Shown piece by piece: positions 1-64,000 of a DNA stretch of 64,000 nt (position 1 is its first letter; the number at the start of each line of letters is the position of its first letter). The translations under genes were made by a program, and so were the position numbers. Source of the stretch: Carcharhinus longimanus (lineage: Eukaryota); NCBI GenBank assembly GCA_030264375.1, contig JASCQW010000156.1:19613620-19677619 (forward strand). The letters run 5' to 3'. The notes under the pieces were generated by a model. The model ran no database searches. It worked only from the letters and a program-made list of their open reading frames with translations, and had not been told where the DNA came from.

Positions 1-205
1 TCACTCAGAGAGTGGTTGGGGTGTGGAATAGACTGCCTGCTGTGATGGTGGAGTCGGACACTTTAGGAACTTTCAAGGAGTTATTGGACAGGCACATGGA
101 GCACACCAGAATGGTAGGGAGTGGGATAGCTTGATCTTGGGATTGGACATAGCTCGGCACAACATTGAAGGCCAAAGGGCGTGTATTTTGCTGTAATATT
201 CTATG
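1..205 (+). mobile_element. CR1/HER1-type LINE 3' end
   Basis: Translates as (F)TQRVVGVWNRLP, a CR1 ORF2 C-terminus, followed by a ggccaaagggc...ttctatgt tail. Confidence 0.8.
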
Positions 206-370
206 TAACCTTCTTTCTCATTATATCACAGTACATTATCAGCTTTGCATAGCAGTTGAACTGAATTCCATATATACTGTTGCGCTGACTAATAGGCTGC
301 TATTATGTGTAAGTCTGTTGTGGTAAGTGTAATTAACATCATGATGATAACTATATGGTATTTTACTCAG

Positions 371-540
371 AATACTCTGCTGCAGCAGCTGGGAATCGCG
401 CCATTCTCCGAGGGTCCGTGGCCATTATACATCCACTCGCAGAGTCTTTCTGTGCTATCACGCCTGCTGTTAATCTGGCAGCACAAAGCCAGTGCACAGG
501 GTGAACCAGATGTACCAGAGTGTATGAAAATCTGGGAAAG
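371..540 (+). CDS. UBR4: UBR4 exon (NTLLQQLG...MKIWER)
   Basis: ttactcag| acceptor, |gtaagg donor; protein match. Confidence 0.93.
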
Positions 541-3500
541 GTAAGGTATTCGTAATACTAAACAAAACTCTTAATTAAGCAAGATTGAGGAAACTTGAGT
601 CCTGTCATGCATTGTGTATTTTGCTGTTCTTCTGAATGGAGCACAGGATTCATGTTTCTTGTTACGTGAGAATTCATTTTGTTGAAGTGAGAGAGAGAAG
701 GTGATGGTTGCCTTTGGCATTGGACACTGAAAGTGAAAATCCACCTATATACAGAGCCACAGATGGAGGTAGTTTCAGCCCCATTGCTTTGACTACTGTT
801 TTGGAATTGTAGCTGATCCTTTTTTTTGCCACTTGTTTACCAATAGTTTTATAGTCTGTATGAGTACCTTTAGTCAGCACAGAAAAGTAAATAAAATTGT
901 CTTTTTTCCTGCTAGGTTTATTGGAACACTGAAGCAGAACATATTCCATGGAGTGGTACCAACTGACTCAGAGGATTTGAATGTTGAGCACCTTCAGCTT
1001 CTGCTGCTAATTTTCCATAATTTCTCAGAGAGTGGTCGCCGTGCTGTTGTCACAATGTGCATACAGGTGATTGTTGAAGTGGCATCTAAGGCAGAAGCTC
1101 AGGTTCGGTGTGTGCCACTGACACTAGCCCGATTGTTGCTGGTTTTTGAATACATCCTTCAGCAATATTCAAAAGTGCCGATCTACCTATTTGAACAGGT
1201 AAGGACCAATTCTGCTGTTAACTAAATATGTAAGTTATAAATGAACCCATAAGCAACATTGTGTTGACCATATTACATTCTGTTGAACAAAATGTTTAGA
1301 TTAAATGAGTGATGCAGGTTATGAAACTACAGAATGTTTACACCGTTTATGAAAGATGGGTACAGTGTCTAGGGGACTGACTTAATGCATCTGATGGTCA
1401 CGTTGCCCAAACCTGTCTTGTGCTTTGCTCACTGTTTAGTTGCGCTGGCATTGCTGATTCAATTACGTTAAGAGGAAGATGACATGGAGCTAGACATCTT
1501 TATTGAGGGTTTGCACTGTATTTTGAAAATCTAAACATAGCATGTTATTTTTTAATACTACGTTAGCCATCTTGCAGCAATTGTTTTATTTCATATNNNN
1601 NNNNNNNNNNNNNNNNNNNNNNNNNNNNNNNNNNNNNNNNNNNNNNNNNNNNNNNNNNNNNNNNNNNNNNNNNNNNNNNNNNNNNNNNNNNNNNNNTCTT
1701 GCAGCAATTGTTTTATTTCATATTCTGATTGTAGCAGGAGTTTAATAAATGCAGTTGTAGAACAGAATGAAAAGAGACTTGGGTAGAGCCTCCTGAGTGA
1801 CTTGGTAACTTGACTGTCATGAAGACTTTTTGGTATTTGCTGCATTCCAGTCGGTGCTTGGGAGGACGAATTAAGCCTTGGGTTGCTTTCTGTCTTTTTC
1901 CCCAAAGCCACATTTACCCAGTAGAACAAAAACGACAAACTTTATACACAGTACAATTCTTGTCTTTTGTATATTCTGATCACCCATGTCACATACAGGG
2001 GAGGCAATGGCCTAGTGGCATTATCCTAGACTATTAATCCAGAATTCAGCTAATGTTCTGGGCACCCAGGTTTGAATCCAGCCACGGCAGATGGTGGAAC
2101 TTGAATTCAATTTAAAAAATCTAGAATTAAGAATCTACTGATGACCATTTAAACCATTGTCAAGTGCTGGAAAAACCCAGCTGGTTCATTAATGCTCTTT
2201 AGGGAAGGAAATCTGCCATCCTTACCCAGTCTGGCCTACAGATGACTCCAGAGCCATAGCAATGTGGTTGACTCTGAACTGTCCTCCAAGGGCAACTAGG
2301 GATGGACAATAAATGTTGGCCTGCCAGCAACACCCATGTCCCATAAATGAATAAGAATTGAAACATTAAATAAACACATTGAAACAGTAAATAGACCTCA
2401 CATGGATCAACTCCAGAGTGAAAAGATACAGGTGGACTAAAAGAGAAGCTTCTAACTTTTGGACAGTCATCAGGTCCAGGAAAAGATGGTTTCAGTTCAC
2501 TTCTTATGACGCTTGATATGTTACAATAGCACAGATTGACTTAAAGGTCAGCAATAACTTCTTCTTGGTTCGTCTTACTTTAAGATGACACTTGGAGTAC
2601 TTTTTCTTCATGTGGCATTGACTTCTTTGCATGGTGCCACACGTGGTTGTGGTCCAGCACTTTGCCCAACTAAATGCTCTTTTACTTCAGATAGTGAATG
2701 TCAAGAAGTTAGCCAGTTATGGGGTATTGTAACTGAGCCTGACCCTGTCCTTGCCAATTTGTCACTTGCCTTTCCTTGCAATGGTTGTTGAATATAATCA
2801 GTGAACTGCCAGTGAGAAAGTACTTAAGCAATTTCGGCAAAAAAAAAGAATTTTTTGACCCAATCCTCAGTCTTGTTCAGATTTTCATTTTCTCAAGCCG
2901 AACTTTGCATTTCAGTTTGTTTTCACCTCTCGTTCTTAAAGTTTAGTTTTCTGTATTTTTGTTTATTTGTTTCTGTGTTTTGTTTAGTTGCTGCTTTTTC
3001 ATTGGTGCTGCAAATTTCTGTGTTGTTGATGTCTCCGCTTTCTAGGTGTTAACTTTGTCATTAACCTCATGTCATTCATGCCATCACAGCTATGTTTTAT
3101 TTCTCCTTGGTCTCGTCTATTCTATGATGAACCTGTCATTCCGTTGTGGGACTCTGAACTCAACCAGACATTTGACAACTCAATTCTGCTTGTTTTGCAC
3201 GTGAGATAGAATCATAGAAAAACTACAGCACAAACAGGCCCTTCTGCCCACAATTTGCGCCAATCATATCTCTACCTACTAGGCTTACCTATAACCCTCA
3301 ATCCTATTAAGTCCCATGTGCTCATCCAGAAGNNNNNNNNNNNNNNNNNNNNNNNNNNNNNNNNNNNNNNNNNNNNNNNNNNNNNNNNNNNNNNNNNNNN
3401 NNNNNNNNNNNNNNNNNNNNNNNNNNNNNNNNNNNNNNNNNNNNNNNNNNNNNNNNNNNNNNNNNNNNNNNNNNNNNNNNNNNNNNNNNNNNNNNNNNNN

Positions 3501-6500
3501 NNNNNNNNNNNNNNNNNNNNNNNNNNNNNNNNNNNNNNNNNNNNNNNNNNNNNNNNNNNNNNNNNNNNNNNNNNNNNNNNNNNNNNNNNNNNNNNNNNNN
3601 NNNNNNNNNNNNNNNNNNNNNNNNNNNNNNNNNNNNNNNNNNNNNNNNNNNNNNNNNNNNNNNNNNNNNNNNTCCTTCCTGTAATGAGGCGACCAGAACT
3701 GAGCACAGTACTCCAAGTGGGGTCTGACCAGGGTCTTATACAGCTGCAGTATTATCTCCCGACTCCTAAACTCAATTCCTCGATTGATGAAGGCCAGTAC
3801 ACCATACACTGTCTTTCAGATGCTGTTTAAAAAATGAATTTAATGACATAAAGACAATACTGTCATGGTCTATATGGGACATATGTCTTTGTCTGACATT
3901 ATGAATGTTTAATCTTTGCTTTAGGTTCAGTATAATCTGTTAACCCCACCAGTAAGTAGTGCTGGCTCCAACACGAGTGGCACCCAGGAATCTGGCCGAC
4001 GTGTTCAAGTGCCGCTTTATCATGGATTTAAAGAGGTTGAAGAAAACTGGGCTAAACACAGTGGGACAGGTATGGCGAAGTTACGTGAAACATGGTGGGA
4101 CCATTGTTTCCTGTAATTATTTTTTGCGTAACGTCTCTTTATCACACCACACGTTACATTCTGGAATGCTGCAACTTGGAAAGAACATTGAGTGGGAAAT
4201 GTACGGCAGAACTAGACTAACACTCTTGCTTGGCACAGCAAACTAAGATATGCATGCTGAAAGAATAGAACTGTGGAATGATCACACTGCGTGAAACGGT
4301 GAGACATTGGGAACGTCAGATAATGAGTAATGTCGATAGCAATATTTGTAGAAAAGAGAGATCTGTGGAATGATTGTACTCTGGTTGAGGGAATTAGTTG
4401 AATGAGAAAATGTCAGAAATTGAAAGCACAAAGATTGAGTCTAACCCTGACATTGTGAAAAGCAAGGAGGAATTGGGTAAAATTCAGAGAAATCCATAAA
4501 TCAAGTCAACAAATACAAATTAAAGGGGCACTTAATCTGATAAGGAAAACTAATACGTAATTGGTTTAGCTTTGGAACAGGATGGATGTGTTAAATACCT
4601 GTTGGATGTATCTGAGCTAGGAGGCGTCATGACAGGGAGTTGAATGTTAATGATGATTGCCTGGGATAGTTGGAATGAAAAGGCTGACCAAGAGGGCAAT
4701 TTAGTATAGGGCTAGGTGTTGGGAACAGTTGGTTACAGAATGAGGGTCAAAACGAGTGAGTGTTAGCAGTGAAGGGGTCTCATGATCAGAATAACTGTAT
4801 TGGTGCATAAGGACTGAATATTGAGGATGATTGGGCTGGTTGTTGGACAGAGTTAGTAAGAGGGCTGGACATTGGAGCAAGAGAGTTGGGTAGCTGGATA
4901 TTGGACAAGGTTTTCAGTGACCTGACTGACTTGAGTCTCTTGTTTCTGTATTCTCATGTTAGTACTGTCTGCAATATGACTGCATGTAGAATAATTTCTC
5001 ACCTATGCTGAGTTATTGCTGATACTGAGTTGTTTCTTCACCACAGATTCTACACCGTTGCCCAAATTCTACAGCGTTCTTTCACATGAGACATCCACTG
5101 ATGAGAGGAGCAGATTGGATGAGATGGTGAGAGCTACATAATTGCAGTTTGTGGCAGCCAGTGGAATTCTGTGCTAAGTTGTAAATTTGTATAGTATATT
5201 AAGATGGTAATATTACTACAACTGTTTGTGTAACTATAATGTGACTATGTGCTGCAGTGACAGATTGTGCAGAGTATGGAATTTGGCTACAAATCTGCAT
5301 TACATGGATTTCGATTATTTATTCAGAATCTGTCTTTCCTTTTGATACTGCATTTAGAGACTTGCTTTTTCATTTTTTTTCCTTGCCTCTTGTTCCATAG
5401 ATCTGCGATGTTCTTTGCACTGGTGCTTTGAAGTATGATGACTTGTATGCATCATTGATCTTGCTGTTAGCAGCTGGCTCACAGTTTGATACATTGAAGA
5501 GGGAAGAGCACAAGAATGCAACACCCCTGGTAATGCACAGATTTCTGTTGGAATCATAAAACCTTGGAGCACTGAAGGAGGCTACAGGGTTATTGTCTCT
5601 GCTGGTTAACTAAGAAAGCTATCCACTTACTTCCCACCCTTTCCTTCTACCCTTCTTTCTTGCATGCATTTATCCAATTTTTTAAAAAACTGTTGTGTTT
5701 CTGGCACTTGTTCACTGAGTTGTTATTGAGTTGTGTTTCTGGTTCTGACATGGAGAGTGAGGGGAAAAAGAAGTTTGGAGCACTGTCCTTCCAAGCACCT
5801 CATTCAGTCCAAGCTGGCTGTGGAAACCTTTCATATCATTCTTTGATAAATATTATCATTGTTTTTTTTGGTCTAATGTGTTACAGATTTTGCAAATTTT
5901 CTGAAGTTTTTGCATATTTTTAAAAGCTGGCATGGATCCTAAGTTAGTAGAATTAATTTTTTGGCATTTGTTAACCATGTCACTATAATGTTCCTTTAAC
6001 AGCATCACCTACATTTGAATTACTTTGCAAAATTATAACCATGCAGCATTTTTAATGTATTATTGATACAAAAAAGAATCCTTTTCAGAGTGTACTCCTA
6101 AAACCTAATTTAACCTTAAAAGTAGGGGGTCTTATGTGATATGCATCTGCTGCAAAATATTTGTTGATTTATTGTAAGTTGTACAAATTGAAATTCTACC
6201 CAATGGCCAGAATTGTACCATCCCGCTCGGGAATTGGAGCAGGCGAGGGTTGGACCATGGAAAGGTCCATTGACCCCAGGCGGGATTTTACAGTTTCGGG
6301 ATGAGCAAAATCCTGCCCGATGTGTGTCTTTTTGTCCAGCCTGAGTATGTTTTGGATTGTCTTTGACAGTGTTTGTTCGTAGCTGTTGTGTGAATCATTA
6401 CTTTAGGGTTCCTTGCTGATCTCTCAATGACTTTTCTTTCAAGGAGGCATGCTCCATTCAGTATTACTTCTTGATCTTGTGGAGGATCCTGGGTATCATG

Positions 6501-9500
6501 CCTCCATCGAAAGCCTACATCAACCAAGTGGCAATGAGTACAACAGAGCTAAGCGAATGCGACATCCTGCATACACTTCGATGGTCATCGCGGCTTTGTA
6601 TCAGCTCCTATGTAACCTGGATTAAGGTACCAAAGATGCATATTTTGTGGAAACACGGTGAGGAGGTTGTTGACGTAGGAGATTAAAAATAATCTCTCTT
6701 ACTGAAGCTTTAGTTGTAGGGAAAGGGGTTGTATGTGTGGTCAAAGTCGGTCAGGAGTTGCCAAAGGAGAAAGAGTTGAGTGTTTGAGAATGTATTAGCC
6801 AAGAATCTGAAGGTTCAGACACAGACTATTAAAAAATGCCCTTTAGGTATTATTTTCTTTTTTGTTTTGGATTTTCTTCCTTTCTGTCCTTATGGTACTG
6901 TCTCATGCCAGGCTCCCAGTTTCCTTGACCAAATTGTTTCACGTGTGAGGGGTGGTTGGGCTGGCAGACTGTTTGGTGGCTGAATCACATGGATGCCAAA
7001 CCCAGTCTTTGCTGGGTGGCTATGCACTTTCCAAAAGGGGTTCCTCTGTAGAGGTTATGGGCAGAAACCAGGGGTGCAGAGGCCATTCTTGCTTTAGCTA
7101 TTAACCCAGCAGAACAGACAAGAAGCTTTGACTCTCTGGTCAGTGTGGTACAGATCATTTACAAGTACAGTCAGTAGGATTGATTATCATAGCTTAATGA
7201 AAGCATTTTATGAACCTGCTTAAGAGCAGCAGGATAGTTATTTAGTAATGTACTCGTAAAGGGAATATTAAGTAGGTAAGGCATGGTTATTTTCAATATG
7301 CCACATCCCAATTCACTGAGCTGTTTAGTACCTTGATTTGACCCAGTGTTTGATTTTGTTTTGGTAAAGGATCACCTGGTACGACAGGGTATGAAGCCAG
7401 ACCACGCTGGCTCGTTGGTGGATCTGGCTGTCACCAAGTGCAGCTTTGTGAAGTATGATGTGGAGCTTGCAGAGGAGTATGTTGCCAGACAGGTAAGACG
7501 ACAACCAGCATGATCTCTGACTGGAGGGTGTTTTTCTTTGTGAGAGGAGAAGTTCACCTTGGTATTTTTTTTGAGGGAAGTACCAACATGGTGGTCATTT
7601 TTCAGGCTATCACATCAAGTGCTGCCTTCATTGGCATGATATCATCCAAAGATACTTTTGGGCCAAGTGGAGATAAGAATCATTGACACAGGTGCAAAAA
7701 TTGACATTGCTTTCTCAGTATAATCGTGGCACTGAGTGCAGAGTTGGCTTGCTCTGCTCTCGTGGTGAGTGAGGCTCTCTGAGAAAGAAACTACACCAAT
7801 TAACAAGTTCAAGGCAGAGAAATATCTGCTGAAAGGGGAGATTTTGGGTATTCAGTCATAAAGAAATTGGCAGGAGACTTTCAACACCACAGTGGGCCTG
7901 TGAAAAATGAGCGTTGCCGAATAAAGCATGCCAGCTTGCAGTGTAGAAAACTACATCAGGTGGTTTAACCCGGTGGTGATAACCAGGGGATCATGTGCAC
8001 TACAGACTGTACAGCTGCTGCTACTGAACAGTCTGGAAGAGAAGATGGACCTACATGGTCCCATTCTGAGTGCCTGACACAGGGATCTCTAAGCAAACAT
8101 TGAAATAGAATCCATGAGGAAAAGAGCTGATAATAAACCTTTTGCAACTTGTCCAAACACATTAGCAGACGTGGCTGAAGCAAGTTGTATGTAAAAGTCC
8201 AAAATAGATTTTAATGTAATTGATTACTGCCTTACGTGCCTCCAAGGCACAGGAAAAATGATGAATAGTCAACAGCTTATCCACATCCAAGGTGTATGTG
8301 TCCTTTTGACTCCCATTAGCTATTAATTTGTGAAACATGTTTTACTCATTAGTTTGACTCATTCTCTCGTGGTGGCTGATTGACAAAAACATTGTTGCCA
8401 TTCGTTGCATATATGCTGCTGAATATTACTACCCCCATGCATGAGATTAATGAGGTCTTTCTTTCAAATTTAGATTTCTTCCTACTGTGCAATTGATGCG
8501 AGTGCTATCCTCCCACTCAGCCGCCTCCCAAACTTGCAGGCCATCTACACGCTCGATGCAGTCATTTCAAAGGTTCAAGTGTCTCTGGATGAGTATTTTT
8601 CCAAAGTGGCTGNNNNNNNNNNNNNNNNNNNNNNNNNNNNNNNNNNNNNNNNNNNNNNNNNNNNNNNNNNNNNNNNNNNNNNNNNNNNNNNNNNNNNNNN
8701 NNNNNNNNNNNNNNNNNNNNNNNNNNNNNNNNNNNNNNNNNNNNNNNNNNNNNNNNNNNNNNNNNNNNNNNNNNNNNNNNNNNNNNNNNNNNNNNNNNNN
8801 NNNNNNNNNNNNNNNNNNNNNNNNNNNNNNNNNNNNNNNNNNNNNNNNNNNNNNNNNNNNNNNNNNNNNNNNNNNNNNNNNNNNNNNNNNNNNNNNNNNN
8901 NNNNNNNNNNNNNNNNNNNNNNNNNNNNNNNNNNNNNNNNNNNNNNNNNNNNNNNNNNNNNNNNNNNNNNNNNNNNNNNNNNNNNNNNNNNNNNNNNNNN
9001 NNNNNNNNNNNNNNNNNNNNNNNNNNNNNNNNNNNNNNNNNNNNNNNNNNNNNNNNNNNNNNNNNNNNNNNNNNNNNNNNNNNNNNNNNNNNNNNNNNNN
9101 NNNNNNNNNNNNNNNNNNNNNNNNNNNNNNNNNNNNNNNNNNNNNNNNNNNNNNNNNNNNNNNNNNNNNNNNNNNNNNNNNNNNNNNNNNNNNNNNNNNN
9201 NNNNNNNNNNCCACAACACCACCGACCTTCGTGTCATCGGCGAACTTACTAACCCATCCCTCCACTTCCTCATCTAGGTCATTTATGGATATGATAGCTA
9301 CATATGATATGATAGCTACATTAAGTATAATTTTGTCTTTGCTCCTACCAACATTCAGTAATCCAACCACAACCTGAGATGAGTATCTCCTTTTGGACCA
9401 GTATGAATTTTTCTGCTGCTTCTTGGGTTGTACAGTGGTTAGCGCCAGGGACCCAGGTTCAATTTCGGCCTCGGGTAACTCTTTCTGTGCGGAGTTTGCA

Positions 9501-12500
9501 CGTTCTCCCCGTCTGCACGGGTTTCCTCCGGATGCTCCGGTTTCCTCCCACACTCCAAAGATGTGCGGGTTAGATTGGCCATTGTAAATTCCCCTTAGAG
9601 TCAAGGAGATTAGCAGGGTAAATGTGTGGGGTAACGGGGATAGGACCTGGGTGGGATTGTTGTTGGTGCAGACACAATTGGCCTTCTGCATTGCAGAGAT
9701 TCTATGATTCTGTGCAACTGGATGAGAACTGTGAACAACATGCTGAGGTAATAGGCTCACAATTGCTTGAAACACCCAAAATTTTCATTAGGGATGTTCA
9801 CATTTTGCAGGAAAAGAAGACATTTTGTCTCAGTTTGGCTAAGTTCAAACTCAGATCACGGAAGTGAAAGGGTCGTTTAATCCACTGCAATGATCTGCCT
9901 GGAAGTAATATTGTTAAATTAGCTGCTTCCATCTTTGGTGTGAAATGTAAACCACTCATTAAATGATACATGTCATTATGATGTACGTATAGGCATCAAC
10001 AATTTAGTGTTGATATTTAACAATGGTCCTTAATGAGTGTTTTTGTCAAGGTTGTGTTTTACATTCTGATTGGTTGATAATTGATATTAGATCGTACCTT
10101 TTGAGGAGTCTGTGTGAGGATGGTGCAACTGAAAGTCCAACGGAGGAGAAGCTGCATGGTTATGCAGCAGCACTGGCAATTGGATCTACCCGCTGCAAGA
10201 CTAACTCTGTTGGTAAGGACGTGAATTGGTTTGGTTTTTGACATTGTTTAGCTGTGTAACCAGTGATACCTGAGAGAATGAGCTGCAGCTATTATTTTGT
10301 TTGAAAGTCCTTCTGACAGTTTTTCTTCCTCTGGTCTTTTCCTTTTTGCCTCCATCTGTTGACTTCTAATTTTGCCAACAGTTATCTGATACTTTGCTGT
10401 ACCGACTCTTCAGTGTGTAAACCTAGCATCACAATTAAGAATATTGCACCTGATGTCTGCATATTCTGATCATCAACGGAGTTTGCTGCAAATGATAGGG
10501 CACAGGAATCCTGGCTGATTTACTTTTCTTTATCTATTTCCTTCCACTCTTGAGATTTTGACGTCAATCAGGGTGTCCCCACTTCTCTCCTATTTGAGAT
10601 TGGTTAATTTTGTACAGACAGTAACTGAATTTGGGATTTCTGTATCACATGCGACTCTCTGGAACATTGTGATAAATTTACAAAATTCATGTGATGATTA
10701 TTATATTGTTCATGACAGTTGCAAAATTTTTTTTGTAAACATCAATCATCTATGATTTTTGAAGACAGTTTATGTCTTGGAACTGGATGAGAGTTGATGT
10801 GGGAAGCATCTTAAGGGTGTTAAGCTCATTATGGCAGAATTAACCTCATGGCTGCAATTCAGATATTACTTGTTTCCACCCCCCCCATCCACTATATAGT
10901 ACAAGTAGGTGGGTACTATATAGCAGTGATTTTTTTCCAACCGGTGCCACGAAATCTGTCCAAGTGTGCTGTGAAATTTTCTACAAAGGTACTGAAAATT
11001 AATGTGCAACCATTATTTCATCTTAAACAATATTCAATCCAACCAAAATACAACTCTTAAAACTCGTGAAATACTTTAAAAGTGAGACATCAGTCTTTCG
11101 ATTCTAAAATGTGAACATTTTAAAGCAGGTTGCCCACGGGTGAAATTGAGATGATATGGTGGTTTTTGCTAAACACCATCGAAACCAAGCAATGGTATTT
11201 GCATGCTTTTTTTATTGATCGTTAAACCAGACAAAACAAGCTCGCAGACGCAGTGAAATTGTCCGTATCCACATTTATCTTCTGGATCTATTTCATATCT
11301 CCTGACGTAAGAATAAATGGATAAGCTTGATTTCTTCGTTTATTCAATTCATAACACAATAAGGCGAGATTCAGATGCTTGCACGTTGAACAGAGTTAGG
11401 GCAATGAATAGATAGAAATAATTGAATTGAGATTTTGAAAATGTGTCTGTGCTCACTGTCGAAGACGATGTATTCTATGGTGGATGTGAAACTTTAATGC
11501 ATTAGATCTTTATTTAGCTTGTTGTATACATTGTGTTGCACACCTCTCTTGTAAGACCGTGAACATAGTAAATGTAACTAAATATGACATTTATGAGCAG
11601 TCGATTCAGCTGGAAAAATGTGGGTGTGCCATGGAATTGTTTGTCTCATTGAACTGCGTCATGTTACTGAAAAGGTTGGGAACCACTGCTGTACAAAGTT
11701 GGAATTTCTCTACCTGAAGAATCAGCTGTAGCATTGTAAAATTCCTATGCTGATGATGCCTAATGGTGAATTCTCTGCTATTTTTATTTTCTCACACTGA
11801 TTGTGTTTGCAGCTCAGTTAGTGGTACAGAACCTACCGTCATCTGTACAGACACTGTGTGAAACATGGAACAATATCCACACCAATGAGTTTCCCAACAT
11901 CGGATCGTGGGTAAGTAAAAGGTTATTCACATCTGGCAGGGTATGCAATAGATTTGTAATATTGTTAACCAGCACAATGCTGAGGGAGCATGGCCATCCT
12001 TTGGATTATATTATTATAATAATTATAGATAAATTATAGAGATATAAAACAGTAGAACCCAGGCTGAAAATCAATATCTAATGATAGAAAGGTCATGGTG
12101 TATGACAGGAAGGCATGAACAGGCTGGGTACAGAGAGTTTGGATAAATAGAACTTAATTGATCATCTGTAATCAAAGGACTGGTAGAGACTTGAGAAGTA
12201 TGTTAAAAAGAGCGAGGTTAAGCTACCTGATATGAGGGGAAAACAAATATCAAGAAAAATTAGCTTATGGGGTGATTTAATAGAGTAGTTAAAAATTATG
12301 GAGAACTGGTACAAAATGCAAAAAAAACTATTCCCAGTGGTTAGCGGAATAAGGAACAAGGGTAGGCAATTTAGCCCCGCAAATCTGTTTGGCAATTAAT
12401 TGGGGTGATGCTGCCCTGCAACTTAACCCTTGGCATCCAGATATTATTCTGGTAAATCTATGCTGCATTCTTTCCAAGGCCAATATGTCCTTCAGAATCA

Positions 12501-15500
12501 AGAATGAGGGAGCTTACACACACATTGAATAGATGAAATTTAGGGAAATTTTTTGATGCAGAGACTTGGAAATACTGGGTAGAATCAGTTCCTGAGTCAG
12601 AGACCATATCAACATTTAATTAGAACAAAGAAATATGGAAATTAGATTGAAATTAGGATATTTTGCTCATGTGGATAAACACCATGTGGACCCTTGAACT
12701 AAATTACTTATTTATGTGTTTTATTTTAATGTAATTGTGTGACCTCTAACCTTGGTGCTTTTACCAGGAAAGATTGTTTGGTTTACTTAGCTTAGAAAAT
12801 GGAATTTCTTCCAATTGATGGGCATTATGAAGCTATTCTCTGCAAATTAGGAATAAAACTGAATGTTTTGTAGGAATTTAAGCCAAATTGGTTTTAATGG
12901 TTTTGTTTTTTTTTGTAGCGAAATGCATTTGCAAATGACACCATTCCTGCAGAGAGCTACATTAGCGCAATCCAGGCTGCACACCTTGGCACGTTGTCCA
13001 ATCAGAGTCTGCCACTTGCTGCCTGCCTGAAGCATATTCTTCTGTCATTGGTCAGGCTTACTGGTGACCTTATTGTGTAAGTCAATAGGATTTTTGTACT
13101 CTATTAGTTCTGAGATTTCCCTTGCCCAATGCCTGACAGCCTCAACTATCATTAATCTGCCTGTGTTGTAGCACCCCTAAAAGTGAAAAATACTGTGCTA
13201 GTAAGCTCTCCATTCTTTGAGCTCTTGTGTATGTGTGCCAAGTATTTCATAAAACTTAAATTTCCACTCAGAATGCTTCTACACCTCTCCATTGCTGTTT
13301 TTGAGCTGATTGCTTAATGGGCAACAGTTCCTCCATTTTACTGCCTACACAAACACAGCATTGTGATCAGAGGGTGGGGGAATAATATTGGGTTGTTGTC
13401 TGCAGTATTATCTTCCCTGACTCTACCCCACCGTCAAAAGAAAGTCTCTTCTTTCTCTCTCTCTCTCTCTTGCTTTTTCTTAGTTTACATTCCAATTTGT
13501 ATGAATCTATTTGTCATTCTGTCACTGTCTTCCAACGTTGTCTATAATTTTGACCCTCTCTTTTCTCTTGCGCTGCTTCCATTNNNNNNNNNNNNNNNNN
13601 NNNNNNNNNNNNNNNNNNNNNNNNNNNNNNNNNNNNNNNNNNNNNNNNNNNNTTCTAATCTCATACCAGGTGGTGTCCTGATGAACTGAACCCTCCACAG
13701 GTTATTCACACGCTGCTGCCATTGCTCTTGGAGACCAGCACTGAAAGCGTGTCTGAAATCAGCTCCACATCATTGGAAAGGATTCTTGGACCTGCAGAAT
13801 CTGATGAGTTCCTTGCACGCGTCTATGAACGACTCATCACAAGCTGCTATAATATAATTGCTAACCATTCTGACCCCAATAGGTAATTAAAGATTTAAAT
13901 TAGTAAAGATTTGCTCGATAATCTTTGATTTTGTAAATTAAGAGAAGTTCTGAATTTATAGCTGCATATATTCTGGGACAAAGGGGACCATAGAATAGTG
14001 GTGTAAGGCAGGATCAGGCTACTTTGTTGGATGATCAGCTATGATCATAATGAATGGTGGAGTAGGCTCAAACAGCCATGTCCTAATCCTGTTCCTATTT
14101 TCTATGTTAGCCAGTTGCTGAAATATCCGCTATAACTGGATAACCATTGTATCAGATTCCCTATCTATATAGCAGTCAATTTTTGTATTGATAAAGCTAT
14201 CAGGTTGACACCTCAAACACTTTATTATTTTTCGCGGGATGTAGATGTCATTGAGTAGGCAGCATTTTTTGCCCCTCTCTAATTGCCCTTGAGCAGTGGT
14301 GAGCCACCATGTTGAACATTGCAGCCCATGTGGTGTAGGTATACCCACAGTGCTATGAGGAAAGGTGCTCTAGGATTTTGACTCAGGAATAGTGATATAG
14401 TTCCAAGTCAGGGTGGTGTTTGGCTNNNNNNNNNNNNNNNNNNNNNNNNNNNNNNNNNNNNNNNNNNNNNNNNNNNNNNNNNNNNNNNNNNNNNNNNNNN
14501 NNNNNNNNNNNNNNNNNNNNNNNNNNNNATTCGGAACAAGTGGCCAATAAAGAGCCAGAATAAGAACATCCATTTGCATGACTGAAAATATGCAACTTAA
14601 CATTTTACTTACAGACTTTATTTAATGGAACTCCTGCTGCTGCATATTTGCACACATTTCTTTAAAGTTTACAACATAACTGGTGAAATGTAACTTCATG
14701 TATACATTCAGCCTACCTTCTTTGAGTGCAAATTCCCTCTGATGTGATTCAAATGAGGGAAAGTCTGCGCGCACACAAGTAGAGCCAAACGTTGAAAGTG
14801 AGGCCAATCTGACTTTCTGCATGGTGTTGTATGTACAGTAAGAAGTCTCAGAACACCAGGTTAAAGTCCAACAGGTTTATTTGATAGTAAACGCCATAAG
14901 CTTTTGGAATACTGTTCCTTCGTCAGGTGAGTGGAAAGTTTTGATCAGAAATAGGGCATATAAAGGCGCACACAGTTTACAGAATCAATATCCCTTGTTT
15001 GATTTTTCATGAGTAATATCGTAATAGTTCCATTATGCACGAATTTCCACAATTATCCCGGACTACACAGCTAATTAATGTTACATATGTTGGTTGTCCC
15101 ATCCAAAGCAATTGAAAAAGCAGTAGCTGAACTCAAATTTTGCTTATCTGATGTTGATGTGGTGGGCTATTTTCACAGCTGTTATGATCTGTTAATGCTA
15201 ATTTTTCATTTTAAAAGTTGTGTATTTTGAGAATGACAAAAGAGCCAAATTTGGTTCCATACTGAAACATATTTGGCTCATGAGTCATAGATTGCCAACT
15301 ACAGTTCTAATTAGTAGAGGAAGGTGCTGTTGAAGAGTCTTTGTGAGTGGCTGTAGTGATTCATATAGATTGTACAGGGCAGTAATGTGTACATCAGCGG
15401 TGGTTGGGATGCCAATCAAGCAACCTTGGTCTTTGGTGTTGAGCTTCTTTGGTGTTGTTGGAGCTACACACATCCTAGCAAGTCTTCCATGACTTATGCT

Positions 15501-18500
15501 TTGTATGTGGTGGATCTTAAATAAGATATGTTCACCCAAACAGTAAATTAACTGCTTTTTTATAAGCTATTTGCTGAGTTTTTTTTTGAGTGTAAATGTT
15601 CTCAAGGTTAGTTAGCAATTTAAACAAAAAAGCAGACCAGATATCTGATTGGATGAATTGGTGGAGCTAAATTTCTAAATCAGAGGCTTGAGTGTTCAAG
15701 CCATCCCGCAGGATGGAGCGCATAAATTTATCTTTCCGCTAGCAGAACAAAGGAAGTACTGTCAGAGCGCTTTCTTTCAGATATGATGTTAGACTAAGGC
15801 CCTGAGTATTTGTTTATAAGACGNNNNNNNNNNNNNNNNNNNNNNNNNNNNNNNNNNNNNNNNNNNNNNNNNNNNNNNNNNNNNNNNNNNNNNNNNNNNN
15901 NNNNNNNNNNNNNNNNNNNNNNNCTTTATACTGATTGGCTTTTTGGTTTCAAAAGTTTGCTGACCCCTGACCTAGGAGGATGAGGGCAGGTGCATAGGAT
16001 CATCACCATGTGCAAGTTCAGACATTCTCCTGACCTACTAGCCAATCAGTACATTGAGAAAGATCTACAATCCTGCACCTAATTAACTATCCATGAGACA
16101 TTGTTACACAAAAATTGATTGCTGTTTATGCTACTATAACACATCAAAGATAATTAATTGAATGTGAAACTACTGTGAGGTTATAAAAGGCATTTTCCCT
16201 GTGAATATGTTTTAAATATTCCATAGTTGGAGTAGCTTGTTTTGGCATTGCATAACTTATTAATCAACATTTTAAATTGTTTGGGGTTGAGTACCTCTAG
16301 AGGGCATCGCAGGAATCTAGCAGAACTAATTTGAACAAGCTCCCTTGTTCCAGATCCAAATTAGTGCAATCATAGGAATCCAGGATTCGAGCCTTATATT
16401 GGGAATAAATGGATTCAGTAAAAATGTGCTGTTTTCGTACAGGTCAGGATTTAAGTAGTGCAGCAAGTCATGATTTCTGATCACATTGAAGCTGGCCTGG
16501 CCAGTATACTCCATAGTTTTTGTAATGTTCCTCAGCATTTCCATATCTTGAGTGCACAGGAAAAGGAGACCTGTGTTACATGGAACATAATTTGTTTTTG
16601 TTGGTTGGGTTTTGTATAGAACATTGCACCGCCAGCCGCATATTGTAAGGTTCACAGGGTATTGGGTTTGGATGAGAATATGGTGTTTGGGGCTTGTGTA
16701 TGTTTCTACTGTGTTACTTCATATAAGTGAAAAGTGAATCTTGTCAACGGGTGACAGACATTTGAGTAACATATTCCAGTTGGATTGAATTTTACATTTA
16801 AAAAATCACACATTTTATAACTGTCTTTCTGCCCAAGACGCAGAGCTTCGGGCAATGCATGTTTCTTAGTGAACAAGAGCTTGTATGCATTTAGCATTAA
16901 AAAGAAAATGGCTTTACCATGTCTTTCCCACAGTGGTTTGGATGAGACTATCTTGGAGGAATGTTTGCAGTATCTGGAGAAGCAACTGGAGAGCAGCCAG
17001 GCACGCAAAGCCATGGAGGAATTCTTCTCTGAACGGTAAAAGGAAGATGCTAAATATGCTGGAGAAGTAAAAGTGATGCAAATGGGGCACTAGGAATGAG
17101 AGGGATTTTGGACTTAAGAGTTCCATTCTAGTTAAATTTTTGGTCCATGTCCCTTTCAGTGGATATTTCCTTCTTTTTAAACCACTGGTACTTATTTCCT
17201 CATCCTGTTTACTTTGGCCGTATCACGGTTTTTATCCTTCTACCTGTTTGAGATATCTGTCCGCAGAGTGTCATGATGAAAATGTTTCTTGTGTATATAA
17301 GTGTGGAGTTGATCCCAGTATCCAGAGTTTTAACGTCATACACAATATCATTAATACATTTAAACGAAAGATTATATTTCTGAGATGATCATACTTGAGT
17401 TTGAAAAAGCTTTCAGAAATATGTGTTGGGTGAATTTTTTGTCCCTCGATAGCCGCCCATGCCTTGTTGATTTATGCTGGTTTAGTAAAGTTGATCNNNN
17501 NNNNNNNNNNNNNNNNNNNNNNNNNNNNNNNNNNNNNNNNNNNNNNNNNNNNNNNNNNNNNNNNNNNNNNNNNNNNNNNNNNNNNNNNNNNNNNNNCTAG
17601 CTTGCTTTCCTGTCTGCTTATCAGCTTTGGTTTACCTTTCTCGTTTGCAGTGGGGAACTAGTACAGATCATGATGGCCACAGCCAATGAGAACCTCTCAG
17701 CTAAATTCTGTAACAGAGTGCTGAAGTTTTTCACAAAACTCTTCCAACTTGGTGAGTGGCATCTTCAGTTTGTTCAGCTGTTAAAGACTAATTATAGTGC
17801 ATGTTACTAACCTGAAAAAAGTGGTGTAAGAATGTTTTGTCATTCGTCACGTTTTTAGATTCTTGGGTTGAATTACATTGATAACTAGATCAGGGTCAGT
17901 GCAGAATGACAAGTAGCTCACTTTGGAGTTTGCACATTCTCCTCATGCCTGCATGGGTATACTCCAGGTGCTCAGGTTTCCACCCACACTCCAAAGATGT
18001 GCGTATTAGATTGATTGACCATGCTAAATTGACTCTAGTGTCAGGGAGATCAGCAGGGTAAATGTGCGGGGTTACGGGAATAGGGCCTGGGTGGGATTGT
18101 GGTTGGTACAAACTCGATGGGCCGAATGGTCTACTGTACTTTGGGGGTTCTATGGTGACCATTGTCGGAAGTGTGTTGATAAAACCAATACTAACGAGAG
18201 TTGTATAGTTTTGTTGTAATGCTGGCTCAGCAAACCAGAAAATCTGTCAACGCTTGAAAGTAGGACAGACAGGAAGAACTGTTTCAATTTATTGTCTTCA
18301 GAATTCTGTTTGTGCTGCGTGCCCCTCAAGATTTTCTTGTACTGTGGGCTCGGGAAGGTCTGCCTTTGGTAGTGCCAGACAGTCCTGCCAATAAAAGGCA
18401 TGATTTGCAAACCAGCAAAATATATTTCTGGGCTGAAATTCATTAAAATATTCCATCTATGGATAGCAGTAATTGAATGTAGGTGTTAAAATTGAACCCA

Positions 18501-21500
18501 TCAATTTCAGTGGGGCTTTGCTAGATCTGGAGAATAACATAACATGTTGTTAGCGCGAGTGGGCGAAACGACCACTACAGACTCAGGGTGAAGTTCAATA
18601 ACGGCACAGCTTTATTTTCTTTTACGTCGACGGAGAAGCGCAGTCAGGACATACAATCGGACTGTCCCGAAAGCGTTCTAACGATCCCTCGCAGCGGGCA
18701 ATAGTTATACCTGAACTTCGGTGTAGTATTCTAATACTAATTTAACAGCACTCGGCCTTAGCCATCCTGTCTTGATGTTTTCAAGTGTAGGGGGAATTGT
18801 TTTAAGTGTGTGTTAATCGTTTTGTCTGATTGGTTGTTAATGGTCTAGAACCTCTGCGGTTTGAACCATAGGTGTGTCATTGATCTGAAAAGAGGTTTGA
18901 GGGACCAGGGACGTTTCTCTAGCTATGCTAATTTGAGGTGTCCCCATGGGTTGTTTGACTGTTGTAGAAGTGCTGATTTTGATGGGGTGGAGATGTGTTT
19001 TTTTTAATTTAGTTCCTGTAGGTGCCATCCTGTCCAGCTTCCCTTGTGTGCTAGCCTTCATTTACATTCTGAAAGCATGCCCTTGCCTGCTAATCTGTGT
19101 CTGATACTTTGTGATTTTTAGTGGAGTCGCTCTGAGTGTATCTTTAGTCTGCTTCCATATCGTGTACCCAATTTCATAAAAATTGTTGTCCGATAACAAA
19201 AGTATGCCGACAGTGTTATAGTAAGTGTGTGCTATGAGTGTGATTCCGAAATTAATGAGGGCACCGTGATATATTTAACTGCCGAGTGGTGTTGCCAGGT
19301 GTTGGCGACCTTGTACTTGAATACTGTCGAGGAATTCTGCTTCCAGATGGCAGCGTTGATGTGTTTGGAATTTGCTATTAGAGCTGTTCTGATGAATTTC
19401 AGCCGACGAGCATTGTAAAAAATGAATGCAACGTTTGAGTTTGACTTTTGCAGTTGAGGTGGTAGCTCAGGGCTTTGTGTGATGTTGGGTGACGGAGTGT
19501 GGTTGTACATCGAGACTTTTGCTTTCCATTGGATCGCGTTGAAGCTGTTGAGTGTTCTTGGAGCTACATCTATTATGGTAGGTCACAGCCACTCATTAAT
19601 TGCACGTTTTAGATGGTGACGATTTTTAGGTGAGGACGATTTTTAGGTAGGCTGATTAATTATTTACACGCTTTCTAGCCTCTAATCGGTTGTTCTGGCC
19701 ACAACAGTTACACAGCTGGAACTTTACAGTTTTGTCATCAAGATCGAACCGAATAATTTTGACAACATTACAATCAGCGATTGCATTGCCAACTTAAACT
19801 AAACTTAGTGGATGAAGGTTAGTTATTTCTCATGAAGCAATTTACTGCCTGGGAATCCTTGGGCCCGAATGTTACTTGTCAATGCTCAGTCCAAACCGGG
19901 AAATCAACAGAACTTGAGATTCCGTTGAACAGCTTGAAAATGTTCATAAAATAAGACTCGCACACTATTTTAGTACATTTTCTAGCCAATCGTTAAATGA
20001 ATAATGAAAAATCTTATTATTAGTGATAATGATCGAGTATCACTGCCTGCTAATTACAGTTGCCTGAACGAAATATTTTCCAATTTAACAGACCGACCAA
20101 CAACACGCAACAACTGAGGACATTGGTTTGCAAGTAAATGGGAGCAAGCACCAACAGTGATTTAGGGCAATGGTTCCAATGATGAAACTTACGAGACGAG
20201 ATGAGACCAGAGGATAATGTATAAGTTTTCCTGTTGTTTTAGTTAAGCAACCCATCCACAATGTTAAATGTATCTAAAAGCAAATTGCAACGAATGATAA
20301 AAATCCGAATTCAAAGGAAATGATGCTGGAAATTTGCTGTTATAGTTTTTCTGATCAATTTCAGGTGATGTAATTGTGATTTTCTAGCATTTCCTTTTAT
20401 GTTAAGAATTACATTGAGTTAAAATGGGATTATTGGAAGAAGAGGGTATCGAAAAGTTGACGCCCTGTTAAGTTACCCGATTCCCTGTCCACGTTGTCTC
20501 GATCTACTCAAGTGGAAAAGTAAAGCAAATTAGTCGTTCCAAACCTCGAGCTGTCCCACAGAACTGCTCCGATTTCAAATAAAGTGTCATTGACCTTCAT
20601 CAGTAATTCGCTTTCTTTTCAGAGAGCGACTTTCCTGTTTAAAATTCCAGTAGATCGCTCTGTATTTAAAATGCATTTGTCCGTAATATTTTGATTTCAC
20701 TCTTACCAAGACGAAATTGATGTAGTGGACTGCTAATGGGATTTAATGATTTCTATTTGAAAGAACATAATTTATTTTCCGGAGCCCTTCCGTCTTGCCG
20801 TTCAATAGTGGTAATATCAAAATAGGAATCTCACTTTTTTTTTTGGGAAACCAGTCACCAACTTGTACTTTCTTTATGAGAAGTAATGGTTCTCGGTAGA
20901 TCTGAGATCAATCGTCATCAGAAGACTGATGGGATCTGCATCCATATAATCCTGCAGAGACCGGGCGAACATTTACCTACTGTGCTGCTGGTAAGCGTGC
21001 ACTATGATTTTGATACTGCAAAATTGATGGCACGGTAACATATTTTATTGTGGGGTGGTGTAGCCTCGGCCTTGCNNNNNNNNNNGGGCCGGGGGGGGGG
21101 GGGGTGGGGGGGGCGGGGGGTAAGTGGTGGTATGCTTGAATGTGGTGGAGGAATTCCGTTCCTGCAGCCCAACAACCATATTGTGGGCATTTGCTTTTGT
21201 AGTTGGTTTGATGAATTCCAGCAAATTAATCTTGTGGAAAATGGCGGAACTGTGTGAGTTTAGCTTGTGGTGTTGAGGCAGTAGGTGGGGAAGTAGGTTG
21301 GCTGACCGCGTGTGGTTGAATATCAATGAGTTTGCTTTCCAATGGATGACGGTGAATTTATTGAATGCTTCTTGAATTATATCCATGATGATTGCTCGAG
21401 GCGTCGCAATAATACTCGTCAATTCTACATTGTAGATGTTGGACAGGATGTTAGGGAGGAGTCGGAATGTACAGAATGTGCATCCGAGCCTCTAATCTGC

Positions 21501-24500
21501 TGTTCCAGCGACAGTATTGATATAACTGACACTATTATGATTATAGCCAAGATGGACCATAAGAATTTTGATAAAGGTGAATTCAGTGATTCTATTGCCA
21601 ATTAATCTCAATGGATGAAGTTATTTTGTTTCTTCTCATGAAGCAGCTTGTGGCCTTACAATTCTCTGGCCAAAATGATGCTTACCATTTGTCAAGCCAA
21701 AGCGGGAAAATAAGGAGGATCTTGGATCCATTCAAGAGCTTGATAATCTAAGAAAACATCCACCACATAGTCCAGTTTCTAATCACTCACTAAATTAAGA
21801 ATGCAAAAATCATATTATTAGCTATAATGATCGACCATTACAGTGTGTTAATTGTATCCAGTTGAATCAAACATTTGCCAAATGAACAGATGAACCAATG
21901 GCATACAGTGATTGATGACATTATTCTAGATAAATGGAAGCAATGGTTAAGAGTGATTGAACTCAATACACAACACGACAATTTACGAGACGACATATGA
22001 CCAACGTGCAAATGGCATTATTTTTACAGTTGTCTTATTTAAGCCACTTCGAAATAATTAGTGGCATTAGGTCAGGTGGAGATTATTAGAAGAAGAAAGC
22101 TACGAAAAATTGGCTTCTGCTATGTTACCTGATCTTCTGCCTATTTTGTCTCGATCTGCTCAAATGGAGAAGTAAAGCAAATTAATCGTTCCAACACTTG
22201 AACCATCCCATAGAACGTGTCAAATTTCAAATAAAACCTCATTGATCTTCGTCAGAAATTCGCTTTCTTTTCAGGTAGCGTCTTTCCTTTTCAAACTTTC
22301 ATTACTATACCTCTCAATTTAAAATGGCTTTTTCCACAGTATTTTGATTTCAGTCTTGCCTAAATTAAATCTGTGCAATGCAAAGCCAATCGGAGTTAAT
22401 GGCTTCCAATTGAAAGAACACTTATTTTCAGGCCCTCCTCCGTTTTGGTGGTTAATAGCGTTACCGTTAAATTCGGACTCCCTTTTATTAAACAACAAAA
22501 CAGCAAATAATGCACTCTTTAGATTCATCCATGAGAAACGTATTTGCGAGCGACAGCAGAATCAATGCTCATTAGGAGTTGGAGGAGATCTCAATCCATG
22601 AATACGTGCAGATCATGCAGTGTCCAAATACCCAGATTGTCTTTTGTGTATGTGTTCTTTGAGATTGGCACAACAACTGTGATGCGTTGGCAATATATTG
22701 TAAGGTCGCTTGTTTTTGGCATGAGTTTGGAAGGCAGACATGAAGGATACCTAAGAATTCAGTACCTACAGGTCAGCATTAACGTGTTTTTAAAATGCTA
22801 TTGGAGTTATTTTGATAAATTTCAGCATACATTTTTTGTGCACAATAATGGAACAGTGTGACTTTGGATTGTGTAGTTGACGGGGAGGTGAGGCATTTCC
22901 GGATTGTTGTCCGACAGAGTGCCGATTAACGCCAAACCGTCTTCGATATTTCGGTTGGCGTTGTCGTTTTTCAGTGCTGTTGGAGTTATGTCTATCAGTG
23001 TGGTTGGAGGCTATTCTAGTTCACTACTGAACTGTGCATTGCAGATCGTCGGCAGTATTTTGGGGAATTTTCGGATGGAAAAGTAGTGATAACTTGTTCC
23101 ACGTTTCCTAGATTCTAATCTATTATTGTAGCCGCCGTATGTATAGGGCCTGACTTGACCTATTGGAGCCTAAGGGCCGGATCCGGGCCTAATATGGATC
23201 CGAGCCCGGAATCCTCGTACCAGCGCCGCTCTACGCTTCTTGCCAGCTCTGATACAATCCGCGCTGCGAGCGGGACGTGGCGCTGCCTGGATGTTCGTAT
23301 CTCTGAACTGCGCATGCGCAGTTCGAAGACAATCGTAGGCATCGCGCCCAGGCGCGCAGCTGCGGCCGTTTCTGCCTTCTGAAAGGTAGCTTCCTGCTGT
23401 GTATCCTGTGTCAGCGCCCCCAGGCGGAACAATTCCAATACAACATCAATAGTTCGCTTTGGAAGGCAGGTCTATGCCAGGCTGCATCTTGTTTTGGTGG
23501 TTCCACCTGAAGGTCCCAGAAGTCATATCAGATACAAGGAGCCTATAAAAAATATGATGCCAGTTGATGTTTCTCTTCTGCCGGAAGCTGAAAGGAAAAC
23601 ACGATTGTGCAAACGTGTTCCCAAAAGAGCTAGAACGAAAGAGAAGCAATTTGAAGATGAATTTAAAGTTGGCAATTATAGCAAATTCTGGACAAAGAAG
23701 TAGTCTTCAAAATTTTGGAGTTTAGAAACAACCATCACTGGGCTGCTTGACTGGTGTTGACGTCAGTGGAACTTTGACAAATGAACATGTTATTGTGATT
23801 CATTAATAAGTTGTGATTTTTTTTAATGATTCGACTCCATTTGTTTTATTAAAATGTGTTTCTACAGGAAGGATCCAGCGAATGAAAAAAGTCCTTGCTT
23901 TGTTTCTATTATTACATAGCTTAAGTGCACCGAGAAACTGATTTGAATGTTAATTAGGCAATATCCATTCACATGAATCCTGTGCCTCTGTTCCTGACTA
24001 TATCTGTGTGGATTTGACTTACGCATATTTAGTTGTTTGTGCGATGTATCATTTAGACCAGTAGGAGGGAAAAAAAAAACAAACAGTAAGCGGAGAGACT
24101 GGCAGTCTGACACAGATCATCCTCTGGGTGGGGGGAGATAGGAGCGCAGTTGGAACTCTGATTGGGTGGGGTACAGGAGGGGGCGCAGATGGATCTCTGG
24201 TTGGGGGGAGGAGGGAGCACAAATGGATCTCTTGCTGGGGGGTGGCCGGGAGGTCCGCTGCCACTTTGCGGGCAATCTCTCCTTCCCACCGGAGGAACGA
24301 ATCTCTCCTCCCGGAGTGGGCGTGCGGCCATGTCATCCCACCAAACCTTCAGGATCAAGTGATTCTTCGTTGAGGAAATGAAGCAAATCTGGCTGATTCC
24401 ACAATGGATCCGCATGAAAACCGGCAACAAGATCAGGGACAACTCCAAGAGGAGACACTGGAGAAGGATCAAGCTGGGCCTCGAAAGGGATACACCATCA

Positions 24501-27500
24501 CTGGTACAATGCCAGCCATAGCCATCTCTCCCGCTCTCTTGCCCCTACAGGGAAGAGTAATCTGTTGCTTATAGCGCAGTTCCGGAACGGACCCAAAGTC
24601 GGTAAAGTGCGATTTGGTGGTAGAGTTGGGCGCATGGTTCATTAAATTGACTTAAATGGATGCAAACACATGTAATTTGCCGGGCCGCCCAATTTCGCCC
24701 AAATCAGTTGTTGGTAAAGTCGCGATCTGCTCGGACTCAGGTGCAAATCGCGTTAATGGCCCAATGCCCAAATTTACCGCGATTTTTCGCCCGACGTTTT
24801 GGACAGGTTTTGGAGAGGAGTCGGATGGGCCAAGATTTGATAAACTCGTTCGAGGTTTCCTTGACTCTAATCAGCTGTTTCAGCCAGAGCATTCATATAG
24901 CTAGCACTGTTCATACCGTAGCCAAGTTCGATTGGCGATGGTATGGACTATTAACCTCAATGCATGAAAATTATGTATTTCTCCTCTAGGCTCAATTAGT
25001 TGGGTCACAATTCTTTGATCCGAATGCTACCTGTCACTTCTCAGTCAAACCTGGAGAATCAGGAGAATTTGATTTCCGTTAAGTATCTTGAAAATGATGA
25101 TAATCTCAGACAAATACACCACTTCCGTAGTGCGTGTTATCGGACAACAAATTTTCTGAAATTAGATATACAAAATGGAAACTAACTAAAGATACACTCA
25201 GAACCCCTCCACTAAAGATCACAAAGGAGCAGATCCAGACAGCCAGGCAAAGGTATGTTTTTAGAATGCAAATAAGGGCTAACATACAAAGGAAGCTGGA
25301 CAGAATGGCACCTATAGAAACTAAATTAAAGTACACCCCTATCTAATCAGCACCACGAACCTAATCATGTAAACCTCTATGGAGACACCTAAGAATTAAC
25401 ATAACTAAGGAAGCTTCCCTGGCTTCACAGACTTCCTAAAGTCAGTCAAACACCAACTGTTCAAACCCTGGAGATTCTAGACCATTGATAAACCCATCAG
25501 ATGGAAACAATTAACACGCACTTAAAAACATTGTTACAATGCTTGAAAACATCAAAACAGGGTGGTCAGGGTCAAATACTGTAAACAAAGCATTAGCATT
25601 TGAATTGTACAATGTATCAAAGTTCAGGTATAACTGTAGCCCATTGCGGCGGGCCTTTAGAGTGCTTTCGGGACAGCTCTGTATATCCTGACTGCACCTC
25701 CGTCGATGTTAAAAATAAAGCTGTACCGCTGTTGAACCTGACTGTGAGTCCGTAGTGGTCATGTCTGCCCACTCGCGCTAACAGTTTCAATTTGCATTGA
25801 GCACAAACTTCCCATTCTAAATTGCACCCATTCCACCACATCATCTAATGGCTTCTGGCGACGTCATCATAGCTATGCTTTCCCAAAAGTACTCATGGTG
25901 CCAGTCTGTCTTTGAAACTGCCAGAGCAGGAACAAAAGTGGAAAACTGGCCTCTCCGAACCTAACATGAGTGGCAGGGAACGCATCTTAAACTTCCCTTT
26001 GTGCTATGTCACATGGGGGTAAAGTGGGAGTGAATGGATGGTAGACGGAAAGTCTGCAATCTCCTCCAAGTCACTTACTCGTGCACTGACCCCAGGGTTA
26101 AGACCAGCAACAGACTATATGATAGTCAAGAAATGCTTGCTGGCTGTCGATCTAACAGTCCCATAGGCTCACAGTTGTTTGGCCACAGGTTGCATGAACC
26201 GAACTTCAATCTTGGTGCAGCTTTAACCCGGCACTGGGACTTTCTCCTGCACTGTCTCCGTTAGCCCATTCTATGTGTTTATCACTCTGAAAGAGTAAAG
26301 GAAAGGCAAGGTGTGGTCTTGGCCTGCTGCTGTAGTAGAGGACACAAGAGAAGGAGNNNNNNNNNNNNNNNNNNNNNNNNNNNNNNNNNNNNNNNNNNNN
26401 NNNNNNNNNNNNNNNNNNNNNNNNNNNNNNNNNNNNNNNNNNNNNNNNNNNNNNNNTAGGCCATCTAGCCCCTTGAGCCTGCCCCGCCATTCAATAAGAT
26501 CATGGCTGATCTGAAGTGGATCAATTCCACTTAACCGCTTGCTCCCCATAACCCTTAATTCCCTTATCGATCAGAAATCTATCTACCTGTGACTTAAACA
26601 TATTCAACGAGGTAACCTCCACCACTTCAATGGACAGAGAATTCCAGAGATTCACTACCCTCTGAGAGAAGAAGTTCGTCCTCAACTCTGGTCTAAACTA
26701 ACTCCCCCTTACTTTGAGGCTGTGCCCTCTAGTTCTGGTCTCCTTTCTAAGTGGAAAGAATCTCTCTACCTCTATCCTATCTAGCCCCTTCATTATCTCA
26801 TATGTCTCTATAAGATCACCCCTCATCCTTCTAAACTTCCAACAAGTACAGGCTCAATCTCTCCTCATAAGCCAACCCCCTCATCTCTGGTATCAACCTG
26901 GTGAACCTTCTCTGTACTCCCAATATATCCTTTTGCAAATAAGGGGATCAAAATTGCACACGGTTCATTCATTGTAAACTTCAGAGTCAAGCTCATGCAA
27001 TTCTGTGAAGCTGTATTTCCAGATACAATTCTGAGAGTAGTCGAAAAACATTTTCCTTTTTAAACCTTACCAGATGATAGCAAAACATGTGAGATATTTG
27101 GGCAGTTTTGTTCAATACCAGTAACTGGAAGGTGTAGACTTCAGCCTATTCTCTGGTAACTAAAGTCGTAGAAATTACTGAGCATAAAAAAAACTTGTGG
27201 CGGTTACTGACTTGCACTAATATCCAACTGCACCGCTTGTGATCAATTACACTGGCGAATTTAAACCATCTGCTGGCATGAAGGTAACTTGATTACTGGG
27301 ACCCACTACTGAAAACTGTATTTCTAATCAGTTTAATGACACCGTTATGCCACAGGAAGAAGTCATTTGTCCATTGTGTCTGTGCGAGCTCTTAGAGCTA
27401 TCCAGTTCTCCAGCTCTTTCCCCATAGCCTTGCAGATTTTCCCCTTCGAGCATTTATCCAATTCTTTATTGAAAGTTACTGTTGCTGGTTGGTAGTAATG

Positions 27501-30500
27501 GTTAATTTGATGCTAACCTGTTGTTGTCTCTTCTTTAGCCAAGTTGGAGAAGGAGTCTGTACTGTGTTACTCAACACACTTATCCCCATGGCAGCAGAAA
27601 TGTTGTCCAATGGTGATGGCACAGGATTCCCAGAACTCATGGTTGTTATGGCGACATTGGCCAGTGCTGGCCAGGGAGGAGGACACTTGCAGCTTCACCG
27701 TGCAGCTGTAGACTGGTTAGGGAAATGGTGAGTATGTGATACTAACTGGGTGAGTGATTACAATACATCAGTCTATGAAAAAGCCTTGAGTTGAATAGTT
27801 CAAATTAGAGTTTTGGCATTGATTTTAATTAAATGTTTTGAATGTGTTGTAAAACATTAATGTTTTAAATTGGATCAAATTTCTTGTGGGTGGGAGTTGT
27901 GTTTATTTGTTCCAAATTTGAAATGTTCAATTTCTCTGTGAATAGTTATGTCTTTGTTTTTCAGTAAAAAATATCTTTCCCAGAAGAATGTCTTGGAGAA
28001 GGTGGGAGCAAATGTAACCCAGGGGAAGGTGAGTTGAGGGGAGATTTTAGGGTTGTGTTAAATTGGTGTGTGCTTAAATCCATAATCGCTGACTTTGCAA
28101 ATAATTAATTTTTTTGAATCGTCTCCGTTTTTCTGCAACTTGCCCAAGTAAAAACTTGGCCTTTTGTTACTGTCTTTATGGGGTATGAACTGGAAATGGA
28201 GCATACAATATGATTATACCTGTGAGCAGTTTGAACATACGTGGTTTTGACTCCCAGTTTAACATTTTTATCTTGTGCAGCATGTAGGCATGCTTGACTG
28301 TGCTTGTCACATCATGTCCTATCTTGCCGATGTCATGAATGCAATGCGACAGAACAGCGGGCAGGGATCAACGCACCTGGTAGTGGATGGTGAGGAAAGA
28401 GCAATTGAGGTTGATTCCGATTGGGTAGAAGATCTGGTTGTAGAAGAAGAGGATTCTCAAGCAGAGGACTCAGTGAGTAGTTTGCAAGCCTGCTAAATAG
28501 TTTTATTCAATGTATTTGTAAACTGATAGGAACATCATAGACGGATTGCAGACATAATGAGTGGATTTTATTCCCCCTGCAGGATGAAGATTCCTTGTGT
28601 AACAAGCTCTGCACATTCACAATTACGCAGAAGGAGTTCATGAACCAGCACTGGTGAGAACATTGATCCTTCTGTTAAGCTGATGGTGTGTGAGCTTCAG
28701 GAGTTATCCTTCAGTTAGAGTGATGTAGGGATGGAGGATTTAAGTCAGTCAGAATAATCCCAGTGTGACAATCTCTCCCCATTCTCCTTGGCCCTAATCC
28801 CTCTAGAATGGAAGTATCATCAATCTAAGAGCTACAGTGGTTCAGGATGAAGGTCTTCTGTCCTCAGGATAACTACCATTATGTAACGCTCTTTTACAGC
28901 CTCAGGATGCTCCAAAGCACTTTACAATCAAATAAATTCCTTGGCAGTATAAATACAGTTGTAATGTAGGAAACATGGCAGTCAATGTGCGTACAGCAGG
29001 TTTCCACAAACAGCAATGAGGTAATAATCAGATCATCTTTTTAAGTGTTGATGGTCAAGGAATGAAAATTGGCCAGGGTAGTGAGGAGAACTCCCCTTCA
29101 AAATAGTGCCTTGGAATCTTTTACGTTTACTTGAACGCAGGCAAGAAATGGCTTAAAGCCCACTTGAAAGATGGCACCTCCGATAATTCAGCAATCCCTT
29201 GCTGAACTTAGATTATGTCATTGTCTGTGGAGTGGAACTTGAACATGTGGCCCTGTGACTCACGTAGGAAGACTACAATTAAATTCCTGCTGGTACCTGA
29301 CAGCTAGGAAGATAGGCAATAAATATGGTCTTTGTGCAGGTTCCGTAATCAAATTTTAAACTAAACAATTAACTTCCTGTATCAGAAATGATAACAGAAA
29401 TAAGAATCAGTGATAAATTTCATAGTTTTGTACATCAGAGTGAAATTGGCAGATGATGTGTTCAGATGATTAATGCGTTCTTGCAAATACAGCTATCATT
29501 TAAAATGTGCTGTTGTCATTGGTTCTGCCATTGTCATGTCCTGAAGCATGCTTCTCTCAGCATAGAACATCAAATGGAATGTTCTGCACTGGTTTTGATG
29601 ATGGGAGAAGGTCACTTGACAGCACACTGTTTCCCCACTATTTGGAATAGAAACTGTTCTGTGATCTATTCTTTATTAAAGGCATAAATCACAAAGCATG
29701 TATAACATCAAATCTGTTTTAAAATGGCGTTTGTGCGAGATTAAGCATGACTGTGAATGGGAGAGGATGAACTGATTCAATTTAATCTTCTGTTTCAGGT
29801 ATCACTGTCACACCTGTAAAATGGTGGAAGGAGTAGGAGTTTGCACCATTTGTGCTAAAGTCTGTCACAAGGATCATGAGATTTCTTATGCCAAGTATGG
29901 ATCATTCTTCTGTGACTGTGGAGCAAAGGAAGACGGAAGTTGTCAAGTATGTGATGAAAATAATTTGTACTGAAGGCAATAATGAAACCAGTTTAGTGCT
30001 TCGTTGTACCATATGTCAGTCAATGTTTATGCAAATTAATTTGGTGACCACATTTCAGATTCTATTTGTATCATTATTCACGCGTCTTTAAAGCCCATGT
30101 TATTTGTGCCTACTGTCTGGCCCACTCCACTCCACCTCCAGTGTTCCAAGTCTGTGTTTACTTTTCCCACCACATCTGTTCCAAACTCTTTCACTGTGAT
30201 TCCTTTACCTGTCCACCCCAGTCAATGACCTTCCCTATGAAGCACACAATCTTTTTCTCAAACTTTCCCAAGTTAGCCATTCCACATACCTTTCCTTTGG
30301 CCCATCTCTTGTAGGGCTGCCTGTCTTGGACACTTGCAACTGTTAAAAACAGAAAATCTATAGCGAAGACTTCTGCACCTGAGCCACAGGATCACTTCAG
30401 TACTACCCCAGTTCCATCTTTCAACCCTGTTCCACATTTGTTACTTTTTGATTAGATTAACTATAGACATGGCTTCAGCTTTCATATATGTTCTACTATC

Positions 30501-33500
30501 AGTCAGCTCTACCTTTTGGCTAAACCATCCTGTTTGGTTATTACCAAAAACTCCAAACCCTCACTCTGGCTTCACACTAGATGTTTGCTGAGGCTAACTA
30601 CTAAAATTCTGAATCTTTGTGTCCTGCTCAAGCCAAGCTGAATTTCAAAGCCTCATATCCTGACCATTGACGAGATTTATTACCATCCCCACACCACCTC
30701 CCCCGAATCTTCATTCACCACCATTCCTCAGAAACTTGTTTAAAAATGTATTCATAGGATTTGGGTGTCACTGGCTGGGCCAGCATTTAGCCCCCATCCC
30801 TGAGGACATTTAAGAATTAACCACATTGCCATGGATCTGGAGTCACAAATAGGCCAAAGCAAGTAAGGACGACAGATTTCCTTCCCTCAAGGACATTAGT
30901 GAACTAGGTGAGTTTTTACAACAATTGCCAATAGTTCCATGCTCATCAGTAGACTTTTAATTCCAGATTTTTATTGAAGTCAAATTTCAACAGCTACCAG
31001 GATGGGATTTAAATCCAGGTCCCAGAGCATTAACCTGGGTCTCTGGATGATTACTCCAGCAAAAATACTACTATGTCACAGCACCCTTACTCTGTCACAG
31101 TCTTACTATGCTTTTCATGTTTCCAGGCCTGACCCTTTAATTCACTGTTGAATGGACCTGCGTACCAGTTAGGAGCATGAGTAGGCGAGTAAGACACTTG
31201 TCATGGATGCACATTTCTTGCTTTCAAACTGAACGTAACATCCTATCACGTTGTGATCGCTGTCACTTTGAGGCTCCTTTAACATGAGGCTACTGGTTAA
31301 TCCTGTCTCAGTGCATATTACCCACACCCAGAATAGCTTTGCTCCCTGGTGGCTCCAGAACACACTGCTGTCAGAAATTGTCCTGAAAACATGCTATGAA
31401 CTCATTTTCCAGGCTACATTGATTCTCCCAGTTTATGTGTAGATTAAAGTCACCCATGTTGATTGAGTATCTTTCTTATATGCCTTATTTATTTTTTCCT
31501 GTAAGCTGTTTCTATAGTGTAACTACTGTTAAGCTCCCTATAAACTACTCCCACAAGTAACCTCTTAGCTTTAACATATAATCTCTACCCAAACTGACTC
31601 CACTACTGAACCAATACCATCCTTAATTACCAGAGCTACACTGCCATCTTTTCCGAACTTCTGTCATTCTGATATGTCACATACCCTTCAGCACTTAAAA
31701 CTCAGCCTTATCACCTTTCAACCATGTATCTGTAATGCCTATCAGGTCATTCATGTTTTTATTTGTGCTAATAACTCATCCCTTTTCTTGCAAATGCTTC
31801 ATGCAGGGTGTTAAACTCTGTTTTTACCAATTTTGCAATCTCTGGCCTTTTCCGATGGTTCACTCTTAAGATTGTATATTCTGCACTCCCCGTTTCTATC
31901 TGGTAGTCATTATCCAAATTGTTGCCCTCCGTATTACTTTGTTGTTTTGCTTTACCATATCTGCTCTCAAGTAATCCCTTCTATCCAGTATTCAGTTTAA
32001 AACCTCTCTACCACCCGAGTTATACAATTTGCCAGAACACTGGTCCTGGCATAGCGCAGGTAGAAGTAAAGTTAAAATTTATTTATTAGTCATAAGTAAG
32101 GTTTACATTAATATTGCAATGAAGCTACTGTGAAATTCCCCTAGTCATCACAGTCCGGTGCCTGTTTGGGTCAAAGCATCTAACCAGTGCATCTTCAGAA
32201 TGTGGGAGGAAACCCATGCAGACATGGGGAGAACATTCAAATTCCACACAAAAAGTGACCCAAGCCGGGAATTGAACCCAGGTCCCTGGCACTCTGAAGA
32301 AGCAGTGCTAATTGCTGTGCTATTGCGCTGCCGTGTGGACTGTTCCAGCGGTACAGATCCCATTTCCCCAGTACTAATGCCAGTGGTCCATGAATCAAAA
32401 CCCATTCTCCCACACTAATCTTGAAGCCATGCATTCATCTCTCTATTCTTATTTACCTTATGCCAATTTGCTTGTGGCTCAGGTTTGAGGAGCTACTTTT
32501 TAATTTGGCGCCGAGCTGCTCATACTCCCTCAAGGGAAGCTCTTTTCCAGCCCTACCTATGTCATTAGTATATTTGTATCCTAGAAGGAGTCACTCTAAC
32601 TCAGTCTAAGAAAGTATTCTTTAACCCTGCCTCCACTGATTTTGGAAAAATAATTCCAGACTAACTGAACTGGGTTCTCCATTTTTAACCACAAACATTT
32701 CAGTCTTGTATGCAAAGCCAGTAAAGATTATGTTGACGCCAGTGCAACTTAAGAGACTTCTACATAATTTTTCCATCATTATGGCACACATGGAGCCTTG
32801 GAGCCTGATATAAAAGTCAAACCCCTGTCCCTGTTCATGCTTGTATTTTGAGTTGCTGACACTAACAGATCGTGATGCCTAATTTAGGATTTAGCCATCA
32901 ATAAATGACAGCAATAAAAGCAACCCTTTCTAAAGCTACAGGCCCATGACATTTGAACAAGAGTTGAAATAGGACTGAACAATGAGGGCCTGGGGCTGCA
33001 TTTTGGTTGCCTCTGTTCCATATTCCTTTCTCTGTGGGTGTTTTTTAATGGAATTGACAAGTACAATATTGGTGTTTCCGCAGGCTCTGGTAAAACGCAG
33101 TCCGAGCAGTGGCATTAGCTCTACCTTGAAGGAATCATCTGCCTTCCAGAATGAGCCCCGTGTTCCAGAAAGTGCCCTGCGGCACCAAAGCACTTCACCA
33201 GCAGATAAATGTAAAGTGATGAGTGCAGATGGCAAGACCGGTGAGGATGACAAGCCAAAGAAGAGTACTTTGTGTAAACAGATCGAGGGATGCAGGGAGG
33301 AGCTGCAGTGCCAGGTGGTGAGTACATTGTCCAAATTGAGAGACAAAGTCTGCTCAGGCAGTGTGCTATTGTGGAATAGTTGGCCAATGAATTTGTAAGG
33401 CTTTTTGACGTTGTCATGGTCTACTTCATTTTGAAAGATTTCAGAAATAATCATTTTAGTTATATTAGCATCCAGGAACTCTTATCATTCTGCAAACTTT

Positions 33501-36500
33501 ACACCACAGGTCCCCTGTGCCTTGTACAGTAACAGTAATGAGCTGTTGACTTGCACAGATCAGGACATATTGCATTTGATTTCTGGATCTATACTGTTTT
33601 TGCATTACCTGGGACAGTGCGGAGGAAATATGAGATTAACAAAGGCTCTTGTTCTTGGTAGTTACTGGCTGATACCATCTGGAAATTGCATGTGACCATC
33701 AAGTCAGGACAGGATTTGTCACACCTTCAGCAGAATAGCTCAGCAGCATTCGCTGTCAGGACAAATGGCCATTTGTATTTGACCCCCTTAAAATTTAGTC
33801 CCAACAAGAGTCAGTGACTTCTGGGAGGGAGAAAACTTAGTGGGGAAAATAACATTATAGCACAGATAAAAGGCCCTTCGGTCCATAGTGCCTGTGCCAG
33901 TTCTTTTGAGAGGACAGGTCCAATTTGTCCTGCAAGCCTGTTCTTTCCTCGCATCCCTGAAAATATAAGTACATAATTAATCCCTTTTGAAAATTACTAT
34001 TGAATCTGCTCCCACCATTTGCTGAAATAATTTTTCATACTTACTCTTAACATCATTTTTCATGAATTTGAACGTGTTTTATGCCCTTTAATTTCTCTGC
34101 TCGAAGGGGAGCAGTCCCAGTTTCTCTTATCCCTGAATGAAGTCCATGATATCATTCCTGTACTCACCCTTGCCCCTACCGCCAATCTCTTAACACCCTA
34201 ATGTGTGGGTGTGATTATGTGACATTGTATTGTGTGGTCTGTGTGAGTGTGTGTGTGTGTGTGGCTATGTGAGGTGGCTTTATGTGTGTGTGTGTGGAAG
34301 TTATTCAACTTTAGTTACATATTATTGTGTCACCTCAGTACTCCAATGTGTGGTTGGGTGTGTGGCAGTGTGGTTGAGATTTTTACTTGCCCTAACATAT
34401 GTTCAGTTGTCTGTTTCATTTGAAAGCCAGAAGCCTTCACAAAGCCCCAGCAGTTGATTCCAGTAATAGGAAGTGCCCATTTCTCATCTTTTAGAAGATG
34501 CAGTTTACTTTTTACTGCGATTGAAGGTGTGTCTGTTTCAATGGGGCACTGGTTACTCTTTCTGCTCTCATTGATCAATGCAGGGGCACTATGGAGATAG
34601 TTTAGAGGAGCAGTGTTTGAAAGTGATGTGTCCAATGCTAATGCAGTTTTAAAGTAATCTTTAGTTCTTTGATAATGGGGTGCAAGAGACATCCACACCC
34701 CCTAGACTGGCTAACTCTAAGGGTCAGGAGCAGGAGGGAGCTGCTGAGAAGAGGAAGGAGGGTGGGGACCAAATGCCTCAGCCTCTCAATCTGCATAACA
34801 GGTTTGAGGTTCTTGCTTCCAGTGTGGNNNNNNNNNNNNNNNNNNNNNNNNNNNNNNNNNNNNNNNNNNNNNNNNNNNNNNNNNNNNNNNNNNNNNNNNN
34901 NNNNNNNNNNNNNNNNNNNNNNNNNNNTCTTATTGAATGGCGGGGCAGGCTTGAAGGGCTAGATGGCCTACTCCTGCTCCTATTTCTTATGTTCTTTTAA
35001 TTTTGTGCACATTTTTTCAGTGCTGAGAAACATTTTTGTTCTTTGCTAGATTTGAAACCAGTTGCTTTTTGCCAGTTTCTGTTGCTGGTAGAGCTATGAA
35101 AATTTGGGTATCATTAACAAGTTTTGGCAATGTGTTTCCTGTTTTGTTGCTGTACTGACCACCTCTGAGCACTGTAATTAAACCTATTGAATGGCATTAT
35201 CAAATTATTGTTTGACCTTTAAAGGATATTTGTATCCATGGTGATTTGGGAATTCAAAATGTGTCTAACATACAAATTTAATGTTTTAATTGGCTCGCTT
35301 AAATTCAGAGTGGAGAGTTAATGAATAAAAATGCAAAGAATTGCAGATACACCATGTGGCTAAGACTAAAGAACCATAGAATCCCCGCAGTGCACATGTT
35401 TGCACCGACTCTCTGAAAGAGCATTCCACTCAAGCTCTCCTTTCCGCCCTATCCCTGTAACACCAAGCATTTACCATGGCCAATCCACTTAACCTGCATA
35501 TCTTTGGATACCAAGAGCAGGATTTTCTAGCCGTGTTCACCCATGACCGGAAAATCCTATCTGAGGTCTGCAGACCGTTTATGTCCTGCCCATTATGATT
35601 CCCATGGTGGGTGAGATGGGAAAATTCTGCCCTAAGGGTCAATTTTGCATGGCTAATCTGCTTAACCTGCACATCTTTGGATTGTGGGAGGAAACTGGAG
35701 CATCCAAGGAAACCCATGCTAACTCTGGGAGAATGCAAAATCTATGCAGTCACTGAAGGTCAGAATTGAACTCAGGTCCATGGTGCTGTAGGCAGTAGTG
35801 CTAACCACTGTGCCAATGTAAAGAGACATATTTCATACTACCGGACACTGGAATATATCATAGACATCCTGTGGTGTATGAGGGTGGTCAGAATGTAATT
35901 GCTACATAATTGACTATTAATTGTACGAAGTGTTTTTCTCCTACGTGGTCTTGGTGTGGTGCTCGTTCGGTGGTGTTCTGTGTCTTCACATCAAATTACC
36001 TTATCATGGAGACATTTGGGCATTGGGTAGATGTTAACAGTACCTGAACTGCTCTGAGAAGTGTCAGAGTAGCATATCAGTAATATTGGCATTGTCAGCT
36101 GGAATTGTACATGAATCAAGGAGCTCAAGCGAAAAAAATCAATGTTTTTCTAATTTAGTTGGTAAAATCATTAGAAGTTGTAGCTCAGTAATTGGTTCCC
36201 CCCCTGCTTCCAGTTGACATTTTCCCACGAACACTGCTGGTCATTGTGCTTACAAAATGAGAAATATACGCCTGACAAGATCAGCTTTCCTTTATGACCA
36301 TGTACATGCAAGTCCACTAATATTCTCCCTAGTAAATATAGGAAAAGTCCTTTTTCATTTTTATAATGTGGATCAGTGAGATAAAAGATGAGAATACATC
36401 ACTGGAACTTTTACAGCAATAAATACTTCAACAATACAGGGTCGACACAGAGCAAAGCTCCCTTTTATAGTGTTCCATCAAACATTCCCACAGTAAGTGC

Positions 36501-39500
36501 AGCATGGATTAAATGCAGAGTCATGCATCCCTCTGCACTGTCCCATCAAACACTTCCTATCAAATCTTGTAATCACTTAAAAACACCTCATTTCAGTTAT
36601 TCTTTAACCTTCTAGATTCAAATGAATATAAATGTAGTCTATGCAACCTGCCCCATGATTTACAGTCCAGTGAATCTGCTACGCACTCCTCCAATACCAA
36701 TGTGTCCTTCCTGAGTTCCAGTGCCCAGAATTAATAATGTACTACAGATAGGATCTGACCAGAGCTCTGTACAGTTGTAAATATAACTTGACCCCTTTGT
36801 TTTTTGTCTCAAAGAGACTGGAATACAATGTTCCAGTGCTATTTCAAAATATTTTTTGCACCTGTCCGCTTGTGATTTTTTTTTAATGCTTGCTATTCAT
36901 CCATAGTTTTGAGCTTCTTGCCACTTGGTCAGTGGCAGCTTGGTTGAGACTATGCAGGGTAATTTCACATCAGATTCTTAGAATCAGCAGAGACTTTCAT
37001 CTTGGCAGCTTGGATTGGATTCACCCCAGATTCCAAATGGGAAAGAACCCATCTCTAATCCATTGCATCAGTTAGGAGGACTCAGTTGTTGTTCTATCTT
37101 CTAACCTTGTTCCTCTTCCCATTTCCCAGTCTGGTTGCTGTACTGCTGGGTTAGTCCTTGATATGCTCGTCTTCTTGATGGATGCTATCCAGACAAATTT
37201 CCAGCAAGCCTCAGCGGTTGGCAGCAGCAGCCGGGCCCAGCAGGCACTTGATGATCTGCATACAATGGAGAAGAACATGGAAATGACTGACCAGCTGATG
37301 GTACGCCCTGGAACTGGAAATGGAGTGTTAAGGGTTAGAAAGTGTTTGGTACAGTAATTGAATATGATGAGTGATGTAATGCTGTGTAATATATGTGAAC
37401 TGTGATATTCCTCTGTAACAAGCAGCGAAAAAATTCACTATCATACAAAGTTAAATCACATGGTGCAAACCACCCCTACCATATAATTTGGTTGTTAGAA
37501 CTGGCCCTCCCATCACAATACGCCATACTATGCTAGCGGTAAACAGAAACCTATATGTAATTCATTTATACACCAATTGTTGCAAAGTAGTGACACGTTA
37601 AAGGGTTGAATTAACAACTTCCGTGAGGGTGAAGCTTGGCGAATTCTTCCACCTTTACTTTATCATGCAGCTCCCACTGCCTCACTCTTGGGCTCTGATT
37701 GTTTTCCTGGAAGTATAAAGAGATATAGGAGAATGGCAGGAATAGATTATGTGGTACTTATCTTGAGGGGCAAATTACATTACTAGTAGAGTATTGCAGG
37801 GCAGGCTGTGGTAGAGTAACTGCTGTTGGAGGAATTCTAATGGTTCTGCTCCTCACATTTAGAATAATTTTGCTCACCACTTTTTTTTAAACCAAGTGGG
37901 GTGGGAATGTTTAAAAGTCGTTTGTATTCTGTCTAATTTGAGCTGTTGCTTGCTTCTCAGTTTTGTCTTGCTTCTTTTAAGATTCGTTTTCATGAGAATT
38001 ATTCAGGTTAGGTTTTTGATGTTCTGATGCTTCTAATTGAATGTTTTGATCTTGTAGGTTCCAACCCTGGGTTCTCAAGAAGGGGCCTTTGAGAATGTGC
38101 GGATGAACTACAGTGGAGACCAAGGGCAGACAATCCGGCAGCTAATCAGTGCACATGTGTTGCGTCGTGTGGCGATGTGCGTCCTCTCATCTCCACATGG
38201 CCGGCGACAGCACTTGGCNNNNNNNNNNNNNNNNNNNNNNNNNNNNNNNNNNNNNNNNNNNNNNNNNNNNNNNNNNNNNNNNNNNNNNNNNNNNNNNNNN
38301 NNNNNNNNNNNNNNNNNNNNNNNNNNNNNNNNNNNNNNNNNAAGGCCACACCACATTTACAACTGACAACTGGGTAGTTTGCAAGGCAACCACATATGGT
38401 ACTGAAGTCATGTATCGAACAGACAAGACATTGACGTTCTCCTGATGGATATTAATGAACTTGATTAGATTTTTTAAATAAACCTGGCAGGTGCTGTTCT
38501 ACAAGTTGCCTGATTTATCAAATTCAGTTTCACAATTTGTTGCATTTGGATTTGAACTAATGGCCATAATAACTTGCACTTGTCTAGTACGTAGGAACAT
38601 ACAAAATAGGAGCAGAAATAGCCCAGTCAGCTTCTTGAGCCTGCTTCGCCATTTGATAAGATTGTGGCTGATCTGTTGGTGTTTTAAGTTCTACGTTGTC
38701 ATCTATTCCCAATAACCTTTGATTCTCTCATCTAACAATAATCCTAACTACCTCCATCTTAAAAATATTAAATTATCCCACCTTCTGTGGCAGAGTACCA
38801 CTAATGTAAAAATAGCATTCCAAAGTACTTCACAAAGGCATAAGAAAAGAATGTGCTGAATGAGAAAATATATTAGGATGGATAAATGGGAACTAGATCA
38901 GTTGTAAACTTTAAGGGAAGCCTTAAAAGGGGGGAGAAATAGATGAAAAGGCAGAGTTTTACAGAGGGAATTCTAAAGTTTGGTGTCTTAGGCTTTAAAG
39001 GCACAGCTGCCAGTGCTAGACAAAAGGAGGCTAGAATTGGAGGAGTGGAGTTTGGGGTCATAATTGAATGGCTGAAGAGATTGTAAGGTGAGACAATGAA
39101 TGAATTTGAAAACAATGATGAGAATTTCAAACAGCAGTATGGGTTGACTCTCGGCTGTCCTTGGGCAACTAGGAATGGGCAATAAATGCTGGTCAGCCAG
39201 TGACACCCACATCCCATGAATGAATTAAACAAAAAAGTTGGGAGACCAGGAAGCAGCGTAGAAACAGAGGATAGGAAAGATGAGTAAATGAGACTAGATG
39301 TGGAATGATGTTAGTTTGACAGTAGTTTGAATGTGCTAATGTTTAAAGAGGTTAGAAAGGAAGCCAAGTCAGGGGAACATTGGAAAACTTGTCAGAGCAT
39401 TGATAAGGGGTTCAGCAGTGGTTGGGTTGGAGCAGGGGCAGAGATGCNNNNNNNNNNNNNNNNNNNNNNNNNNNNNNNNNNNNGAAGAGGATATGGGGTT

Positions 39501-42500
39501 GGAACCTCATCTCGGGGTCCAACTCAATGCCAGGGGTGTGAAGGCTAGTTTAATCTGAGACAGTTCCAAAGGAAAGGCATGGAATCAGAAACTTATCCAA
39601 GACTGTATATCAGACAGACAATCCATTGGAGCTCCAATTTTTGCAAAGAATGCAATCACAGAACTCATCTTTAGTCAGACTTGACACCATTTTATTTCCT
39701 TGTTGTAGATCACAGTGCTCCAATTGTCAGCCTTACTCAAACAGGCTGACTCAAGCAAGCGAAAACTGACATTGACTCGTCTAGCTTCAGCTCCAGTTCC
39801 TTTCACTGTTCTAAGTCTGACTGGAAACCCATGTAATGAGGACTACCTTGCTGTGTGTGGTCTCAAGGTAAGTGATGCCTGAAACCTTCAGAAAGCCAGA
39901 TCTCTTGTTGAATTTGTTTAGGTGGGATGGTGTCCCTGCCTCTAGGTATGCAAATCCCATTTAGTTCACAGACACAAATCGTTGAACAATTTGGCATGTC
40001 TGTTTTTGAAAGAAGGATGCAGGTTCCTTGGCTTTATAAATACAGGCAAAGAATACAAAACCAAGGAAGCTATGTTAAACATTGAGAAATCACCCATTGG
40101 ATCTCAGCTGGATTTGTGTCCAATTCTGGGCTTTGCTTTTAAGGAGGATATAAAAACTTGAGGGTGCAGAGATGTATTAGAATACTATCAAAGATGAGGG
40201 ACTTCAGTTACAAAAGAAGCTGGGATTGCTTCTCTTAGTGTGGAAAAGTTAAGGGGGAAATTTAATAGTGGCATTCAAAATTATGAGGTGTTTTGACAGA
40301 GAACTGTCTCTACTGGCAAAGGAGTTGGCAACCAGAGGATTCAGTTTTAATAATTGGTCAAATGTTCAGAGAGAAATTGGTATTTTTATATAGTGGGTTA
40401 TTGTAATCTGGAATGTACTGCCTGAAACCTAGTTATGTTTTAGCTTTTGTATGCTTGAAGTTCACCCATATCTTACCCTTTTGCTTTACTTTAAGTGTTG
40501 CCCTGTCACGTTTGCTGAAAAGCACAAGTTCAGAACATCTTNNNNNNNNNNNNNNNNNNTGTGATGGAAAGCACAGTCTTCCAGAAAGATATCAGGTGTC
40601 GTTGCTGATCAGCACTCCCTCTAGTGATCCTTATTTGACATTGACGAATGACAGGATCAGACTAGTTGTGTTGACTGCTCAGTGAATTAGTTTGCTCAGC
40701 TTACTGCCTAATTTCATGTGTGAATAATGATTCCTTGGGTTAGGGCCCAGATCATTGCTGTTGACCATGGAGCCATGCTCCAGCATAACTAAACACAGTG
40801 GGGAAGGATTTTTTAAACAGCTATCACTCTACCATTCAAAATTCCCTGGCTGACAGGGTAATATTGGTAACTGACAACCGACCTCAGTCATGTTCCAGGT
40901 ATTTCCTAGCGGACGTGTGTGGATCACTTGCTTTACTTCTCAGGATCATCTCATGAGCCATTCCATGTTTAACATTTTAATATAGACTGATGGTTTCACA
41001 GTGTCGTAATCTGTATGTACCTCATTCTCCAGGACTGTCATGTTCTGACATTCAGCAATTCAGGATCAGTCTCCGATCACCTTGTTCTCCATCCACAACT
41101 CGCCACTGGTAACTTTATCATTAAAGCAGTGTGGCTGCCAGGATCACAGACAGAGCTTGCAATTATAACAGCAGATTTTGTTAAGGTAAGACTGGGGTAG
41201 CAGAGTAAAATCTTTTTGCTGCTCTGCATTTCTCTTCCATCATCATGTTGTGCATCTCCATTTTGTAATGGAATGTATCTTGCTGAAAAGGTGTGTTCAT
41301 TCCTATCTTGTATATGTTGGCCTTTGTTCTAGTGACTGGTGCCAAAGATGGAGAATAGAACTTTGCCTAATTGGGCCACCCTTTGTTGGCTTCAGGCACT
41401 CCTGGATCAAGCATAAAATGCATTCAGGTTGATCTGTTTTCTGTGCACCCCACTGGCAGAAAAAGAGCCCTGACATGTCCCTGAATCCTTCTATGGTCTG
41501 CACAAACTTTCCTTATGTTGAATTCATGGAAAATTCATTTGCTGTAGACTATCCAAAAGCTGGGTTGTGACTCCTCAAACTCATTTCTTTCAGGACTCTC
41601 GCAGCTTACGGTGAACGTATCTCCGCACTGTAATAGAACCAAGTTCCTGGAGTGGCAAGTGTACTAGTTGCTATGCCATCTAGTACCCAAGGGGGGGAGG
41701 TTGAATATTTGTCACCCATTCTCATATTGCTGAGTGGCAGCATTGTACCAAAACTGTATTATTCTGCAAAGTAATAATTTACCATGATCTAAGACAAATG
41801 CAATATTAGGAACATATGGCATGTGGAAAAAAATAGCATTCCATTAAATACTCGTCAAAACCCAAGTGTTGGCTCAGCTATCCTTAAATTTGTGAAATAT
41901 TGCAACACAAGCTGCTTCAGCTAAAACAAATGAAAAGTCAGGTGCATTTTGAAGTTCCTTCACCAGTTGTATCCTCACCTCTGCTCGCAGGTTTATGACT
42001 TGTCCACTGATGCTTTGAGTCCAATGTACTATTTCCTTTTGCCGAGCTCAAAGATCCGTGACACAACATTTTTGTTCAGTGAGGAAGGGAAGAGTATCAT
42101 TGTTATCATGTCTTCGGCTGGTTATATCTATACCCAAGTGATGGAAGAAGCAAGCAGTGCTCAGCACGGACCTTTCTACGTCACCAATGTGCTTGAAATC
42201 ACACACGAGGATCTGAAGGTTTGTGGAGCATGTTTAAGTAGAGTTTTGTACAGTGTGTTCACTTTATGCAGGTATAACATTTTCTATTTTCTAGTTAGTG
42301 ATGGCACCATGGAAGTCTTGTCCAATCGAACATCACTGTAACTGGAAAGTGATGATACTCAGTTGCTAGAATGACTCAGCTAAGAATTAGAATTGGGTTG
42401 TCTGAGATAAGTAACTTAGGGCTGACAAGGAAAATAGCTTGCAGTCCTTACCTGGTCGCCTATGTGTGACTCCCAAGGCCACTAGAAATGAGCAGTAAAT

Positions 42501-45500
42501 ACTGTTTTACCATTCTCACCCACATCCTAACAAATTCTAATGCCCCCCAGTATTTTGGTTGCTAGGTTACTGATGCAGCTGTCATGAGCTTTGGCCTTAA
42601 AAAAAAATTTGAATTTATATGGTGCTTTTTATCACTTTGGAATGTTCCAAAGTCCTGTACAACTAATTAACCACCTTTTGAAGTGCAGCTGGTGTTGTAA
42701 TGTGGGAAACATATAATATTGTCTGACTTCACAAGCATCACAAACTTAGAATCATGTGTCGTATTTGCATAACCCAAATAAAAATATCAAACTTGGAAAA
42801 GGAAGGTGCTGATCATAAAGCTCTTCTAATAATCTTAGTACATATTGATAGCAGTGGCAATCAGTTATATTAAACAGCTATGTCCTGTTTAATGTAGAAA
42901 TTATCTGGCGAGGCATCCTATTCTGAACGTTCTTAGTTCATAGTTAGACAAGGATAGCTATCGCCTGAGAAACCTTTTGCTGCAGACAGTCCTTCAATCA
43001 TTGAGCAAAAGTTCTAACCATAACTAATGCTCCTCTTTTGTGTTAAGGATTGATCCATCAAGCTACCGAACCAAGCCCCTGCTTATCTTTATGTTAGTGC
43101 CACGTTGTTGAGCTACTTAGTCTGCAGATTATTATTTCCAATTAATCTGATGCACTAGTACACAAGGCCTTACAAACAGCACTTTTATAAGTAAATAAGA
43201 CCAAAACATCGTTGTTGGAATACTGTCTTTTTATGGCAAAATGTGTAATATACACGAGCGCAAATAAATGTTTAGATGCAACAGTGAACCTGTAGACAAC
43301 TAAGAACATTTAAGATAGGTTAGGGAGATGGTGATGGAAAAGAGGATCTAGGTGGGCTTGTTGGACCAAATGGCCATTTCTGTTTTAATTTCAACACAAG
43401 TATGTATAGTAGTGCTTAAGGTTACAGAAATGTTTGTTTTCATTAACGGGTTTGCAGCAAAGGCCAACATTTGCCTTGTTGCCCTGAGAAGGTAGTGATG
43501 TAACAGGTTTGCTGTGTTTACTTCAGAGGCAGATGAGAGTGAACAATATTGGTGTGGGACTGGAGTCACATCATCTAATAGCCACGTGTTCACTCTCACT
43601 GATATTACTTTTTATATTCCATTTGATTTTTCAAACTTCAAACTGCCAAGGTGGGATTTAAATTAACTTTCTCTGTTTTCCTAGTCCTGGAACATAATCA
43701 CTCTGCTACCTGAAGCTGTTGTGATAGCAGCACCTCAAGTGCAAATAAAAAATATATTGTGCATTAACTCATCATTAGATCGTTGTTTTCATTGCATTCT
43801 GTTCTATGTATACAGCTGAACATAGTTCTTTCTCCCATTCTTTCCAGGACAGCAATGGACAGGTTGCTGGTGGTGGTGTCTCTGTTTATTATTCCCATGT
43901 TCTGCAGATGCTGTTTTTTAGTTACAGCCAGGGCAAATCCTTTGCTGCCATGTTAAGTCGCACAACACTGGAAGTACAGCGCCTGTTTCCAATCAATCTG
44001 AAAAGGTAAGTGACACCTTGGGACTGTGCCTCAGGAGATGAGGGACAGATATTTCTTTTGTCAGCTTTGAGGAACTTGCTGTATTAGTTTTACATTTTAC
44101 ATTTTCTGAATAATGTGATTATGTTAATGATTAATTAGTCAAATACTAAGTGTCCCAGCNNNNNNNNNNNNNNNNNNNNNNNNNNNNNNNNNNNNNNNNN
44201 NNNNNNNNNNNNNNNNNNNNNNNNNNNNNNNNNNNNNNNNNNNNNNNNNNNNNNNNNNNCGTTTCCTGGTATCCGTCTGCTTCCATGATTGTTGCATCAT
44301 TTTATTTAAAGTTTATTTATTAGTGTTGCAAGTAGGCTTACATTAACACTGCAATGAAGTTATTGTGAAAATCCCCTCATTGCCACACTTGGATACACTG
44401 AGGGAGAATTTAGCGTGGCCAATGCACCTAACCAGCACATCTTTTAGACTGTGGGAGGAAACTGATGCACCCCAAGGAAACCCACTCTGACACTGGGAGA
44501 ACTGCTCTGGGCCCAACTCAGTCCCGCGGTGAGGCTCCTGCTGCCCAACATTAGCGTAAGGCCTGGGCTGCCCTTGGCTAGTGACCTCTGCACTAGGCGG
44601 CTCCTCCATAGTGAGAGACCCAGAGCGGGTGGGGAGGAATAAAGCTTCCCCTGGGGAGATAGAGGGGGCAGTAACAGGGGGACGGGAGCAGGAGATTGTG
44701 AGAAATTCTCCGGGTGGTGGGAATCTGGAACTCTGTCTTAAAGGCTGCCAGAGAGGACTTGGGGTAAATGTCCATAACCCCCGCACAAGACAGCAGGACA
44801 CTATAATAGATAAGGTGGTTAAGGCAACATGATATTTGCCCTTTATTAACCAAAGCGTTGAATATAAGAGCTGGGAGGTTGTGATGGAGCTGTCTAAGAC
44901 ACTGGTTAATCCACAGCTAAAACACTGTGCAGTTCTGGTCACCACACTACAGGAAGGATGTGATTGTGCTGGAGAGGGTGCAGAGGAGATTCATCAGGAT
45001 GTTGCCTGGATGGAACAATTCTTTATGAAGAGAGACTGGTTAGTCTGAGATTGTTTTCCTTGGAGCAGAGAAGACTGAGACTGGAATGAGGTGTACAAGA
45101 TTGAGAGGCACAGGTGGGAAGTAACTTTTCCCCTTGGTAAGGGACAGAAGATTTAAAGGATATTTAAGAAAGACTTTTTCATCCAGAGGTGTTGGGACTC
45201 TGTAAATCATGACCTGAAAGATTTGATTGTGGTGGCAATGGTAAAAATCATTGTGGTATACAAGCCTATGGACCAAGTGCTGAAAATTGAATTAGAATTA
45301 TGGATAACACTGAATATGCAGACTCCACACAGGCAGTGACTCAATCCAGGAATTGAACCTGGCGATGTGAGGCAGCAGTGCTAACCACTGTGCCACTATC
45401 TTTTCAATCTGTTATTCACCAAATATGCTTCATATTTGTCTCCCTTTATTTTCCTCTCTGCAGTTCAAATGGTGGCAGTGGGAAAACTGTTCCTGCCCTA

Positions 45501-48500
45501 TGCCAGTGGTCAGAGGTGATGAACCATCCTGGCCTGGTCTGCTGTGTGCAACAGACCACTGGAATTCCACTTGTCATCATGGTCAAACCGGACACCTTCC
45601 TCATTCAGGAAATCAAAACTCTACCAGCCAAAGCCAAGGTCAGTCACCATCTCAGGGAACACAGGCTTTTGACAAACTGATGCCTGAAATATGACTTCAA
45701 CCCTTAAAGTGTTACTAATTGTAGATTTATTCTGAATCTATTTTTGGATATATTCATATAATTCTCCCATCAGCAAAATACACAAGCCTCTTATGCAATT
45801 TAGTGCAACTTATTTTCAGTTGGCTCAGTGTGACATAACAGTATCAGAACCAAGTCACCCTAAGAGAAATGTAATACCTAACCTGGGAATGAGAGACAGA
45901 ACTGCAGATATTGCTATGTGTATTAATGAATTTGGACTGTTCAGCACCAAATCCAGACACAGCACTGCTCAACGATTACAATTTGTTCAATTCCTATACT
46001 GGCTTCAGATTCAGCTTTCTCATCTGCTTTCATTGCCTTATTGACCATCGGAACTGGTGACTCAGGGGAGTGGCTGACCTGAAGATTGCAACTGCTGTTT
46101 TCACTGTTCAGACTGTAGTGAAGGAGGGATATCTCAGTCCCTCTAGAGCTGAGTAATTGAGTTGAATGTTGTCTGCTGATTTGCCTTCCCCAATCCTGTA
46201 TTCTTTGCCTAAATTGAGAAGTAACAAAATAAAGTTAAAACAACAAATACTGGAAATACACAGCTGGAAAAAGGGAAGATAATATTTCAGATGGGCCACT
46301 TCATCAATACTAACATAGGCAGATAGGAGAAACCTTTTTATATTCGCAAGGATATTTTGGCCTTGGAGGGAGTGCAGAGGAGGTTCACTAGGCTGATACC
46401 GGAGTTGAGGGGGTTGAGCTGTNNNNNNNNNNNNNNNNNNNNNNNNNNNNNNNNNNNNNNNNNNNNNNNNNNNNNNNNNNNNNNNNNNNNNNNNNNNNNN
46501 NNNNNNNNNNNNNNNNNNNNNNGGAAAGTGGAACTGAGCCACTTCAGATCAGCCATGATCTTGTTGAATGGCGGGGCAGGCTCGAAGGGCTAGATGGCCG
46601 ACTCCTCCTATTTCTTATGTTCTTATGACTGCGGGAAAGGGGAGAATCATGATTAAAGGTCACAAGTGCAGAAATGCTAAGTTGTAAAGAGGAAACTGAT
46701 AGTATAATAGCTGGAAACAGAGTTTTCTGCACCCGTTTTCAGCTCCAATGAAGGATTACCAACTGAATTGTCAATCAGTTCTTTCAGGATTTCTCTTGGT
46801 GATTCATTTTATTCGGTGAATGGTTGAGCCATACAGACCAGGGAGGTATCAGGTTTAATTACTGCTGGGCTGTTTGAGTTTACTTGGTTTATACACAAGT
46901 TTACCTGGATTAGAGAGCGTGTAATCAACCCAAATTCCTAATCCTCATCACTGTCCACTGAGTGGCCATTGCTGAATGTCAAGAAGGGACAGATCGTGAT
47001 TGTCTTAGATGCTCCTGTAATGAAGCAGATTGTTAGCATTCAGTGGGACTGGCATGTGAAAGTTAACAATTTACCAGAAGGCAGCCGGTGCCCAGGTTCA
47101 CATTTGGAGTGGAGACCTTGCATTTCTATGAAAAGGATATTATATGTACCAGTTGCCTCTTTTTGTAGTACTAGTTACGTCCATGCTTTGACCACTATTT
47201 GTGATTCTTCATTACTTTGGACAGTCCCATAAAAAGGGTTCCTCTAGTTCAATTGCAAATAATTGATGCAAAGATAGAGAAAGCAAGGCATGAATTGCTT
47301 CAGGAGAGGTGGGAAAGATATAGAGTGATCTACTTTGTATTTTTTAATTTTACCAAATTTTCAGTATTCCAGTTTTAATGTGACTTCAAGTGCAGCCAGT
47401 GTTCTGGACAGGTCGTTCAGCTGGTGGGTATATGAGCGTTGCCATAAGACAAAGAAATAAATATTGACATTCAAGCATAGTTACAGCACTCGTGGGATAT
47501 CTATGTGTTACTTTGGAATGGATTGAAGACATTCTTAGAGAGTTGCACATTTCAGGGAGTGGACTGCGGAATCTTCACTATTCCCATTGTAGAGTGGGGG
47601 GGGGGGGGGAAGGGGGTGGATCACAAATTTAGGAATTTGTAAATTGTTTTNNNNNNNNNNNNNNNNNNNNNNNNNNNNNNNNNNNNNNNCCCCCCCCCCA
47701 CGGGGGGGGATCTCAAATTTAGGAATTGTTAAATTGATTTCGAGGATCCAAGCAGGGTGATTTGTTATAAATGAAAGAAGATAAATTTGAATAATAACAT
47801 TTACATTGGAATTAATAGTCATTTCCAGCAAGCACGCTTGGAGCATTCAACAGTAGAGAAATGAGAAAGATGAAAATGGTCAGATTAGCAAGTAAACAGA
47901 AGGCATTTAAAAGAGGTTTGCTTGTTCCTAGACTATGATATTCTTGTGTGCCCATCAACACCCTCCCAACACCTCTTTGTATTTTAGATCCAGGACATGG
48001 TTGCAATTCGTCACACAGCCAGCAATGACCAGCAAAGAACAACCATGATACTCTTGTGTGAGGATGGCAGCCTGCGAATCTACATGGCAAATGTCGAGAA
48101 CACTTCCTATTGGCTACAGCCTTCACTGCAGCCCAGCAGTGTCATCAGCATCTTGAAACCAGTCCGCANNNNNNNNNNNNNNNNNNNNNNNNNNNNNNNN
48201 NNNNNNNNNNNNNNNNNNNNNNNNNNNNNNNNNNNNNNNNNNNNNNNNNNNNNNNNNNNNNNNNNNNNAGTGTCATCAGCATCTTGAAACCAGTCCGCAA
48301 GCGCAAAGCTGTAGCTGCCAGTAAGGTTCAACTTGTAGAAATACCCTGCTTAGGTGAAAGGAGAAAGTAATAGTGAGAAAATATGAGTGTAGTGTATTTC
48401 GCATGGGAAATGTATCCTGGCTAAATCGTTCAATCTGTTCTCGAGCATAAAGTGAGGGGGCTGGTCCACTCTTCAGGACCTTTTAAAGTAATTCTTAGGG

Positions 48501-51500
48501 ATTGAACTTTGCTTTTTTTGTGATGTTTTTACTGTTGAGTTACCAAGTCCAGTAATGTGTGAGAACAAAATTGATAAACATGGGTGAAAAATTGGAAATG
48601 CGCCTTTAGTTAATTATTGCGTCTGTCTACTGAAGCTATTTCCATCCCCTGTGCACTGCCGTCTTCAAATCCTCTCAGTCAGTTCTCCTTGTATCACCTG
48701 AGGCAAGTAAGGCACAAGGCATGTTAAGAATTTTTCTAATCTCATTTCAAATGGATGGTGGGGCTGGGACTTAAGCTCCCATGACATTTAGCAGCTGCTT
48801 CCTGTAATAAGTCTTTGGAGGCAGAAGTCCCTTCATCAGAATTTCTTTATTTACAATTCCAACAGCAGTACACAGAGTGCTATCCATCAGCAGTCTATCT
48901 TCGGGAATGCCAGAAGAGCTAACACTCTCAGTTAAATACAAGAAAAAAACACCCTGATCGGCCCATCAATTGACTTCTTAATCAGGGAGTTCATATTCCA
49001 ATAGGCCAACCTCAATGGCCTGACTGAAGTCATTACACTTCCTCTCCAGTCTTCTGTATTCTTGAAATTGGCTGTTATTGCATGCTATTGAGACCTTGTA
49101 ATAAAAGACAGTGTTTATTTATTAGTCACAAGTACGCTTTCATTCACACTGCAGTGAAGTTAGTGAAAATCCTCTAGTTGCTACACTCCGTTGCCTGCAA
49201 TATATTTGCAATACTTTATCCCATGATGTTTCCTCTTTACACACACACTTGCAACAGTCAGACTCCCTTTCAGATGCTAACTGTCAGAAATATACTGAAG
49301 GTCAATTAGTATCTGAAAGGGAAAGTTAGCATCACGTTTGAGGTCATCTCCTTCAACTGACGGATTCTCATTAGAACCAGACAGAATTATTTCACAAAAT
49401 ATGCATAAAAGTACTCACGACAACATTAATCCCTTACAGCTAAGAATGTAATTTGTTTTGATTCAGAGATGCATATTTAGATATTTATAAACAAATACCA
49501 AACAATCCTACAAATCAGGTATATTTTGAAATGCATTTGCATTACTGATGAATTTTTGGCATTACAATTATTGTTTCAGAATCCAACAATCTTAACAGCC
49601 TCCAGTGATCTGCAATGTGAGATAATTTTTGAACTGAATGCATTAATGTAGAGCCTATGCTTGGTAGTTTGAATTCTGAACAAAAAGTCCAAATAAAAGT
49701 GAAGTTTACTTTTTCTCAGTCGGAAACATTCATCGCATGATAGAAGGTGCTTTTAGTAGCATCCTGAATAACTGACTAACTACTGATGGGCTTCTTTTCG
49801 TACCTCTGTTCACAGCAACCCGCACATCCAGTCAGGTAACATTTCCAATTGATTTCTTTGAACACAACCAGCAACTGACTGATGTTGAGTTTGGGGGAAA
49901 CGATTTGCTCCAAGTGTACAACATGCAACAAATTAAACATCGACTGAACTCCACGGGCATGTATGTTGCCAGCACCAAGGTATGAGTCCATCAGCCAGCA
50001 AAAGCACCAACTCTTTTCAAAATATATTTTGCTCATTTTTGATCTGTTGCCAACTACTTGGCAAACCTCATCCACCCTTCCAATATTTCCATATTGCAGG
50101 AAGCATGAAAAGTGTAGACAGTGAATACTAGAAGGCACAGCACTTTAGTGACCAGTTGGTTCATCAGGTCTACAAAAGGGCTAATTAGTTTCACTCTCCT
50201 TTTCAAGTATATAACCAGTTCCCTATTGAAAGTTGCCATTAAATTTGGGTCGTGCTCCAGAACGTCATAACCAGCTGCGTAAAACAAAACAAAAATCTCC
50301 TCATTTTGCCTGTGGCAATTTGACAATAGTATTAAATCTGTATTGTCTGGTTCCTTGCTCTTCTGCCAGTGGAAATAATTTCTTGATACATTCTTTGAAT
50401 TTTCTTTTGGCAATGTTTGGATTGCTTGGTAAGGGAGAGAATTTGTGTGATTATCAACTACCAACGGAATGTAATGTGCAGATGCAGGCAGGTTTACTGA
50501 GGTTTGTAACATGTTGCGTATATTTGATGATAAATTGAAATGTTAATTTTACCAAGTATAATTGCATCTGCAATTTTATTGCAATTTTGGACCTCTTTTC
50601 TAAAGGACATTGTTCTCTGAGCCCATATCAGTTCAAAGATGGGAAATCTGAGACTTAACATCTTTTTCTTTAAAGTTTTATTTATTAGTTACAAGTAGTC
50701 TTACATTAACACTGAAATGAAGTTACTGTGAAAATCCCCTAGCCGCCACACTCCGGTACCTGTCCGGCCACACTGAAGGAGAATTTAGCATGGTCAAATC
50801 ACTCACCTAACCTGTACATCTTTGGACTGTGGTAGAAAACCAGACCACCTGGAGGAAACCCATGCAGACACAGGGAGAATGTGCAAATTCCACAAAGGCA
50901 GTGATCCAAGCTGGGAATTGAATGCAGGTCCCTGGCGCTGTGAGACAGCAATGCTAACCACTGTGCCGCCAATCTATGTTTCTTGTAGAAGGTAGAAAGG
51001 GGACCCCATACAGATTTTTAAAATGCTAATTAAAATTTAAGGCAATGTAGATTGAATTAAGTTAGCTCCCAAAGCACAAGAACACAAGATTTGGAAATCT
51101 TAACCAGTATGGTCTTATCAAGACTGATGATTGGGAAATACCAAATGCCAAATTCACATTCTGGACATTTCACTGATTGCTATCAGTGATGTGAGGGGAT
51201 GATGTTTAAGGTTTCTTGCTATGTAACTGGAGCTACTATTCACTTAGCAACTTGGATTGGACATGTTGCAGTTGGTAATCTGAGAATAATAATTGTAGTT
51301 GACATGTATTGCTAGACATCTGTGTCCTTGCTATGTTGCTTGCTGCAACCACTTTTTTGTAAAAATCTTAAAGTGCAACAGAAATACTGGGTTCTAATAA
51401 ACATGGTGTCAACGGCAGCAGTTGTTGAGGATGTGATGAGATGAACTAAGTTTATCACAATATGCTTACTTATTGCAGCAGTTTCAATAGCTGAGTATCC

Positions 51501-54500
51501 AGAAAACTAAAGGTATCCAGAAAACTAAAGGCTACCTTCTTTTCATATAAGCATTTATGCACCTATCATTTTGGCTCAGTCCATCTACTCAACTGCCACC
51601 TCAGGCAAAGTCTAGAGGGACCAAACATACATATACTAGTCTGAAATTTCCTTCTGTCAACTGACTTGAGTTGCTGAGCTTTTTAATCACTTCTCTCACA
51701 TTTTTTGGTTGTTTCCTTGTCTCTTCTCCATGCCTTATCATCTCAGTTGACTCACATGGCCTCCACAGTACATGTCTTCCAGAAGGATCTGTGCTTTGTA
51801 TTCTTGCAAAACTCTACTGGCTCATCACTCTGCAAATTAATTTTAAAAATCCTTATCCTTGGTGATTTTTCGCCAAATATTTGTGCAAACAATTCACGAC
51901 TCCATTCTCGGTTTATTCCTTGTTCCACAGCCCCTGCACCTCACCATTATGGATATCTTTCACTCATTGTACCTCAAACTTGTCTAAACATTGCCTTCCT
52001 ATTTTCAAAAGCTTCCTAAAAACTTTTCTCCTTGTTTTTCCAATGTCTGCAGTGAAGTGGACCAGGTTCCAATGTAGAGTAGCATATAACAGTAATAAGA
52101 TTCTCATTTAGTTTATTGCTGTCATTTTAAATGTGTTCGCTGTGGGTTGGTATAAGAAGAATGGTTAATCCTCGGCTTGCATATCTTTCCCATTAGATGT
52201 CAATCTGTAACAGTGGACCAGAGGAAATTTAATAATTGGGCAATAGTCAGTAGATTTGCACTTGATTTGATCTGCTTTGGTTGATATTCAAATTCTCTAC
52301 TTGGTTCTTTACAGCCAGGTGGATTTACAGTGGAAGGTGTCAACAACAATGCCACCATGGTAATGACAGGGATGCGGATCCAGGTTGGGACACAGGCCAT
52401 TGAGAGAGCCCCATCATACATTGAGATTTTTGGCCGCACAATGCAACTGAACTTGACAAGAGCTCGTTGGTTTGATTACCCATTTACCCGTGAAGAAGCA
52501 TTACAGGCTGATAAGAAACTAACTATTTTTGGTAAGTGTGAACTAGCCAGGAGAAATGCATGCAATCCCAAATTTATAGAACATGTTATCCTGTAGGAGA
52601 ATCATAGCAATTTTTTTGCACTGACCAATCATGACCCTGTTGAGACAGGCCAGGGTTATGTATTTCTGTATTAATGTCCTGTAACTGTTACATAATTGTT
52701 TAGCTCTCTGTCCCAGTTTTCTGAACTCAGCCTAGGAGTATGCAAGAAGTGTTAGGTATTTCTGCTCTTTGGGAATAAGTACATTGCTGTTCTCCCAGTC
52801 TAGACCTCTGGCAGAGATTTAGGACCAAACCACCTTTATTTCTTATGTGCTGGTGCATCTCTTTTGTTCTATTCAAGATCCCAATGTTATGTTTTCTCTT
52901 TTTTTCCCCTGGTCCTTGCAGTTGGTGCTTCAGTTGATCCAGCTGGGGTCACAATGGTAGATTCAATAAAAATCTATGGGAAAACCAAGGAGCAGTTTGG
53001 TTGGCCCGATGAACCTCCAGAGGATTTCCCATCGGCCTCGGTAAATAACGTCGCTGTTCCAAGTGTCAGCCAGAGTAACAGCACAGGAGAGGTGGACTCA
53101 GCCACTCCAACTTCCACCAGCGGCTCTGTTCTTGAGAGGTAAGCACAAGCTGGAACTGCTTGAAGTTATGTGAACTGCTTACTAACTTCCAGCTCTTCAG
53201 TTGGTGAGGAACAAATGAAGAATGAAGTGCATAAAATTGACAGCATTGTAAATTAGATTCCATTGAATAATAAATGTCAAAATACACTTTGCCCCAAGCT
53301 TTTGACTCCTAATGGAGAAAAATTGACAAGAATGATGATACAAAACAATTGTTTACATGAGAAATGATCCTTTGTCCCTCTTGCAACATTTGTTCTGTAA
53401 CCAAAATCTGGGCGTTTTGGAGTTTCTTCTTGCTGAACCATGTGTGGCTGTTGTGTGAAAAGCTTTTCATTACAGCATGATCTCAGATTGTGTCCTGAGC
53501 TTGCCGTTTCTGCACAGGTGGATTCGTATGTTTCTCATGTTCCAAAATACAGTTGAATTGGGAAGTATTTAGATGTATAAAGATAACCATTTCTTCCTAC
53601 TCCTTTCATTTTTTTCCTCTGTTGTGTTTACAACCCTGGGCATGTCTGTCCTAATCTCTGCCATGAATGCTGTTTTTGAATTCCCTGTATCCATTCTTAT
53701 GTATATATTGTGGCTATTATTCCAGATCAGAGCCCTTTTTTGTTTTGCACCATTCTCTCTATTTTTCTCTTTACCCCTTTCAGACTTGTCTATCCTGTTT
53801 TCTTCTCCATCCTGTCATGTCACTTTATATTTGCTCTCCTAATTGATAACTTTCTCTGCTTCCCTACTCTTTTGCCTCTGCTGCAGACTTGAATGTCTTG
53901 AATAAACATTCAGCTACTCCCTATGCCTCTCTTGGCATCCTCAGAAGGGCCATTGCAGACTTTGTGCAGGCAGCAATCCCAGCTGCCTCATACTCTTAGA
54001 ACAAAGATAATTACAGCACAGGAACAGACCCTTCAGCCTTCCAAGCCTGCACCAACCATGCTGCCGAACTCAGCTTGCAACCTACTCACCCAATATGTTG
54101 GTTGGGTACTAACTTCACCCACCCCTCTGTTCTGCTTGCCTATCCAGCACAGCCCCTTGAATTCTGTTAACACATCAACAATTACCAAAAGCCATCCCTT
54201 ACTTTGAATGTTTGCATTTGATATTATACTTTTGAAATCTATTTCTACATCCAAGCTACATTCTGCACCCTCTCATTTCCTTCTCTATATATAGTATGCT
54301 TTATCTGTACAGCACGCAAGAAACTATACTTTTCACTGTATACTAATACATGTGACAATAATAAATCAAATCAAAAATTTGGTTTAGTATTGACATCATC
54401 TTGCCTTTCACCAAAGCTGCTGTGGCTGACTATACTTTTCATCATCTCTGCTATCAGCAATTTAGCCCTTGTTACCAAGCCATGATCTACTATTTTTAAT

Positions 54501-57500
54501 CCCTCAGAACTTTTATTTGGTAACTCCTCTCAACTCTCTCTTGCGCCACATCCCCACTGAGCCCCACACCAAATTTCTCCACAAAGTATTCTCCCTTTCT
54601 TAGCCCCTGAGCATTTCCAAATCCTCTGTGATTTTAAATTTTCATCTCAACATCTTTTTTTCCTCTGTATTGTGTCCACTGCTTTCCACATAAGCTTTTC
54701 TCCTCCTGTTTATACTCACTTAACCTTGTGGCCTCTTCACTTGATCACTTATAAGAATACGGTCAGAAATGTTCTCGTATTCTTCACCTTACTCCCTTTC
54801 AATCCTCAGTACCTTCTGCACCTGCTTCTGTAAAATAAACTACCCAAAATTACCGATGCACTTACAAAGTCCCAGTTGCCTAGACTTAGGATTTCCGTTT
54901 GCCGTAATATTTCTGCAGCTGTCAATTTGCTCAGCCATTCCCTCAACTCTATCTTCTGATGCCCTTGTGCCCAGAAAGCTGCCTCATCCTGGTCCATCCT
55001 CTGGTATGGTCCCATCTTGGCTCCCAAGAGCCGAATTTGTGCATATCTGGTGGCTAACTGCATTAGCAATTCATCCATCGAGCTAGACCACATCATGTGC
55101 AATTAGGTCTCTTTCATCTTCACCAAAACTGCTTATAATTCCTGGATCATCTTGGACAGCAAAGACAATTAATGCTTATTTTCTACATGATCATACATCT
55201 GTTTAAGTTCCTGGCATGTATTCCTTTTACTCTCTCCTTCTTCACTGTCATCTCCCATTAACTATCCTTCCTCTCTAGCCTTGAATCAGCATCTCTCCTT
55301 AGTCTCTCTCCTTTCTCCCCTCTCCAAACTCATCTTGTGCATGGGACCTAGTTCCTTGATCTCATCATAGTAAACTGCTAATTAGCCAACTTTTCTTCCT
55401 GCTTCCAGTGTTAGCTACCATTGTAATTGGTTCCTTTTCTGCTGGTATTGTTCCCTTCAAAACTGTCAACCCCTACAAGGCAGCCACTCTCAACTTCTTT
55501 GACTTTGCAAGCTACTGCTCCATTTTCAGCCTCCCTTTTGATTCCTTAAATGTTCTGTTGCCTCTCAAATCCGTGCCAGACTTTCCACACTCGAATCTCT
55601 CAACTCTGCAGTCCACAGCAACAAAACAGACCAAATCAAATTGACAAATAATTCCTGTGACTGTCTATTTCACGTTCTTGATCTGCCTGCAGTCATTGAC
55701 ATTGCTGACAACAGCAGTCTCCTTGAATGCCTCTCGACCCATGTCATTTTAGTGTCCTCTGTTCACCTCCCCGACTTAGCTTCATTTATGACTAGCTTAA
55801 CATTGCCAAAAGGTCTCCTACAAAGGTTGCTCTTTGCATTTTCTCAGTGTTTGCTCCAGTGTCCTCCAAGGAATGATCATTGATTTTATCTACATGTTAC
55901 CCCATCATTATATTATCCAACTGTATTAATGCTAACAATAGCCACCTCTATGTTTCTCAACTTCTTCACTGTTTTTCTGTTATTGGACTGCTTGTCCAAA
56001 ACCCAGACAGCTACAGTTTCCTTCAACAAGACATGGTAACCCAAAACCATGTCGGTGGCAACACCACAAATTCCATATCCTTATCATTGATTCCATCCTC
56101 CCTCCCCCANNNNNNNNTATCTCTGGTTGGACTGTTTGCAGTTGTGACATCCTATTTAACCCTGAGCTGATCATTTGATCCTCATCCAAAAAACCACCTC
56201 TGCAATGTGCTTCCATCCACACCTAGCTCAAACCCTGTTACTCAAATCCTTATCCATTTCTTTGAACTATTGCTGTTTGCTCTTGACTAGCCTCCTACTC
56301 TCTACCCTCTGTAAATTTACTCTGCACCAAGACTGCTCACCAATCTCTTCTGGGCCCACTGATCTAAGCTGGCCAATGCCTCAAAATTTTCAGCCACAAG
56401 TTTAAATCCCTGCAAGACTTTTACCTGTAATCTACTATAAACCTTCCCTTCGCATCACTGCCCCTTCAACCCCAAAATCTGCTTTGACCTGGGCCTCATG
56501 CATCTAACCGTCACCCTCACTTTGGCTCACTTTGACAGTTGTGCTTTCAGGCACGTAGACCTAATGCCATGGAACTCCATCCCTAAACTCTTTCATCTCT
56601 CCCCCTGTTACAATCATTCCAGAAAATCCCTCTTTTTCGTTTCACGTTATCTCATCTTTTGGAATAGAGGTTAAATTGGTGGCATAGTGGGAATATCACT
56701 AAACAAGTCATCCAGAGGTCCAGATGAATGTTCTGGGGAAAATGGGTTCAAATTCCACCACGACAGCTGGTGGAATTTAAAAATCAATTAATAAAATCTG
56801 AAATTGAAAGCCAGTTTCAGTAATGACCATGAAACTTGATAGCTGTAAAAATCCATCTGGTTCACTAATGTCCTTTAGGGAAGGAGAGCTTCCATCCTTA
56901 CCTGGTCTGGCTTACACGTGTCTCCAGGTCTACAGTAATGTGCTTGTCTCTTAAATGCCCTCTGGAATGGCCTATTAAACCACTCAGTTGAAGGACTGGC
57001 ATATATCTCATGAAAGAATAGGGAGAAAAAAATGACTGATTCTAGCTCTGCCCAGCACTGTGGGTTTTTTATGTTTAAGGCACCATAGAAAGGCACTTTG
57101 TTGAATCAAGGAAAAAGATTGAGTAAACTTAAGGATAAGAGGATCTCTTACTTAAGACCCTATGAGGTGTGTAAAATTATGCTTTTTTTTATGTTGAACT
57201 GATGGACTTTATGGTCTTGCTCAAAGCATTGATAGCTTAACATCAATTCCAGATGTTTAAAGAAAACTGATCAATTTAAAATGGCAAGTTTTGAATTACA
57301 AATAGTGTGTTTACACTTGGAGAACAGATACAAGGAATTGGGGTTTAAGGAAAACCAGATCTTTAAATGTTGAGACAAGAGTGGAGGAAGGGAAAGTGAG
57401 GGTAATCTGACAGCTCAAGTTGTCAGTGGCAAGCACTCAGAACAAATGGATATGTTTCCTGAGTATTTTCAGCCTGTCAGGTATTGCTGTCAGTGGTTTT

Positions 57501-60500
57501 GAATGTTTCAGGGTTTTTCTGAATGGTAACAAGTTCTACACTAATCCTATACGCTCGGACTGGAAACCAGACGATGCTTTTTAAAACCCCAGTATTCTTC
57601 TCCATTTGAAATTGAAATCTCCCAAGGGGTTTCCCCCACAACCTGCTTATCTTGGTTGTGAGCATGGTTGTGTGCTTACTGACTCAATTTCCACAATTGC
57701 AAGCAGTGCATTGAACGGGATCATGTAGGAATAAAATCTGAGAACTGCAAGTAATCCATCTCCACCAGGCTTGCCATCCTTCTGTGAGGATTCTGTGCTG
57801 ATGGCCAAATGTTCGCAGCAATCTCATTGCATGACCCATCACATCCTCTGTGTGCAGGTTCTGCATGCCTGGCTGCTCGTCTTCTCTTTCAGTTTCTTTT
57901 TCTAAAGTGGTAAAAGGATTGTGTTTACTTTATTTAAAGTTCTCACGTGGTTTTCTTTTCTGTTGTTCCCTGAAAGTTGTGAGGCTGAATCCCTAAGCTC
58001 CTTAGACCGGTTAGTATCCCTCCTTTCTCTTTATCCTATTCTCTCTTATGTTTGTGTCTGTGTTCGTGGCATCTCACTATTTAGAACAACAGTAACCACG
58101 CACAATGTTGTCATTTGAACTGAAGACTCTTCAAAATAATACTGAACCCAAGAAATATGTTTAAATCCATGAAATCATCTTAAGCATATCAGACATCTTG
58201 TATGGATAGACCTCAAATTTCCCATCAATGTGGAAGTATGAATAACTTACCGGGCAATTGAATTCTGCAACAATATCTCCAGATTGCATGTATTTGTTTT
58301 TTAAAGCTGTCAGTATTTTGGTTCTTTTATCTCTTGAGAGGTTATATTGGCAAGTGCTTTTAGAGTAAATTAAGTTGGTGAGCTTTATTCATCAACAGCA
58401 ACTTGTGTTTATGTAGCACCTTTAACATGGTGGAATGTCCCATGGCGCTTCACAGGACGGTGGTCAAACAAAATTTGACATTAAGCAGGTATTGAGCAGA
58501 TGACCAAAAACCTGACCAAAGAGGTCGGTCTTAGCGGATACCTTAAAGGAAGAGAGAGACATAGAGCTGGGAAGGTTAGAGAGGGAATTCCATAGTTTTG
58601 GGCCTTGGAAGATGGAAGACCCCAATGGTGGAGCAATTAAAATTGGATCTGCGTAAAAGGCCAGAATTGGAGATGTGCGGATAAAGTTTTGTTTTTGATG
58701 TGAATGGTTTGAATATGAGTTCAGAAGTGAAATCTTCATAATTTTGCACAGTGCCAGAATAAATGGAAGAGCATGTAATGAGAGAGAACTCTATCAGATT
58801 CAGAAGGATTTTGACATTACAGTTAAATTAGTAATGTGGGACAGGACTTTAAATGTGGATAAGAATAAAATAAGAGAACAAGGATCCAAAGGGGGAAATG
58901 CTAAGTGGAAGAGTAGAGCAGTGAGCTGATACAATTACAGTGACTCACTATATTAAACAGTCACTATAGTCATTTGTTGCAGGACTAGAGGGATTTTGTA
59001 GAGGGATATTGATGTATACGGCATTAATTAGACTCCCATCTGAAATACTTGTGTTACCTGATCATCAGAATGCTTGTGTTGCCCTTTCAGCGATCAGGGA
59101 TGAATAACAAAGCTCATGTCCAGTTGATCTTGTTGAGATTTTGAAGATTGTGAATAGAACTGAATAATGTGGTACAGGGTCAGCATGGAAAACCTTCAGT
59201 GTGATAAAGGATTCAAGTACTATTTGAAGCAGCAATATCAATGGGTTTAGGAACTTAGAAGGAATTGAATGATATAGCAACAACGTGAATTGTTGGACTT
59301 GATCTTTTGGGCATGGATTTATTATAATTTTTGCTTTTGACTTTTGTCCATCCATATCCCAATGTTGTCTGCTGGATTTCAATTTTATAAAGCTTTTTCT
59401 GTAATCCTTCAGAACTGTTTCCATTCACTCAAAATCCATTTGCCTCCCTCCTTTGTCACTGTTGCAATTTTGATTTACATTGGAAGTCATTGTCTGAAGC
59501 TCTGAATTATCCCTCTCGGCCTAAGTTGTATAATGTTATAATAATCACATTCATTTAACTTTTCTAAGTATTAATTTGTACTGTTAATGTTCTTGTATAC
59601 AGTTACGATCCTTTGTTCAAAAACAAAACTATTTATGATGTGTGCTTCAGCTGCAAGGCTGCCTTTATTTTCCCTGAGTTGAGTTTGAACTCAACAAAAA
59701 TTTTCATCTGAAATGGCTTTTTAAATATGCTGTTAAGAAATGGTGCGCAGGCCCTTAGTTATCAGAAGTAAATTAACCATTTGAGCCTTGGAGGAAAATA
59801 TTGGTAATTCTGGTCTTAAGTATTGAATGTGTTCCAATTTTGGAGACATTCTTCTTTCCATCTTTTGTGAGAGCAACCAAAGAATAGAATTATCCTAGAA
59901 ATATTACTTGTTGGTTTAGGAAGTATCAAAGCCCTTTTATGTGTAGTTTATTAGTAAGAAACTCTCCTCCCTCTACCATTAATGAGTTCAGCAATTGAAA
60001 ATCATGTTTCTCTTTCTCTTTAGGCTGGTGGTGAGCTCAATGGAAGTGCTGGAAAGCTGCTTTGCTGTTGGATCCTCAACTGAAAAGGTAACCTTATTTG
60101 CCTTTGTGATATGGGGGAAGGGAGAGAAAGGGTTTGCGCTCTTTACTTGCTTAGTAATTAGTGAGGAAGGGCTGTTTGCTAGAAATTTCTTTTGATTTCT
60201 CATTTTCCACGTGTTCTATTTGAGGATATATAGAGAACGAGTTACTCAATGTAAAATCTGAGAACATATAAATTTACCTTTTAAATGTTTACTGACTATA
60301 TCTGTCCTCTCACAGGAAAAGAATAAACAGACAGCTTTGGAACTGGCCACCACATTGCTGTCAATGCCAACTCCATCCACTGTTCAGCAGCAAACAAAGG
60401 GGCTGCTGGCGAGTCTGCACAGTAGCCGTGGCAGTTATCACAATCACAAGGTAACGTGTGCTGATTAACTGCTTTTCACACACTTATGTGGAACCAATCT

Positions 60501-61133
60501 GTGTTAACACTAGTGGCGTCTGCAAGGCTATGTATTTATTATGGGGCTGAGAAGTGGAAACTTCACTGCTACAGTTTCACTGGTTTTGAAGAGCACAAGC
60601 CAGATAGTGACTGGGCTACAACGTTTAATGCATTTACAGCATGTTCGGAGCAGTACCGGGTGCACTGGACTGGCTTACTTTCAGATGTTGATGGAATCAG
60701 CTAAGCTTTCATGCCAAAATCTGTTTTGGCTTTCCCATTTCATTCTTCAACTCAGCAAGAAAATATATGCCATCATGTATAAGAGAAGATGCTGCAACAA
60801 GAGATACTTTGTTCTGCAAGTACTCTGGTGCTGTTTATAATACCAGAAAAGGATTGTGTGAAAGTGTAGCAGGCATTCAACTGGTTTGTAATGTACGAGT
60901 CACATAATTATACTATCCTCAGCAAGATGTGCTCAAATAGTTCTCTTTGTCTGATCAGGATCAAGCTCTGCTGAATAATGCTGTGCAGATTCTGAATACT
61001 TGGAACAAGGATGGTCGTGACCTTGATCCAGAAGTATTCCAGCGGCTGATAATCACAGCACGTTCCATTGCAATGATGCGACCCAATAACCTCGTGCACT
61101 TCACAGAGGTGAAAGCACCACAAACGGATAAAG
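371..61133 (+). CDS. UBR4: UBR4/p600 E3 ubiquitin ligase, internal multi-exon portion (gene extends beyond both window edges)
   Basis: Spliced exon translations match vertebrate UBR4 in order, from NTLLQQLG... to ...[10 protein letters not shown], including the UBR box [24 protein letters not shown]...[24 protein letters not shown]. All introns are GT-AG and phases agree. Confidence 0.97.
916..1198 (+). CDS. UBR4: UBR4 exon (FIGTLKQN...PIYLFEQ)
   Basis: gctag| acceptor, |gtaagg donor; [18 protein letters not shown] motif. Confidence 0.93.
1998..2355 (+). mobile_element. tRNA-derived shark SINE with L2-like tail
   Basis: A box tggcctagtgg, B box ggtttgaatcc, and tail aataaatg..cccat..atgaata. 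Same family at 30745-31085 (-), 56678-56995 (+) and 63875-64000 (+). Confidence 0.75.
3205..3810 (-). mobile_element. CR1 LINE 3' fragment (gapped)
   Basis: Minus-strand [26 protein letters not shown]. Confidence 0.9.
3925..4069 (+). CDS. UBR4: UBR4 exon (VQYNLLTPP...[16 protein letters not shown])
   Basis: ctttag| acceptor, |gtatgg donor; protein match. Confidence 0.92.
5047..5126 (+). CDS. UBR4: UBR4 exon ([12 protein letters not shown]...RLDEM)
   Basis: ccacag| acceptor, |gtgaga donor; phase 1 to 0 fits neighbours. Confidence 0.85.
5401..5529 (+). CDS. UBR4: UBR4 exon (ICDVLC...[10 protein letters not shown]...NATPL)
   Basis: Polypyrimidine tract with ccatag| acceptor, |gtaatg donor. 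Confidence 0.9.
6205..6318. mobile_element. Short MITE (Harbinger/Tourist-like)
   Basis: GGCCAGAATT...AAAATCCTGCCC termini; homologous to 35515-35632. Confidence 0.5.
6444..6626 (+). CDS. UBR4: UBR4 exon ([17 protein letters not shown]...YVTWIK)
   Basis: ttcaag| acceptor, |gtacca donor; near-identical to UBR4. Confidence 0.93.
7370..7492 (+). CDS. UBR4: UBR4 exon (DHLVRQGMK...EEYVARQ)
   Basis: gtaaag| acceptor, |gtaaga donor. Confidence 0.9.
7680..8262 (+). mobile_element. Degenerate RTE-clade LINE 3' end
   Basis: From ~8038 it translates as KRRWTYM...[17 protein letters not shown], resembling the RTE C-terminal RRWxWxGH...WNPxGKRxRGRP motif. Confidence 0.5.
8474..8612 (+). CDS. UBR4: UBR4 exon, 3' end lost in N gap (ISSYCAID...[11 protein letters not shown])
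   Basis: atttag| acceptor; runs into the gap at 8613. Confidence 0.9.
9211..9285 (-). mobile_element. CR1 LINE RT fragment
   Basis: [25 protein letters not shown] (FADD motif). Confidence 0.85.
9431..9712 (+). mobile_element. HE1/V-SINE
   Basis: cagtggttagc...ggttcaatt...ggagtttgcacgttctcccc...ggtttcctcccacactccaaagatgtgc V-domain and a CR1-like tail. Confidence 0.85.
10091..10212 (+). CDS. UBR4: UBR4 exon (SYLLRSL...[13 protein letters not shown])
   Basis: attag| acceptor, |gtaagg donor. Confidence 0.9.
10924..11688. mobile_element. hAT (Charlie-like) non-autonomous DNA transposon
   Basis: TIRs CAGTGATTTTTTTCCAACC / GGTTGGGAACCACTG; degenerate 8-bp TSD CTATATAG / CTGTACAA. Confidence 0.65.
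11813..11910 (+). CDS. UBR4: UBR4 exon ([12 protein letters not shown]...FPNIGSW)
   Basis: ttgcag| acceptor, |gtaagt donor. Confidence 0.92.
12919..13076 (+). CDS. UBR4: UBR4 exon ([10 protein letters not shown]...RLTGDLIV)
   Basis: ttgtag| acceptor, |gtaagt donor. Confidence 0.93.
13670..13882 (+). CDS. UBR4: UBR4 exon ([10 protein letters not shown]...NHSDPNS)
   Basis: taccag| acceptor, |gtaatt donor; [19 protein letters not shown]. Confidence 0.92.
14220..14425 (-). mobile_element. L2/CR1-clade LINE 3' end
   Basis: Minus-strand frames give HHPDLELY / [10 protein letters not shown]; shares its tail with the SINE at 1998. Confidence 0.7.
14832..14975 (-). mobile_element. Penelope-like element terminal fragment
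   Basis: Reverse complement cacctgacgaaggaacagtattccaaaagctt...aataaacctgttggactttaacctggtgtt. Confidence 0.6.
16934..17035 (+). CDS. UBR4: UBR4 exon ([13 protein letters not shown]...MEEFFSE)
   Basis: ccacag| acceptor, |gtaaaa donor. Confidence 0.92.
17651..17751 (+). CDS. UBR4: UBR4 exon ([15 protein letters not shown]...FTKLFQL)
   Basis: ttgcag| acceptor, |gtgagt donor. Confidence 0.93.
17920..18153 (+). mobile_element. HE1/V-SINE (5' truncated)
   Basis: Same V-domain and tail as 9431-9712. Confidence 0.8.
18548..19198 (-). repeat. Left LTR-like unit (reverse orientation), 651 bp
   Basis: On the minus strand it reads TGTTATCGGACAAC...GGTATAAC (18704-18711)...AATAAA (18611-18616)...GCGCTAACA. 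Confidence 0.75.
19199..23165 (-). repeat. Tandem array (~1.65-kb period, units A, B and partial C) of highly diverged LINE (L2/CR1-clade) 3' fragments plus an unassigned module
   Basis: Units align with one another, for example 19830-20215 vs 21630-22005 and 20425-20640 vs 22077-22295. They also align loosely with the less diverged LINE fragments at 14220-14425 and 15285-15500. Confidence 0.7.
23305..23324. promoter_or_regulatory. Perfect 20-bp palindrome containing an NRF1-type site
   Basis: GAACTGCGCATGCGCAGTTC, inside a CpG-rich stretch. Confidence 0.5.
23383..23703 (+). pseudogene. MRPL55: Processed copy of mitochondrial ribosomal protein L55 (mL55/bL31m), 5' end defective
   Basis: [58 protein letters not shown]...YSKFWTKK* resembles MRPL55 (RQAYARLYPVLLV..DGSTIHIRYREP...MPIDL...FWTRTKK). 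It is intronless, with an in-frame TGA at 23380 and no upstream ATG. Confidence 0.88.
24330..24485 (+). pseudogene. RPL39: Processed pseudogene of cytosolic ribosomal protein L39 (eL39)
   Basis: [50 protein letters not shown] vs RPL39 [51 protein letters not shown]. Intronless, with a premature TGA at 24360 and the native stop position reading GAA. Confidence 0.95.
24830..25134 (-). repeat. Fourth partial unit (D) of the diverged LINE-derived array
   Basis: gatccgaatgctacctgtcacttctcagtcaaacctggag corresponds to gggcccgaatgttacttgtcaatgctcagtccaaaccggg in unit A. Confidence 0.65.
25135..25783 (+). repeat. Right LTR-like unit, 649 bp
   Basis: TGTTATCGGACAAC start, octamer ATGCAAAT 25266-25273, TATA-like GGTATAAC 25627-25634, AATAAA 25714-25719, GCGCTAACA end. 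Confidence 0.75.
26457..26965 (-). mobile_element. CR1 LINE 3' end
   Basis: Minus strand [13 protein letters not shown] motif; the 3' UTR is shared with 46523-46625 and 34928-34995. Confidence 0.85.
27539..27727 (+). CDS. UBR4: UBR4 exon ([11 protein letters not shown]...AVDWLGK)
   Basis: ctttag| acceptor, |gtgagt donor; [22 protein letters not shown]. Confidence 0.93.
27965..28028 (+). CDS. UBR4: UBR4 exon (KKYLSQKNV...TQGK)
   Basis: tttcag| acceptor, |gtgagt donor. Confidence 0.9.
28281..28472 (+). CDS. UBR4: UBR4 exon ([15 protein letters not shown]...EEDSQAEDS)
   Basis: gtgcag| acceptor, |gtgagt donor. Confidence 0.93.
28583..28653 (+). CDS. UBR4: UBR4 exon, start of the UBR box ([24 protein letters not shown])
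   Basis: ctgcag| acceptor, |gtgaga donor. Confidence 0.94.
28878..29270 (-). mobile_element. SacSINE1-like DeuSINE
   Basis: Reverse complement contains ggaggtgccatctttcaag...ggcactattttgaaggggagttctcc...ttgctgtttgtgg...tttcctacattacaac. Confidence 0.7.
29799..29946 (+). CDS. UBR4: UBR4 exon, UBR-box zinc finger (YHCHTCKM...[12 protein letters not shown])
   Basis: tttcag| acceptor, |gtatgt donor; Cys/His pattern of the UBR box. Confidence 0.95.
30745..31085 (-). mobile_element. tRNA-derived SINE (same family as 1998-2355)
   Basis: Reverse-complement similarity to 1998-2355. Confidence 0.75.
31150..32060 (-). mobile_element. Degenerate CR1 ORF2 endonuclease-region fragment
   Basis: Minus-strand SDSDHNVIG motif and GDFNL (attaaagtcacccat). 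Confidence 0.6.
32068..32335 (-). mobile_element. HE1/V-SINE variant
   Basis: aaatttatttattagtc...gaggaaacccatgcagacatggggaga...gggaattgaacccaggtccctgg; same family at 50671-50970. Confidence 0.8.
33084..33317 (+). CDS. UBR4: UBR4 exon ([10 protein letters not shown]...REELQCQ[V]); end is 33314 or 33317
   Basis: ccgcag| acceptor; tandem donors CAG|GTG|GTGAGT. Confidence 0.9.
34200..34285. repeat. Degenerate (TG)n microsatellite
   Basis: gtgtgtgtgt runs. Confidence 0.7.
35373..35815 (-). mobile_element. HE1/V-SINE with a nested MITE at 35515-35632
   Basis: The SINE is interrupted by GAGCAGGATTTTC...GAAAATTCTGCCC, flanked by CAA/TAA (a probable TAA TSD). Confidence 0.75.
36432..36558 (+). 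repeat. About two copies of a ~68-bp shark minisatellite-like unit
   Basis: cagagcaaagctcccttttatagtgttccatcaaacattccc vs cagagtcatgcatccctctgcactgtcccatcaaacacttcc. Confidence 0.55.
37130..37300 (+). CDS. UBR4: UBR4 exon ([13 protein letters not shown]...EMTDQLM)
   Basis: tcccag| acceptor, |gtacgc donor; [24 protein letters not shown]. Confidence 0.92.
38058..38218 (+). CDS. UBR4: UBR4 exon, 3' end in N gap ([16 protein letters not shown]...GRRQHL)
   Basis: ttgtag| acceptor; runs into the gap at 38219. Confidence 0.92.
39709..39867 (+). CDS. UBR4: UBR4 exon ([15 protein letters not shown]...LAVCGLK)
   Basis: ttgtag| acceptor, |gtaagt donor. Confidence 0.94.
40010..40405 (+). mobile_element. 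Degenerate CR1 LINE 3' fragment
   Basis: cagctgga..tgtgtccaattctgg...aggaggata and gtaatctggaatgtactgcctg CR1 motifs. Confidence 0.65.
41033..41185 (+). CDS. UBR4: UBR4 exon (DCHVLTFS...TADFVK)
   Basis: ctccag| acceptor, |gtaaga donor. Confidence 0.94.
41991..42218 (+). CDS. UBR4: UBR4 exon ([11 protein letters not shown]...THEDLK)
   Basis: tcgcag| acceptor, |gtttgt donor. Confidence 0.93.
43848..44005 (+). CDS. UBR4: UBR4 exon ([17 protein letters not shown]...FPINLK)
   Basis: ttccag| acceptor, |gtaagt donor. Confidence 0.94.
44308..45395. mobile_element. HE1 SINE (-) split by an insert ending in a CR1 3' fragment (+)
   Basis: SINE halves at ~44308-44500 and ~45315-45395; CR1 [29 protein letters not shown] at ~44836-44930. 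Confidence 0.7.
45464..45638 (+). CDS. UBR4: UBR4 exon (SNGGSGK...[12 protein letters not shown]...PAKAK)
   Basis: ctgcag| acceptor, |gtcagt donor. Confidence 0.94.
46345..46625 (+). mobile_element. CR1 LINE 3' end (gapped)
   Basis: [20 protein letters not shown] and a ctcctatttcttatgttcttatg tail. Confidence 0.85.
47988..48320 (+). CDS. UBR4: UBR4 exon (IQDMVAIRH...[11 protein letters not shown]), split by a spurious 100-N gap with a 31-bp overlap
   Basis: ttttag| acceptor, |gtaagg donor; 48138-48168 is repeated at 48269-48299. Confidence 0.92.
48803..49037 (-). mobile_element. Solo LTR with 5-bp TSD
   Basis: TGTAAT...ATTACA termini flanked on both sides by CTTCC; AATAAA on the minus strand. 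Confidence 0.8.
49816..49979 (+). CDS. UBR4: UBR4 exon ([16 protein letters not shown]...YVASTK)
   Basis: tcacag| acceptor, |gtatga donor. Confidence 0.94.
50671..50970 (-). mobile_element. HE1/V-SINE variant
   Basis: Full-length reverse copy ending ...gctaaccactgtgccgcc. Confidence 0.85.
52315..52531 (+). CDS. UBR4: UBR4 exon (PGGFTVE...QADKKLTIF)
   Basis: ttacag| acceptor, |gtaagt donor. Confidence 0.94.
52922..53138 (+). CDS. UBR4: UBR4 exon ([11 protein letters not shown]...SGSVLE)
   Basis: ttgcag| acceptor, |gtaagc donor. Confidence 0.94.
53700..56650 (+). mobile_element. Highly degenerate L2-type LINE region with younger nested fragments
   Basis: Long pyrimidine-rich tract with L2-like motifs (cttgatctgcctgcagtcattgac; ggaactccatccctaaactc). 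A separate LINE tail aataaatcaaatcaaa lies at ~54358. Confidence 0.5.
56678..56995 (+). mobile_element. tRNA-derived SINE (same family as 1998-2355)
   Basis: tggcatagtgg...gggttcaaattcc...ctggttcactaatgtcctttagggaagg. Confidence 0.75.
57977..58009 (+). CDS. UBR4: Putative alternative 33-nt UBR4 exon ([S][10 protein letters not shown][R])
   Basis: Polypyrimidine tract with ctgaaag| acceptor and |gttagt donor. Phase 2-2 and frame-preserving between 53138 and 60024; nearby TGCATG motifs. Confidence 0.7.
60024..60087 (+). CDS. UBR4: UBR4 exon ([21 protein letters not shown])
   Basis: ctttag| acceptor, |gtaacc donor. Confidence 0.92.
60316..60450 (+). CDS. UBR4: UBR4 exon ([12 protein letters not shown]...YHNHK)
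   Basis: tcacag| acceptor, |gtaacg donor. Confidence 0.92.
60959..61133 (+). CDS. UBR4: UBR4 exon ([10 protein letters not shown]...DPEVFQRL...QTDK)
   Basis: gatcag| acceptor, |gtgagc donor. Confidence 0.93.
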
Positions 61134-61199
61134 GTGAGCAAATTCAGAAAATACTGGAAGTATCCCAACAGGCTGCTGTATCAATAAAGAGAATGGATG

Positions 61200-62000
61200 A
61201 ACATAGAACAGTACAGCACAGTACAGGCCCTTCGGCCCTCAATGTTGTGCTGAGCTATGTCCAAACCCAAGATCANNNNNNNNNNNNNNNNNNNNNNNNN
61301 NNNNNNNNNNNNNNNNNNNNNNNNNNNNNNNNNNNNNNNNNNNNNNNNNNNNNNNNNNNNNNNNNNNNNNNNNNNNNNNNNNNNNNNNNNNNNNNNNNNN
61401 NNNNNNNNNNNNNNNNNNNNNNNNNNNNNNNNNNNNNNNNNNNNNNNNNNNNNNNNNNNNNNNNNNNNNNNNNNNNNNNNNNNNNNNNNNNNNNNNNNNN
61501 NNNNNNNNNNNNNNNNNNNNNNNNNNNNNNNNNNNNNNNNNNNNNNNNNNNNNNNNNNNNNNNNNNNNNNNNNNNNNNNNNNNNNNNNNNNNNNNNNNNN
61601 NNNNNNNNNNNNNNNNNNNNNNNNNNNNNNNNNNNNNNNNNNNNNNNNNNNNNNNNNNNNNNNNNNNNNNNNNNNNNNNNNNNNNNNNNNNNNNNNNNNN
61701 NNNNNNNNNNNNNNNNNNNNNNNNNNNNNNNNNNNNNNNNNNNNNNNNNNNNNNNNNNNNNNNAATCTTTCCTCATAAGACCTACCCTCCAAACCAGGCA
61801 GCATCCTGGTAAATCTCCTCTGCACTCTCTCCAATGCTTCTGCAACCTTCTTGTAGTGAGGTGACCAGAACTGCACACAATATTCCAAATGTGATCTCAT
61901 CAAGGTCGTTGACCCTGTAATCCACATTCAATTTTGTCCTACCAAAATGAATCACCTCGCACTTATCAGGGTTAAACTCCATCTGCCACTTTTCTGCCCA
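61200..62000 (-). mobile_element. CR1 LINE 3' fragment (gapped)
   Basis: MEFNPDKCEVIHFG and [15 protein letters not shown]...[15 protein letters not shown]. Confidence 0.9.
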
Positions 62001-64000
62001 GCAGAAAAGTTAGTGTTCTGAGTATAGGTATTGCATCAGGATTCGAAACAGGAAGCGAATAAAACAAGATAGTATTGTAGAAGGGGAAAGACAGAAGCAG
62101 ATATCAAAAACTAGAGGGGTTAAATGTCCAGCCAAATTGGTTTTGAAAAGGTGACAAAAATGCTAACAATTAGGCAACATTCAACTGAGCGAAGATAGTC
62201 AACGTGCCAGTTACAGATTCCCATCAAAACTATGTTGTATAAAAACAGGAGCAGAGTATTTAGTTCTATGAGCCTGTTCCACTATTCTGTTAGGTCTCAG
62301 CTGATTTATAATTCAACTCCATTTACCCACCTTTGATCCATATCTTTTGATATCCTTGCAGAATAAAATCTGTCTAACTTAGTTTTGAAAATTCTAACAG
62401 GCCCAACATCCAGAGGCTTGGGTTGTGAGTTTCAGATTTTTATTACTCCCTGTATGGGAGGGAGGTGCGGAAACCACTGATTTCACTCCAGAGTGCCCCA
62501 GATGTAGTCTAAGTACCTTAATTAGATATCTGCTTAATTGTCTAAACTCAAGGGACTATTAACCAAGTTTTTGCAACGTTTCGTCTTATTTAACCCATCA
62601 AGACCTGGTACCATTCTGGTAAATCTGTATCCAACCCCAGGCCAGTAAATCTTTGCTGAGGTTAGCATCCCAAAGCAGGGCTTTGTACAACTGAAGTATC
62701 GCTGCCTCCAGCCCCCTGATTTGCTGATTCCCTTTTTATGCCCTGCGCTAGCTTTTGGGTGAAATTCTCGTGAACAGATTGCAGGAAGTACACTTAATGT
62801 TTGTTAGGGAGGAAATGTTTGGGGCTTTGAACAGTGCTGTAGGAAGAGGTTAAGGAATAGATTTGCAATATGTTTGGCAGCTGACCATTGGGCTGGGAGT
62901 ATGACCAAGTTTCCTTGAAGGATAATCTATCTGGACAGGAGAATAAAAATGTGTTTAATGTGGGACTGTTATAGTTAATGGAAATGGTAGGAGTGATGTA
63001 ATGAATGTAAAGGAGGTGAAGGTAAGAGGATGTCATAGTACAATACATAATACGCTTAATCTTAGATTGTCATTGTCTTGCATTAGCTGATCTTGCCAAA
63101 TGCAAGCAGATTTTGTATGTCTCTATTCCACTGTGGACCAGTTACAAATAGGATAGTAATGCTTTGTTCATGTGTGCTCTGCCCAAAGGCTGCCTGCTGA
63201 TGTTTTCTTGACAGTTTTTGTCAGTGATGGTTTGTGAATACCTTCCACTTATAGGGATAGGTTAAGGAGACAGATCCTCAGTCTGCTGGAACAGGAATTG
63301 AACTGTATTGTTGACACTATTCTGAGCCACATTCCAGCCATTTAGCCAACTGAGCTGACAGATAATCAGGATATTTCAGCAAGATCCAGACACTTGAATA
63401 AGCTACATTTACTATTCATCAGTTCAAATTGTTATCTTGGTTCCAGTAAAACTATATTCAAAATGAATGTTTACCGTTCATCCAGCAGCATCTGTTAACC
63501 ATTCTGAATCCACAGTAGCAGGATTGCGTAATGCTGACTGTTGGTAATGAATTTTTAATCTTTACAATGATGTAATATCTGCTACTGGGTGGGTGAATAA
63601 TCTGCCAAGACTGAAGTCTGGTCTTGTGTATAGATTAAACAAAAACAGATTTGATAAATCACTTTCAGCAGAGAAGTGTTCCTTATACTGACTGAAGGTT
63701 ACCATGCATGGGGAGTTAAACAATCAGCATTGTGCAGTCAAGACCTGTTAGAGCATTGCATCTTGTTGGAGTGCTGGGCAGTTAATCTGAGTATTTGTAT
63801 GTGAATATTAGTGCAGATCAAGACAAATGACAGGGTTTCATGTGAACATTTTCAACCAATAGCTGAATACACTTCACAGTGGTTATTTTGTTGGACTTGT
63901 GATGCCAGAAGCCCGGACTAATAATCTAGAGACATGAGTTCACATTCCGCCATAGTATTCTGTAATTTGAACTGATTTTAAAAAATCTTAAAATAAAAGG

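Follow-up and report, generated by a model that had tools for sequence, protein, structure and literature searches.

The locus studied here raises the question of how a CpG-rich block of decayed transposon DNA came to lie in an intron of UBR4. The window, by which we mean the whole 64,000-nt stretch of the Carcharhinus longimanus assembly that was analysed, carries this block between two LTR-like repeats (Table 1). On the basis of sequence comparisons of its borders and relatives, we believe that the block was very probably placed in the intron by chimeric assembly joins at these two solo LTRs.

Table 1. Features of the block and its surroundings in the window
Feature	Position	Strand	Remarks
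UBR4 exon upstream of block	17649..17756	+	residues 403-438 of bird UBR4 P0010, tblastn 97%
Solo LTR-like repeat, subfamily 2 (TGTTA...TAACA), CpG-retaining	18548..19198	-	strand inferred from AATAAA in other copy
Array unit A	19199..20865	+	decayed LINE 3' end on minus strand (to ~19916) and ~0.75 kb non-LINE spacer
Array unit B	20866..22520	+	contains G-run and 10-N gap at 21076-21085
Array unit C, partial	22521..23144	+	LINE 3' end, minus strand
Non-autonomous TIR element	23145..24802	+	intronless MRPL55 ORF (23383-23703) and RPL39 fragment (~24333-24485)
Array unit D, partial	24803..25134	+	in-register continuation on unplaced contig C7720
Solo LTR-like repeat, subfamily 1, with CpG decay	25135..25783	+	
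CpG-poor flank	25784..26356	.	ends within dispersed repeat at 100-N gap; candidate UBR4 DNA only
Repeat copy where window resumes after gap	26457..26578	.	94% identical to repeat after displaced UBR4 exon, C190
Next UBR4 exon in window	27543..27725	+	exon between 17756 and here missing

Structure of the array units

Four tandem units of decayed LINE fragments, all in one orientation, had been claimed by the first-pass annotation, and they are indeed present, with pairwise identities of 60-65% by gapped blastn. A single profile of ordinary LINE copies matches all four on the minus strand (19338-19916; 20933-21045 and 21424-21707; 22564-23154; 24800-25057) and also matches the intronic copies at 14213-14426 and 15319-15514, which agrees with the earlier proposal that the units and the copies near 14220-14425 and 15285-15500 derive from the same LINE. 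The units had been equated with the 3' ~1.3 kb of that LINE, but the LINE-derived portion is only ~0.8-0.9 kb, about half of the ~1.65-kb unit, and the other ~0.75 kb has no match outside the array in the 1.43 Mb of fetched DNA. With its limits corrected, unit C stops at ~23144 and unit D begins at ~24803, the interval being filled by a separate TIR element. The block is without a long ORF, and no viral or transposase ORF was found in it. The L2/CR1 clade named by the first-pass annotation is a putative assignment, since four ORFs from ordinary LINE copies, of which the 3' end only was fetched, gave no Pfam match. The ~40 aligned units held no run of at least 6 columns at 90% conservation that might mark a hidden exon or motif. 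The block is single-copy in the assembly, its 300-nt windows finding best matches at 65-76% (plus genome searches).

CpG retention and divergence

CpG retention in the units was confirmed: CpG observed/expected (o/e) is 0.76 for 19199-25134, with a maximum of 0.37 among 46 equal-sized windows outside, and the individual units (A 0.83, B 0.64, C 0.86, D 0.73) stand far from the 0.17 of ordinary LINE copies. The claim that the units are far more diverged than ordinary copies was overstated. They lie at K2P distances of 0.42-0.49 from ordinary LINE copies, but those copies are already 0.34 apart from one another (73.1% identity, 55 pairs); A and B differ by 0.40 (68.9% identity, 120 transitions and 155 transversions), and the two intronic copies lie at 0.25-0.28 from ordinary copies. 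The divergence of the units is thus only modestly above that of ordinary LINE copies.

The borders of the block are two unlike solo LTRs

The repeats bordering the block are inverted, only 73.9% identical and of different subfamilies, whereas an LTR-bounded element would be expected to have a direct, near-identical pair. Their family has the TG...CA ends, 4-bp duplication and poly(A) signal of solo LTRs; no internal region was found for it, and the parent element may be of Gypsy or ERV type. In the flanks of 50 copies only SINE or LINE pieces, and no PBS/PPT-like sequence, adjoin the junctions. Identification of the two inverted repeats as solo LTR-like copies of two subfamilies excluded a TIR element or a Polinton-like identity for the block. 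In composite transposons and LTR-mediated gene capture, too, DNA of host-like character is flanked by a pair of repeats from a single family; the block differs in its inverted, 74% identical LTRs, its lack of an outer duplication and its lack of a PBS/PPT-like flank.

A duplication of 4 bp with at most one mismatch is the family norm, found in 22 of the 49 flanked copies; of the 27 without it, two show a 5-bp one. Yet the outer ends of the block have none (the outer 4-mers, atgt and gttt, differ), and in the window neither LTR is flanked by its own duplication. The two also differ in CpG state: the left LTR keeps 19 CpG sites, up to its outer end, with 2 decayed, and the right LTR keeps 11 with 9 decayed (9/20) although it adjoins undecayed array DNA.

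We considered whether this LTR family captures host DNA. A direct partner copy lies within 10 kb on either side of 10 of the 18 copies examined, and the outer 4-mers match in 9 of these 10 pairs; a further pair lies on C119. However, a 100-N gap separates the partners in all 10 pairs, and the partner is the top match of its own mate in just one of 10, most partners being no closer to each other than to other copies. For these reasons the capture reading was rejected, and such pairs are likely chimeric instead.

The block continues in register on other contigs

The same unit builds a ~115-kb tandem array on the chromosome-scale contig C81 (92,989,341-93,104,911), with 67 profile matches on one strand and a CpG o/e of 0.70. 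The nearest relatives of units A-D lie outside the block: unit A is sister to the C81 unit at 93,019,671 (support 99/97) and unit B to that at 93,021,237 (99/96), the first two units to the right of the gap at C81:93,013,364-93,018,433.

Two further contigs fit to the edges of the block. An array piece on C109 stops where the block starts, with an overlap of 0-4 nt on 9 of 14 C81 units (4-mers aacg/aaag), and C7720 starts where the block stops; measured on 25 units, this second overlap is 0-4 nt on 22 (tgcg/tgtg). The 4-mers at both joins resemble target-site duplications. At unit position ~22192 the array on C7720 gives way to a repeat head, and on C81 it is taken up again at ~22200, after a SINE on the right edge of the gap. 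A 12-nt overlap of C7720 with another gap edge, C81:93,087,737, was dropped: its position is within a repeat, and the phase of the array does not agree there.

In the model that we propose, tandem amplification of an old LINE end and the DNA flanking it would have built the array, and two LTRs would have inserted into it independently, producing a 4-bp duplication apiece. From these array LTRs the assembler would have crossed into related LTR copies elsewhere. The true position of the block is probably the gap C81:93,013,364-93,018,433, although this gap is estimated at only 5,070 N and the three pieces with their LTRs come to ~12 kb.

The left LTR is not neatly explained by a simple one-copy chimera. 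Its best match is the C109 copy that adjoins the neighbouring array piece; the two have 9 rare variants in common along their length, but their longest identical run is 51 nt, and the 100%-identical stretch that a simple chimera predicts between the window and C109 LTRs was not found beyond this. For such a chimera the switch would have to be close to the outer end, or one outside copy would have to be CpG-retaining as well. In the last 152 nt of the left LTR there is only 1 near-private variant, compared with 26 in the part preceding them. This would agree with a late switch, but 4 of 28 other copies also hold one or none there. A search for the remaining halves expected at the two outside LTR sites did not identify them: of its pattern matches (11 and 6), none was on C156 and none was linked to the displaced-exon piece described below.

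The UBR4 interval is scrambled in the assembly

Residues 439 to ~503 of P0010 have no match in the window by tblastn. The missing exon was found at C190:113,925,778-113,925,972, on a 3,379-bp piece bounded by two 100-N gaps; a second missing stretch, P0010 142-171, coincides with a 598-N gap. That an expected exon is misplaced on a gap-bounded piece shows that the assembly is scrambled in the UBR4 interval. The exon could, even so, have dropped out of the sequence at the 100-N gap (26357-26456) next to a genuine block. As a consequence, UBR4 appears to lack an exon in this assembly although it does not.

A real transfer, in which recombination between LTR copies or movement of a composite element brought the LTR-array-LTR slice into the intron, where it either stayed unmethylated or arrived recently, appears improbable to us. 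Both borders of the block are exact LTR ends, the left LTR retains CpGs along its full length, the contig from 17597 to 26356 holds just a 10-N gap, and the outer 4-mers are identical at 2 of 4 positions, all of which would suit such an event. Against it, the block has no outer duplication, the C109 piece would require a separate event of its own, an exon belonging to this interval has ended up on a different contig, and all 10 similar LTR-DNA-LTR cases contain a 100-N gap. Furthermore, the assembly has no source copy of the block, yet both neighbouring pieces retain an LTR, and neither a donor nor sister insertions of the same cargo, as expected of a mobile element, appeared among matches of 65-76%. 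More generally, LTR- or SINE-bounded islands of odd composition in this assembly may be chimeric joins.

A CpG-retaining domain surrounds the C81 array

On C81, sampled pieces from 92.10 to 94.30 Mb delimit a domain of ~2.2 Mb (~92.1-94.3 Mb) in which CpG o/e is mostly 0.5-0.8, compared with 0.22-0.45 outside it (86-92.0 and 94.5-98 Mb), and this raised CpG level extends to ordinary SINEs, LINEs and LTRs over about 2 Mb. The domain is transposon-derived and nearly gene-free in our samples: among the 140 longest of 285 ORFs from 559 kb, about a quarter of the domain, Pfam matches were confined to seven RVT_1 fragments, one integrase zinc-finger fragment and one Arm_3 fragment, and no host gene family was seen. 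There was no Rfam match in 12 loci (94 kb) and no tRNA in 60 domain loci.

CpG o/e and CpG decay in LTR copies suggest that the domain is likely germline-unmethylated. Non-CpG rare substitutions number 153/3437 in 6 LTR copies with CpG-rich flanks and 278/10536 in 18 with CpG-poor flanks (p = 0.0005), with transition/transversion counts of 82/71 and 183/95. With groups assigned from flank CpG, several domains pooled and insertion ages uncontrolled, non-CpG substitutions are about 1.7-fold higher in domain-resident copies. CpG retention and extra divergence are whole-domain properties, which probably stem from a lasting absence of germline methylation combined with a higher non-CpG substitution rate. 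The unmethylated, faster-evolving context proposed by the first-pass annotation is hence supported in substance, but its setting is a chromosomal domain on C81 and not a mobile or viral vehicle.

An evolution of the units within a virus or some other extrachromosomal carrier is largely refuted, and we regard it as extremely improbable. It drew on the CpG retention and on the excess of transversions over transitions between A and B, but the block has no viral or long ORF and no outer duplication, its LTRs belong to different subfamilies, the domain ORFs are those listed above, and ordinary SINEs, LINEs and LTRs share the CpG state across the domain.

Comparison with known systems

Human germline 'methylation deserts' reportedly tie low germline methylation to structural mutability, in a study on which a comment is said to have been published; the C81 signal differs in being point substitution in LTR copies. 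The LoDs (large hypomethylated domains) found in male germ cells of the mouse span 10 kb to ~9 Mb (PMC3859323) and resemble the C81 domain in size class, in their association with duplicated DNA and in low methylation, which on C81 is suggested by CpG retention. LoDs were delimited from methylation data and contain families of germ-cell genes; no host gene family was seen in our C81 samples. Like LoDs and the centromeric hypomethylated extension domains (CHEDs) of apes, C81 has a large duplicated region with CpG retention, ~2.2 Mb plus the 115-kb array. CHEDs and structurally divergent regions are CpG-rich, structurally dynamic and repeat-rich with less CpG erosion, but are described as young or satellite-adjacent and transient (PMC13308097), whereas C81 units 20-40% diverged still retain CpGs, which implies a long-lived state. 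In the part of the literature searched, no such domains or arrays were found for sharks.

Flamenco-type uni-strand piRNA clusters are regions of transposon fragments in one polarity. The C81 array shares this polarity, which results from tandem duplication, but the domain outside it has no antisense bias (56 plus, 58 minus with five probes). A role of the source array or its domain as a piRNA cluster, a reading of function compatible with misplacement, seems unlikely to us. The domain is transposon-derived, CpG-retaining, fast-changing and, as far as sampled, nearly gene-free, and the elephant shark has piRNA pathway genes including Piwil4 (PMC7618676). However, the units are 64-68% identical to fetched ordinary LINE copies, likely too far for targeting, no strongly conserved block runs through the ~40 aligned units, and axolotl clusters have a median length of 10 kb, far short of 2 Mb. 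Nor is there support for the further suggestion of a portable piRNA module that shares the transcription of the host intron, as the block most likely lies outside the UBR4 intron, and for the same reason 'antisense' has no known reference strand. We consider very improbable a scheme in which sharks keep several long-lived, multi-megabase, germline-unmethylated, faster-mutating domains whose transposon macro-arrays would serve as small-RNA sources, with outward-facing LTR pairs carrying slices into genes, still unmethylated.

With chimeric placement as our preferred reading, the remaining interest lies in the 2-Mb likely unmethylated region of C81 and not in the block in UBR4. If methylation data agree, a slowly evolving vertebrate lineage would have megabase compartments without CpG decay and with higher non-CpG mutation, and LTR copies inside and outside such domains would offer a direct test of the effect of germline chromatin on mutation rate and spectrum.

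The TIR element between units C and D

The MRPL55 and RPL39 sequences within the TIR element were identified by Pfam (PF09776 and PF00832). The element has 71 matches genome-wide, and its left end is common to 9 of 9 loci. The right TIR is absent from the window copy; the TIR itself is visible in loci L086 and L087.

Array units and their source

The window, whose host gene is UBR4, contains four units, A to D, and comparison within it bears out the first-pass annotation that they share one orientation. A profile built from 28 ordinary copies matched the LINE 3' end in each of the four units, always on the minus strand, as had been proposed, although the LINE makes up only about half of a unit; the remaining ~0.75 kb had no match outside the array in 1.43 Mb of DNA, and no conserved block was found within the array unit. 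The claim of CpG retention stood: observed/expected (o/e) CpG over 18548-25783 is 0.73 (flanks, 0.31 and 0.23), and for the block alone 0.76, where 46 stretches outside it reach no more than 0.37 and ordinary LINE copies have 0.17. The units had also been called exceptionally diverged; their divergence is raised (K2P of A versus B 0.40, against 0.34 among ordinary LINE copies) but not extreme, the units lying at 0.42-0.49 from ordinary copies and the two intronic copies of the window at 0.25-0.28.

Within the assembly (2.68 Gb, 68,774 contigs), unit A as query led to a match cluster on contig C81, an array with 67 profile matches, all on one strand, with a CpG o/e of 0.70 and including 18 kb of N. 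A tree of 25 unit cores makes A the sister of one C81 unit and B the sister of the adjacent one (99/97 and 99/96) rather than grouping A with B; both sisters lie right of one gap in the C81 array. The assembly holds no second copy of the block, the best matches being 65-76% identical, and four further small array pieces, on C109, C27, C190 and C7720, each end at a repeat or gap. The C109 piece adjoins the LTR that best matches the left LTR (91%) and ends, in unit position, where the block starts: the two overlap by 0-4 nt when placed on 9 of the 14 C81 units compared, with the 4-mers aacg/aaag. C7720 opens with the final 66 nt of a subfamily-1 LTR, then takes up the array from the block end, to within 0-4 nt for 22 of the 25 units compared (4-mers tgcg/tgtg). 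Since the piece ends and block ends correspond on both sides, piece, LTR, block, LTR and piece form a single array stretch, into which two LTRs would have inserted independently of each other. The far end of C7720 matches the right edge of the same C81 gap in repeat type and unit phase.

Coordinates of features in the window and on other contigs
Feature	Location	Remarks
Left LTR	window 18548-19198	subfamily 2
Unit A	window 19199-20865	
Unit B	window 20866-22520	
Unit C	window 22521-23144	
TIR element	window 23145-24802	between units C and D; MRPL55 and RPL39 sequence; unrelated to array units; also L081-L089
Unit D	window 24803-25134	
Right LTR	window 25135-25783	subfamily 1
Piece with displaced UBR4 exon	C190:113,925,475-113,928,853	3,379-bp piece flanked by 100-N gaps
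C81 array	C81:92,989,341-93,104,911	
Gap in C81 array	C81:93,013,364-93,018,433	
C81 domain	C81 ~92.1-94.3 Mb (~2.2 Mb)	edges mapped to ~0.1-0.2 Mb
Promoter-like stretch	C81:93,087,400-93,087,636	CpG- and GC-rich, within array, beside gap; candidate start site, should the array be transcribed
Arm_3 match	L058:873-1325 (C81 ~93.121 Mb)	within domain; possibly an importin-alpha retrocopy fragment
C190 array piece	C190:34,992,225-34,994,050	between two identical ~85-bp stretches starting at a G-run; 100-N gap
LTR-DNA-LTR arrangements	L201-L236; C119:11,208,977-11,218,323	matching outer 4-bp duplication; 100-N gap inside each
Further stretches rich in CpG (o/e 0.5-0.9), surrounding LTR copies	C119 ~7.3, 7.5, 9.6, 10.3, 11.2 Mb; C27 ~121.6; C61 ~122.6; C190 ~111.6; C132 ~119.2 Mb	C27 and C61 stretches no more than about 2 Mb from contig end
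Repeat head, ~190 nt	L070:2116-2305	also L065, L061, L277, L126, L268, L149
Open frame	C109:4,356,922-4,358,034	371 aa

Probable misplacement of the block

The block had been read as a mobile module. It is real sequence that most likely sits in the wrong place, not a mobile or viral module, and we hold its misplacement in the window to be highly probable. The inverted repeats that border it come from one ~650-bp repeat family (TGTTA...TAACA; ~900 first-look candidates per genome search) but from different subfamilies, with 74% identity between them. Many copies of the family are solo with a 4-bp duplication. Neither LTR of the window, checked singly, has this duplication, nor has the pair an outer one (atgt and gttt differ), and the right LTR is CpG-decayed at 9 of 20 sites beside undecayed array DNA.

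The assembly is scrambled at UBR4. Residues 439 to ~503 of a bird UBR4 protein have no match in the window, though the neighbouring exons match; one other short stretch without a match there coincides with a 598-N gap. The missing exon lies on C190, and the intron downstream of it runs into a repeat that shares 94% identity with the copy from which the window resumes, after a gap, at 26457. Gene models built on this assembly will lack this exon. A real transfer of the block into UBR4 is improbable in our view, although the exon could derive from the gap at 26357-26456 and the block still be real. The left LTR retains CpG up to its outer end and has 9 rare variants in common with the C109 copy, and no identical run between the two exceeds 51 nt, so a single mid-LTR switch does not fit neatly; a search for the missing halves of the outside LTR sites did not find them.

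The pattern extends across the assembly. Among 49 LTR copies with flanks (one contig-edge copy excluded), 27 lack the 4-bp duplication, two of these having a 5-bp one. A direct partner copy lies within 10 kb in 10 of 18 copies examined; the outer 4-mer matches in 9 of the 10 pairs and a 100-N gap separates the partners in all 10, as would be expected of a chimeric contig set beside its true neighbour. The LTR-DNA-LTR arrangements are likely chimeric contigs too; if true, they would represent an LTR family that carries host DNA. The C190 array piece shows the same chimera pattern as at the LTRs, at a low-complexity site.

The C81 domain

The array belongs to a domain with CpG o/e mostly of 0.5-0.8, nearly without genes in the quarter sampled. 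LTR copies with CpG-rich flanks have mostly lost 1-3 of ~21 CpG sites (one copy, 6), and those with CpG-poor flanks 3-12. Non-CpG rare substitutions reach 4.45% in 6 copies with CpG-rich flanks, pooled from several domains, versus 2.64% in 18 with CpG-poor flanks (p = 0.0005; insertion age uncontrolled), and transversions are commoner in the former. A lasting absence of germline methylation together with a raised local mutation rate is the likely cause. With methylation judged here from CpG, the domain would work like mouse LoDs, as described in parts of PMC3859323, and like the ape CHEDs or divergent regions, as described in parts of PMC13308097. No shark report of such domains was found in the literature, supplements aside. 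About 10 of the 49 LTR sites fall inside the further CpG-rich stretches, which are probably more domains of this type, and the C81 domain makes a reasonable starting point for scanning CpG across the genome.

A viral vehicle, one of the origins first suggested, is very unlikely: the 140 longest of 285 domain ORFs yielded matches to transposon fragments only, plus one to Arm_3. The piRNA role also suggested is a prediction that we consider doubtful; piRNA genes are present in sharks, according to sections of PMC7618676, and transposon pieces outside the array show no strand bias (56/58). No tRNA or Rfam families were found in the scanned loci.

Other elements

The TIR element is non-autonomous, with GGGCCCGATTTTACCAA ends visible in L086 and L087, and carries an MRPL55 ORF without introns and an RPL39 fragment. 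Its cargo has 71 protein matches genome-wide, several frames being open. Judged by its sequence, it is a pack-type transposon that would spread captured mRNA pieces. At least two copies of the ~190-nt repeat head stand immediately before a SINE body, where they take the place of its usual start; Rfam gave no match to the head among the scanned loci. The open frame on C109 may be an NLR (NACHT-LRR) exon, which it resembles.
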